A DNA stretch of 64,000 nt, taken from NCBI GenBank assembly GCA_010405405.1, contig MU004239.1, forward strand, positions 1,178,001 through 1,242,000, in the 5' to 3' direction. This document shows positions 1 through 64,000 of this stretch, piece after piece. The notes below the pieces were generated by a model. It saw only the letters and a program-made list of their open reading frames with translations, was not told the origin of the DNA and ran no database searches. The position numbers and the translations under genes are program-made. Positions within the stretch are counted from its first letter, which is position 1, and every line of letters begins with the position of its first letter. Source of the DNA: Microthyrium microscopicum. Lineage: Eukaryota.

Positions 1-444
1 TGGAGCAAAGGGCGAGTAGTACTTTTGGGTGATTCTGCGTAAGCCTTTCACTCCTCACACATCATCGAACACTGGCAAATTGTTGACTTGATTCCCAGAT
101 TCTGCGCTTCTCCAATATCTGGAATGGGAACTACGTTAGCAATGACTGGCGCATACAACTTAGCTGGAGCACTCACGCAGCATCCTGATGATCCAGAAGC
201 TGCATTTTCTCAATACGAGAAAGCGCAACGGCCAATCGTCAACAGTGCACAAAAACTAGCCCCTGGCTTTCCACACCTGATCACTCCACAAACGCCATGG
301 GGAGTATGGATCCTTCATGCCATCATGTGGATCATATATAGATCGAGGTTGATCGATCTGCTCTCAAAAATTGCGGGGCCACCTGCAGGTCTTGCTCCCA
401 TCAATGACTATGGATTCAAACAGCTGTCTGATATCAGTTCGTGA
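1..444 (+). CDS. FAD-dependent monooxygenase (FAD_binding_3 / UbiH-like), 3' part only; gene runs off the left edge
   Basis: Exon 1-38 gives WSKGRVVLLGDSA; GT-AG intron 39-98; then FCASPISGMGTTLAMTGAYNLA, the GD...PxxGxG fingerprint of group A flavoprotein monooxygenases; stop at 444. Confidence 0.85.
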
Positions 445-451
445 ACAGGAA

Positions 452-635
452 AGCGACACGCTGGAAGAGCATGAGCGCCATGTCCCTCAGGTCTGTGAGA
501 AGCTCCAGCAAGCAGGGCTCTACTTGGATATAGATGAGTGCGAATTTGCTGTCCAGCAATTGAAATATCTCGGAACTATCCTTTCACCTGACGGGATTCA
601 AATGGATATGGAAAAGGTCGATGCGATTCTCAATC
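452..635 (+). mobile_element. Ty3/gypsy LTR-retrotransposon reverse transcriptase fragment (relic)
   Basis: SDTLEEHERHVPQVCEKLQQAGLYLDIDECEFAVQQLKYLGTILSPDGIQMDMEKVDAIL matches the gypsy RT segment after YxDD (EEHxxH...L...KCEF...YLG..I...GI..D..KV.AI). No YxDD, LTR, gag or integrase seen nearby. Confidence 0.85.
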
Positions 636-1674
636 ATATCACCATACTGCTATCAGTAACCACGTCAGCTCCGCGACCGTGACATGAACAGTGTTCTTTT
701 GAGTCACTATGTTCTCCTGAGTATATCTCAATCCTGGGCTTGTGATGTGAGACCACAAGATCATGATAGTTTCAGTCTTTCAGATCTTGATTCTTGACAT
801 CGTTCAGGATTACGCCGACTGATATTGATGTTGCTTAGGATCACACTGCCACGTATGAAGGAATTGCGGATGCGGACCTGATTTTCCAAGACTTTTCAAC
901 TTTTCAAGAGCAAAATTAGTGGTAATCAAAAAAATTTCAAGGCTACCTGAATCTTGAGCTGCTTTCATTAAATGTTACGTCTTCAAGTGCGGATACTAGC
1001 TTCCAGGAACGCCGTGTATGTTCTTGCATAGTCTCACGCACTAGGTCTGTGGATGCTCGGTCTTTTGCTCTATCAAGACGGAATCGTTTTATAGATTAAA
1101 AGGCTATAACTCTCTTCACAAGCCAATGTACAAGCATCCCTTCAGATGGAAGAGGCACAGAAGTTTGCTGCGCAAGTGGGATGTGAAAATTCCATCCTGC
1201 GCATCCTAAAGTGACCATTGGCTGGTAATAAGATGCACCGACTTTTGATCCTTTGCAGTGATGTGGATTATTATCTGGAGAGATATCTCTAGGTTGCTAG
1301 ATAAAGAATGCGTTTTCCAGCGGCGAGAATGGCTCGGAACTAAAATTGACTCTTGAAGCCTACACTCGCCGCCCAATATTGACAATTATCGTCATAATCA
1401 TGGTAGTATTGTTGCCATCATGTCTGCCGTTTTGATCCTGGCGAATCCAAAAATCCCCAAAGCTTGGTATTAGGCAGAATGCAAGAAGTGACAACTTGGA
1501 GAAAAGACTTTCCATATGCGTAGACATATACGCTTCAACCTTGAGATGGAATCCAGAGGCAAGCTCATCTAAAGCCATTGAGAATGGTCTTGAAAAGTAA
1601 CCGAACCGCCAGCAGGTTCAGTGCTTCATTATATCCATCACCTTAGAAACGATAGCAGAATAGCGTAACTCAAA

Positions 1675-2860
1675 ATGCTATTTTCTTCTAAACTCTTTTT
1701 ATCTTTGCTCTTGCCAGTCTCGAACTTGGCCCAGAATTGTAAATATCTCATCAACTCAATTTATCTCGTTTTCTTGGTCCGCTAACATCCTTCCAGTCTC
1801 ACCGCCAGGAACAGCTACACCTGCGGCAGCGGATGACTTCAACTTGACTGCCTTTTACTCGCAGTATGCCAACGCAGCTTATTGCAGGCAAAATACTCAG
1901 CTGGCTCCAAGGGCAGAAACATCTCTTGTCCTAACGGACAATGCAACGATGCTCAGAGTGCTATCATTCTAGATACGTTTGACAAGTACGAAGCCAGTAT
2001 TAAGGCACACCCACTTACTAGTGCAATACTAACCAAAGCTCTAGAAGTCCTGTTATAGTTACCAACACTGGAGGCTTTATAGCTGTGGATGAGGGTCGAC
2101 AGCTCATTATTGTAGCTATCCGAGGTGCGGAGGACATGGCACAGCTGACATTACTCCTGGAGACCGGAGGACTCCAGACGGCTACAAACAATCTGTGTGA
2201 TGGTTGCCGAGTCTCCACCCCGTTTCTTACTGGATACACGGAGGTCAGGACAACAATCATCAATGCCATCACCACAGCAGCACGGGACCACCAGGGATTC
2301 AAGGTCGTGACTGTTGGCCATTCGTATGGCGGAGCACTTTCGCATTTGGCTGCACTGGAGATCAGAAACATGACTAAAAGCCTCCAGGTTGATCTTGTAC
2401 TATCCCCGATCAATTACGGATGACCAGATTACTAACAATTTGCTTCATTTAGGCCACTTACGGCTCTCCAAGGGTCGGTAATCCAGTTCTCGCTGCTAAA
2501 CTCGATAGCCAAAACAGCCAAACAAGGCCAGATGGCACTTCCTTTGGTCGAAATCTTCGCGTTGTGCACGACAATGATATTATCCCCAATTTTGCACCCG
2601 CGCCAGGAAGCCCCTTATTTCCTCCTGCTACGTTCAGACATACTACGCCATCCTTTTTTCTTCGAAATCCATCAGGAACCGTTCCTAAAAGTACGGACTT
2701 CTTCTCGATTCCTTCCCCTGACAATGATATTAGCGTTGTTTTGGACGGTTCGGTGCTTGCGCCAGCCACAGATGGTACTACAATGCCATTAGTTTCTGCG
2801 ATCGATCTCCGCCACCTGGAACGTTCCCTCCTCCTACCGGACAACCGGCTTCCAGTATGA
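1675..2860 (+). pseudogene. Secreted class 3 lipase / feruloyl-esterase-like gene with an apparent 1-nt frameshift
   Basis: Signal peptide MLFSSKLFLSLLLPVSNLA; introns 1739-1796, 1986-2044, ~2397-2452; motifs FYSQYANAAYC, IIVAIRG, VTVGHSYGGA (GxSxG), TYGSPRVGN, RVVHDNDIIP. The frame changes at ~1889-1900 with no intron to explain it. Confidence 0.75.
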
Positions 2861-3273
2861 TAAGTGCCCAGCTGAGAAAGGACGCGGAGGTTCTGGAACA
2901 ATTTTTGAAATCCAGAAACATGACGGTTATCCACAACTAAGGGGTAGGGAGCAATCAGGTCGATGGTGCTTTATTATTTTCAAATCCGGGTTGTAGACGT
3001 GCATCTTTTAGCGTCCGTATTTAGCAGTCGAAGCTGTCATTACAGTATTGATATTTCGTCATGTCCTGAAAGGATAAAGTCCTATGTTCTTCATCTGAGA
3101 GCATTCGTAGAGAATTCAAGGCAATGAGCAGTGGCATGTGTTACTGAATTGAATGAAAATGACTTTCTTTCAGTCGCATGACTTCAATGACAAGGAAGAT
3201 AAAAGTGCAATGCATATCGGCCCCATAAGGTACGAAACCTTCACATTAGATGTCGGCAGATACACCTGGGTGC

Positions 3274-4272
3274 TTAACCGTAAATCTTTTTGAACTGAGG
3301 GACAGAAGTCAAGAACTCCTCAGTTGCGATCAAAAATCCGCATGCAGTGCTTAGGAAGCCTTTACAATAGTGGCCCACCTCCACACGTTCCAAAGTAGAC
3401 TTCAAGTAACAATGCCATCCACTAATAGTCGATACAAGACCGGATGGTCTAACTGAGAAACATTTCATCCACGGCCTAGGCATAGAGAAGACTGACTTAA
3501 TGACCCGAACTTGATCATTCGGAAGTCGCGAACCGTTACTATATGTTCTAGCACAGTGTTAGAGCATCATCTTTGCGATGGAAGATTCAATCTACCGTAT
3601 ACCGTTAACAAACTCGAAAGACACTCTTTGGAAAGGACCACCAAGGCGCTCATCGTCATTCGTGGGCTGATTCACATTCGACTCTTGTAGGTCAAATGAA
3701 CGCCATTTCAGCCATTGCTTGTCATCCTCCGATACAGCGCGATCACCATCAGCGGCTTTCAGGCGTTCATGGCATGTATACCATGTGTCCTGTGGAGGAT
3801 TCGTGAGGTCCGGACCGTTAATGGCTCCGTAGTTGGATGGATAGCAAAACAATGGAGAGTCAACGATGATCCAGCCACACTGAAATGTATTAGTGTGCAC
3901 TAATCATAAGAAAACCTTTTCAATCAGCAGTCTGCTCTTCTGAAAACCAATACTGTGCAGAGATGATTCATGATGGCTTCTCGTCATAATAGCATTGTAG
4001 AAGTTGACCGGATCGAGATTGCTGATGAATAAGCAGGAAAACTGTACCCTTAAAAGCTTCTCCATGCCATCGGGCGCCTGGCCGAGACATCTTTCGTAGT
4101 ATGTGCGATATATTGAAAACGAAGCCTTGACTCCCCCGGTGTAATTAACGACACGAGAGATATCGATATTCTCTACGTACCAAGTGTTATTTATATGGGA
4201 GAATGGAGGCTCAGCGTCCAGAGCATGGACAATAGGAAGTAAGGATAGCATGAATAGCAGCATACTGGGCAT
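3274..4272 (-). CDS. Secreted Cys-containing hypothetical protein (about 3 exons)
   Basis: Signal peptide MPSMLLFMLSLLPIVHA; ORFs 3904-4296, 3592-3900 and 3274-3483 can be joined by GT-AG introns; the second (GTAGAT...CTAAC...TAG, ~3548-3595) keeps frame into MPRPWMKC. The first donor is uncertain. Confidence 0.6.
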
Positions 4273-5148
4273 GTTGAGTTGAAAAATGATGTGCATGTGA
4301 AAGTAGAAATGGAGCAGCTTTTTGATTGTATCTGATGAGAATATTCAACTTATATACTTCCATGCGTCGATATGTCAGTATGAGCCCTTGTGTAACATAT
4401 CATATTCAATGGACTGAAACTGGTCCTCATTAAATCATCACAAATTCGCCGATTCCGGGTTTATTCGAATTTAGAGAGGGGTCTGAAGGATTCAGACCCA
4501 GGTAATTTAGTCTGCAATTGATCAGTACGAGCCAGTCAGAAGGCTTCTCCATGCTTCATTGCAATCCTACTCAGGGCTCACAAGTTGCAGTATGTACTCC
4601 GTACCGCCTTCAACTGACGCGACGCCATAGACTTCTGGGTTTCCTATCTATTGCAATTTGTTGCCAAAGACGATGTGAAATATTTCAACAGCCATTGAAT
4701 GCCTGGTTGATATCGCATCTTTTGCTTACCTGCTAGCGTTGGGGGGTGGGGGACGGCGCATTTCTGGCGCGCCGCTGGTGAGAGAGTGTTGAGAGCCAGT
4801 TGGTCCTGTTGAGCAGGATCATGAACGGACATGCCGGAGTCTTGAGTAGCTGATGCCTAAGAACTGGTGAAAGTGTCACGGAGCCGGATATTTTCTCTCT
4901 CATCGATGCCACAAAAGAATCAAGGATTGACCTGATACTGGCTTCTGGTGCCTGGCGCGGCTCATTACACGGATAGTCGATAGCCGCGACGCCACAGGGG
5001 TAGTGTTTAGGCAAATATCCACTATTCCCGGGTTAGGGGCTTACTATAATTACTACAGATAGGGAGCAGCCCATCATGCAGTAAACACAACATACACCTG
5101 TATTCTGATTGTTCACCTCAAGTCGCTGCGAGCGCATACGGTATCTTG

Positions 5149-7180
5149 ATGGGTATGTCTAAATTGACCTGCGACTAATTTGTCAATATCTCAACTGATC
5201 GATTCTGTAGGGTACTCGGAGGTCAGATGCCAGCTCTGTGGAGTTGGATTTAACATTGGACGTGTACGACGAGCTGGTGAACCGCTGAATACGGCATTTT
5301 CTTTTGCGGAGCAAAAACTACATCTTGAGCACAATTTTGTCAACAAAAGTATCAATAAACGAGAGTACTGTCCAGAAAATTCTCTATGTATCAACGTCAA
5401 AGCCAACAGGCGTAAGGAACAGTCATCGACCAGGCCGAACGCTTGGTTGTTGTCGACCGAGGACGATGATGACCCTGACTGGGAATACCAATCACAAGGA
5501 GACAGCGAGCCACTAGAATACGCTGAGGAGGAGGATCCGTCAGATGGATCAAATAGCGAAGCTGAAGGGGATACAGTGTCGGAGTCTTGCGATATCGATT
5601 CCAGGTCAACTGAAATATCCATCAGACCATCACAAAGGTCAAATTCACCGACACTAGTGGAACTCATGGAGGATCTGGAAAATGAAGAATCGCCTTCCGA
5701 AGAAGAAGACGATAATTTTGAAGCCAGGTATAACCGATCCAGGACGCTGGAGCATCTGGCCGGTCCTCTGTGTAACCACCCACGAGGGTATAATGGAAAC
5801 AATATCAGTGCTGAAGAGATGTTTGGTTGCTGCACCTCACAATGTCTTGTGCCCAAAGACGGCTTCTGGAAACCCCACCCGACCGATGAGGACTTTGAGC
5901 TCAGCAGCAAGTACTTTCTTTCTGGCTTGGGTGGCCACATGAACTCGCGCGATTACGGTGGCGTACGCCCACTTCCTAGCCGTCATGGGCTAGGAGATGA
6001 GATCCATCCTGATGATCAGATCTGGCAGGCTGGCGAAGAGGTGCCGCTTCCGTTTCATCCTGCCTGTCTCGAAATATACAGGCGTGTCTCACAAATACGC
6101 TTTGGGGAGTTCAATGTTGATGGCCTTTGTCAGTGGCGATTACTCGAGTGTGGTCATGCCAACGAAGTCTACAATGCCATCAGCCATTCGCATCCTGTCC
6201 TTCGGCGAGCCCTGTCCCAAGAATGGCATCATAGAATTGGAGATGAATGGTAAGATTTTTCTTTAGCAAAAGCCCTCTATGATTGTATCGGAGTCGTAAG
6301 GATACTAGCGGTCATTACCACCTTTGATGGTTACCATAGTATGTTCTATGACCTTATTCAGAACCCTATATATTCTTGAGAGCGTGTTCATTTAGCTACA
6401 CTCTTGCATAACCGTCCACTAACAGCATCCAGGCTTGCAGCAAACCCATTATTGATCCCAAGTCTTCATTCGACCTTAGAGGAAGCTACTTACGAGAGCT
6501 CAGATACTTTCAATCCGTGTGACAGTGCATTTTCCTCGTGCAGGGAAGGTGTCGAACCGAAATCACAGGCCACTGGACATGGAGATTGCTTCCAAGGTCT
6601 GCCCCAAGAAGCGAATCTGCTCATCGTTGAGATGCTGCTCTCTTCGGATATTGCCGCTCTACGACTTGTGTCTCGCGCGTTTACACATCTTCCCATTTGT
6701 CTCTGGAAGAAGCTACTCAAGAAAGAGATGCCTTGGCTGTGGGAGATGCGCGATTACAGTCCGCCATACAAATGGTCAGCCATCGCCTACAGTGAGCTCA
6801 AAGAGGACGAAGAACGCATCAAGAAAGCAGCAGAGGAGTTGCGGCATCTACAGCATGTATATCGTCAAGTGTTCGAGGAAGAGATGCCCGAGCACTGGGA
6901 GCAATATTGTATGGATCATCCATGGCTCACGGACGACGTCGACGCAGAAGAACGCGTTGCAAATGAGCAAAGTATAACGCGATTGGGATCGTCTAGGTCA
7001 CTGTTTTCGTTGCCTCAGAATCGAACTAATTGGTACGAGGTCTATACTTTGATTAAGCGCAACTGGGATGATCTCAAAGGTCTGAGGAACAGAGAGCGAA
7101 TCTGGACTGTCTGCGAGACTATTTGTGATGGAATTGAGAAGCTTACGGAAAAGGGAAAGATTATCCACCACGAAATTTAG
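5149..7180 (+). CDS. Fungal F-box-domain protein with N-terminal Cys motif
   Basis: ATG at 5149, intron 5153-5210 gives MGYSEVRCQLCGVGFNIGR; acidic tract; LPFHPACLEIY; intron ~6250-6432; F-box-like FQGLPQEANLLIVEMLLSSDIAALRLVSRAF; C-terminal LKGLRNRERIW. Confidence 0.75.
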
Positions 7181-7202
7181 AATATTGAAGTGAATCATAA
7201 TC

Positions 7203-8432
7203 TTATTCTTGAATCTGTGCTCCCCACCTCTCCATCCTGTCCGCACCAAACGAAGCTTCCATGAAAACCTTTGCAAAACGGTCAACGTCCTCCGGCGCCG
7301 CATCCGTGAACAACTTATCGGCTTCCCCCAAAGGTATCAACCCAACATTGACCTCAGAGCATAGCTTCTCCCAGGCCGGAGCTGATTGCGCGTCCCAGAC
7401 CCCCTTGCGGGTTGTGAACACCATACCACCACCGCAAGACATTCGGCCTTGCTGCATGATCAGGTATATCGTGTGTACTCCAGTGGCAATAAGCCAGGTC
7501 CGTCGAATGCTCTCGGCGAGTATCCATGAATACCACAGAAGATCGTCAGAATGCGAATTAGTGGACAGTGAAGAACCTAGCGAGGCTTGCTCTCGAGCCG
7601 ATAAAAGGATGAAACTACCAAGACATGCTGCTTGGCTGGCACTTTGAATCATCTCTTGCAACCAAAGAGTTAATATTGGCATTTGAGTCTCTGAAAGATG
7701 CCGTAATCGAATGTCCGAGTCGTAAAGTCCAACTACTTGATAGATCAGCAATGCGTGAACACGAGCTATGTGTTCAAGCGGATCGAGGACAGTCGAGCCT
7801 CTGCTCGCTGTCTCTGTTGGTAAGCCTGTTGACGGTAGGCCGTGTTCTGCTAGCAATCGTTTAGCCCGCTCTCGTACAATTTGTAGAACAATATGCTCAT
7901 TTGACTTTGTCTTTTGAAAGTAGCATGTCAGAGAGGCGTATGCATCCTGGACACTCCTAGGTAAACGATTCCGATATAATCTAGGATGTATGAATGGATT
8001 ACTGCCTTTCTCTAACCATTCAGCTAGCCAATCTTTGATCGTCGTGATTTGTCGCTGCAAGTCCTGGATCGTTGAGGTATTCTTTCCAACCGGTAGAAGA
8101 TGATCTACCTTCCAGGTCTCCGGCGTAGTGAACCAGAGCGAAAATGATTGGCGATCCGTGAAATTGTTTGAGAACTCATAGGCATCAATTTCGCTCTGGA
8201 CGATAGAAGTGTACGCGGAAAGATGCGAGATGGTATGAAGGACGATGTCTTGTTGTTCAGTCGTAGCTGCATCATCTCCTTTGCAAGGAACCCAACTGGA
8301 ATGTTTCACTGGAGGATAGGTGCAATTAAATCCACGTTTATGACATCGTAGGCATTGTGGCTTCTGCTTTCCGCACCTCCTCTTGCCCATGGAGCACTTT
8401 TGGCATGCTCTAGTGTCCAGCAACTCAGCCAT
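7203..8432 (-). CDS. Zn(II)2Cys6 transcription factor
   Basis: CQKCSMGKRRCGKQKPQCLRCHKRGFNC binuclear cluster; single 409-aa ORF with WILAESIRRTW motif. Confidence 0.9.
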   Translation of the reverse strand: MAELLDTRACQKCSMGKRRCGKQKPQCLRCHKRGFNCTYPPVKHSSWVPCKGDDAATTEQQDIVLHTISHLSAYTSIVQSEIDAYEFSNNFTDRQSFSLWFTTPETWKVDHLLPVGKNTSTIQDLQRQITTIKDWLAEWLEKGSNPFIHPRLYRNRLPRSVQDAYASLTCYFQKTKSNEHIVLQIVRERAKRLLAEHGLPSTGLPTETASRGSTVLDPLEHIARVHALLIYQVVGLYDSDIRLRHLSETQMPILTLWLQEMIQSASQAACLGSFILLSAREQASLGSSLSTNSHSDDLLWYSWILAESIRRTWLIATGVHTIYLIMQQGRMSCGGGMVFTTRKGVWDAQSAPAWEKLCSEVNVGLIPLGEADKLFTDAAPEDVDRFAKVFMEASFGADRMERWGAQIQE

Positions 8433-9024
8433 TGTATATGATATGCCTTAGAAACAACTTGGGATTTCAACGTGGATTGAATTGCCGTCTTTGCAAGTAT
8501 TTGAAGTTTGCGGAAGCTATCCACTTAAGGAAAGACGCCGCAAGTCCATCGCTAGTGTATCGGTATAATCGTGGCTCGTGAGATGTCCCAAGCCCTCGGA
8601 CGGTGGATTTATCGACCGGCGCAGAGAAGTTGCCCCGGTGTGCGAATGCTCCTCGATTGGATAGTGGATTGGCCATGGTCATGATAAAATCGGCTCTGAA
8701 CTTGGACACACTTGTGAACTCTAGAAAAGCATTGCGTACTCTAATACTCGAGAATCCGGCAAGAAACCGCACTTGCACTCGAGGTTCGGGGTCCGCATCC
8801 TAAGCATCAAAACGCGGCCGCTAGCTCAAATCGAGTAGCTTCCGCAGTTCGAACGTCTTTGTTTCCATTACTCTAGAAAACTCTAGAATGGTGGAAGTTG
8901 ATGCTCTCCATCAACTGAGATTCTAGCGGAGATTGTCCTTTCTTGTGCGGCGCAAATCGCCGCTCATTACACAAGATGGTAATGAGGCAATACTCAGCAG
9001 CCAGCCGCTCCTAGAGGGATTGGC

Positions 9025-9031
9025 TATAAAA
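9025..9031 (+). promoter_or_regulatory. TATA box of the SDR gene
   Basis: TATAAAA ~85 nt before a 5'-UTR intron donor and ~270 nt before the ATG at 9296. Confidence 0.5.
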
Positions 9032-9295
9032 GTAGAGACATGACCATTCAGTAATACCACAAGATACACCCCAGATTTTAAATAGCAGCTGGAACTCAAA
9101 GCCAATTCTTGGTAAGGCTCACCCGTGCCGCATCACATTTCTAGACGACTTCCGATGAAACCGCAAACACCTCCCATGACAATTGTTGGCTGTTACGAGA
9201 TGCGATGGCTGTTGCGCGCTCTCACCACGAAAAGACATACTAACGGATATCAGCCTCTTTGAAACCCGAGTTCACAAAGTCTTGACTGAATAAAC

Positions 9296-10381
9296 ATGTC
9301 TCTCGAGGGCTTATCACCAGAAGTCATCGAACAGCTCTTCAACGCCGTCCTCCCCCAGAAAAATGTAACTCCAAACATTCATCGCGAGCCATATCCCGCA
9401 GTCTCGCCCACACGCCCCGAACTGAGCCAGGCCGGCAAGGCGGTTCTAGTCACGGGCGGTGGTACTGGTGTGGGATATTCCATTGCGCAATCTTTTGTGC
9501 GTGCGGCCGCCGATACAGTAATCATCATCGGTCGTCGCGAGAGTGTGATCGCAGAAGCTGCATCTAAGCTCGAGAAAGAGGCCAAGTCTGTCGGTACTGG
9601 CACGAAAATCATCTCTCGGTCTTTGGATGCCACCGACTTGGCCAAGGTCGATGCATTCTGGAACGACCTCGCTGCTCAGGGCGTGAATGTTGATGTCTAT
9701 GTCGCCAACGCGGCTAAGTTTTCGGATGGAAAATCAATACTTGAGTTGGGTTTCGATGAAGTTTGGTCTCAGATTGAGACAAACACCAAATCTCCTTTGT
9801 ACTTTGTCAACAAGTTCTGCGCTCAGCCGGGTGACAAGAAAAAGGTGAACATCCTCTCTCCTCCACTCATACTACCTCGTTTCCTAATGCGTATGAATTT
9901 ATTAGTACATTGTCAATGTATCCACTCAAGCAATACATTTGACAACGCATCCTCAGATCGCTAATCGTCCAGCGTACACGCTGTCGAAGACGGCGGGTAC
10001 GCTGCTGTTTCAGCTCATCGCGCAAACCGAACCTAGTGAGAAACTACAGGTTATCAGCTATCACCCCGGGATCATCTATGGTGATGAATTCGAGAAGATG
10101 GGTCTGCCAGCAGAGATATTCGATAATGGTAAGATATTGACTCTGGTCCGCCACAATGTTGCGTACAACCATACAGTCTGCAGACTTTTACTGACATAAT
10201 GTCCGCCTTAGTTCAACTCTGCGGCGATTTTGCAGTCTGGGCTGCATCGGAGGAAGCTGAATTCCTCCACGGACGCTTCGTCTGGGCGGGATGGGACGTG
10301 GATGATCTGGCTAATGGTGAGGCTCGGAAGCGTATCGATTCGGATCCTTTCTACCTTCGATCTTCCGTTGTAGGAGTTTAG
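9296..10381 (+). CDS. Short-chain dehydrogenase/reductase (SDR)
   Basis: VLVTGGGTGVG Rossmann motif, VANAA, catalytic YTLSK (YxxxK), ISYHPG, C-terminal AEFLHGRFVWAGWDVDDL; introns ~9845-9906 and ~10128-10211. Confidence 0.9.
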
Positions 10382-10812
10382 AGGTTGATCCTAGCGCCAG
10401 AGAAAACAAAGGTATAGAATAGATAGTTGTCAGTACGTCGAGAAATTGTTATTTGTTGTTCAGCAGCTGCTCCGTGACCATGTCTTCAACCCAAGAACAA
10501 TGTTTTAAACCAGCCGACAATAGGGATGTCGCGCTCTCATCTCCAAAATGTCTGCAACCGCATTACTTAACGAAAAGATGCCTTAGATGTCAGCACATGC
10601 GATATGCGGTCGAGGGCCTTGTGTATTTTGTCGACCAGGTATGTCCTGTTGTAAGCCGGGAAGAGGTTGCAATAGTGTCCGAGGCAAAGGAAGGCACAAG
10701 GCCATGAAGTAAATAAATGCATTGAGTATGTAAAGCATATCGTCGAAACAGTCATTAGCAGAACCACCTTGATAGAACTCCACTGACACCGTGCCATGCA
10801 AACCACACGCGT

Positions 10813-11761
10813 TCAAACCGTCGAACCGCATATACTCAAGTTCCGCACTTCCTGCAGCACTTCTTCCACCCGCTCATCCATTCTTCCTTCCGAATATTCG
10901 TCTCTTGTAGTTTTTGGTAGATACTCTTGTACACCGGCCATGTGAGAGTATCCTTCGCTCGCCAGTCGCATTTGTAGCTTGACAACCGCATCAAAGCTAG
11001 GATCCAGATAAGGTACGCGCATATCGACCAGTTGTGGAAGTTCTTCGAGAAGAGTAGCGTTGATCGCCTCGTACTGTGCTCTTGCCGCCTCAGCTTCCTT
11101 CTCCGCCATAGGCAATTTCGTCGCATCCTTGTCCGGCTTTTCTGTCAATTTCTTGACTTTTGCGCGCAATCCATCATAGTCCGTAAGTTTATCCTTTCGC
11201 TTCTTGACCGCCTCATTCACATCCGGAAAGTACGCACACCAGCGGTTGATCGGATCAAGCACCGTAGCACGATACGGCCCATCAAGTGCCTTCACTGTGT
11301 CCTTGTCTAACTCTTCCACTGCTCGCTTGTAACTTCGTGAGATGCCGTCGGCTGTGCCGGCGTCGCCGTAAAATGCGTCAACTGTCTCGGCGATACGGCA
11401 TTGGCTGGCGGTAAGGGCGCGCACTGAATCGAGCCAGCCTTTCGTTTCTTTTTGGAGCTTCATGGAGGATGTCTCCATGGTCTTGTAGCGTCTGGGATAG
11501 GTGGTTAGACCGGGGAGGGGAGGAATGCAAGGAGCCATGGTTAGAATTTACCGGCATTCAGTTTCGAAATCGCGGTCGTTGGTTTTCTCGACTTGGCCTG
11601 CTTTCATCATAACTTGGGTCGTGGCCCGACCAACGGACTTTTTGAATCCTATGCAGATGGGTCAGTACATGTTTGCAAGGCGTAATAGCCAGATGATGAT
11701 GACTAGAGATGTGCCGATTGTATGATCGCATCTCCGGAGAAGACGTACCTGACCACGACAT
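10813..11761 (-). CDS. RVS161: Amphiphysin-like BAR-domain protein Rvs161/Hob3
   Basis: Spliced N-terminus MSWSGFKKSVGRATTQVMMKAGQVEKTNDRDFE; LLEELPQLVDMRVPYLDPSF; C-terminal LSICGS; two introns. Confidence 0.95.
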
Positions 11762-12123
11762 GCTGGCGAATTGACTGCGAGATTCAGATGGTGCCTAGTT
11801 GGGTGCGAAGTGGTGCACAGTGGCAAGGCTAAGGTTGGTGGTCGCGAGATGTAGAGAATAGGTTGGGCAAAGAGGTTATAGATTTGAGTGACAAAGTCGC
11901 AAGGACAAGAGTAGTCAGCAGATGTTTGTGGAGTGATATGGAGATGCAATGGAAGGAGTGGTTTGAATCTGGAGATGGTAATGACGATTGCCTTGGAGTT
12001 GTCGTCTTTAGGAAGGGGCTTGGTTAGGATGACATGCAGGGGCCAACCAACCAACTCCATAATCTCTGCCTCTATTTCCGTCTCAGGGTTCAGATCCACC
12101 ATCAAAACTTTTCTGTTTGACAA

Positions 12124-13327
12124 ATGTTTTCCAAACATTCAAATACTCGACACTTCAAGCCCTTGCGCAAAGCCTTGTTAGCCCGTAGTCAAGTGGAGAT
12201 TTCGCGGCGATGTCTATCATCATCACCAACGCCAAGTAAGAGCAAAGTTATATTTTCTGGAATACAACCAACTGGAATACCACACTTGGGAAACTATCTG
12301 GGCGCTTTAAGACAATGGGTCAAATTACAAGAGACCGAGTCCGACGACACTCGTTTACTATACTCGCTGGTTGATCTCCACGCCATCACAGTGAAGCAAG
12401 ATCCGCGCCAGCTTCGACAATGGAGACACGAGTCCTTGGCTACCTTGCTTGCCATTGGCTTGGATCCTGCCCGCTCGATTATTTTCCATCAATCTGATGT
12501 TCCGGCACATTCAGAGCTGATGTGGATACTGAGTTGTACGGCATCCGTTGGCCATTTGTCGAGGATGACACAGTGGAAGGTTGGCATGGCAATTCAGACG
12601 TTGATATATTTACTGAAGAGCATGATAGAGCAAGCTTGCACTCCCCGAGAATGCCAAACCACTTGATTCACCACTTCAGCTTGGCTTGTTTTCATATCCG
12701 GTACTCCAAGCAGCTGATATCTTGGTCCATCAGGCAACGCACGTGCCAGTCGGAGAAGATCAAAGTCAACACCTGGAATTTACCCGATCTTGTGCTACCG
12801 GCTTCAATCATCTCTATGGCGACGTATTGACCGAGCCGGAAACTATATTGTCTCCAGCAAAGAGAGTTATGTCGCTCAGTAAGCCTGCTGACAAGAAAAT
12901 GTCAAAGTCAGACACCAATTACAAGTCGAGGATCTTAATAACCGATTCTCGTGAAGAAATTCAACGAAAAGTTAAGACTGCCGTCACTGATTCCATCGAT
13001 GGAATTACTTTTGATCCAATAAACCGACCAGGAATTGCCAACCTCGTTACAATAATGCAATACCTTTTGGAGGATGAATTAATCACTCCAGAAGAGCTTG
13101 TTAAGGATATACCCACCAAATCAGCACTGAAGGACAGAGTTACAGATGTGATAGATGCTCACATTGAGCCCATACGAGAACGCTTCAACAAACTAATGAG
13201 TCCCGACGATCGAGACTATCTAATAGATGTCGCAGAAGAAGGCGCAGAAATGGCCATCACTAGCGCCGAAGAAACCATGAAAAAAGTCCGCGACGCAATA
13301 GGATTTGGCTCTGCCTCATACAAGTAA
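12124..13327 (+). CDS. MSW1: Mitochondrial tryptophanyl-tRNA synthetase
   Basis: Basic presequence; FSGIQPTGIPHLGNYLGA (HIGH), LFSYPVLQAADIL, VPVGEDQSQHLE, KMSKS; one intron ~12580-12628. Confidence 0.95.
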
Positions 13328-13468
13328 ACCCCATTACCAGATCTGTAAAATACTGTAAATATGTAACAATGTATCATAACAACTAATCTATCAATTGCCA
13401 GCTCACTCATGCCTCCAGAACTCCATCGCTAATACAGTCCACTGCGAGAAAGCTTCTATGAAGTTCAA

Positions 13469-14460
13469 TCACACAGCCCGATGCGAGTCTTCCATCTCAT
13501 TTGACGAATAGTTTGCCTCTTCAGGCGCCTCCTTCACACTAAATCCAGTCGCCCACTGACCACCCTTCAGGTATGCGCGAATCTCACTTGGATGCGCCCA
13601 GTTCATGCACAACATGACACACAGCATGAGCGCCGCGTCAAATATATAGATGAAGAACTCGTGATGCATCAGGTACCCATCATTTCCTTGCAGGAATTCG
13701 GCCACTCGAAAAATGCTCCGAATCATAATCAGGACAGAAACAACATACATGGCTACCATATGTTTCGTCCAAGGCACCTCATGGCTCCGCTGAGTCGGAT
13801 TGCGTAGCAGCCGGTAGTGGAAGATCGTTGCAGCGAGAACGAAGATGCCAAAGAAGGTGATTTGCACAAAGAGTCCGCCGACGATGACCTTTTGGCCGAT
13901 GTTGATGGTATTGATCATTTTGCTGCCCATCAGACCGCCTCCGCCGCCTTGCATGAAGAAGGAGATTACATCGCCCGTGACGAAGATGCGTGTGAGCCAT
14001 TGTCGTCTTATGAAGAGGAGCGCATCTCCTTTTACTACTTCAACGATGCGCGCGAGTTCCATGTAAATGGAGGCGGCGAACAGAGCGGGCGCGACGAGGG
14101 GCAGGACGGATTGCAGGATGAATGGTGTTAGGGACCATGCTTCGAATGCTTCGGAGGCATTGATGGCGCGGAATATGTAGCCGATTACTTCGCCTGGTGG
14201 TGGTTAGTACTGTCCCAGGGGTATGTATGTCAACGGGTATGGGACTTACATAGACCGCCTATAAAGAATGGGATGTAGAACCACGTTCTCGTACGTATCA
14301 TCTGATATCCATGGAGAGAAGTGACAAGCGCAAAGAGGATAGTGAAAACAATTGCTGCTGGTAACGATGGTTTGTATCGATATAGTTCATAATGCGATGA
14401 ATCGTCGCGAGCAATGAGTGCTCTGTGGACCGCATATGTGGCAGCGTCATGCAGTAACAT
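13469..14460 (-). CDS. RTA1-family membrane protein (lipid-translocating exporter / 7-aminocholesterol resistance family)
   Basis: YELYRYKPSLPAAIVF, FVTGDVISFFMQGGGGG, IRSIFRVAEFLQG, FDAALM; one intron ~14194-14250. Confidence 0.9.
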
Positions 14461-15235
14461 TGTGATCTTTGTTATCTGTCAGGTATCGAGCGCGCTGATG
14501 TACCTAGTTGGTATAGAGGAAGTTGCTGATGTGAGAGTGATGATGGATCTTCTCAAGGAAGACGCTCTCCTCCCTTTTATCATATTGGCGCTTTGTTGGA
14601 GCCTGGGATTCATTCTTGAATCAAAGACGAGTCCTGCATCTCTTATCCACATTTTTCTGAAATTCGACGCATTTCATTGCGCCACTGCGCAAGCGAAGGA
14701 CTTCGGATGCTACGGTATGCTTGATTGGGGAAGGTCTACGAGCGGGCCGTGCCGAATGCGAAGTGGATCCTGGTACTTCGTATGGAATACGGAGACGGGA
14801 TGCATATTTGGTTTCTCAAAGTTTTTGGGCGGGTATTTTACCCTTTCTCGCTTTACTTGAAAGGGGGTATATCTTGCGTAAATACATTGCCTCAGTAATC
14901 AGTTATGATCAACATGTTGGAAACCAATAACATTACTTCTGTGGTTACTGATATGGTTGAAGTGCTCTGTGATGGCTTGTCATTGGCCAATCAGAGGGAG
15001 GGAGCGCATATTCTATCCCGGAAGAGCCTCCCCCTCACAACTCCCAGTCTTGGGGTTGACTTGCAATCCTTCTCCTTTAGGCTGTAAACACTGCCAAGCC
15101 ACATCGTGACGCGGCCAAATATTGTCAAGATAAAATTGCTTGCATAAGAGATTGCTCATTTGATCAGAAAGGTGGACCATGAGCTTGATTCCAGGCACAT
15201 TTTGGTACTGATATGATATCAACAGCTGGGACAAC

Positions 15236-16705
15236 ATGCCTTCGAGAATAGGACATCGCAAATCTCGACATGGATGCGCGCAATGTAAGCAAAGAAGAGT
15301 CAAGGTAAGTACTACGTGTAGCTCTGGTGTGAGAGGTACTCGTGCGCTAACGCTTTGCAGTGTAGCGAGGACATTCCATGTCAACATTGTGTTCGTCGAA
15401 AAGAAAAGTGCAGCCTGATAGAAGAAGCGGCATTACAGTCAAAGACTCCGAATGGTCTTAGCCCTGGCGAGGTACGTGCATTGGTAACTTTTGTCCCTGC
15501 AAGTTTAGACGACAGCCTTGTGTTTCTTCTGAAGCCGCGATAAACGGAACAAAATTCGATATCACACATGTCATGTAGATATTGCACCTATTATGATTTT
15601 CTCGACTGGAACATACTTCATATTCAATCGCCTTACTTCAGGCATAACAAAATACTCGTACTAACCATCCCCATAGGACTCAGGCACCAGCAGATCAAGT
15701 AGCACCGACCCGTTAGCCTTCCTCCAGCCCACGCGATGGAACTATGATCCCGATCTCGCCTTTGTCCAAGCAGACTGGATCCAAGACATGCATCTAATGC
15801 ACCACTTCTGCACCTCCGGCGCCTCCGCCCTAGCATACGGCAAGAATATTGGCTTCGTCTGGCGCGACTACATCCCAAAAATCGCTATCCAGCACCAATA
15901 TCTCATGCATGGTCTCCTCGCCGTCGCTGCAGCTCATTTGCGCTGGATGGAGCCATATAATCGCGCCAAGTGGAATATCCTCTGCAGTCACCACCAAGCA
16001 CTTGCGCTGCCACCGTTTCGTCAAGCTCTCCAGCAGTTGAGCAGAGAGAATTGTGAGGCGGCATTCAGTATGGCGGCACTGTGCTCAACGATGCGGATGG
16101 CGGCTTTTTCAATTGGTGGTGATGACGATGACAGAGTGCCGACGCTGGAAGATTTGGCAGAGCAATTTACATTGACGCGCAGTGTAAGAGATTGCTTGCA
16201 TCCAATGTGGGAGACGCTCACGGCGTCGCCGATGGCACTGATGATGAGAGGTGCAAGCATGGAGAACTACGAAGTCGTCTCGCTGTCGGTGGAAATGAAG
16301 GCACAGTTCCAGAAGATTGTCAAGCTAATTGAGCGGTATTCGACAGACGAGGCCTCGAAAGCGTTGTACATGGAAGCACTCAGCGATCTGGAAAGAGTGT
16401 ACAAGGACGTGATATTTCACAAGACTGACGATGTGAATGAGATGGGCATCGTGGTAAAGTGGACTATGGTGCCGGGACGCTTTGTAGACGCAATGATAAG
16501 GAGAGAAGTCCCAGCGCTTATATTGGTGGCGAACTGGGTTATTACCATGGGATGGGCTCAGCGATGGTTTCTTCAGGGCTGGAGTAGGAAGGCTTGGGAT
16601 GTGACGATTGCGGAGCTTCCAAAGACGCCAGATATCATGGAGTGTCTGGCGTGGCCGAAGAGGCAGTTGGAGGAAGGTTTGCCTGCGTTTCCTCCACAAG
16701 CCTGA
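15236..16705 (+). CDS. Zn(II)2Cys6 transcription factor, Upc2/sterol-uptake-control-like
   Basis: HRKSRHGCAQCKQRRVK|CSEDIPCQHCVRRKEKC split by an intron; second intron ~15472-15677; DMHLMHHF...YLMHGLLAVAAAHL middle region. Confidence 0.9.
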
Positions 16706-16757
16706 TAGTTCTGTATAATGGGTATTGTTCTCAAATGAAGAAACATGATACCATTCT

Positions 16758-17636
16758 TCAGCCGGCCAGGGTAATGGCAAAATTGTTCCTGCTTCTTCCG
16801 GTGACAATCTCCTCCTTTTTGAATAGCTTTGGCTTAACGGCGACTGGATTGAACTTCCACAGGGAGTAAAAGATCTTGGTGGATGTTTTCGAGTGCGTGA
16901 GCTCATATCCTAATGAGTTCATGATATCAGCCAAGCGTTCAGCCGTGAAGTATCTTGAGTTCTCCACGCATGGCAAAGGCAGAGTCAAGAACAAGCATGG
17001 CAGAACAGCCGATGCGTTTGAGCTCTCCGTAGACTTGCGCGTATGACTTAAAAACCAACTTGTCCTTTGCAGCATTTTACCTCGTTCTGCTGCTTCAGGA
17101 ACGAAATTCACCACTAGAGATAGAGAAACAAGGTCGAACTTCTCCGACGCCAGTGATGGTACTAGCGTCTTCATAAAATCTTGCTCTCGAATTGAGGGAT
17201 GCGTTGAATGGAGATCTATCCGCTCCATCTCTACATTTGGGACTTTGGAGATCGCATTATTTGGAGACAGACATCCTACTTCCAGAACACGCAGAGGGGA
17301 TCCTTGGTCATGAATCCAGGGCAATATACTGCTTTCTTGAAGCCAATTTACGAGGACCTTGCTGGTATCTCCGCCTCTAGAGTTCAACTGGCCAATCTGA
17401 GACGCTTGCTGGTACTTTGAGAGACCGCCATCTTCAGAGAGTTGTTGCGCAAGCTCAGCTGCAGTCTCGTCATCTCCCACCTTGATTGCCTGAGCATGCG
17501 CTTTGAGAAGGTTGTGATGTTTCCGGATGATGGTTCTCGTAGCCTTGGAGGAAAATGTCGCTTTTGGTTTCTGAATGAGCGGTGGTCTTCCTGCGGAAAG
17601 ACTCTTGCGCTTGGAAGAAGTCTTTTTATTTCCCAT
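16758..17636 (-). CDS. BMT2: 25S rRNA (adenine-N1)-methyltransferase Bmt2
   Basis: TRTIIRKHHNL, GGLSKYQQASQIGQ...RGGDTSKVLV, LEVGCLS, IREQDFM, FDLVSLSLVVNFVP, PCVENSRY, RNNFAI. Confidence 0.9.
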   Translation of the reverse strand: MGNKKTSSKRKSLSAGRPPLIQKPKATFSSKATRTIIRKHHNLLKAHAQAIKVGDDETAAELAQQLSEDGGLSKYQQASQIGQLNSRGGDTSKVLVNWLQESSILPWIHDQGSPLRVLEVGCLSPNNAISKVPNVEMERIDLHSTHPSIREQDFMKTLVPSLASEKFDLVSLSLVVNFVPEAAERGKMLQRTSWFLSHTRKSTESSNASAVLPCLFLTLPLPCVENSRYFTAERLADIMNSLGYELTHSKTSTKIFYSLWKFNPVAVKPKLFKKEEIVTGRSRNNFAITLAG

Positions 17637-17834
17637 GAGTATGGTCTCTCCGACGAAAAGTTCTTGAAGTCGTCGCGTCAAAGAAAGTTGATGCTCTTAT
17701 CGATAAGATGTTCGATGCTCGAAGGGCACTAAGCCCGAACAAACCTGGCGCGCCAAGACACACAACGCCTTTCCAAAATTCGCAACTCCAAATCTTCGAA
17801 CTTCTCGTCAATCCACAAAGTCCAAAACATCACA

Positions 17835-18588
17835 ATGGCGCCCAAAGAAGCATCGAAAGGCAAAGGTACGGCACAGAAATTCATCAACCACAAATCTCTA
17901 CCACAATTGCGTTCCCATTGAAATGACACCCCGCTGACTTCTGCTCTCAGCAGGTGCCGCAAAAGGCAAATCTGGCGACAAGAAAAAGGCCAACGCTGCT
18001 GCCAAAGGCGCACTCAAAGGCGTATGAATAACCCTTCTCACTTTATTCCATGTGGCGTTCAGCGAACATTGCTGAGGCCTATTTGATTATAGGTCAACTC
18101 GCACAAAGTGAAGAAGGTTCGCTTGACAACCTCGTTCCACCGACCCAAGACTCTGCAATTGAGCCGTACACCAAAGTACCCTCGCAAGGCCATTCAAGTA
18201 AGTTGAATATCATTGCAGACAATTTCGTTGGGACGATGGCTGATGATTATGCAACAGAATGATACTGGTCTCAACCCCGCGAGCGTCCTCCTCTACCCTC
18301 TCAACACTGAGAGCGCAATGAAGAAGATCGAGGAGCACAACACTCTCGTTTTCATCTGCAACGTCAAGTAAGACAAACTTCCCCGACACCTGTGCATCAC
18401 AAGTGCTAATCGGTATACGTAGGTCCAACAAGCCTCAGATCAAGGCCGCCATCAAGGAGATGTACGATGTCGACTGCGTCAAAGTCAACACCCTCATCCG
18501 CCCAGACGGGACCAAGAAGGCTTATGCCAAACTCACACCCGACGTTGATGCTTTGGACATTGCAGCGACCAAGCTGAGCATTGTTTAG
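17835..18588 (+). CDS. RPL25: 60S ribosomal protein uL23 (L25/L23a), 5 exons
   Basis: Spliced [52 protein letters not shown]. Confidence 0.97.
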
Positions 18589-18896
18589 GGGAGAACACGA
18601 AATAGGCATAAGGAGTTTTACGGGGTTGTAGAAAGCAATGGCATTTCAAGGTATCCAGGTCATCCCTGGATCCAGTGATCTTTGCACGATCATATTCATA
18701 CTATCTCTAAGTGCTTTATTCGTGACGTGTCTTGCGACTTCTTTAGCAGCGCCTGTGTGATTCATTACATTCCAAGCTTCACAACACTTGAAGGTATTGG
18801 AATGAAGCCAACAATAGTCCTACACAAGCCGACTTTTGTAATTCTTCTTCGAAAGTTATCGCCATGCCTTTCTTCAACTTCTTCTGTGTAATGTAT

Positions 18897-19358
<462 letters not shown>

Positions 19359-19912
19359 TTTGTAGAAGTGTGAGGGGTCTTGAGCGTGACGGTAAGAAAG
19401 TAGTGGTGAGCGGAGGCGAGTGGTTTTGAAGGCGGAGGTTCTGTGTTAGGCAGAAGTGGGGGAATGCTGGATGTTGGCAAAGGAGTTTGAAGGGTGTTGA
19501 GTTTTGAGGCTTGGACGATGGTGGTAGAAGTAGTATTCGAGCTCAATCGTTGTCGGCGATATGTGAAGAAGGTCAAGTTATTAATGTTGAGGTGCTCAGT
19601 ACCAAGTTACTCAACATCAAGGTAGAGCAGTGAGAGCTCAAAGGGTTAGGGCGAACCGAAGGACGCCAAGATATCATGACCCCTGCTCCGCTAAGTGCGA
19701 GACCCCTGTCCCCGCCCCTGGCTGTTAGTGCTTGGTGGCTCTTTCCAGTTCAGTGAGGTGTCCTGAACTTTTGAGTTGTAACTGGCAAGAACACACCTTC
19801 GACTCGTCTCCTGCATCTTCCTCCTTTTGACATCTACCACATCCTTCTACACATCTCCATCTTCCTCCAGTTTGTAATTTTGTTCTTTGTCGTTCTTGTC
19901 TAGTTCTTCATC

Positions 19913-21833
19913 ATGAGCGGCTGTAAGTTTGACCTCCCATTGACTGCGCATGCGCTGTTCGCCAGCGCTGTGTTGTTGGATTCAAAAAAGTTTATGCTAA
20001 TATTCTGCCACAGTACGCTTTCTCGACCTCATCAAACCCTTTACGCCCCTCCTACCAGAGGTGGCATCTCCAGAGACAAAGACTCCTTTCCAACAAGTAT
20101 GTACAATTCAATGGCGCTGCCGTTGCGCTTTTGGCGACGCGGTTGCTGCTCTTCGAGATCTGGACGCTTAACTGACACGCGACACTTAGAAATTAACATG
20201 GACGGGTGTAAGAATCTACCAATACGATGCGAATCGATCGATCCTAATCCTCACTTTATAGTTAACTCTCCTAATCTTCTTGGTCATGAGCCAAATGCCC
20301 CTTTACGGCATTGTGTCCTCTGACAGCTCCGACCCCTTATATTGGCTACGTATGATGATGGCCTCAAATCGAGGAACATTAATGGAACTGGGTACGCATA
20401 CTTGAGATGACTGAGTTGAGACAGTTGCTGAGATTGATTAGGTATTACTCCAATCATAACATCCGGAATGGTGTTCCAGGTAAGCGCAATCCTTTTGTTG
20501 TGCGGTATTAATACTAAACCTTTACAAGCTACTTGCCGGAACTCATATGCTCGACATTGATATGAACCTCAAAACCGATCGCGAACTCTACCAAACCGCT
20601 CAAAAACGTGAGTCAGATCCGCAGGAGTCGACATTTTACTATTCTAACACTTTCTAGTCCTTGCAATCATCATGTCCTTCGGTCAAGCTTGTGTCTACGT
20701 CTTCTCCGGCCTCTATGGTCCTCCATCTGAACTCGGTCTTGGAATCTGCATCCTCCTCGTTGTCCAACTTGTCATTGCTGGTCTGATTGTCATTCTTCTC
20801 GATGAATTGCTGCAAAAAGGCTATGGCTTGGGCTCTGGTATCTCGCTCTTGTAAGTTGTTGAATGTATTGATTCGACAGTCTCTAATATTTGACCAGCAT
20901 TGCCACCAATGTTTGCGAACAGATCGTCTGGAAGGCATTCAGCCCAACTACCGTCAACACTGGCCGTGGCCCTGAATTTGAGGGTGCCATTCTCGCTCTC
21001 GTCCATCTTCTCGTCACTTGGCCCAATAAGCAACTCGCTCTCCGCGAAGCTTTCTTCCGCCAAAACTTGCCCAACATTGGACAATTGATCGCCACCGTCG
21101 GTATCTTTGCCGCTGTCATCTACCTCCAAGGCTTCCGTGTCGAAATTCCCATTAAGTCTTCCCGCCAGCGTGGCATGCGTGGATCATACCCAATCCGTCT
21201 ATTCTACACCTCCAACATGCCCATCATGCTGCAATCTGCTCTGTCCTCCCAGGTCTTCCTTCTTAGCCAGATGCTCTTCAGTCGCTTCTCTGATAACTTG
21301 TTGGTTCGTCTTGTCGGTGTCTGGGAGACCAAGGAAAACATGGGTGCTCAACTCCACGCCGTCAGCGGTGTCGCTTACTACATGAGCCCACCACTCAGCG
21401 TCTCTGAAGCTCTGCTTGACCCTATCCACACTGCTGTCTATCTCGGCTACATGACTGCTGCCTGTGCTCTCTTCTCCAAGACCTGGGTTGAGGTCTCCGG
21501 CTCTTCTCCTCGCGACGTTGCCAAGCAGCTCAAAGAGCAGGGCCTCGTCATGGCTGGCCATCGTGACCAGAGCATGTACCGCGAACTCAAGCGTGTCATC
21601 CCCACTGCCGCTGCCTTCGGTGGCGCCGTTATTGGTCTCTTGTCTGTTGCATCTGATCTCATGGGCGCTCTTGGCTCCGGAACCAGTATCTTGCTTGCTG
21701 TCACGTATGTTTCATTCCCTCCTACCACTGAAAACAGGTTTACTAACATGACACTAGCATCATCTATGGCTACTTCGAAATGGCTGCCAAGGAAGGCGAT
21801 ATCGCCGGTCTCAAAGGCATGGTCGTCGGCTAA
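19913..21833 (+). CDS. SEC61: Protein translocon subunit Sec61 alpha, multi-exon
   Basis: [86 protein letters not shown]; many short introns including an 18-nt exon (KLTWTG). Confidence 0.97.
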
Positions 21834-22533
21834 ACAACCCTTCAACCACAATTAAAACTCCCCATTTCTTACTACCCTCCGCATAACGCACAATAGACCA
21901 ACACCCAATGAGCCATGACAGTGTTCAACCTGGCGGATAACGAGACAAGGCGTCCTACATTTAGATTTTTTTGCTTTTCGTTTTCCTCACCACCGCGCCA
22001 TACACACCCTTGCTATCAATTTTGCCATGAAATACCTCACATATTCTTGTTCGCCACGGCCGAAACCTTTGTACTGTGTGATAAAATTGGTCAAAAGTCG
22101 TAATTACTTGTCCTGGCCGGGGAGTCTTCTTATTTCTTGTTAAATGGCATTGGGTGTTTGGACTGCGTTTTGCTTGGTGCCGTTGTGTGCTAAAAGTCTT
22201 GGGCAATGTGGCTGGGTGTGGGGTTTGGTCATTTTCAGGATGGGTGTGGTATGGGACGTGGATATGTAGCATAGTTGTAACTTTGTATGGAAAGATTGAG
22301 TCTTTGAATACATGTGGTTGGTGATTTTGGAAAAAGAAGCTTACATTTTGTTACACAAGAGATTTCACGTTCACAGAGTATAAACGCTTTATATAAAGCA
22401 ACGTAAGAGGTAGCATACACTACAAACAGGATGGTATGGCATTGCCTTGAATTTCTTTAGATTACCTGCTTGGGTACGCAGCTATTCTATGGATCATGGA
22501 TCTCCTGATAATGAAATAGAATCCGCTCTAAAG

Positions 22534-24018
22534 CTATGGTCTATCGCCTCTGGCGCAAAAGTGAACACCTTCCTGTCTACATCCCTTGACGTGTTCGATC
22601 ACTTCATGGATCTTGATTACGGTATGGATCGCAATTGAGGCTAGGTCACCCTCAGTGGGAGTTCTAGACTCTATGTTTGACAGATCATTATTTAGCTTGA
22701 GCTCATTTCCCAGTTCATCGCCACCTAGCAAACCAAGAAACAGCTGGTCCAGAAGACTATGCGGCACTCCTAGTCTCTGCATCGCCGGGTTGTTACTCAA
22801 GTCAAGTGATACCAAATCGGAAATTCGGGATTGGCGATACGGTTCGAAAGCTTCAGGGGGGTCATGCTGAATATGCTCTGCGACATCAGCCATGTTGCGC
22901 AGATAACGTTGTAACCAAGGCCCTTTGACTTGTTCCGTTTCTGCCCACGTCCATAGGTCTTCGTCCAGGTAGTTCATGGACGCATGAGAATAGAGACTAT
23001 GTGCTAGCAACGTGCTGACGATTGGAAAATGACAGCCGTGTTCCAGCACAGCCGAGCGGACCATGTCTTGTGTGACTTTGACGTAACCCGCTGCATTCCC
23101 ACGGTGGCATATCATGGCTGGGTAGTGATGGTAATCGATAGGGTTTCGGGCCCAACAAGCATTGAACACCTCGCGGCGACTGGTGTCAATGCTTTCGAGT
23201 AGGCAATAATAAGACAGACTGTCGCCAGGAGCATGAAGCAAATGCTGCAACATGAACCATTGCTTCTGTGGTATAGCAAAATTGACTATGCAGAAGCTTG
23301 CATCTTGAATGTTCGCAAAGTCAAAAACGTCAAGTCGCATCTGGAATTCTGATACAAGAAGTTTGTACAGAGCTACTTCATCCGCACTCAAGTGCTTGGT
23401 CAAGAGTTTTGCTGGGGGCCGGAGACCCAACAATTGAGATCGGTCTCTCCAGTAAAATGATAAGCTTTGATCTGCCAATCGTTCATCATCAAAATAGGAC
23501 TCGGAAAAGTTGCAAGCCCACTCGTCGGATTCCGCGATCATTTTGTCAAGGACTTGTTCCTGGACTACAATGAAGCTTCGCATAAACACCAAATCTGCCC
23601 AAGGCTCCTCGAACAGTGAACACAGGAGTTGAGCTCGGGTTTGGAGACGTTCGTAGATAGCATGTAAAGCTTCGTCTCTCTCTTCGACTTCTTCAGGGTA
23701 CATAGCCATTTCAACTTGCATAGACTTGAGCCATAAGTGATGAGTCAGGAGATTTTTGCAAACCAGCAGCAAGAACGTCCGTGAAGATAGAGCCCGTCCA
23801 ATAAGTGGAGAGCTCTTAGGCAAAGCCGGATTCGGACAGAAGAAGAATACCAGCTCCAGAACTTCTGTTGGTAGGCGCTCCAGTGGTGACAATCGTTTCT
23901 TAGACATTGGCAGCCGTGATGCGCGACCAGTTTTGCGGCGCTTGATAGAGTAAGATTTGCTGGACTCGGCAGATTTTCCAGGTAGGTCTGTACGACGTCG
24001 ACGCTTCGATGTTATCAT
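22534..24018 (-). CDS. Hypothetical protein with F-box-like motif and basic NLS-like N-terminus
   Basis: Intronless ORF; KRRRR/KRRK tracts; LSPLERLPTEVLELVFFFCPNPALPKSSPLIGRALS resembles a fungal F-box-like motif. Confidence 0.6.
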   Translation of the reverse strand: MITSKRRRRTDLPGKSAESSKSYSIKRRKTGRASRLPMSKKRLSPLERLPTEVLELVFFFCPNPALPKSSPLIGRALSSRTFLLLVCKNLLTHHLWLKSMQVEMAMYPEEVEERDEALHAIYERLQTRAQLLCSLFEEPWADLVFMRSFIVVQEQVLDKMIAESDEWACNFSESYFDDERLADQSLSFYWRDRSQLLGLRPPAKLLTKHLSADEVALYKLLVSEFQMRLDVFDFANIQDASFCIVNFAIPQKQWFMLQHLLHAPGDSLSYYCLLESIDTSRREVFNACWARNPIDYHHYPAMICHRGNAAGYVKVTQDMVRSAVLEHGCHFPIVSTLLAHSLYSHASMNYLDEDLWTWAETEQVKGPWLQRYLRNMADVAEHIQHDPPEAFEPYRQSRISDLVSLDLSNNPAMQRLGVPHSLLDQLFLGLLGGDELGNELKLNNDLSNIESRTPTEGDLASIAIHTVIKIHEVIEHVKGCRQEGVHFCARGDRP

Positions 24019-24636
24019 GTTTGTTGTCGATCGTGTGTGGTGATGTTGAGGTTGTCGAAAAAAATTATATTGCCACTCCACAACAAGAATGAGGGGCTGA
24101 TATCGTGACACAGGGGGCTACAAATCACGATCGTTCTTCATGTCTAGACTTACTTTGCTGCCAGTTTTTGGGATGTGTAAAAAGTACGGAAAACACAGAA
24201 TATGGTAGAAGAGAAACGTTAAGAAATTGTGAAATTTGAATCGACAAGATACTGGTGTCAAAAGTGGTGATTGTACCTTAGTGCGCCAAAATTTGATACG
24301 GCAAGCACACGGCACATCATGTCTTCTAACTTATGCAAATGATCCTCAAAAGATGTCACACAAGCCCAAGAGCCGAATGCGAATGTGCTCCAGCTTGCTA
24401 TTTTACTAGAATCGTGGATTCCAGCTGGCACGACAAGTTTATTGTCTATTCTGCAGCATATGTGGGGCGAGTCAACCAGTATAAGGCTGAGAGCAAGGCT
24501 GACAGATCACCAAGGTGAAAATGTTCTGAGCATTTGTTGTGTCTTTTTTTGGCTGGCCTGTATTTGATCGTTACATTTGTGACTGCCGTTTAATTTGACT
24601 GCATTTTTTTTATCACAACTCCAACCCAGTGCTCCC

Positions 24637-25387
24637 CTAGGAACCTTGATCCATAACAACCTCCCTCGTACCGGTACTCTCCCCCTCAACACGCACAACA
24701 ACCTCACGCTCAACAACAGCCTCCTCCCGATCAACCAGAATATCCCTACGGAACACCACTGCCCTCCTCACGAACAGATGTTTCCAGAAATAAGGGGTAA
24801 TACCCTGATCCTCAATTTTCCCCTTTGACTCGCTGTGTTTTTGCAAGGCGGCATGGACTTGCAGATCATACTTTGAATCATCCTTCCATTCTTTATCATC
24901 GTCCGCCCCCGAATCACCTATGTCGTAATTGAGTTCGATAGCGCTGTGGTACTTCTCCTCCTCGATCCACTTCACTAGTGGAGCGATAGCCAGGTATCGA
25001 GCGTCTTCTAGGACGGCGTTGTACATGGCGTAGTCGTGGCCTTTGACTTTATCCCAGAAGAGAGGGAAGATGCCACGGCGGAGGTAGCGGACTGGTAGAA
25101 GTTGTTAGTCTAGACAAAACAATGGCCATGTGACGAGATATCAGGACTGTTTTGTTCTTTGGCTGGTGACAGGACTTTGACTTACGAATATGTTCAAAAG
25201 CATTCGGATCGACATCCACAAAGTATCCAGCATCTTGAAGTCCACTATCACATCTAGCAGTCACCATTTTCTCAAAGAATGTGGTTTTGAGCGACAGATT
25301 AGAGCAGGCGGTGGTGAAGCACCGGTCATCCACACGAAGTGTGATCAGGGCATCTTGAAAGGGGACCATTCTGTTGTTTTCGTCCAT
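24637..25387 (-). CDS. BTB/POZ (KCTD/T1-type) domain protein
   Basis: ITLRVDDRCFTT...TFFEKM...YFVDVDPNAFEHI|LRYLRRGIFPLFWD...LEDARYLAIAPLVKWI; one intron ~25093-25186. Confidence 0.85.
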
Positions 25388-26093
25388 GAGGAAGGCGGTG
25401 GATGACTTGTAACTATCGAAGGATAGATTCCTGGCTTGATCATGGTTGAAATAGTAACTAAATAGATCATTTTGATAGAATGAACAAAGCGCTGATATGT
25501 TTGATTAGTTATAGTGTTCGAATGCGATTGTTGTTGGCGAGTTTGGGCAAATGAATGGTAAGGGGCAATTATGTATTCTTCTTTCAATTATGAATGAGAT
25601 ATGCGTTAAGCAAAGAGTAGGTATACGTACTAAACATGATCTTTGTCAACCTGACACGTTCATTCAAATACTTCAAATCAACAGCACAGGAAATTGAAAG
25701 GAGATGTTGCTATGGACAACGCTCGATCTTGAGTGGTTCATGAAATACGATGGGCAACAACGCATGCTGCATTGAAAGGAGGTGGTGACATCCATCGCTG
25801 TCGATAGGGGTATGCTCTCTGATGTGTCCTTCTATGCACAGCAAGTTAAGCCATTGAGTATGTCCGTTTCCTCTTAAGAGTTATTAGATGATTCTTTCAC
25901 GAACGGCAAGACGTACCTGAATTACCAATTTACCAATCAAATAAGCCATCCCAGACTCACATTTCACATAAACTCAAAATAAGCCGTAAATAAAATCATG
26001 TATTTCATTCCCGCAAAGCCTTACTTCGCAGACAAATATATATCGTCCCGTCAGAACCCATGCAAAAAGTAAAACATCCGTCAGTTAACCATT

Positions 26094-28303
26094 TCATACA
26101 CCTCCACCATGACCACCCCCTCCACTGTTTGGATCTAGCAGTAAGGTCGGCTTGATGAAATCCTCATCGATATGCCGGAATGCGCCAGCAGGATCCTCAC
26201 TGAGTTCCGAAATAAGCTGGCTAATCGCGCCAGTTGCGTTGGCGATTCGACTTGATCCGCTGACATAGCTCTCACTCGCCGCCCGCGTCGGCCGTGCACC
26301 AGAAGTCGGGTACGGAGATGGACTGCCGGCTGCGGTGGTTGGTGTGCGCATGCCCATTCGGCGCGCAGCTGGTGGAAGGTCGAGATCAGCAGCGTCGTCT
26401 GTGTCGTCTGCGTTGGAGGCGGAGTTGCTGGCGTCGGGGCTGAAGAGGAGGGATTGTTCGGCGGCAGGGTCGGAGCCGTTGAGGTCGCGGCGCGAGAAGC
26501 CAGTGTTAGAGGCGCCGTTGGTGTGGCCGGATGAGTAGGTGCCGTTTCGGTCGCGTGAGGATTCGCGGTGAGGGGAGTCAAGATCGCCGAGCGCAACGCC
26601 GTTGCCGCGTGGCATATGGCCGAATGCGCTGCCGGAAGACTTTTTGAAGGTGCCGGCGGAACCGCCGTGCGTGATGTATTCGATATCGAATTCATCGTCA
26701 GAATCTATTTCTTCCACGACTCCAGTACGGATGTGCAGGATTTCGAGCATGCGGGCTGTGGTGCCGCCAAAGATGATGACGGTGAGCACGACGACGACGA
26801 GTACTGTGGCGCGTAGGACACTGCCGTTGCCTCCAGTAAGACCGGCTGCGAGAGCAACGCCGACGGCACCGCGGAGACCGGCCCAGAAAAGCATGACTTG
26901 ATGGGCGTAGGGGAGCTCTTCGGCTTCGACGTTGTTCCGACGGGCGCGGTAGCGAATGAACCAGTTGATCATTCTGGAGAGAGGGAAGATTGCGCACCAA
27001 CGGGCGACACAGATGCCGATGATGGTAATTAGGATGAAGAGCGGCTTGAATACAAGTCTTCGCTCGGTGAAGAGGGAGAGCCCGAGATAGATGAAGATGA
27101 AATTCTCGGACAATTGAGACATGACTTGGAAGACGAACTTGGTGGTTAGCTGTGTGCGTCTTGACATGTTGAGGTATGCATAATGCTTCATGCATATACC
27201 GCAAAATAGGAGAGATACGATTCCTGTATATTGTGAGCACAAGATCTTTTGACAATCTGACATGTAGCCTACCTGACATGGAAATGGCGTTAGAGAAGAA
27301 ATAACTGGCGTATGCGATGAGTATAATGATACAGCTTTCCGTCTTGGGAAATCTTCTGAGGTAGGTGAATTTAAGCATCAGAGAAGTGATCATGCCTATC
27401 ATCAATCCGATGACCAGACTTCCAAAAAAGACGAACAAGAAAGTGCCAATACTTTCAACCAAGCTAAAGACTTTGAGTCCCTTGCCATCTTCCTTGTATT
27501 TTTGAGCAGTTTCGAAAAGGACGATAGCAATAGCGTCGTTCAGGATGGCTTCGCCAAAGATAACGGTGTACAATTTGGGATCGACTTGATACGCGTTGAA
27601 AATGGCTAGAATAGTAACGGGATCGGTCGCAGATAGCGTTGCTCCGACTGACATGGCATCAATGAAATCAATATCGACGCCATCCAGATTCATCCGAGTC
27701 CAAACGAAGAGGATCAGTCCCAAGACAACTGCGGATATGAATGTACCAGCAAAAGCAAAAGTAAGAATGGCGCCTATGTTCCGGAAGAAATTTGCTTGAT
27801 GCAGTTCGTATCCAGAAGCAAGAATAATGGGTGGAAGTAGAAGATTGAAGAACATCTGATAATTAAAGCTGACGTTTGACAAGACATCTCCGGATGCGGC
27901 CAATCGTAATATAAGACCTATGACCATTCCTAAGGCATGTCAGGTATTGTATACTGTCATATGAAAGCAGGATAAGGCATACCGGCAAATATAGACATAA
28001 CAGTCTCATGAACAGCTTGTATGCGCCGAGTCTGTAGAATATAACTGGCAAAGAGGGCGGATATGAGGAGGAGGATGAGAATGAAGAGAGACCATGATGT
28101 CGAGATTTCTTGATCTGCTGGGGTTTTGGTTTCTATGCTGTGTCAATAGGAAAGTTGTGGGGGCGTATACAGGTAGACGTACGGTCAGGATCTGCCTCGG
28201 AGGCTCGTTCTGGAGATTAGTTAGCCAAAGTGATAGATAAACAGAGCAGTCAAGGAAGCGTACTCATGAGCTGCAAAGCAGCAATAGCCAAACCTGCAAC
28301 CAT
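26094..28303 (-). CDS. NHX1: Endosomal Na+(K+)/H+ exchanger Nhx1
   Basis: FFNLLLPPIILASGYEL, LSATDPVTILAIF, IFGEAILNDAIAIV, LFWAGLRGAVGVALA; short 5' exons. Confidence 0.95.
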
Positions 28304-29298
28304 GGCTGCGACTTGAACAGCGACGCCCGCATGGGGCTTTGGCGGTGGTTTAAATCAGCTTGCGATTGCGGCCTTGAGCGGCGCGAACGGGTGGAATCGA
28401 GGACGGTTGTTGAGCAGGGCGGCAAGACTCGAGGATATTTGACAGTGAGAGCCACGGGGATGACTGATATTCAGCGGAGTGGAGTGTCGAGGGATATAGA
28501 AATGGCAGATGGTGAGGTTGTTTGATGAATATTGCAGAGTAGATGTTGGAGTTGAAGCCATGTTGAAGTTTGGTTGACGTTGCGGTTGGAGCTGTATGGG
28601 CTCTGATTGGTCAAAAGGGGCAAGGAAGAAGGTGACAGCTGGTGTGACAGTGGCTCACTAAAATTAAGGGAACCTTAGCGGGACGACTCAGTAATTCCAG
28701 GATACAACCTCCAAATTAGGGACTCGGCTTTCCTACCGACAGCGGCTCAAGCGGCCAAGATTCCGTGGGTCCGAGGATGGGGAAAGGCTGGGAGCAATTC
28801 AGGTCCCGATGATGATCCATCGCAGACTCGCAGTAATGACATGGGTTGATACCACCATCACCAATCCATCGCGACGTCAACCCTCGAGGGTACTCTTGAA
28901 AATGTCATTCATCTCGATTTGTCTCTGTATACCATCTGCCAATTATACTTTGTCTTTCCTTGACTAAAAGCTCCACAAGATCGTATTTGTTTCTTGCATC
29001 TTACTGTTCCATACATCACCCGCCAAACATCGCCCAGCGCATCCCCTCAGCCCCAGTCGGCCAACGTTGTCGGGCGTACTGCTCTCTCGTGACACTCATA
29101 AAATGACCTATCCCTGAGACCTTTGACACAAAGCTGTCTTTTCTTTCTTCTTCTGCCTATTCTTATTACTTTGCACCACCGGCGGCATCTACTTTCAATG
29201 ATACACTAGACTTATACCTCGCGCGTCCACCCCGCATCCTATACTCTCGGCTTGTTGAGTCCTACTAGTACCTATACCTTGGTCGGAACGAAATTAGC

Positions 29299-31316
29299 AT
29301 GGCAGAATTCTCGAATAATAACGCCGGCGCATCGTCGAGTCGGTCTCCGCCTAAATCACCTATGCGCGTTTCTCCTGCTGCACACTCGCGCAGCTTCTCG
29401 AGAGAGTTGGAAGCTGACGAACAATCACCGCTACTTGCACCCTCCAAATCATCCTTTGACGACGATGACGAAAATAAGATACCGTCTATTGGTAGTCGGG
29501 ACACTGAACAAGAGGAGAACGATTGGACGGAAGAGGAGCATGTATCAAGGTCAAGTTGGTACATGTTCTTGTTGACTTTGGGAGGCTTCGGGTGAGCAAT
29601 GCGACCGGAGTTGCAGATGTATAACTAACTGGCGCAAGACTTCAAATGGGATGGGCTGTGGAAATGTCAAATGGCTCAGTGAGTTTTATGCAACTTCTTG
29701 GATCGCCGCATCAAGCTAACGAACGTCAGCCATATTTATTATCCCTCGGTCTCGATAAAGCACTTCTCGCCCTAGTGTGGCTTGCAGGACCACTTTCTGG
29801 AGTTATAGTTCAGCCATATGTCGGTATTAAAAGTGATCGATGCAGGAGTAGATGGGGAAAGAGAAGGCCATTCGTGGCAGCGGGAGCTTTATCAACTATG
29901 GTCTCTGTCATGGCATTGGCATGGGCAAGAGAAATTGTTGGAGGCTTCTATTCCATTTTTGGTGTAGAATCTGGATCAAATGCTGTTAGAATCACTATAA
30001 TGGTCTTTGCTGTCTTTTTCGTATATGTCTTGGACTTTGCAATCAACGTCCGTAAGTACGAAGTGAGCAAGTCATACGATATGTGCTAACTGTATTTAGT
30101 TCAAGCTGGCATAAGAGCATACGCCGTTGACTGCGCCCCGGCCCATCAACAGGAAATAGCAAATGCATGGATATCCCGAATGATAGGAGTCGGCAATATC
30201 GTCGGCATGGGTCTCGGAGGCATCAATCTCCCACGCTACTTTCCATTTCTCGGCAACAGTCAATTCAAAGTCCTATGCGCTCTCGCAGCCATCTCCATGG
30301 CCGTTAGTGTCAGTATCAGCGTCGCCAGCGTTCGCGAACGAGACCCCCGACAAGACACCATGCATCCCAACTCGGAGGACAGCCTGCTTCAGATATTTCG
30401 CAGTCTCTGGCGCTCCCTCTTCCGACTGCCGCCCCAAATCTCCGCTGTCTGCAAAGTCCAATTTTTAGCGTGGATGGGCTGGTTCCCTTTCCTCTTCTAT
30501 ACGTCCACCTTCATAGGCGAGATCTACGTGGAACCTTTCTTCGAGGCAAACCCACACATGACACAGTCTGAAATCAACGCCATCTGGGACGAAGGCACGC
30601 GCCGCGGTTCCGTCGCCCTGCTCGTCTTCGCCATAGTAACCTTCGCCGGCAACGTCATCCTCCCCTTCCTCATCGTACCCACCTTTCAGGCCCCAAAGCC
30701 AAGCAACGACCTCGCAGCCACTCCACTCACGCCAACGCATAGCTTGAGCGGCAGCTATCTCAGCGTCAAAAGCTCCATGCGCCCCACCCTCCAAAAGCGC
30801 ATAACAACACTCCTAACCAAACTCCAAATTCCAGGCCTCACCCTCCGCCGCACGTGGCTCTACTCCCATCTCCTCTTCTGCGGCTGCATGTGGGCCACGC
30901 TCTTCACCCGCTCCGTGCTCTCCGCCACCCTCCTCGTTGGCGCCGTCGGTATCTGCTGGGCCGTCACCATGTGGGCGCCCTTCGCACTCATCGCATCCGA
31001 AATATCCCGCCGAGACGCAATACGCCGCGGTGTACTCAGGGCGCGTGGCAGAGATGCACAACTCCTCGCGGCTGGGGAGGACGATTCAGCAGATCAAGCC
31101 GGTGTAGTACTAGGAATCCACAATGTAAGTATATCTGCACCGCAGGTGATCGCGACGTTGGTGGGGAGTGTATTATTTCATTATTTGCAGAAGCCCAGAG
31201 GCACACCTGGGGATACAAGTGTGGCGTGGTTCTTCCGGCTGGGGGGACTGTGTGCGTTGGGAGCGGCGTGGTTGACACATCGGGTGGGAGAGGATAAAGG
31301 GGAAGATGATGGTTAA
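29299..31316 (+). CDS. Sucrose/alpha-glucoside:H+ symporter (SUT1-like, GPH family of MFS)
   Basis: GLQMGWAVEMSNG, PYLLSLG...WLAGPLSGVIVQPYVGIKSDRCRSRWGKRRPF, LDFAIN, FLAWMGWFPFLFY, GVVLGIHNVSISAPQ; three introns. Confidence 0.9.
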
Positions 31317-31729
31317 AGAGGATAAGGGGAGGAGGAGTTGGTGGGGAGTTTTTGTATGATATTAATGATGTTATTATACTACATTGTATGTCTGATCTGT
31401 AGACTATTCATGATCTTGCTTCTGACCTTAAAGCCGCTGCTGTGCCACGCCGTAATGTGTTTTGTAAAGCTGTTGGAGCCCATCTACTTCGATGGCTCGC
31501 TGGGTATATCATATCTCATATCATATCTCATGCTCTTCCATCCCATCCCATCTCATCACTCCTTCCCCTAGCAATCATTAGCCGCAATCCCAAGTCAAAC
31601 CACTTGCATAACTTACCTGTTCACGCCCCACTTGTGCACTTTCGCTCCTTCTCACTTTATCATCCGCTTGACCATTCTTTTCGCCATGTTCCAGTATATT
31701 CGTACGTATCCCACTCCTCTCCTACTCCC

Positions 31730-32206
31730 TCAATCATCCTTCCCAATCCCAAACTCCTCCTCACAATCCTTAACTCGAGCCTTCCGATTCTCAGCAACCA
31801 TGCCAATCAGTCCCTGTCCTATATCGCGCACTGCATTGTAGGCGTGCAATTTTGCAATGTGGTTTTTGTGGATTTGTTTGGCGCCGCGGAGGGTGGCTTC
31901 TTCTTCGGTGCGTGTTAGGCCATGTTGTGTAGTGGTCGTGGAGCTATGCTGGTAGAGGTGGTGGAAATGTGCTGCGCTGGATGTATAGGTTGGCGCAGTG
32001 GATGGTGTAGGATGTTCGGTTGGTTGGGAGTCGGTGGTTTTGGTGGTGGAGGGGAAGAGCGCGGCGTGTAGGGAGAGCAGGAGAGAGTTGCGCTCGGATT
32101 GGAGGGATACGAGGGTTTCGGCGGGAGTGGGTTTTTTGGGTTGGTCTTTGGTGGGTGAGGAGGTTGGGGGATTTGGTGTTGGGGGTCGGAATATTGTTTT
32201 CGCCAT
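31730..32206 (-). CDS. SWI5: Swi5/Sae3-family recombination mediator
   Basis: C-terminal HIAKLHAYNAVRDIGQGLIGMVAENRKARVKDCEEEFG is the Swi5/Sae3 signature (S. pombe-type DNA repair Swi5, not the budding-yeast TF). Start chosen at MAKTIF. Confidence 0.85.
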   Translation of the reverse strand: MAKTIFRPPTPNPPTSSPTKDQPKKPTPAETLVSLQSERNSLLLSLHAALFPSTTKTTDSQPTEHPTPSTAPTYTSSAAHFHHLYQHSSTTTTQHGLTRTEEEATLRGAKQIHKNHIAKLHAYNAVRDIGQGLIGMVAENRKARVKDCEEEFGIGKDD

Positions 32207-32670
32207 CGTTGGGGGGAAAAGGGTGGTGGGAGGCTGGAGATGTGGTTGAGATGGATAGGGCGGAGTTGGTTCCGGTAGTGGTTTGGTGTTTCTTTTTTGG
32301 ATGGATGGAGCTTGCAACTTCATTCCTTACTCGAGTCAACAGGTCGACAAAATAATGGCGTATTCCCATCCAGTGCGATCTGAGCCATCTTTTTCTTTGA
32401 TGAAATGATCCTTTATTTCCCAGCGCATTCGATGGCTGTTTGATGACCTCACGCGTTCGCGTTGAAGAAGCAATAAAGTACTCGGTATCAAAGCATAGCA
32501 GATGGTAAACATGGCGCTTCATGGGAAGTTGCAATTGATATTGTCAAGCAGTTGGCTCTACCCGCGACCTTGCTTTGATTCCAGTCACTCTACTTGCGAC
32601 GGGTCAGTGCTACAGTAGCAAAGTATTGTTTCAGCAACGATGTCACAGAGAATTGTTGACAATCTCCTAT

Positions 32671-33534
32671 TCACTTGATGACAAAGCCGATGGGCATGAA
32701 ACCATGGTTGTCAACAGCTTCAAATATCTCTCCATCCATAAAGCCCAAAATGAAACAGGGACCCACAAGTTCATGATATCCTTCGTGTTTCCGAACTATG
32801 TATAGCCCTCCATCATCTACAATTGCGCAAGCGATATCACCACTTCTGATTCCAATAGGCCCGAGTCCAAAGTATTCATCGTCTGTCCAGAAGAAAGATC
32901 GATTTGCGTTAGCCGTAAAGAACCTCTCCGAGTATTCATAATGAAGTTGAATACCATTAGTGACTTGCTCTATCTGGGACCATGGGTCCACAAACTCTCC
33001 ATCAGGCTTTCCTAAAACATCCAGTAAGAGAGAATCAATGTTCTCATTATCGTACTGATCGTCCAGACTGAAGATACGCTTCGTCAGGGTTCTGTGATTG
33101 GTCTCCGTCAATTTTTCGCGCACTGTTCCTTGTATAAACGCAAATGCCAGGAAGCTACTGGCGAATCTAAGATAATCAGAGCCTATCTTGGAAAGTCGTC
33201 TATCACTGGTCTTATCGAAATCGAGTATCAACGTACGGAACAACGCTTCGATTCGTGATACACCAGAAGCGTATGATGCTCGTGGACTATTCAGGAACTC
33301 GAACCAGGAGGCAATCTCTTGAAAGAACCCTTGTTCCCAAATCCTAGTGAGGCGTTGGCAGTGGAAACCTCTGGTCCTCACAACATTAGGGACTTTCGAA
33401 ATACCAAATGCAACTCGTGGACTGGTAGATCCAACACGAATTCCGGCACTGAAATGAGCACTTAGGTACCTACCTAACTTAGATACTGTCCCATTCCCAG
33501 CCCGATAATCCTGGCGGTCGCCGGCAATAGGACG
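32671..33534 (-). pseudogene. 5'-truncated HET-6-like heterokaryon incompatibility gene (C-terminal part only)
   Basis: EALFRTLILD...RSFFWTDDEYFGLGP..IRSGDIACAIV....YIVR....YHELVGPCFILGFMDGE is the typical HET-6-like C-terminus. The frame opens after TGA TAA at ~33540 with no ATG; no HET domain seen upstream. Confidence 0.7.
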
Positions 33535-33895
33535 TTATCAGAACTTTTCGTAAATAAGTCTCCATTAGGTATTAACAACTCGGTTGTAACTTTCCGGCGC
33601 GTGATGGATGAAATGCGTTACTTTAATAAACTAAATAGCTTTTGGAATAAAACTGATGTGAGTGGACTCTTTGCGCAGATAGACATGGTAATATTTGACT
33701 TCCATACCACCTGGTCGGTACCGTCCGTAAAAGTATCAACCAGTGCCCAGAGGCTACAAATATTCCTTCATCAACAAATCAAGGTAGAGATTGAACAAAG
33801 TGTCTATCACGGATATGCTGCTTAGCGCGCGAAAGTGAATTTTATTATTGAAATCATTCATATTTCCTTTGTGTATCATGATAGTACCTAGCCAG

Positions 33896-34729
33896 TCAAT
33901 CAGTCGGTATACTACCAGAAGAGGTCATATTTCCTTCTGTCACCGTCTGCTGAGCATCATTCGGTATAGATGAGTGAACGGTTTCGTCACTGTTTCCAGT
34001 TGTAGCTCCAGTGGTGCTTGGTGCGCTCTCAGATGCCACAGTCTGCGAAACGAACACCTCTCCTCGACTAGACTGAGCTGACTGTTGAATGATGTCTTCT
34101 GTGCTAGGCTCGGCTTGCTGTTCAGCTATCATTGCTTCATTGATAGACGGAGATGGCGAAGCAGATGTATCTGACCCAGGGTAGACACTTGTTGTTGGGC
34201 CGGCCGGTACTGCTCCGGGTGTATCACGTCGTATCCGCCGGGCTGGGCGAGTGGCTCTAGGCGTTGGGGACGATGATGGAAGTGTATTTGAGTTAACCAG
34301 CAGACTTATAGCCAACAACTGGCGAGCTGCATGGCGTAGATCGCGGGCCCGCTGCACTGGACCAGATTCTCTATGAGCCGGGCCGTCTAGGCTGGCCCAA
34401 AGGTCGAAATACTCTGGTGGAAGCAAGCCCATAAACGAAGCAACGTCTCGAATGAACATGGTAGATGGGAATATGGTGTAGAGTTCTCGAAAGAATCGTG
34501 GGATCATTGCATCATACACGTGCATAATGCTGCCATGTCTTATTCGAAGAGGGTGGATTATGTTGCTCATACTCTGAAGAACGGTAAGGAAGTTTGGATC
34601 TTGCAAGTCAATTCTGTTGTATTGCTCAATCGCTCCTTCACAGGCATTGCAGAATATTTGCATCTGATCACTGAGCATCTGTCGAGAGCTGACTGGAAGA
34701 GTCACGGTCTGAAAGGCTATGGGGAGCAT
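33896..34729 (-). CDS. Hypothetical protein (orphan; S/T/P-rich C-terminus)
   Basis: 277-aa ATG-initiated ORF; no recognisable motif. Confidence 0.45.
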   Translation of the reverse strand: MLPIAFQTVTLPVSSRQMLSDQMQIFCNACEGAIEQYNRIDLQDPNFLTVLQSMSNIIHPLRIRHGSIMHVYDAMIPRFFRELYTIFPSTMFIRDVASFMGLLPPEYFDLWASLDGPAHRESGPVQRARDLRHAARQLLAISLLVNSNTLPSSSPTPRATRPARRIRRDTPGAVPAGPTTSVYPGSDTSASPSPSINEAMIAEQQAEPSTEDIIQQSAQSSRGEVFVSQTVASESAPSTTGATTGNSDETVHSSIPNDAQQTVTEGNMTSSGSIPTD

Positions 34730-35415
34730 TTCGTAATTCCTATGTGTGGGTTGATGAAAGTAATTGGATGTGCTGTCTGGGCATGATGCATTGAGAATAC
34801 TTCCTTTTCTTATAGAAATTGTGCCCAGAACTTAGTGACAGAGTCATGAGAGATTCTGAATGTTAACGTGGAGTTGGTAGTAGTTACCTCTTAAATCAGT
34901 ATCTTCATTTCGTTTAGTCATTTTGGATTGTTACAAATGAGGCGCCCAGAGCACAGCTACACGGAGATCAGTCACAAGAATTCATTGGAAGATCACGTTC
35001 AACATTTCATGAACGGTGTTCTATGGCCATTCCATCAGCTGCGCAATCCAATCTAATTCATCGTCCGGTGCCTCCATTTGGCATACTATTCCAAGATTTG
35101 AATAGTCTCAAGAGTCGAAATAAGACGGCCACCACGAAGATGAAATCGTCATGAATACACAGGTCACTTCTGAGGACTGTGTCCGCAATTATAAGGCTTG
35201 TATATCATTTAGTTGTAGTATAGAACTGATAGAAAGATGGAAGGAAATTGGGGTTTTTTCGGTGCATAAAGAGTGACAAAAAGTTTTGCTTTGGTCAATA
35301 AGCATTCAATAAATGTTACAACGGCTCAACGGTTGAAACAGGAACGAAATAAATAACGAATAGAATACGATTTGAATCCTAGAGGCGGTACAGAAGTTAT
35401 AGCAGACAGAGGTGC

Positions 35416-36327
35416 TCAAGGTCCACTTTGTTTGGTATCGGGATTGTCCACCTGAGCTAGCTGACCTGTTGAAACACCAGGGAAGGCGTAGGCAGGATCT
35501 TGCACCGCCATAGGCAAGAGATTGTTGGTTTTACAGTCTGTAAAAACAAAGACTACCTTGCCGCCAGCATGGCCATTTGCGTCTTTCTGTGGTGTTGTAT
35601 TGCACCAGTTGATAGTGTTCTTGAGAGACGTAACTGACTTAGTGTCGCACAAGTAGGTCCCCTTCCCCAAGGACTGGGCCGGGATGTTTGTTAGAGTGCC
35701 GCACGATCTATTGCTTGTTAAAAAACGATTCGCAATGAAACAGTACACCTACACCATTAGATATGGAATGAAAGTCCAGTACCCGCACATCCCCGAACTG
35801 ATTGATGCAGCTTGAGAAGCAGTTGTCTCATATCCTACGGCTTTAGACCATGACCAGGTTGCTCCAAGGTTGAATGCTGCTTCAAGATCGTCGATAGATC
35901 CACCAATCGTGCCTCCCGCGCTGATTCCGACAGTGTTGGTTACTGTGACGGATTGGGATTGTTGAAGCGTACAAGTGGTATTACCAGCGCCATTACCAAC
36001 ACCAGAACAATGTGAATTGGCAAATGGGACTTCTTGGCCGTAGTTCAACGTCAACTTTTGCTCGCAGTAACCAGTGCAGGCGCTCGGGTCGATAGCTAAG
36101 GAAGGAATTGCAGATATGCAGTGGCCTGCAGAGTCAAGAGGGAACTTCTTGGTGCATGTGGTCAAACCCTTGCGAAATGTTATTTGATTGTTATTAAAAC
36201 CTCATCTCTCTCAGCTTACCACATTGACGGGCATATTCTCTGGAGAACATGGCACATCTCTCTGAATAACGCGACCATGAACAAAGGTTATGGAGGCTCC
36301 AATGAGCAAAATCGAATTTAAAAGCAT
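35416..36327 (-). CDS. Secreted Cys-rich protein with aerolysin/ETX-MTX2-like amphipathic hairpin pattern
   Basis: Signal peptide MLLNSILLIGASITFVHG; introns ~36169-36219 (AAG acceptor) and ~35708-35752 join three ORFs in frame; 12 Cys; S/T-rich strands around VGISAGGTIGGSI...AAFNLGATWSWS; CGYWTFIP. Confidence 0.75.
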
Positions 36328-39300
36328 CCTGATGCTAGAGCTTTTTGTTCTGAAATACACAAGCGAGAGAAGTTGAAAGAATGAAGAGTAAACTGTTTGA
36401 GAGAAGGGTGAAGCCGACTTACTCTCTGCAGCCAAAAAGCTTTATATATCCCATTTTACAACCCGCCATAAGGGATGGAACATAACACTCAAGTAACCAA
36501 GCTTTGAATACTCCGCCAAACCGACTGGACGCCTCTGCTGTACGCCATGGTCCAGGTGTGTTATTGTTGGCGCTCTCGAACTCTCCATACTACCATCACC
36601 GCGTTCTCGCTGAGTGTAACTCCTAAGTCAATGATTCTACCTCCTATGGACTGTTAGGTAACGTCGCTGAAGCCTCCCAGCCACAGGTCCAATTACAAAC
36701 TCGATCCTAGCACGCTACTGTCGTGAGGCTTTACAATTTCGTGTTTTTGAGAGGTTTCCTGCTCGGCGAACGGCGTGTGGAAGTTAAATGATAACGCCTA
36801 GTCCGGCGCCTATATATATGCCAAGTCAAGTCAGTTACCAGGTTGATAGCTGTCCAATAATAAATCCCATCGCTTTAGAGAGAGCCCAATCTAGCCAACG
36901 ATACGACAAAGTGGTAAAGAAATGGCCCCCAGATCTCGAACCAAATTAGCCACTTTGTTGGGGGCCAAGCCACCCCCTCAAAAAGTGAAAATACCTGGAT
37001 CTTGATCACTACCAAATTCAAAAGCAAGGATGAACTGTATTGGATTTGCCGAGTAGGCCGATATCTTTTGAAGCGACGAAGATAGGCCCAAGGCTCCATT
37101 GCCTCAACCATTGACAATTGTGCAACCTCATTATCTGCTTATTTGTACCATCGTTGTTGACATATAAGGAGGTGCCTATCAGGCTATCACAGGGTTCTTT
37201 GAAGAAAACTTTAATCTCATGGCATATGCTTCTATGCTGCCAACTTTTGAATGCGATGGTATGTGAGACTTAAAGGCATCCTTCCTTTAATAGAGTTGAT
37301 AGGAGCAATCCTCAGTGATGGGGGCGGGCCATTGCCTTTGTCACCCTATAGTCACTAAACATGAGTAATGATAGGGAAGTTTTTGTAAACCTACCTCCGA
37401 ATTTCATGATGAGACTCCTTTACTCTTCCTACTTCTTTAACATCAATGATAAGGTCGATACTTTAGTTCTCTTGAGTCTTGACTTGGTTGTTCCTTATTA
37501 TCCATGTCTTGGAAACCAAGAGACATCATGTTACTTTATTAGTAATTGTCCCAAGCACTTCAAAACATGCAAGATCGATTATGGCCCTACACAAGACTCG
37601 AGCATAGAAATAACTCGCCACGCTGTTCACGGAACCAGTATTTCCCCCTCAGGAAACGCAATGTTCACATAACTCTTATTTTCCGATCCTCAACATATCA
37701 TGTCCTGCATGAGATCGATGAATGAACAAAATATTTTAGGTGACTGATGGATTGGAGACAATTGAAGACCTGAAGAGAACGAGACTTTGTAAAGGGATCT
37801 GGCATTACCTACTTATATTTTATGTTATTTGGGGTCCAGAAACATTGCTCTTTATAGAACATGGAAGCACTGATCGTATTGAACGTTTAATCATGGATGG
37901 ACACAAACTCTGATCAGGACATATTAGCTTGTAGTCATCAAGTTTGCCATAGTCTTCGGCTACGAAGGCCCCTAGCCGTCAGGAAAGGTGCGAGTGCATA
38001 ACTACAGGCAAGAGAAAGCACTACTCACTTTTCTTCATCCGGATATAGCTTGTTATTTAGAACCCACAATTCTACCTATCGTTGGCGTGCACGAAGACCA
38101 AATAATGATCTGGAGGGTCACAAACCGGTGTATATCATTTGTCATTTGATTGCATATGGCTTTACTCAAGGCAGCGATATATTCCGGTGGATATGATGGT
38201 GATCATGCAACGTAGGCGAGCGGTTGATTAGGTTCTATGCATGGATGGCAGGGTAGAGCTATGGCAGAGAAGCAACATTGGATTGTTCATCAACAAATTG
38301 AGCTATTCGAAGCGAAAAGTGGACCAATCGGTTGGTAGAATATATGATATGCTCGTTTAATGTATGTAGGATCAGGTTCCATATCATCCAGTACACACTT
38401 TCAACAACGGTGGCATTTCTATTGCATGCCTGAACCCTCATCAAATGTGCTGGGAATACAAGCGTCTTTTCTGCGTAAGGTAGGATGAGACCTCAGGGGA
38501 CACCTTCCAAGATTGATAGAAATCTGCGCCGCTATTTGCTGACCGAGAGGTATGCAACCTTCAGATTAAGGTATAAAGTATCCGTTAAAAAATAGGCCTC
38601 GGTCCTAATGCCTTGCTTTCTGTGAGGTCTTCACTTCCTGCACCGTTGTCGAGTTCACGAAAACATTCGACGGGTCTCTCGACGGGTCTCTAGAGATAGC
38701 AATGTAATACCCTGAACAGGGAATGAGAGGAATTATTTTGAACCACAGAGCGGCACTACTATCTCAGATTCTGGTTCAGAAAGTTTGATCGTGAAGTGAC
38801 ATGTACTCAATTCAAAATTGGCGATCTCAGATCTGGACCCTGATTTCGTAAGGCCCTGTAAGGCTGAGGCTGAACGCACGGAGTCTAGCGGTACCACGTG
38901 GCAGATCACGCTAAGGCTCCAGCTTCGGAAGAGACAAGCCAATCAATACCTCGTATTTGTCTGCTAGTCTATAATCTTTGCTCGCCCAAAGAAGCTCGCT
39001 TGTTTATTGGTACCATTTGTTCCGCCTCTAGGAATTTTGTCTATACATGATTAGCTTAGAAGCTAGACGTAAAAGGATAAGGAGCTGCATGGGATGCTAC
39101 GAGCGCAAGCGGGGCGGTATTACTTATCGAATCTGAGTCAAGAAGGAAAAGAATTGAAATTTTAGATACCTTACTTCCTCATCCAAATTTTGTCGAGTTT
39201 CCCAGCCGTGCCAGCCTCTTGGGGCAGGTAGAGCTTGATCCGATCGATTCTTGGCAGAACAAGCAGCCAGCCACAATCATACATCGCGCATTAGCCATTG

Positions 39301-39861
39301 TTCGGAGCTGCTAATCGCCTATGAGAGCTACTACTTAGTACTGGTACAGCAGGCCGCAGGGCCGCAGGCTGCAGGCACAGCACAAATAGTAGTTATCTTA
39401 ATCCTCCAAGAGCTCAGTGGATATTCATGGTAGCTGAGCTTCCTGCAGGGCAACAAGAATGTAGAATCTATCGCGCTGGCGTACGGGCCGTGTATGAGAT
39501 AATGATTCTCGACTGCAGTCAGTGTAATTTGTATGCAGCTGAACTTGGCTAGACGTTCCAGCGACTTGACCGCCAACTTACCTTAGCTATCCTCCTCTCC
39601 TGCTTTATCTTTGACCGCCTGGTAGGGCCTTATCGATCTAGCCAGTACCTGCGTACTCAGAGAAGTTAGTCGATTATTTGTTGACGGCTTCTCCGTTGTC
39701 ATGTTTGCAGATATAGGCCTTCTGAAGGTGCCTCAGTTCCAGTCCTTGGATCTCACGCACCTCCTCCTTTCGTTGTAGTGCTCCACTTACATTGTACTAC
39801 AAAAACTCATATCGCCTTTATCGCGACTCTAATTGCTAGGAATCTACATCCTCACATCCTA

Positions 39862-41142
39862 ATGCTCGACAAACTTCCCCTGGAGATCCTGTTCGAAGTC
39901 GCAAAATCCATCGGGACCCACTCAACACTTCGCAATCTATGCCTCACCTCCAAGGCACTAAGTGACGCTGCTCAACCTGTTCTTTTCAGTACATATTGCG
40001 AGCCAAAGTCAACTCAAAAGTTTCTTGGTAATCCCGATACTGGAGATGCTGGCCCCTGGATTACAATATCTCTCTTACAATTCACCCGCACCATCATACT
40101 TCGTCCAGATTTAGCCCGCCATGTCAGAACTTTGAAGATTTCTACTTTAGCCAGCGAGCGTCATCCTGCCTTGTCAACATGGCCACATCAACTCAACGTC
40201 GAGATAGTCAAGGCGGAATTTACGGCACTGGAGGCGAGAAATCTTGAGCCTCGACTGGAAAGTGTTGTTCCTTTCCTTCTTTCCACTTTGATCAACATCC
40301 GAATATTCCTCATTGATACATCAGAGTGTGCAATTGAGAAACTGGCCGAACTGGGCAGCGCAGCACAAGATGGACGCTATCCACGACCTCTCTGGAAGTT
40401 GAAAGAGTTGCATCTAGGATTTCTGAGCAAGCAATCATTAGCCGAAAGTGCTTCAGTGCTCGAATTGCCTACACTAAAGGAGCTATCCATCAAAGGCTGG
40501 ATGACCACCGAGAACGAAAAAGTACCTTCACAGCTCCAGCTAGCATCCTCAAACGTCCAAAGAGTTTCTCTCTACTCAGGCAGCTTCGACATAGATTCCA
40601 TCAAAGCCCTGCTTTCAGCTTGTAAAAATCTTCAAGTGCTGAGATACAATTGTTTCGAAAACTGTCGACCGGCATGGACTTCGCCTTCCGAACCACAGCA
40701 AGTCTTTTCTGCCATTCAGTCTCATGGTCAGCGGTTAAGAGAACTTCAGCTCGAGTTTAACCTTCTGCGAATGGATCCTCCAACAGAACGAGTGACTGGT
40801 TGTCCCAATCTGAAATATGTTACCGTCAATGCGGGCTTGATCGAGTACCTTCAGTTTCTGCCAGACTGCATCGAACATATACAAATCACAAGGTGTGGAG
40901 GATCCTCTGTCTGGGGGTTTCTTGAGTTGGCAAAATTGAAAGAGACTCATTTCAGGTCTATGAGGCTCATTACAGTGAACGCAGATCGTTTAGTCCAAGT
41001 TAGCGGACTGTTCAGTAACATGATGATGAGACAAGAATGCTGGAATAAACAAGTCCCTTTACCTTCAATGACTGATATACAGGACGCTGCTCGGAGGTAT
41101 CATGTGGAGATTATCTTTGAGCCAGGGAAGTTTGAGGTATAA
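39862..41142 (+). CDS. F-box / leucine-rich-repeat-like protein
   Basis: MLDKLPLEILFEVAKSI...LRNLCLTSKALSDAAQPVLF; RTIILRPDLARHVRTL; repeated LxxLxL units (LKELHL, LKELSI, LQVLRY, LRELQL); intronless. Confidence 0.75.
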   Translation: MLDKLPLEILFEVAKSIGTHSTLRNLCLTSKALSDAAQPVLFSTYCEPKSTQKFLGNPDTGDAGPWITISLLQFTRTIILRPDLARHVRTLKISTLASERHPALSTWPHQLNVEIVKAEFTALEARNLEPRLESVVPFLLSTLINIRIFLIDTSECAIEKLAELGSAAQDGRYPRPLWKLKELHLGFLSKQSLAESASVLELPTLKELSIKGWMTTENEKVPSQLQLASSNVQRVSLYSGSFDIDSIKALLSACKNLQVLRYNCFENCRPAWTSPSEPQQVFSAIQSHGQRLRELQLEFNLLRMDPPTERVTGCPNLKYVTVNAGLIEYLQFLPDCIEHIQITRCGGSSVWGFLELAKLKETHFRSMRLITVNADRLVQVSGLFSNMMMRQECWNKQVPLPSMTDIQDAARRYHVEIIFEPGKFEV

Positions 41143-42389
41143 GCTTGTTTATCCTCTAGAGTGGTAACGCTGTATGGAATAGTATATTGAGTATCTCAGA
41201 TAATGCAGGAGAACAGACCGACTGAAGAAGGCCTCACAATAGATGATTTAATCTCATATCCAATAACAAATATTTTAAAGCCGTCTATCAACTTCTACCA
41301 GAGGCTTCACAAACTCCTAATAGTGTTGTCTCGCGTTTGCATGGCAAGATGAAGGGTATATCTCCATCATCACTGAGTCACGGGTCATATAACGCCAGTT
41401 ACTCCCGAGTTGTATAGTGTTTATAGCTTCATGATACTGAGACATATGAGTTCTATTGTATGCCTAATGGAACTCTCGACATTCCCGAAAGCAAGTGTTT
41501 CGCTGCATAATAATAAAGCCTTTGATGGATCGGATGACCCGCCGCGATACGAACAACATTAGCAATCTATATTTGGCTATTGAGATATCAATAGATATAC
41601 ATGGCAAGCTGTATGGTCTGGTAAGACCGTGTCAATACAATGAGTGTTCGGAATGTCCTTTTGCCATCTAATGTTTTGCGTTTGTTCAAGAAAATAGGAT
41701 GCACCAAGTGGAGCTGTCAGACATCGTTATAAACAATTTTCTATATCTGGCTTTATTCACGCAGAGCCAGGTGTTTCCTCTATGCTTGGATAATGACAAT
41801 ACTTTGAGACGTTGTAGGCTGAAACAGCCTAGGGTGCTGGGCTCTCTTCACCCAACCACGCCAATCACTGACCCATAACTCCAAGACCAACTGTGCAACA
41901 AGAGACTCTAGCATGAAATGGCCCATTCACTCCATGTGAGGGCTTGCCCACGCTTCCATGTTTGGTGCCGATGTTTAGATCGCGGATTGCCTGCATGATG
42001 CCACTGGCAGACCAACGCAGAGATGTCAGTAATCCATGTCACTACAATTTTACGCGACTACCAGCAAAGATTGGACCCGCAAAGATTTTGCAAACCGGTC
42101 GCAAGAACCATGTTTCACACAATTTTGCATTGATTTGATCAAATATTTCGACCGCGTTGAGAGCGAGCCCCGAGCCAAACTCATCCATAAAGAGTCATTC
42201 TTGGCATCCCGATATGATATATTCTTCTCTATCACCTTTTACAATAATCTTACACATCTTACTTTCTTATTCCATATTCAGTTCTATTATTTACTCGGCA
42301 GGTCCGTTTTTTGGGGTAATTAATTACAGCAGATCTTGACGGTCTCCCTCATCCAGCTCCATCTATCCAACAAACCACATCAACACAAA

Positions 42390-43170
42390 ATGCATCTCCA
42401 AAGCGTCGTAGTGGCCTTGTGCCTATCACTCACTGCTTCGGCACAAGCAGCCATGCCCGCTGGCATGGACATGTCACCCATGGCTGGCATGCCAATGATG
42501 CCAGGAATGACCGAAGCCGAAATCAAGAAAGAGAAGGCCATGAAGGGTGACAAGAAGAAGTGCGCCGAAATCCGCCGGCTCACTGCCTTCACCAAGCTTA
42601 TGAGCAACGCTACCCGACTAGACGCCTTCGAGACAAAGCACAAATTGACTGACGACCAAAGAGCGGAGCTCAAGGCCAAAGGTGCCAACGCTACCGCCAT
42701 GCTCCAAAAGCTTGAGAGCAACTCAACACTTGCCACCGAATGCGCCATGGTCAATGCTGACCGAAAGATGAAGCAAGAGTGCAAGGCTATGAAGGGTCTT
42801 ACCAAGTTCACCAAATTCGTCAACAACGCTACCGCTTTGGACATGTTCGCCAAGAAGAAGAACTTGACTGAGGCACAAGTACAAAAGATCAAGGACCGTG
42901 GAATGAACGCTACCAAGTTCCTCAACAAGCTGGAGAGCAACAAGACCCTCGTTGATGACTGCATGAAGATGATGAAGTCCAAGGGCGGCAAGAACGGCAG
43001 TAAGCATAACCAAATATTTGAGACCGAACGAGTATCTAACCGGCTTTCTAGCAAATGGTGGAAAAGCTGCTACTTCCAGCGCAGTCAGCATGCAAACATC
43101 TTTCAGTCTGTTATCAAATGGTGCATTCGCACTCTTCTTGGGCAGCCTCGGAGCCATGTTGATGCTATAG
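42390..43170 (+). CDS. Secreted, probably GPI-anchored protein with Met-rich N-terminus and two 73-aa repeats
   Basis: Signal peptide MHLQSVVVALCLSLTASA; intron 43000-43051 yields the tail ATSSAVSMQTSFSLLSNGAFALFLGSLGAMLML* (GPI signal-like). Confidence 0.8.
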
Positions 43171-44521
43171 ATAGGGAAAGATGTGGTGACGGATAGATGG
43201 ATACCCAGAGCAGCCAATAAACGAATTACTGGATTGGATTGGAGGGCTTGAAAGACTGTTTGTCGATATCATTCGGGCGCGAGATGTATTTTCTTATGGC
43301 AAAATTTATATGTTTCGTACTTACATAGCGCTGTTCTCTCTTTCAATTTCAAACTTTACTACTATCCATAACTTCTCAGATCTATCTCTTTGTTCAAATA
43401 ATTCAGATATAATTTTGAAGATTTGGAAAAAGGTGCGGTTAGATCAAATCTTGTCACGCCAACATCTCTACCCTATTGTTTTCGAACATTCGCTTACGAG
43501 TCCTTTGCAAACACGCATAAGAAACATTCCGCTGGACATCCCCGATTTGGATTCTCAGATCTTGTTTGACGCTGACGTGTCTCGTAAGTGGTTTCGGCTA
43601 TCTATAATAGCATCAAGTTTCCAAGCTTTCGACGCCACCAGACAGAAAGTTATGAAACCTTGAACACGCTATAGAATGCACTATAAATTTTTGTAGCTAA
43701 CTAAATCGCTTGTATTTAGTATCTGACAGAGAAAGGACCGTCCATATCCGGCCGGGGTAGCAGAACCTGTTCTTCTTTGCTGTCACTGGTCATTTTAGAC
43801 TAGGAAGGTTATCTGATGTTGTTTTCTCCGGTTATATTATTGATGAGATCCTATCGATCTATCACCAAGATTTGCGTTCCATTATGTCACAGGAATAAAG
43901 TATGGTGTAGCCAGTTGTACTTTTCTGAGCCGGACTTTTACTTTCCCAGCAACAGTTTTCGATAAACCCTTCCAGGAATTGAGGTTTAACACCTGGCAGT
44001 GTAGTATACCAGCAAGACAGTGCAAACAAACACTACCGTTGTGGGATTTTGCGCTTGAAAATCATTCATATAACACTGTTTGCAGCACTTTTTAGTGCAC
44101 TGTCATCGAACCTCAATGAAGAGATGTAGTAAGAATAGAATTTGCGATAGCGCGGTCTACAAAAATCAATATCCTAGTACTTAGCAAGATGGTTTTGGTC
44201 AGAGCTTAATGGGATGTCATTTAAGTAAAAAGCCCTTCATCAATGTTGTCGCTGCCAAAGACAGTCTGTGTTATAGACATCTTGAGTACCTATGTAACTG
44301 AAAGGGCTCTATTGCCTATATTTTTTCAATATACCGACCTGCCGATATTAAGTGTACCTTCAAAGAGAGATATGTACAGTTTTTAAATTAATCATCCGCG
44401 TAATGACAAGTAACTCATCCCAAGATGTAGCGCTTTCCTGAGAAAAGCTTCAGCACAACCGTGACCTGCAAGATTTCCCGTCTAGTTAGCAAGCAACTGA
44501 TACTTGCAGTTCACGTTCATT

Positions 44522-46000
44522 ATGAGGACCACAGTCGCAGCAACTCTCCTGTTGGCAGTCGCAGATACTTTGGCACTCACCACATTCCCGGCCAATGAAG
44601 CAAAAAATGTCAATCCAGACACACATCTAGTGCTGAATTTCGCCTCTCCGCCCAAGATCGGTAAATCAGGGATCATCACAGTCTACGATGCGGCGACAAA
44701 GGCGGTGGTTGATACTCTTGATTTGAGTATTCCGGTTTCGCCAGCTCCCAATGGTCGAGATCCTACTAATAAGGGCACAACAACACAGCCAAAGGCAGCG
44801 GATCCAAATGACAAGACGCCATATCAGATTAATATGGTTGGTGGGTATGACTTTCACTTCTTTCCCATCGTAGTGCATGGAAACAATGCGATTGTCAATT
44901 TGCATAACAACAAGCTCAAGTATGGAAAGCAATATATCGTCAAGATGGAGCCTAGCGTTCTGAGCGCCGATGGTTTCTCTGGATTTACAACCGATTCGGC
45001 CTGGACGTTTACCACAAAAGCAGCAGCACCACTGCAATCTTCCACCCGTGTTGTCGTCGCGGAAGACGGTTCTGGAGACTTTAGTACTGTTCAGGGAGCT
45101 ATCGACTGGGCTCCTGCAAAGCCTACGTCCAAGCTTACCATATTCATCAAGAACGGAAATTATGAAGAAATCGTCTTTATGTCAAAGAAATCCAACATCA
45201 TCATCCGCGGTGAGGACCGAAATAAAACCATTGTTGGCTACCCAAACAACAGCGCCTTCAACCCTAGCAAAGGTGGTCCATCACGTCGTGTAGCCTTCAC
45301 CATTTCAAACAGCAATGACATCCAGCTAAGCACATTCACCATCAATAACTACTTCATTGGTCAGGCCGAAGCAATATTGATCCGCGGTGATCGCATTCTC
45401 TTGGAGCGCATGACAATGCATGGCTCCGGCGACGCCTTCACCACTTACGGCACCATTTACGTCGCCGATAGTCTCCTCACCGGTGATGGTGACACGGTTT
45501 TAGGATATGGAGCGGTATACTGGCTACGCTCAACAATCGAGTCGGTTGGCCCATTCACCTGGACACGTACACCAGCTGGTCAACATGGTAACGTGTTCGT
45601 CAACTGCTCACTCGTGGGTGTAAGTAAGCCGTTGCCATGGACAGTCACTGCTGCGAGACCAAACGGGGAGAAGACCAAAGCAGTGTTCGCACGTCTACCG
45701 CAGAACGGCAAGAGTGTCAATGGGTCAAATTTCCCACATGCTGAAATGGTACTCATAAACACCAAGACGACTGGTGTGCCAGCAGAAGGATGGGGTCCAA
45801 TCCAGGGTGATGGATTCGACAAGAGTGACGTGAAGCTGTGGGAGTTCAACACCATGGATATGAGCGGGAAACCAGTCGATATGAGCAAGAGAAATCCTGT
45901 GGCGAAACAGTTGAGTATGGCAAAGGATGCGAAATTGATAGAGGACTACCAGAAACCCGACTTTGTGCTGAAGGGATGGAACCCAGTCATCGAGAAGTAG
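44522..46000 (+). CDS. Secreted pectin methylesterase-like protein (CE8) with N-terminal bacterial Ig-like (SbsA/Big_5-like) domain
   Basis: Signal peptide; FPANEAKNVNPDTHLVLNF...LKYGKQYIVKM...WTFTTK Ig-like module; then VVAEDGSGDFSTVQGAID, IFIKNGNYEE, IIIRGEDR, GQAEA, GDGDTVLG, FARLP, LWEFNT beta-helix motifs; intronless. Confidence 0.9.
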   Translation: MRTTVAATLLLAVADTLALTTFPANEAKNVNPDTHLVLNFASPPKIGKSGIITVYDAATKAVVDTLDLSIPVSPAPNGRDPTNKGTTTQPKAADPNDKTPYQINMVGGYDFHFFPIVVHGNNAIVNLHNNKLKYGKQYIVKMEPSVLSADGFSGFTTDSAWTFTTKAAAPLQSSTRVVVAEDGSGDFSTVQGAIDWAPAKPTSKLTIFIKNGNYEEIVFMSKKSNIIIRGEDRNKTIVGYPNNSAFNPSKGGPSRRVAFTISNSNDIQLSTFTINNYFIGQAEAILIRGDRILLERMTMHGSGDAFTTYGTIYVADSLLTGDGDTVLGYGAVYWLRSTIESVGPFTWTRTPAGQHGNVFVNCSLVGVSKPLPWTVTAARPNGEKTKAVFARLPQNGKSVNGSNFPHAEMVLINTKTTGVPAEGWGPIQGDGFDKSDVKLWEFNTMDMSGKPVDMSKRNPVAKQLSMAKDAKLIEDYQKPDFVLKGWNPVIEK

Positions 46001-46665
46001 AAAGAGTTCTAGGACCCTAATTACAGTTTCTTCTATTCCATTTCGGCCACTAGCTGGATCCGTTCAAAATGTAATTCGATAAGCCCCTCAGCTTTGTGTT
46101 GTTGTATCATGATAAGGCTGACCACAAGGCTGAGGCTCGGATACAGCTTCCCGAAGCATGACTCCATTGAAAGCTCCATCCAGGGTGGGGTGGGTTTGGC
46201 GGGGCACGCATCAGATCAGTCACAGATCTATCAGCTAAGTTAGTAAATGGTTTAAACGATTACGGGATTACGAGCGTATTTTGGGTAAATCTTGGTGTGA
46301 TGGTGACATTTCTGCAAGAGTGATGCTTGCTTGAAGCGGTCGAGAAATCACGACTGGGAGGGGCCGATTGCGGCCCCGCGCTGTCAACAAAGTTGGGTCT
46401 TTAGACAATTCCAAATTCTTTTTGGAGGTAGAATCCGAGCTTGCGGGCAGGCGGGATTATTCCATTAGAAACCTGAAAAGCTCAGCTGGTTAAAGACGGA
46501 CTTCGAAGCTCTCCTTCTCCATACTAGAGTAATATACAACAGCTCCAAACTCACCCCCTCCATACACCTTTGCCAGCTCTACAACTCCATACTCTTGACT
46601 CGCATCTGCAAACTCAAGGCTTTCTTCCAAATATTCTGCTTAGACTCCTTTTCTAACTACCTATA

Positions 46666-47321
46666 ATGGCACCACTCAAGGCCGGCGACAAGTTCCCATC
46701 GGATGTCAAGTTCGAGTATGTTCAAGCTGCTTAGCCATGATTGTCCTTACTGACCTTTGTAGCTGGGTTCCAATCACTGATAGCGACCCTACCAACTGCG
46801 GACGCCCACAGGAATACGATGCCAGCAAGCAGTGGGCAGGAAAGAAAGTGGTGCTCGTCAGCGTCCCAGGTATGCCATCGCGTTTTTAAGAATCATAAAA
46901 GAACATTTCTAACGTCTGCGCTCCTAGGTGCTTTCACTCCTGGTTGCCAGGCTTTCCATCTGCCACCTTACATCTCCAACCGAGCCAAGCTCTCCGAGAA
47001 GGGCGTAGACATCGTTGCTTTCATCGCCTATAATGACGCGTGGGTCATGAATGCATGGGGCAAGGTCAACAAGGTCACCAACGACGATGTGGTGAGTACA
47101 GGCATATCTGCTTGAAGAAAACAAGTACCTGACTGGAAGTTTAGCTGTTTTTGGGTGACACCAAGTCCAAGTTCGCTGAAAACCACGCTTGGACTATGGG
47201 TGAGCGCAATGGCCGCTGGGCTATCGTGATTGAGAAGGATGGAAGCATCTCATATGCTGAAAAGGAGCCAGGCCAAGGAGTGACAGTCTCCGGTGCCGAA
47301 GCTGTTCTCTCCAAAATCTAA
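46666..47321 (+). CDS. Peroxiredoxin, Prx5/Pmp20/Asp f3 type
   Basis: MAPLKAGDKFP, KKVVLVSVP|GAFTPGCQAFHLP, YNDAWVMNAWG, RNGRWAIVIE; three introns; ends in SKI (PTS1-like variant). Confidence 0.92.
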
Positions 47322-48520
47322 GCTAGGAGAAAGAAAGCTCTTAAGTCTCCAGCATGTTCTCGTTGGCAGAATCTGCAGGTCGACCACAGGCCAAAAGAGG
47401 CATTGCGAGTCAAGAAAGAGATAGATACAGACATGTAATGTCATGTTCATAAAAGCATTTCTATTTATGTCATGCTGCTTCAAACCATTGAATTCAAAGA
47501 TGTACCAACACTCCGAGCCACTCTGTCAAAGCAAATGCTATAGAGCAGTAGATACTGGATGGAATTCGTCTCCCGCGCGCTAGCGTTCGCAATGAAGGAA
47601 CGCCAGATAGGACGTCAATACGACAGTGATGAAAGTCGCACCGAATATTGCGCGGTTGGGAGAGAAAGATTCAACGAGAATGGCAAGCAACATTAGGGTG
47701 AGGATTTTTTGGTGCTGAGTCAGCAAACAGATAAGATCAGATCAACAATGCTTATCTGGAGATTTTATAGCAGATGAACAAGGCTGAAAATGCTTCGACT
47801 TCTCCTCTTTCCTTGTTGTACATCCATCGTAAGCATGACAAGTAATTTGAGGAGGTTGATGTGCTTATAGTTGTTGCCGTGACGGAATCAGGTGTTCCAT
47901 TGGGAACCATCAGCGTTGTCAGAGCTTGAGCCCAGCTGAAAAGAAACAATTGGCCATCGAAAACCCGGTTTGTATCAGATGCCAAGCTGGGAGAAACAAC
48001 AAGTTCCGGATCAATAGCTTCCCGGATATGAGTGGTTGAGAATTCAATTGAAGCTCTATCGTCGAATTCTGAGATGGTTGGAATGGTACCTGCGCAGAAC
48101 CATTCGATATATTGAACCTCTCAACAACGTTGAAAGCAGAGCTTTGCACATTGGCTATAGTGCATTATAGAATATTTTGAGCACAGAAAAAGCGCTCCAG
48201 AATAGTTCTGTGGCTGATAGACACAGATCAGAGAAGCAAACATGTAACTCGCTTGGTTGGACCGCCCAAGCGGTTCTCTCCTTCTCCGTCCAAACGTTTC
48301 CCAAACTTCCAGTGGTTATGCGCGTATCTCATTGCTCCACGAGCCAGCCAGACAACACATATACCACGAACAAACACCCCCAAAGAGATTCGCTCAGCTT
48401 ACCATTCTAATCACTTTCTTCATATACTCCAAACTTTTAATCTGCAAGTGCTGGTCGCTCGTTACCTTCGCAGTCAGTCGCTTCTAATTTGCATCACTCA
48501 ACCAACCACCATCCGTCATC

Positions 48521-49174
48521 ATGAGATACTCATTCGCAACACTCAGCATCGTCTCGCTGGCTGCCGCCCATGGCATGATCACGAGTCCAGCAGCGCGCCA
48601 ACCTGGTCCAGCTATGGCAGCTGCCTGCGGAGCACCCGCCGTCGCCGCCGCCATGTCTGACCCGACCAATCCTCTCGAAGACATTGACGTGAGTGCCGCT
48701 ACACCACAGTGCAAACTCGATCTCTGCCGCGGAGCCACATTCGCAGACAACAAAGACCGCATGCAGACATTCACCGCCGGCCAAGTAATCCCCATGAAAG
48801 CCGTCCTACCTATTCCCCACGAAGGACCCATGAACGTCTCCATCATCGACACGGCGACGAACAAGGCAGTCGCACCACCGTTGATCAGCTTCAAGAGCTA
48901 TGCGGACGAGAACTTGGCGACGCTACCAGCAAACAACACAGCGTTTAGCGTGACGATGCCAGCGTTGAAGGCGGGTATGTGTGCGCAGGCAGGACAGTGC
49001 ACAATGCAGTGGTTCTGGGTAGGCACCAAGGCGATGCAGACATATGAGAGCTGTGTGGACTTTGTGATGGCGCCAGCTGCTGCAGCTGCTGCCCCTGCTC
49101 CTGCGGCATCACCATCGGTTATATTTGCTGCTCCACCAGCGCCCATTGTAGTGGCAAGAGGTTTTCGAGCTTAG
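48521..49174 (+). CDS. Lytic polysaccharide monooxygenase-like protein, CAZy AA16
   Basis: Signal peptide ends just before His1 (HGMITSPAARQPG); LCRGATFADN, second His in PIPHEGPMNVSIIDT, CTMQWFW, QTYESCVDF match the AA16 pattern. Confidence 0.88.
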   Translation: MRYSFATLSIVSLAAAHGMITSPAARQPGPAMAAACGAPAVAAAMSDPTNPLEDIDVSAATPQCKLDLCRGATFADNKDRMQTFTAGQVIPMKAVLPIPHEGPMNVSIIDTATNKAVAPPLISFKSYADENLATLPANNTAFSVTMPALKAGMCAQAGQCTMQWFWVGTKAMQTYESCVDFVMAPAAAAAAPAPAASPSVIFAAPPAPIVVARGFRA

Positions 49175-49402
49175 ATCCGAAGGGTTTTAGTTCATTTTGG
49201 GGTGTTTTTTGCTTTGTTAGATACCTAGTTAGACTTTGATTCAATAGAGGATATGTTTGAATGCCAACAACGTTTATCATTAGTGTGATATGTAGCTTAG
49301 CGATCGGCTGCGCTCAAGTCAATATTTACCATCCTTTAACCCGCAACCGTATGAGGAAATCAGAAGAACGCCGTAGATGCAAAGTATTCAGATGAGAGAC
49401 GT

Positions 49403-51046
49403 TCATTTGACTTGACCGTTTTGCTCCTTAAGTAAACCGACGTCTTCATCATCAGCATCCTCTTCATCAGTCATGAGGCCATCGAGCTCGAATTCCTCAG
49501 CACCACCAAGTGCGTGGCCGTTAGCGCGACCGTTGATATGGCCGTTCCCGTTGATATGGCCATTCCCGTTGATATGGCCATTGGATTCTGGGTCGAGTTT
49601 GATCGATGCTGGCGCGGCATTGACGGCATAGAGATATATGAGCATATTTGCAACTTGGAGAAGTTAGTAATTGAATGACAAAGATATTGTTGTGAAACTT
49701 ACACAGGAACATGAGGAATGCTACACTATATAGAATAAGCAAGTACGACACATGGTCGACGCCGGCGGCATCCAAAGTGACCATTTGTTCTTCAGTAGCA
49801 CCCATGAATAGGAATCCACCAGCAGTAAGAAGCTGTATTTTGATTAGCGATATATCCCAGATGTCAACAGAGAGAGAACTCACGAAAGGTGTTAGGAATT
49901 GCCAACTGTTTGGTTCGCCATTTGGTGTTCCCTGCTTGTCCTTCAAGATAAAGCTAATCTCGATAATTCGAACTAGTCCCGCGGCCATGAGAGTATATCC
50001 AAAAATGGCGTGTGTTTTGGCTGAGATCATTAGCGACTGAGGATGGGAGCTCATGGCATAACCAGTCAAGAATATGACCAGCGCCGGAACGAAGTTGCGT
50101 TTTGGTGCTCCTGAAGTGCTGCGGCTAAGCCACATGCCTAAGAGACCGGCGCACCACCAGATGACACCCATCGTGGTATGTTGAATATCGTTATGAACCC
50201 AATCAGTTCCCCATCGATGTTCAGTGAATGTGTTTACACAGCCCCAGGCCGCGATCACGGCGCTATCAAAGAACTCTTGGGATTTGCCGGTTCGTCGTAG
50301 CCAAGCCTGGCCGACCAGTAAGAGAATAGTGAGCATAATGGCGTAGCCGATGAATGCGCTACCCATGATGAAATGGGCGAGACATTGGCCGAGATGGTCG
50401 CCTCGACAGAAACCGAGTGATGCAATTCCGCCGAAAAGAAGTTGTACCCATGATGCCACTGGCATGACCTTTCCAACAATGCCATGAGCACGTACCAAGA
50501 TAGGTCGTACTTTGCCCAGGATGCCCTTTTCGAGATGCAGCTTTAGGTATATTCCGAGGATGACTTGAGTTGCCAGAAGAAAGTTGAGCCAGGGCGCGAA
50601 CTTTGCGTGAGCCGTCGGCGCAAATTGTCGTCCTTTATGAGCATGGCCTAAGAAGTATCCGACTATCGCAAAGCATGTTCCGAGGATCTGAACTGGTACG
50701 TGCCATCTATTCCGAACAATCTACTGATGTCAGCTCCGTCCTCAATCTTTGAACTGTCGTGACTTACGCCGAGCACCATTCCGGTGGGAAATAAGATCCC
50801 CCATCCAAATATCTGTATTAAAATATGTATCCATAATATTTTGTCCTATTGCGCGCATCAGTATAACCTTGCCGGAACCGGGCGGAGGTAGCACAAGCTT
50901 ACGATGGGATCGCTCGAGATTCCCTCTCCTTCAGCTATGTTATTCATATGGTGTTCATGTCCGTTGACGACGTTCGAGAGAAGGAGGAGGGCGAGAGACG
51001 ATGTGAGCATAACGGGCCGCGCCGTCCGAGGCAGTAATTGTGTCAT
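49403..51046 (-). CDS. YTP1-like multi-pass membrane protein (cytochrome b561-like/DUF2427 N-terminus)
   Basis: Signal peptide then HEHHMNNIAEGEGISSDPI; CRGDHLGQCLAHFIMGSAFIGY, VNTFTEHRWG, HNDIQHTTMG, LFMGATEEQM; several introns. Confidence 0.85.
49532..49583 (-). repeat. 18-bp tandem repeat encoding (NGHING)x3 in the YTP1-like C-terminus
   Basis: Three near-identical cgttgatatggcc(g/a)ttcc units on the + strand. Confidence 0.85.
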
Positions 51047-51725
51047 GTCGGAAACGCTTGCAGGAAGGCGTGCCACGCGTGGCGGATAGGGACGATGTTT
51101 GATCAAGCCGTGAATCCAATCTTCAGCAACTCACTGGTAGGCTTTTGGAGTTTTCGTGAGAAGTTCAGTGTCGATAGGAGTGAACGCGCGGCATAGGAGT
51201 GGTGGAAGTGAAGTGAATCCGCATGAGGGCTGTTACTCAATTAGAATCCCTGATTTGAAAATAGATCATAGTAACCCTAACCCTCAATATATAAAGAGTC
51301 CAGCAGTGAAGCCGACAGTTCGTAATAATTTACAGTTAAATATACCAAGAATTTTTCTGAGCTTGGCAAATTATTGATCTTGTTGTCGTTGCCAATTTTA
51401 GAATGTGGACCATTCTTTTCTATATTGAACGGCCCTGGAAAGAATTTCAAGTATCAACAGCTCGATATGTCATGACCATGCTTATAGCATTTGGTATCAA
51501 CTTACACCAGCAATATATACGGAGTCGCATTAGTTAGTTCCAGATGCTGAATCGGCTCATTTTTTTCTTGGGTGTTGTAGGGGACGCGGCACAGCCTAGG
51601 AGATGATGCTGCATTCCCGTATAAATTACAGCTCAGAAGCATTAGAACCAGTGACCAACGACGTTTATTCCATCGCGTCATAATATACTACACTCTATAT
51701 TTCTCAGAGTTGACGATAGCCTCGT

Positions 51726-52380
51726 TCACCTAATTGTCTTGTCCACAAACTTCTTCTCTAACCGTGCAACTTCCCGACGGAACTTTTCCTTTTCCTCCCA
51801 GCAATTGAGAGGTTTCCGGTCGTTTATTCTCAAACATGTCACCAGACCATCTCTTGCCTTTTCTACGTCTGCATCAGGCTCTTCGAGCTTCTTTCGTCCA
51901 GTTAATTTCTTCTTCAAGAGCTCAATCTCCTTGGATACGCTCTCGTGTGACCGTTGCGACTTTTGACTATCTTGGTTCTGGTTCACGGGCGAGTTCGAAA
52001 GGAATGAATTGGATGACTTGGGTGCCTCATCATCTGGTAAGGGTATCGATTGCGTGACCTTGAGGAGCTTTTGTGATTCTTCAGACGCTAGCTTCTCAAG
52101 CTCTGATTTTAGCCGGGCTTGAACCTTGAGCTCGATGTTCGCGGATCTCGTTGAGTCGGTCTATGTATTGCTATTAGCACACGAAAGCTGGCTTCAGGAT
52201 GCTAAAGTCGATTACTTGAGGACTAGTTTCTAAATTGTTGAGGAAGCTCGGGGAGAAGGTTGTTGGTGCTGATCTATCGCATGTCAGTTACAGGTTCTTC
52301 ATGGAACTCCGCAGGGCAACTGACGCGGCAAATATATGTTGCGGTGGCTCAGTAGCCGGTTTTGAGGTTTCGGCGCCCAT
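51726..52380 (-). CDS. MIC19: MICOS subunit Mic19-like (DUF1690)
   Basis: MGAETSK N-myristoylation-type start, TDSTRSANIELKVQARL, C-terminal LVTCLRINDRKPLNCWEEKEKFRREV; two introns. Confidence 0.85.
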
Positions 52381-52667
52381 TATGAATCGGATTTGAGGGC
52401 AATTGGATTGTTGAGATGTCCTCTGGAAATTCTCATCGGCTGTCGTAGGAATCGCGAAGCACATGGTGGTCTGTGCTCGCGGCGGCTTCCATCTTCAATT
52501 CTTGGCGATATTCAACACCATAAACATCACGACAGTACACTCCTTGGCCATCTCCATTTTATGTTAAAGCTGTGCCCTCAAAACCACGACATCTGGAGCA
52601 AGAAACCCCCGACGCGAATGTTCATTGAAAAAGCAAGCCCGACACTGCTCCCGGTCGCGTCGAGCTG

Positions 52668-53417
52668 ATGCAATCTTCCATTACGTCGTGGCTCAATAAA
52701 AAACCTCCTCGGCCAAAAGTCGCGTCAGGAATTACCGCGCCAGACAAGTTAAAGCTTCAAAGCCCGTTCGATTCTTCACAGTCACCACGCGTAGTTGATG
52801 AATTATCGTCTCAAAAACATGTCAACGTCACCAAGAAGGCTTGCGGAATCCCGACTAAGGCCCAAGTGCAGGCGGTAACTGAAGCCACACTCCCGGAGCT
52901 ACGAAAACTAGTTCAGATTCTTCTACCCATTCCCTACCCCGACAAGTTCTTCAGGGAGATCTTAAATGATGAGGTCACAGCTTCCTTGACGCTCGTTGTA
53001 CTCTGGTCTGATGACGAACCTATTTCCAACCCACGGGTTGTTGCCGGAATCCGGGGCAGACTTCTCGCAAAGACTCCAAATGGTAACACAACTGTAAAAC
53101 AGTTGGACCTGGAAAAGCCATGCTTATACATTGCTACAATCGGCACACTGGCTCCCTATCGCGGTCATGGACTTGCCACGACGCTGCTACGTCAAATTAC
53201 CGCACGCGCTATTGAAGATTACGGGATAGCGACTGTTACTGCACATGTCTGGGAAACGAACGAAGAAGCGCGAGGGTGGTACTCAAATCTTGGGTTCACA
53301 GAAGTCCTCTACGAACCCCATTATTATCGCCGACTGAAGCCGAGCGGAGCATATTTGTTGGAACGACGGGTTCGCCCGACGGATTTGTTAAATGACCCGA
53401 GAAAGGAGAACGCATAA
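52668..53417 (+). CDS. GNAT acetyltransferase, Naa50/Nat5-like
   Basis: LLPIPYPDKFF, LYIATIGTLAPYRGHGLA (acetyl-CoA motif A), AHVWETNEEARGWY..LGF, YYRRLKP. Confidence 0.85.
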   Translation: MQSSITSWLNKKPPRPKVASGITAPDKLKLQSPFDSSQSPRVVDELSSQKHVNVTKKACGIPTKAQVQAVTEATLPELRKLVQILLPIPYPDKFFREILNDEVTASLTLVVLWSDDEPISNPRVVAGIRGRLLAKTPNGNTTVKQLDLEKPCLYIATIGTLAPYRGHGLATTLLRQITARAIEDYGIATVTAHVWETNEEARGWYSNLGFTEVLYEPHYYRRLKPSGAYLLERRVRPTDLLNDPRKENA

Positions 53418-53549
53418 TCTCAAGGGGATATTTCTTGCTGGATCGGCTCCTTACCCGAGTGTGACATGGCCAGATGATTACGCCTTTGGCTAGCCTATGC
53501 TGTGTAACGCTCAACTTCATATGAATTCGCGCTGGTCAAGCACCATGCT

Positions 53550-54255
53550 GCTAACAAGAAAGAATGCTTCCGGAAACCTTCTTGATCAATTTAGTAGCCA
53601 AGCGCATGGAGTCCCTGCCTTGTTCATCCGAGTTTCCGGTCAAGCCTGTGGCATCATGATGACATTGTTCAACCATGCTTCGCGGAAGAGGTCGTTGGTC
53701 CCAGAGCCGGATGGAATTTCCGGTTCTGACCTCAAGGCTATCGATAAATTCCTGTTCCAACCCATGTCTCTCGAAGGATTGAGATGCGGAACTGCTTTAA
53801 ACTCCACCTCCTCGTTCTAATATCGATATATAAAGACAACGATTCACTATCGCGGTATTTACAACAATCTTCCATTGTCCAGAGTGGTCACAAGTTTTCG
53901 CAGACAACAAGCTTTCGAAGTTCGCACACGATTCCATTTCGTGCTGACTCGATGAGGTATGAATGGAGCTGTAGACAATTCGTCAATCATCAACTCTACC
54001 TTTCGGTATTGATTCCTCCAGTTGCGTTCCTTTTGAATTGATGTAGTATCGATTTGTCACTACGATCAACACTATATCCAGAGCATGAATGTCTCAGTCT
54101 GAACATCATCCTAAGAAAGAATGTCGTATGGCTAAGTCTTGGCATCTGATAACTTCCCAGGCTCGAAAGGACTGAATTGTTTGGAGTCGTACCAGGGTAG
54201 CCGTTCCTCGTCAAAGAGCTGAAATGTTCCCGGTTTGCGGTTGGATAGTCTTGCT
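53550..54255 (-). pseudogene. Possible heavily decayed SRPK/Sky1-like kinase relic
   Basis: Minus strand ~54130-54250 reads FQLFDEERLPWYDSKQFSPFEPGKL then stops, resembling the EEExLPxY...FYP...G opening of fungal SRPK-like kinases; downstream similarity is weak. Confidence 0.3.
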
Positions 54256-55370
54256 AGATTTCTTCAATGTCTCGCAGCCTTGTCCTACCACCAACTTTAA
54301 AACATCATGTGCTGCTTATGTCCATCTAACTTTCCCATCGCAGTTGGAACCAGTTATTCAACAACACGTAGGTTTCGATCCGAAGTTCAAATCCATGGCA
54401 ATCTAAAGATTTGCGGGAATTGTGGAAAGAGGTCAGACGTGCTTCGTCGCCACGCGCATGGAGAGTCCAAATAATCATAGGACAAGACAATTGTAAGACT
54501 TTAGTCACCATCTTTGAGTATCTCATACTTGCGCATCTTAAAAGCATAAACATAATTTCAGTTATGCTGGTTGACAAAGTACCAGCTCAAGAAAAAAGGC
54601 TGCTTCCGAAACTACAAGACCTTTGATATAACTCCAGAGAACCTCAATTTTAGCAAAACACCAATCTGCTCAAAGAATACCTGATTACGTTCTTTATTTT
54701 GGGCTACTTGTCGAATCAAGGTTGTGAATCACACGGTAGTAGGCAGGCTATCAAATGGAGCAAATCGGTAGGTAGTATTTGGACGGCATCCTTGCGGAAG
54801 ATCGACTGGATTATTTGGATAGCAAAGCCCAACTGGGTCATGATTGAAGAGAGTCAGTACCTGGCTCCCACGACCCCTGGTAGATCACGGACTCGAAGTA
54901 CCTTCTCTTCACCAAATCATTAAAGTCGCCGAAACCTTCATCAGCAATTCCTCAGATACAATCAAGCATTACCGAGTAAATCCCTCAGTGAAACTTATAT
55001 TCGTCGACATGGATTATTGCGAATTGTCTCCAGACACGATGCATTCCATGCTACATGGATCCTATTCCGTGTGATATTTCTTGTCGGCTTACATGGAGCC
55101 ATCTTGTCTGATTCGTACACAGGAGAACTCCGAGCCTGACCTCTAATTCTTATACACCATGATGAAGGAACGAACCCGAATCTGGAAGGTGTAGGAATTT
55201 TGGTCTAATGACACGTTTGACTACTACTTTAGCAAATAGTCGGAGTATGGATCCAACATGCGGCGCAGACAGATATTAAGGATCGCTATATTGCTCCTAT
55301 CTCTCGAATCCAGCTACGTCTTGAGCTATTGTCCATATATTTCATTCTATTTACGGTGATCGTGCCAGTA

Positions 55371-56602
55371 ATGAAGCTAACAATCTGGACTGCTTTAATA
55401 ACAGCTGTGTCTGCACAATCTTATAGATTGACAGACTCATACACTGGCAACAATTTCTTTTCCAAGTTCGACTTCTTCACGGGCGACGACCCAAATCATG
55501 GATTTGTGGAGTAAGTACAAATACGAGCCCTTCAAATTATTGGGGAACTAACTCTTGATACAGCTACCAGAGTCAAAGTAGCGCTCAATCCAGAGGATTA
55601 ATTTCAAGTACCTCTGACTATGTCATAATCGCTGCTGATGCGACGAATGTCTATCCGCGAAGTGCTAGAGGTCGGCCAAGTGTGCGGATTGAAAGCATCA
55701 ACAGCTACACTACAGGACTGTTTGTGGCTGATATTGAACACATGCCCGGGAATGCTTGTGGTATCTGGCCCGCATTCTGGACTTTGGGCTCTGACCCGTG
55801 GCCGCAAAATGGAGAAATAGGTAAGTCACTGAATTCGCCTGATTCAATGGTTCTTCGTATATTGATTTCGACTACAGACATCATTGAAGAAATCAACCTG
55901 AATGCGAACAATCAGTACACACTCCATAGTGGAGATGGCGCTTGCAGTATATCTGGTTACAGTGGAGCAGGAAGAATCAGTTCTGGAAACTGTCAAGTAA
56001 GCAAATTTGTACATAAAAGTCATGCTTCGGAGCTAAGATGCTACAGACAACCAACAATGGAAATGTTGTCAATACTGCTGGATGTACTATCCAACCTCCT
56101 TCAGTAAACAACTACGGCAATAATTTCAACAACAACAATGGTGGCACTTACGTGATGCAATGGACTAACAGCGTGATCAACTTCTGGTGAGTGTTCCAGT
56201 CCCATGTACTTGATCTTGCTGATACCAAGGGAACAGGTTCTTCCAACGAGGCCAACAGCCTGAAACACTTACCAGTGGTAGCCCAGATGTTGGACAGCTC
56301 GGGACTCCGGACGCATCATTCAACGGCTGTGATATCGGTTCTCATTTCCGAGACAATCGACTAATAATCAACACAAACTTCTGTGGCGATTGGGGTAAGT
56401 TGACAAACTCCATCAATAAATATCTATACCTTACTAATCACTTCTCACAGCTGGTGGAAATGGCTTGTACTCATCACAGTGTCCGTTGGTGAATGGAGCA
56501 TCTGATGCTGAATCGTGTGCGCAGCATGTGGCTGCAAATCCAGGCGATTATGCTACTGCGTATTGGCAGATTAATTCCATCAATGTATTCAGCGCTTCCT
56601 GA
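55371..56602 (+). CDS. GH16 endo-1,3(4)-beta-glucanase
   Basis: Signal peptide; FFSKFDFFTGDDPNHGFV, GRPSVRIES, HMPGNACGIWPAFW, catalytic WPQNGEI|DIIE, INTNFCGDW, AYWQINSINVF; five introns. Confidence 0.93.
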
Positions 56603-56925
56603 GTATAACGCAATTGGGGCGGGTGTTTGAAGTTGTTATCCTGTATAATTTGATGAAAGTAATGCAACCATATAATGAACTAAGCTTCTGGTATATCGTG
56701 AGAGAATGACATTGAAAGGCATATAATGCTGATGCTGAAGCTGAAGCTGAAGATAAAGATCGATCGAAAGTACCTTTGATGCAGTATACGAGTAGCCAGG
56801 TGATGTTGTTCTCGAATATTTCGCGGGGCAAGGGCATACCTCGATCACAGGTCTGACTGTCGATGCGCTAGATTGCACGATTTGCATCTGATATTGAGCA
56901 AGGAGTTATGTCCTGACTCCTGAGG

Positions 56926-57075
56926 TACCGAAAAATTCCATTCAGTTGCACAAAGCTAGCGCGATTTTCTAGCGAGGTTCTGTTCCTAATCAATAGTGAG
57001 GGTCCCCTAAATCAGAAGCACCCCCTGCAAGAAAAACCACGCTAGCTTTGTGCAACTGAATGGAAGTTTTCGGTA
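56926..57075. mobile_element. MITE-like element: ~150 bp with terminal inverted repeats, bounded by TA
   Basis: Left TACCGAAAAATTCCATTCAGTTGCACAAAGCTAGCG; reverse complement of the right end TACCGAAAACTTCCATTCAGTTGCACAAAGCTAGCG (35/36 identical), with imperfect pairing further inward. Confidence 0.7.
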
Positions 57076-57139
57076 AAGAGAAGACAGAGGAGACGGAAGA
57101 AGGAGTTGGAGACAGGATGTGGAGGTGGCTGGAGAAGTG

Positions 57140-57185
57140 GCGCGAAGAACTTTCAGCCTCAAAAGAAAGCTCTAGAATTTCCATC
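57140..57185 (+). promoter_or_regulatory. Heat-shock-element-like motifs upstream of STI1
   Basis: GAActTTC and CTCtaGAAttTCC (imperfect nGAAn inverted arrays) ~150-190 nt before the STI1 ATG; STI1 is a known Hsf1 target in yeast. Confidence 0.5.
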
Positions 57186-57328
57186 ACAAGCTCACTCCAC
57201 CTAGCAACCTGAACTATTTCAGCCTGCCAACAACCCTCTACATTGACAACTCTTCATCCCGCCATATCCAAGCTAGACGACATCCAAAGCCCATCTCTGC
57301 TACTCTCTACAGCCTCCTATCCTTCACC

Positions 57329-59247
57329 ATGGCCGACGCTCTCAAAGCTGAAGGCAATAAGCTCTTCCAAGAGAAGAAGTTCGAGGAGTCCATGTAAGTA
57401 CATGTTTGTTGATTTGATCATGCCCGATTTAACCTGCAGTTAGCGAGAAATTCACCCAAGCCATCGAAATAGATCCCTCAAACCATGTTCTCTACTCCAA
57501 TCGATCGGGCTCGTATGCATCGCTAAGTCAATTCGACAAGGCTCTTGAAGATGCAAACAAAGTTGTCGAAATCAAGCCAGACTGGCCCAAAGGATACACA
57601 CGCAAGGCCCACGCTTTACATAGAAAGAACGATCTACGTAAGATCCTTGAGCAGCTCTTTGGATCCTCCAAGCTAATTATATAATCTTGTAGTCGAAGCA
57701 TACGAGGCGTATGAGCAAGCACTAAAACTCGATCCTGCGAACGCGCAAGCGAAGCAAGGTCTTGCATCCGTTGATCGCGCAATGAAGGCCGAAGTCACCG
57801 ACAATCCAATGGGCAGCTCCAGTAACCCTATGGATAGCTTTTCCAACATGTTCTCTGATCCTCAGCTTATGACCAAACTTGCTAGCAACCCCAAGACTAG
57901 CCACCTCCTCGGAGACTCCGAATTCATGATGAAGCTACAACGTCTACGACAAGATCCAAACGCGTTCAGTGGAGAGACCCTACAGGACCCTCGATTCCTA
58001 CAGGTCTTTGCTGTAATGATGGGTCTCGACATGTCGTTTGGAGGACAAGGATCAAAGGAGCAGGCTACTGCTCAACGAGCAGCTGGAAAGGTGGAGGACG
58101 AAGATGAGGAAATGCCAGATCTTGAACCCGCTTCAAAGAAGGCTAAGCCAGAGCCTGTGCCAGAGCCAGAACCAGAACCAGAAGATGAGGAAGCAAAAGC
58201 CAAGGCCGAAGCAAAGACAAAGGGTGATGCAGAAAAGAAGCTTGGAACTGATGCCTACAAGAAGCGACAATTCGACGAGGCAATCGAACATTATACCAAG
58301 GCATGGGAGCTCAACAAGGATATAACATATCTTACCAACCTTGGCGCGGCTTACTTCGAGAAAGGTGACTTTGAGAAGTGCATCGAATCCTGCCAAAAGG
58401 CCATCGAAGAGGGCCGTGAAGTCCGTGCCGACTTCAAGCTCATTGCCAAAGCCTTTGGCCGCATTGGCACAGCTTACGAAAAGCTCGAAGACCTCCCCCA
58501 CGCCATCAAAAACTACAATTCCTCCCTCACAGAGCATCGCACACCCGAAATCCTCACCAAACTCCGCGCTGCCGAAAAGGCCAAGATCACAAAAGAGAAG
58601 AACTCATACATCGACCCTGAGAAGGCTGAAGAAGCTCGTGTTCTCGGCAATGACAAGTTCAAGGCCGCTGACTGGCCTGCCGCCGTCGAGGCCTACACGG
58701 AGATGACGAAGCGTGCCCCTGAAGATCCTCGTGGCTACAGCAATCGTGCTGCCTGCCTCATCAAGCTGCTTAGTTTCCCAGCGGCAGTACTGGACTGCAA
58801 TGAGGCCATTCAGCGCGACCCCAAGTTCATCCGTGCGTATCTACGTAAGGCGCAGGCATACTTTGCCATGCGTGAGTACAACAAGTGTCTAGATGTGTGC
58901 ACTGAAGCGGCTGAACATGATGAGGGTGGCAAGAATACCCGTGAGATTGAACAGCAACAACAGAAGGCCGTACAGGCGCAGTTCTCGGCTCGTGAGGGTG
59001 AGACGGAGGAGCAGACGATGAAGCGTGTACAGGAGGATCCTGAGGTAAGTTATTAGTGTCACAGTATTGATGCTTCATGGCTAATCGTCTCTAGATTCTC
59101 AAGATTTTGCAAGACCCAGTCATGCAGACCATTCTCCAGCAGGCAAAGGCGGATCCAGCTGCCTTACAAGAGCACATGAAGAACCCCCAGATCCGTGCGT
59201 CAGTCCAGAAGTTGGTTGCAGCAGGTGTGATTCGTATGGGACGGTAG
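57329..59247 (+). CDS. STI1: Hsp70/Hsp90 co-chaperone Sti1/Hop
   Basis: MADALKAEGNK, NHVLYSNRS, IKPDWPKGY, TPR2A/2B (SLTEHRTPEIL, DPRGYSNRAACLIKL), C-terminal DP repeats (ILQDPVMQTILQQ); three introns. Confidence 0.97.
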
Positions 59248-59500
59248 ATAGTTTGACTAGGCGGTGGGCTCTAGGTATGTACAGAGCACGATTAATGTTA
59301 AATGTACTCAGCGTTGCAATTATATCTAACTTTGTTAAATACCATAAGATGCTAGAAGTTACTACTGATATCATACAAGTGCCCAAAAGATTTTATCAGC
59401 CTCGTATTCAGCATATCGCTTCTTCCATGGCACCAACAGCTTAGCAAATATGCCCAAGTAAATCCATCCAGCTAAAATCCTTACTCGAATAACATTTTGC

Positions 59501-60282
59501 TCACATGAACGGATCTTTCAACTTGATATGCTCCAATGATCCAATCCACCGACTAGTCCTCTTCCCTCTCATATGATGCACATCCGCCCACCGTTTTGCA
59601 ACTTCGAGAACCTGCGGGCAAAAACTCTCTCGTGGACCTAGTGGATTGCGCAATACCCAGTTCAACTTATCAAGTCGCTGTCGAAGCTCTTCCACCAACT
59701 GTTTCTCCATGTTAGCCATATCGCTAGCTCAGCTAAGTTTTGACCGTCACTTACTGCGTCCTCCAGCGCAATCTTTGTAGCCCAAGTATCCTCATCATCA
59801 CAATCCAGTCTCAACAGTGTGTACCTAACCTGCCGGACCGAACTTCCCTCTTCCTCCACGAGACGAGCCCGTTGTAGTAGACAAGGACTGCTTGGTTCTG
59901 TGCGTTCACAGCGTGTGCAGGCTGGTTTTCTGGCGTCACAGGGGAGACCTTTGAGGGCACATTGGAGACAGGGCGGGGAAATGTGGTAGGATAGGCTGGA
60001 TAGATATAGAGGAGTGGCTTTCTTTGCTGAGGGAGCGGCGCTGGAGGTTTGAGTGGTGGTTGCTGGTGTGGTTGGAGCTGTAATCAGGTTGCTGGTTGAG
60101 GACTCAGATGGAGCCGCAAAGGTTGTGGATGATTGAGTTGATATTGGAGAGCTGGACTCTTCTGCGTCGAGCTCGTGAGAGAGGTCTCGTTCTGGTGTCT
60201 TCAGCTTTTGGGTATTGTCTGGGTCTCCATGTGGGATGGAGAGCTTGGTGCTCAGAAGTAGGTTGCAGACTTGGCTTTCCAT
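59501..60282 (-). CDS. Small Zn(II)2Cys6-like protein
   Basis: CLQCALKGLPCDARKPACTRCERTEPSSPC after an S/T-rich tract; one intron near 59705-59754 joins the 59501-59719 frame. Confidence 0.7.
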
Positions 60283-60888
60283 TTTGTTGGTGATTTGTTA
60301 GATTTCTAAGATGTGTGGATCAGATTTTAAGCAGCAGAACAAGATTCGTAGATGTTTTAAAAGAACGTAAAGCAATTGAAGATTGTTGAGGTCGGATAGT
60401 GTACTCATACGATGATGATAAAAGTCAGGCTATGAGATGGAATTCTTTCCTAATCGAGCAAGTAGATAATACTCACGACGGAAAGAGCATTGGAAGAACG
60501 AGGTTGGCCACGCTTTCTTCTCGTGGCAGCCGTCAGCACACCTTTTAGCGTTCGTCCTTGCTACTTTTATATGCTAACCTAACTACATCTGCACTATACG
60601 ATAGCTTTACCAAGCGATTTGCATTGAACTTGGTGAAACTTGAGCCTTAGAGACGGCGGTCAGACCAGATGTGGAGAAAATTTCCAGCGACAAGGCTGAA
60701 TCTCAGCCTCATTGCTTTTGGTGGACACAAAGTTGCTTTGATTATGCCCTCTGATTGGCTACTTCCAAAGCAAGCCTCACAGGCATTTATAAGAATGACT
60801 TCACCTTCAAGTTCCAACCTTCCTCACCATCAAACACTCCCAAATTCTAGAATCTCCTAGTAAAAGGCGGATTCAAAGTCTACGCCTG

Positions 60889-61620
60889 ATGGCTGCCAGC
60901 ACTTTCACAACCGACTCTGCCCGCTGGGCCGCCGTTCAATCCCGCCTGCCCGCCGCAGATGGCCACTTTGTCTACTGCGTCCGCACCACCCATATCTACT
61001 GCCGTCCCGTCTGCAAAGCTCGACCTGCCCGTCGCGCTAATGTCGAGTTTCGAACGACACCGTTTGAAGCTGAAGAGGCAGGCTATCGGGCTTGTAAAAG
61101 ATGTAAGCCCGCGCTGGCATCTAGTATGCCGGAAGACGATGCGGTTATCAAGGTTCGGCAGTGGTTAGCGGATGATGCGCAAGGAAAACATGTGCAAGAC
61201 GGGAAGAGTTTACAGAGTTTACGGGTGATGGCGAAAGAGACTGGCTTGAGCAAGTGGCATTTTCATCGGGTGTTTAAGAAAGTTGTTGGTGTGACGCCGG
61301 TGGAATATGCGCGGATGTGTAGGAGCTTGGAGGAGAGTTTGGGGGAGTCGAGTAGTGCTTCGCCAGCGAGTACTGGGCTCGAGAGCCTGAGCGTTGGAGA
61401 ACTTGGTGGTGTGATAGAGGGTATGCCGTTTCCTGTTTTTGCGGAGGATTCAATAGCGATATGGCCGACTCAGGACGAGTAAGTTGGTGTGGTGTGAGGA
61501 GGACTTCAGCGAGCTAATTTGGGACTTAGGGACAGTCTTTGGGATCTATTCCTTTACGATGGGCTGCCAGAGGAGGAGATAGGGGGCTCTTTCCTGCCGC
61601 CTCTCGACCCGCTGTTATGA
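60889..61620 (+). CDS. Ada-like methylphosphotriester-DNA alkyltransferase / regulator (Ada Zn-binding + AraC HTH)
   Basis: FVYCVRTTHIYCRPVC...AGYRACKRC (four Zn ligands as in E. coli Ada N-domain), LSKWHFHRVFKKVVGVTP HTH; intron ~61479-61529. Confidence 0.9.
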
Positions 61621-61850
61621 TTACGAAGGAACAGCAGAGAGAGAAAATGGTTACCATAAATCCAAAAGTAGCAGCAACATCGTCATGACCAACGAGCGTT
61701 TGAATATACAGAAAATCTCATTCTCTATTTGAGTTCATCGAAACTTGACCGCGAAAATTAGTCTGGTCTTTCTCGAGCCGTCTAAGCTGTCTGATGTTCA
61801 AAGATCAATCTGTACAGAAGTCTCTGCTCATACTCTTCTAGTATCTCCTA

Positions 61851-63624
61851 TCATTTGTTGACGCCAAAGAGCCGGTCGTTGCCCATCCACGGCCCCGCTC
61901 TGCTTTTAATGCTAGCCTGAACATCTTCAAGCCAAAGCCTCTTCGGTACATCGTGCGGACATTCAGATTGCAATAAAACCCGGTGCGCAACGCGAAGAGG
62001 CAAGAGCAGGTGAAAATTTCGAGGACCAGAACTGCCAGATATGACTGTAGTAGATGACTCCGTGAATGGCAAATGATAGTCCACACTCTGTATTATGCCC
62101 ATTGTAGCATCGGTTATTTCTTGTAAGGCCGAGACTGTTGCCGAAACATCATCATTGTGGGTACCGGTCAGTCGATGTATGGATACGATGAGTTGGTTGG
62201 TCAATATGATTAAAGCGTTGTAAAGCGTGAACACGTTTGCGAAGTCGAGAGAGGTGAAGTGTATGACGGTTGTACATGGATATGGATATGCGGACGGGAT
62301 GGCTGTACTAGGAGTAGTGAGAAACTCGGATTCTGGATCAGAAAGTTTCCATAGATCTCGTGAAAGATGCATGCCATCTCGAAAATTGGTGACTTTCTGT
62401 AAGAGTGTTTGATGAGCTTTTGACCAAGATTGCCTCTGTTCGTTTCCATCGGACATGGTGATGGGGAGTACCTCTGAAAGGGGCACTGATCCCAAATGAT
62501 CCCGTTCCTGGTACAAAGCCGAGATTTGGGCTAAACTATCCCAGAGATAGGCAAGAGCTGAGCTGGGCGAATTTGTACTCTCTTTGGTGAGAGAGACACT
62601 AGCGCTCCATTCGGGACATGCCATTAAAGAGGGACGGCGAGCATATAGCGCCGCTACAATCATCATTGGCCGGGTGTGCTCGAGTAAAGCCCTGAAAATT
62701 GGATTTGTTGCTCTCAAAGCAGGACCTTGAAAAGAGAAGAGCTGCTCTACCCCATCAATGTGGCGTAACCATGAATGTTCATTACTGTCGGTTGGTGCGA
62801 TAACCTAGACATGTAGTGTTAGTCGTTGGAGACAAGTATCAATGGTGGAACCTCTTACTTCATGAAGACACAAAGCAACAACGGAGCTGAGTGTATCTAT
62901 GATACTAGTAGCCCCGGAGCTATTCACTGTTGATTTCACTGTATTCAAAGCACTAACATAGCGACGTCGCCCATCATGTATATGCGCTTCTTGCTGGTGG
63001 CCCAAGCCATACAACGTTGTGGCTAATGCCATAAAGCATTCCTTCCGGATAGTTGATTCCAAGGCATCACTACGATAACTTGGCACGACAAGACTACCAC
63101 AGATAGACTTCATGGGCCCATCGAGATTCGCAAGTAGGTAGGAGATGGCCTGATCGCTTTGCATCTCTGGGCTTGAGCTTGGTGACCAGAGATATGATAC
63201 TTGACAGTACGGCGATGAGAGGGAGTACTCATAACCAGTGGTCTTTTTCAAGGGAGGTGAAACTGTTAGAATATTGCTGTTCCCAGTCGTGTTGGAAAGA
63301 GTTGTCTTCTTCGAAGCCGTCTCGGCTTTCCGCTCCAGACGTTGTAAGACTTGCTGTTTGGCGTCGATGAAGACGATATCTTTGTAGCCCTGACAGCTAA
63401 ATTTCGCTTTAGCGCACCGAAGACATGTTGGGCGGCCTTGATCTGATGGAAGTGTCTTCGCATTAGCTACATTAACCCAATGTACGGTATCTCCAAGCTT
63501 GAGAGCAAGTGATGAGAGCCACCAGTGTTTCTACCGCCTAATGACTGGGATGCCACATACCACATTTCACGCGTCGCTTCACACAAGTTATACAGCCCTT
63601 AGACCGAGCTCTGGTATTTCCCAT
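61851..63624 (-). CDS. Zn(II)2Cys6 transcription factor with fungal-specific TF domain
   Basis: MGNTRARSKGCITCVKRRVKC|DQGRPTCLRCAKAKFSCQGY across an intron; GRRRYVSAL...VVALCLHE|...WLRHIDGVEQL. Confidence 0.88.
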
Positions 63625-64000
63625 GATCCGGGATCCCGGAGGATGGTTTATGATATCGATACTGCCGTCCAGTGCCATGAACCATGTCGCGAATGCTTCC
63701 CTTTCGAGCAATGGGCTTCCGGTCTACTACTAAGTAAACCGTACCCCTTTTGAACTCTCATTTTCAAGTAGCAGTTACGTCAAAGATGTTGAGGAACAAA
63801 AAGAGTTGGCCGCCAAGAGATGAGCCGCATGCCATGATCGCCGTTGCTGATCGACATTCAAGACGCTAAGCCTATTTGGGGCCTAACCACGAGCTCCTGT
63901 CAGCCTCGATGCACCCGCGACTTAACTTCATGTCGCTCCATCGCCATTCGACCTTCTTTAGGAGCCTCAACGCGATGGATTTGCGCTTCAGTACCATTGG

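Follow-up and report, generated by a model that had tools for sequence, protein, structure and literature searches.

How did an intronless gene for a pectinesterase-like protein, built on a bacterial domain plan, come to stand among spliced genes in the fungus Microthyrium microscopicum, and what might its product do? The gene lies in a stretch of 64,000 nucleotides of contig MU004239.1 (the window). An earlier note, made from the sequence alone, had proposed a bacteria-to-fungus transfer of a CE8 subfamily that may act on a different substrate.

Gene architecture and genomic setting

The product of this gene, P0001, comprises a predicted signal peptide, a Big_5-type Ig module and a CE8 beta-helix, in that order (Table 1). 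The Pectinesterase profile (PF01095) matches at aa 177-341 with 58.4 bits against a Pfam cut-off of 27 (E 6.6e-16), spanning only profile positions 2-167 of 298. The Big_5 profile (PF13205) matches at aa 117-165 with 25.1 bits against a cut-off of 23.6 (E 3e-5), which is marginal and partial. The earlier observation of a Big_5-type module preceding CE8 was upheld, and all the sequence strings and motifs quoted in the earlier note are present in P0001, including FPANEAKNVNPDTHLVLNF at aa 22-40, GSGDA at 301-305, GDGDTVLG at 321-328 and FARLP at 389-393. On rescanning close relatives for Big_5, three of four passed the cut-off and Xylaria P0309 failed; the Atlas value for a Big_5/SbsA-like Ig domain (PF13205) in P0001 is 0.90. 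The predicted structure (pLDDT 89, pTM 0.89) contains a right-handed parallel beta-helix of the pectin methylesterase (PME) type, and the best structural matches of the model (Foldseek, VIA-align) are all CE8. By this fold and its Asp/Asp/Arg triad, P0001 belongs to CE8. It scored below the cut-offs of two NCBIfam models, the PemA equivalog NF041896 (32.2 bits; cut-off 700) and the YbhC-type NF007822 (40.3 bits; cut-off 436).

Table 1 Features of the CE8 locus, in window positions; residue equivalents follow the Dickeya numbering.
Feature	Position	Strand	Remarks
Upstream neighbour, secreted-looking, no Pfam match, 52-nt intron	42390..~43170 (end approximate)	+	
Intergenic spacer upstream of CE8 gene, 39.9% G+C	43170..44521	.	
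Probable 5' UTR, covered by RNA-type contig (X5 record 10)	44364..44521	+	
Intronless ORF, 492 aa (P0001)	44522..46000	+	ATG to TAG, one open frame
Putative signal peptide, aa 1-18	44522..44575	+	Hydrophobic N-terminus; model helix 2-12 at low pLDDT
N-terminal all-beta Ig-like module (Big_5/SbsA-like), aa ~19-167	44576..45022	+	Flexible insert at ~70-100
CE8 parallel beta-helix, aa 173-492	45038..45997	+	
Q281 (= Gln153), kept	45362..45364	+	107/107 fungal, 52/52 bacterial
G303 (replaces Gln177) and D304 (= Asp178)	45428..45433	+	G 105/107 fungal, 50/52 bacterial; D 105/107, 52/52
D324 (= Asp199) and L327 (replaces Phe202)	45491..45502	+	D 107/107 fungal, 52/52 bacterial; L 107/107, 50/52
W347, subfamily-specific Trp, next rung	45560..45562	+	107/107 fungal, 50/52 bacterial
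R391 (= Arg267), then LP instead of PW	45692..45700	+	106/107 fungal, 52/52 bacterial
Downstream neighbour, Redoxin-family (peroxiredoxin-like), three introns	46666..47321	+	Pfam Redoxin E 4e-10; three GT..AG joints

The intronless ORF, put at ~490 aa in the earlier note, is a single frame. Since homologues cover 95-100% of the query in alignments and RNA-type contigs have no joint inside the ORF, no intron is needed. These contigs come from run X5 of another study, which we take as RNA because its four joints are spliced, skipping four GT..AG introns in the two neighbours of the CE8 gene. They cover 44364-45072 and 45139-47014 and, being contigs, do not give strand, level or transcript ends. 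The second of them joins the CE8 ORF, a 660-nt intergenic stretch and the spliced Redoxin gene, reflecting either overlapping UTRs or read-through.

The gene is single copy in the genome assembly (37.1 Mb, 58 contigs) and sits on a fungal contig of 1.74 Mb. One contig of DNA run X4, possibly the run from which the assembly was made, extends over 44236-47447 (depth 1009; 894 upstream) and spans the whole CE8 gene and the three-intron Redoxin gene. The fungal gene is real and linked to spliced fungal genes. Contamination or a chimeric assembly, the latter named in the earlier note as a possible refutation, is largely ruled out by the length of the fungal contig, the continuous DNA contig of even depth and the spliced RNA contigs. 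The GC3 of the CE8 gene is fungal-like (0.53, with 0.46-0.70 in three neighbours and 0.49-0.94 at 23 bacterial loci from GTDB). The AT-rich spacer upstream, mentioned in the earlier note, carries no weight: its G+C compares with 47.3% for the whole window, and because another 1-kb bin (37001-38000) reaches a similar 41%, we regard it as ordinary intergenic DNA.

The fungal neighbours in the window do not form a pectin cluster. Elsewhere in the genome there are 13 GH28 matches, one pectate-lyase match and canonical CE8 genes at two other loci (C8 and C2), both intron-split with QDT and LGRPW and one also with DFIFG. The protein of the upstream neighbour is Lys/Met/Ala-rich with internal repeats, its intron being confirmed by the RNA contigs. 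A secreted-looking ORF of 217 aa at 48521-49174 (+) has a weak LPMO_10 match (E 1.4e-5) and a His after the signal peptide.

Relatives, origin and history within fungi

A first homology search gave 1720 matches among 8000 candidates, 120 of them listed. Bacterial relatives were found at 23 GTDB loci (L007-L029) in Opitutaceae, Hyphomonadaceae, Sphingomonadales, Brevundimonas, Pelomonas/Roseateles, Sinobacteraceae/Steroidobacteraceae and others; the 16 homologues compared are full-length and 47.6-60.7% identical to P0001. The genome's own canonical CE8 gave only a 37-aa BLAST match. Among the matches listed, the named fungi closest to the query (Trichodelitschia, Eremomyces, Aulographum and Lomentospora) belong to group A, of which Coniosporium, Venturia inaequalis, V. 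nashicola and Tothia are further members. A second group, B, came to light among 42 metagenome loci. The neighbours of its members are fungal: HET, DUF3176 and Ctf8, together with genes of P450 and GH3 type that are broken into several frames. A search from one group B protein returned 73 B-type clusters, with names from Xylaria, Nemania, Rosellinia, Ustulina, Phialemonium, Thozetella, Coniochaeta, Pseudogymnoascus, Xylogone, Scytalidium, Mollisia, Rhizodiscina and nine Pleosporales genera.

Named fungal orthologues thus span at least 28 genera, which we count as 16 Dothideomycetes, 8 Sordariomycetes and 4 Leotiomycetes, the class being looked up for six genera and presumed for the remainder. 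The gene is carried by fungi that decay wood or litter, by endophytes and by the agents of apple and pear scab. The nearest Atlas cluster has 84 members, 88% of them eukaryotic. For the five long fungal copies from metagenomes that come with DNA (L030, L046, L053, L054 and L056), the frame is likewise uninterrupted. No group B copy was found in the Microthyrium assembly, and among the relatives found no named species carried A and B copies together. The database model of Coniosporium uncinatum P0128 (911 aa) fuses CE8 to downstream sequence, probably a gene-calling fusion because P0129 is 499 aa. The metagenome fungal copy L068 carries a frameshift at ~320, after a DWAPAN motif, owing to either sequencing error or decay.

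The main tree (IQ-TREE, 472 columns) comprised 57 rows chosen from an alignment of 159, 30 of them fungal and 27 bacterial or unnamed non-fungal. All fungal rows fall into a single clade (99/91), which is nested within nodes (96/97, 100/99 and 100/99) whose other rows are only bacterial or unnamed. The clade was recovered again under a C20 mixture model (97) and by FastTree with 144 and 295 rows (0.954 and 0.987), and kept at only 0.52 with 159 rows. When the canonical CE8 of the genome was added, the fungal clade remained deep within bacteria. A union with canonical fungal CE8, among which the earlier note had expected the protein not to nest, was rejected (p-AU 0.011, in a quick tree with one long-branched canonical sequence). 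The fungal copies are monophyletic and nested inside bacteria, and a bacterial origin of the gene is very likely. Several sister rows of the fungal clade are unnamed, and the three with DNA (L031, L039 and L040) have bacterial neighbours; the trees single out no one bacterial lineage as the donor.

That the gene stems from contaminating bacterial DNA or a chimeric assembly, or that it descended vertically within fungi and passed from them to bacteria, is a scarcely credible account of these data. The missing intron and the bacterial architecture would suit it, but it conflicts with the genomic linkage described above, with orthologues in at least 28 fungal genera, and with the many bacterial lineages that, in each of two rootings, diverge before the fungal clade. 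Quite improbable, too, are two or more independent transfers from related unsampled donors, with monophyly only apparent. The short stem branch of the fungal clade (0.04) and the 0.52 of one FastTree run count against a single entry, and subclade B lacks a loop that 31 of 107 fungal and 42 of 52 bacterial rows possess. Against this stand the support values of 99/91 and 97, the union of group B with Lomentospora at 98/92, and the rejection (p 3.8e-5) of a separate origin of group B from deeper loop-less bacteria.

The transfer is old and shared, not peculiar to this genome: a recent or species-specific event is ruled out by the at least 28 genera, the three classes and the GC3 of 0.53. The direction proposed earlier, from bacterium to fungus, holds, with an old ascomycete lineage as the recipient rather than Microthyrium itself. 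As bacterial gene transfer into Pezizomycotina is well known, the surprise is limited. The earlier note had reasoned that orthologues both widespread and following the species tree would speak against transfer; they are widespread, but their distribution is patchy and class monophyly is rejected. The gene tree rejects as single clades the Sordariomycetes (p 3.6e-5), the Dothideomycetes (p 4e-13) and the two Aulographales (p 4e-5), and the same conflict is weaker within group B (p 0.052, 0.043 and 0.0015). For one of these tests the query was assigned to the Dothideomycetes, in keeping with its nearest named relatives and with the orders that PMC7082219 places in Pleosporomycetidae. Because class monophyly is rejected, we consider two histories, an early A/B duplication (old paralogy) with heavy loss or a later passage from fungus to fungus. 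The data are compatible with either.

A Cys at position 12-22 occurs in 16 of 29 group A proteins (P0003, P0005-P0009, P0012, P0102 and P0129 among them) versus 15 of 72 in group B, and the query lacks it. A lipobox-like motif is found in 27 of 80 bacterial relatives, and several close ones carry a lipobox-like Cys at that place. The Cys of group A is possibly a relic of a lipoprotein donor.

Active site and candidate substrates

Residue numbering follows the Dickeya enzyme as given in PMC10530356 (Table 3 included), and conservation was counted over 107 fungal and 52 bacterial rows. Residues up to D324/L327 were equated through HMMER alignments to 1XG2, 1GQ8, 5C1E and 3UW0, and R391 through a multiple alignment that included a canonical CE8 of this genome. 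The triad, strictly conserved according to PMC10530356 and PMC12109409, is present in the alignment as D304, D324 and R391. In contrast, the equivalents of Gln177, Phe202 and Trp269 in the canonical methyl-ester site, which the former source assigns to subsites +1/-1, are absent and replaced by G303, L327 and RLP. The Trp of LGRPW has no counterpart, as the motif reads FARLP, with RLP from the Arg onwards and alignment gaps there. The earlier reading of the motifs, with both Asp and the Arg kept and the second Gln and the Trp replaced, agrees with the 159-row alignment.

At positions 303/327/347, G/L/W occurs in 193 of 195 close homologues, which matches the earlier note's attribution of this variant to bacterial proteins. 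Among 100 distant representatives, 76 read Q/W/Q and 14 G/L/W, and 98 keep D/D/R. As the switch reflects one ancestral event, it is not independent covariation. Position 347 is Ala in canonical fungal CE8 and Gln in distant bacterial Ig + CE8 proteins, and we infer from sequence that the aromatic platform has shifted by one rung. Group A and close bacteria retain a loop with PLPW (aa ~367-384, ~45620-45675) that is deleted in group B, so that 76 of 107 fungal rows are gapped there; the form of the cleft may depend on this loop. Xylaria digitata P0346 and Xylaria multiplex P0348 have Val-Asn in place of Gly303-Asp304 and hence probably lack the acid/base residue, and in Rosellinia P0312 the residue corresponding to Arg391 is Cys.

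Because the fold and triad fit CE8 while the canonical methyl-ester site does not, P0001 is best filed as an uncharacterised CE8 variant. We think it fairly likely that it is a secreted two-domain esterase of an uncharacterised bacterial CE8 subfamily (G303/L327/W347), with one old entry into ascomycetes and pectin methyl esters as its putative target; it would probably be a pectin methylesterase with altered preferences. We hypothesize that the gene entered filamentous ascomycetes once, anciently, from a bacterium, and would since have persisted, intact and without introns, in a scatter of saprobic, endophytic and plant-pathogenic fungi from three classes. The enzyme would be exported and would attack galacturonic acid methyl esters of pectin, hydrolysing them through the CE8 mechanism: D324 presumably attacks as nucleophile, D304 serves as acid/base, R391 has a positioning role and Q281 stabilises the oxyanion. 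W347 may stand in as the aromatic residue for the lost Phe/Trp. With the second Gln and the Trp gone, subsite preference may have changed, for instance towards oligomers or decorated pectin. The Ig module would be an obligate structural partner or spacer, not a catalyst, and the enzyme would add to the genome's two intron-split CE8 genes without replacing them.

Several findings count against a pectin esterase, namely the replacement of all three methyl-ester-site residues, the 16-25% identity to solved CE8, the partial PF01095 match, 11 of 19 bacterial loci without a glycan-degrading neighbour, and the lack of a pectin cluster around the fungal gene. The neighbourhood scan covered 19 of the 23 GTDB loci (118 ORFs picked by a composition rule), four of the 19 with part of their ORFs only. 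Glycan-degrading neighbours were found at 8 of the 19, in three lineages: GH43/GH127/GH106 at L007, L008 and L010; TonB receptors and a protein that combines a PL10 pectate lyase with a CE15-like domain at L012 and L020; and GH2/GH95/GH43/apiosidase-like/GH115 at L017, L022 and L024. The fusions of PL10 with a CE15-like glucuronoyl esterase lie at L012:2710-5205 (-) and L020:1-2295 (+). GH106, GH127, GH95, GH2, GH43 and apiosidase-like enzymes are families of RG-II loci, and PL10-type pectate lyases need de-methylated homogalacturonan. GH43, GH115 and GH95 fit xylan or arabinan too. These neighbourhoods point to pectin, without separating homogalacturonan from RG-II.

An enzyme of the same origin could, however, have another target, such as an RG-II methyl ester, pectin acetyl groups or a glucuronoxylan ester, and be poor on plain homogalacturonan. 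We regard this as possible but doubtful. The joint switch of three site positions, the RG-II-type families beside L007, L008, L017, L022 and L024, and the retention of the gene beside two more CE8 genes favour it, whereas the PL10 fusion adjoining at two loci, the unchanged triad and first Gln, and the heterogeneity of the neighbourhoods do not. A bolder version, somewhat less probable still, is that the G/L/W proteins make up a CE8 branch specific for a new kind of ester (e.g. in RG-II or acetylated pectin instead of plain homogalacturonan), which entered once from bacteria and then spread between fungal classes by further transfer. If so, Xylariaceae, Venturia and others would have gained a means of unlocking pectin that is otherwise absent from fungi and is masked by the automatic annotation 'pectinesterase'. 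Finally, P0001 might resemble YbhC in having no catalytic activity and serve to bind pectin or as a surface protein, which would explain the lost second Gln and Trp and the weak YbhC-type match. This is improbable, given that D304, D324, R391 and Q281 are near-invariant over 159 rows, with D304 lost in only two Xylaria copies, and that D/D/R persists so widely in the distant representatives.

Comparison with known systems

Solved CE8 enzymes include those of tomato (1XG2), carrot (1GQ8), Butyrivibrio (Pme8A, 8TNE), Dickeya (PemA, 1QJV/2NSP/2NTB) and Aspergillus niger (5C1C/5C1E). P0001 differs from them in its low identity (19-25%), its extra N-terminal Ig module, the Gln177->Gly and Phe202->Leu exchanges, the absence of Trp269 and the new Trp347. 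Its length, architecture and G/L/W signature are instead those of bacterial 'pectinesterase family proteins' (Big_5 + PF01095, L007-L029), which are annotated only automatically; the literature searched held no published description of this subfamily or any member. The wider bacterial Ig + CE8 family (S[FY]QDT, DVDF[MIL]WG, LARIP) likewise has Big_5 before CE8, keeps D/D/R (98/100) and lacks the LGRPW Trp, often within large multidomain proteins with Ig repeats or pectate lyase. Unlike P0001, to which it is ~30-43% identical, it retains the second Gln and carries Trp in place of Phe202, and no named fungus appeared in it among the matches listed.

A preprint on Xylariales (bioRxiv 10.1101/2021.06.01.446356) describes, in its available text, 86 high-confidence bacterial transfers with patchy spread. 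Three are plant-cell-wall enzymes from bacteria in diverse Xylariales; in that text their families are unnamed and 'CE8' has 0 occurrences. The genome set is the one where the G/L/W CE8 gene is commonest, and Supplementary Table 5 of the preprint may list the gene already.

Being intronless, predicted to be secreted and easy to express, the protein makes the role of a CE8 without the second Gln and Trp directly testable. Canonical fungal CE8 (C8 and C2 of this genome, A. niger PME) shares with it the family, the fold and probably secretion; unlike P0001, it is ~320 aa long (L002), intron-split and single-domain, with QDT/DFIFG/LGRPW. Fungal CE8 counts are read as one activity, whereas at least 28 genera have one copy that derives from bacteria, consists of two domains and carries a remodelled site.
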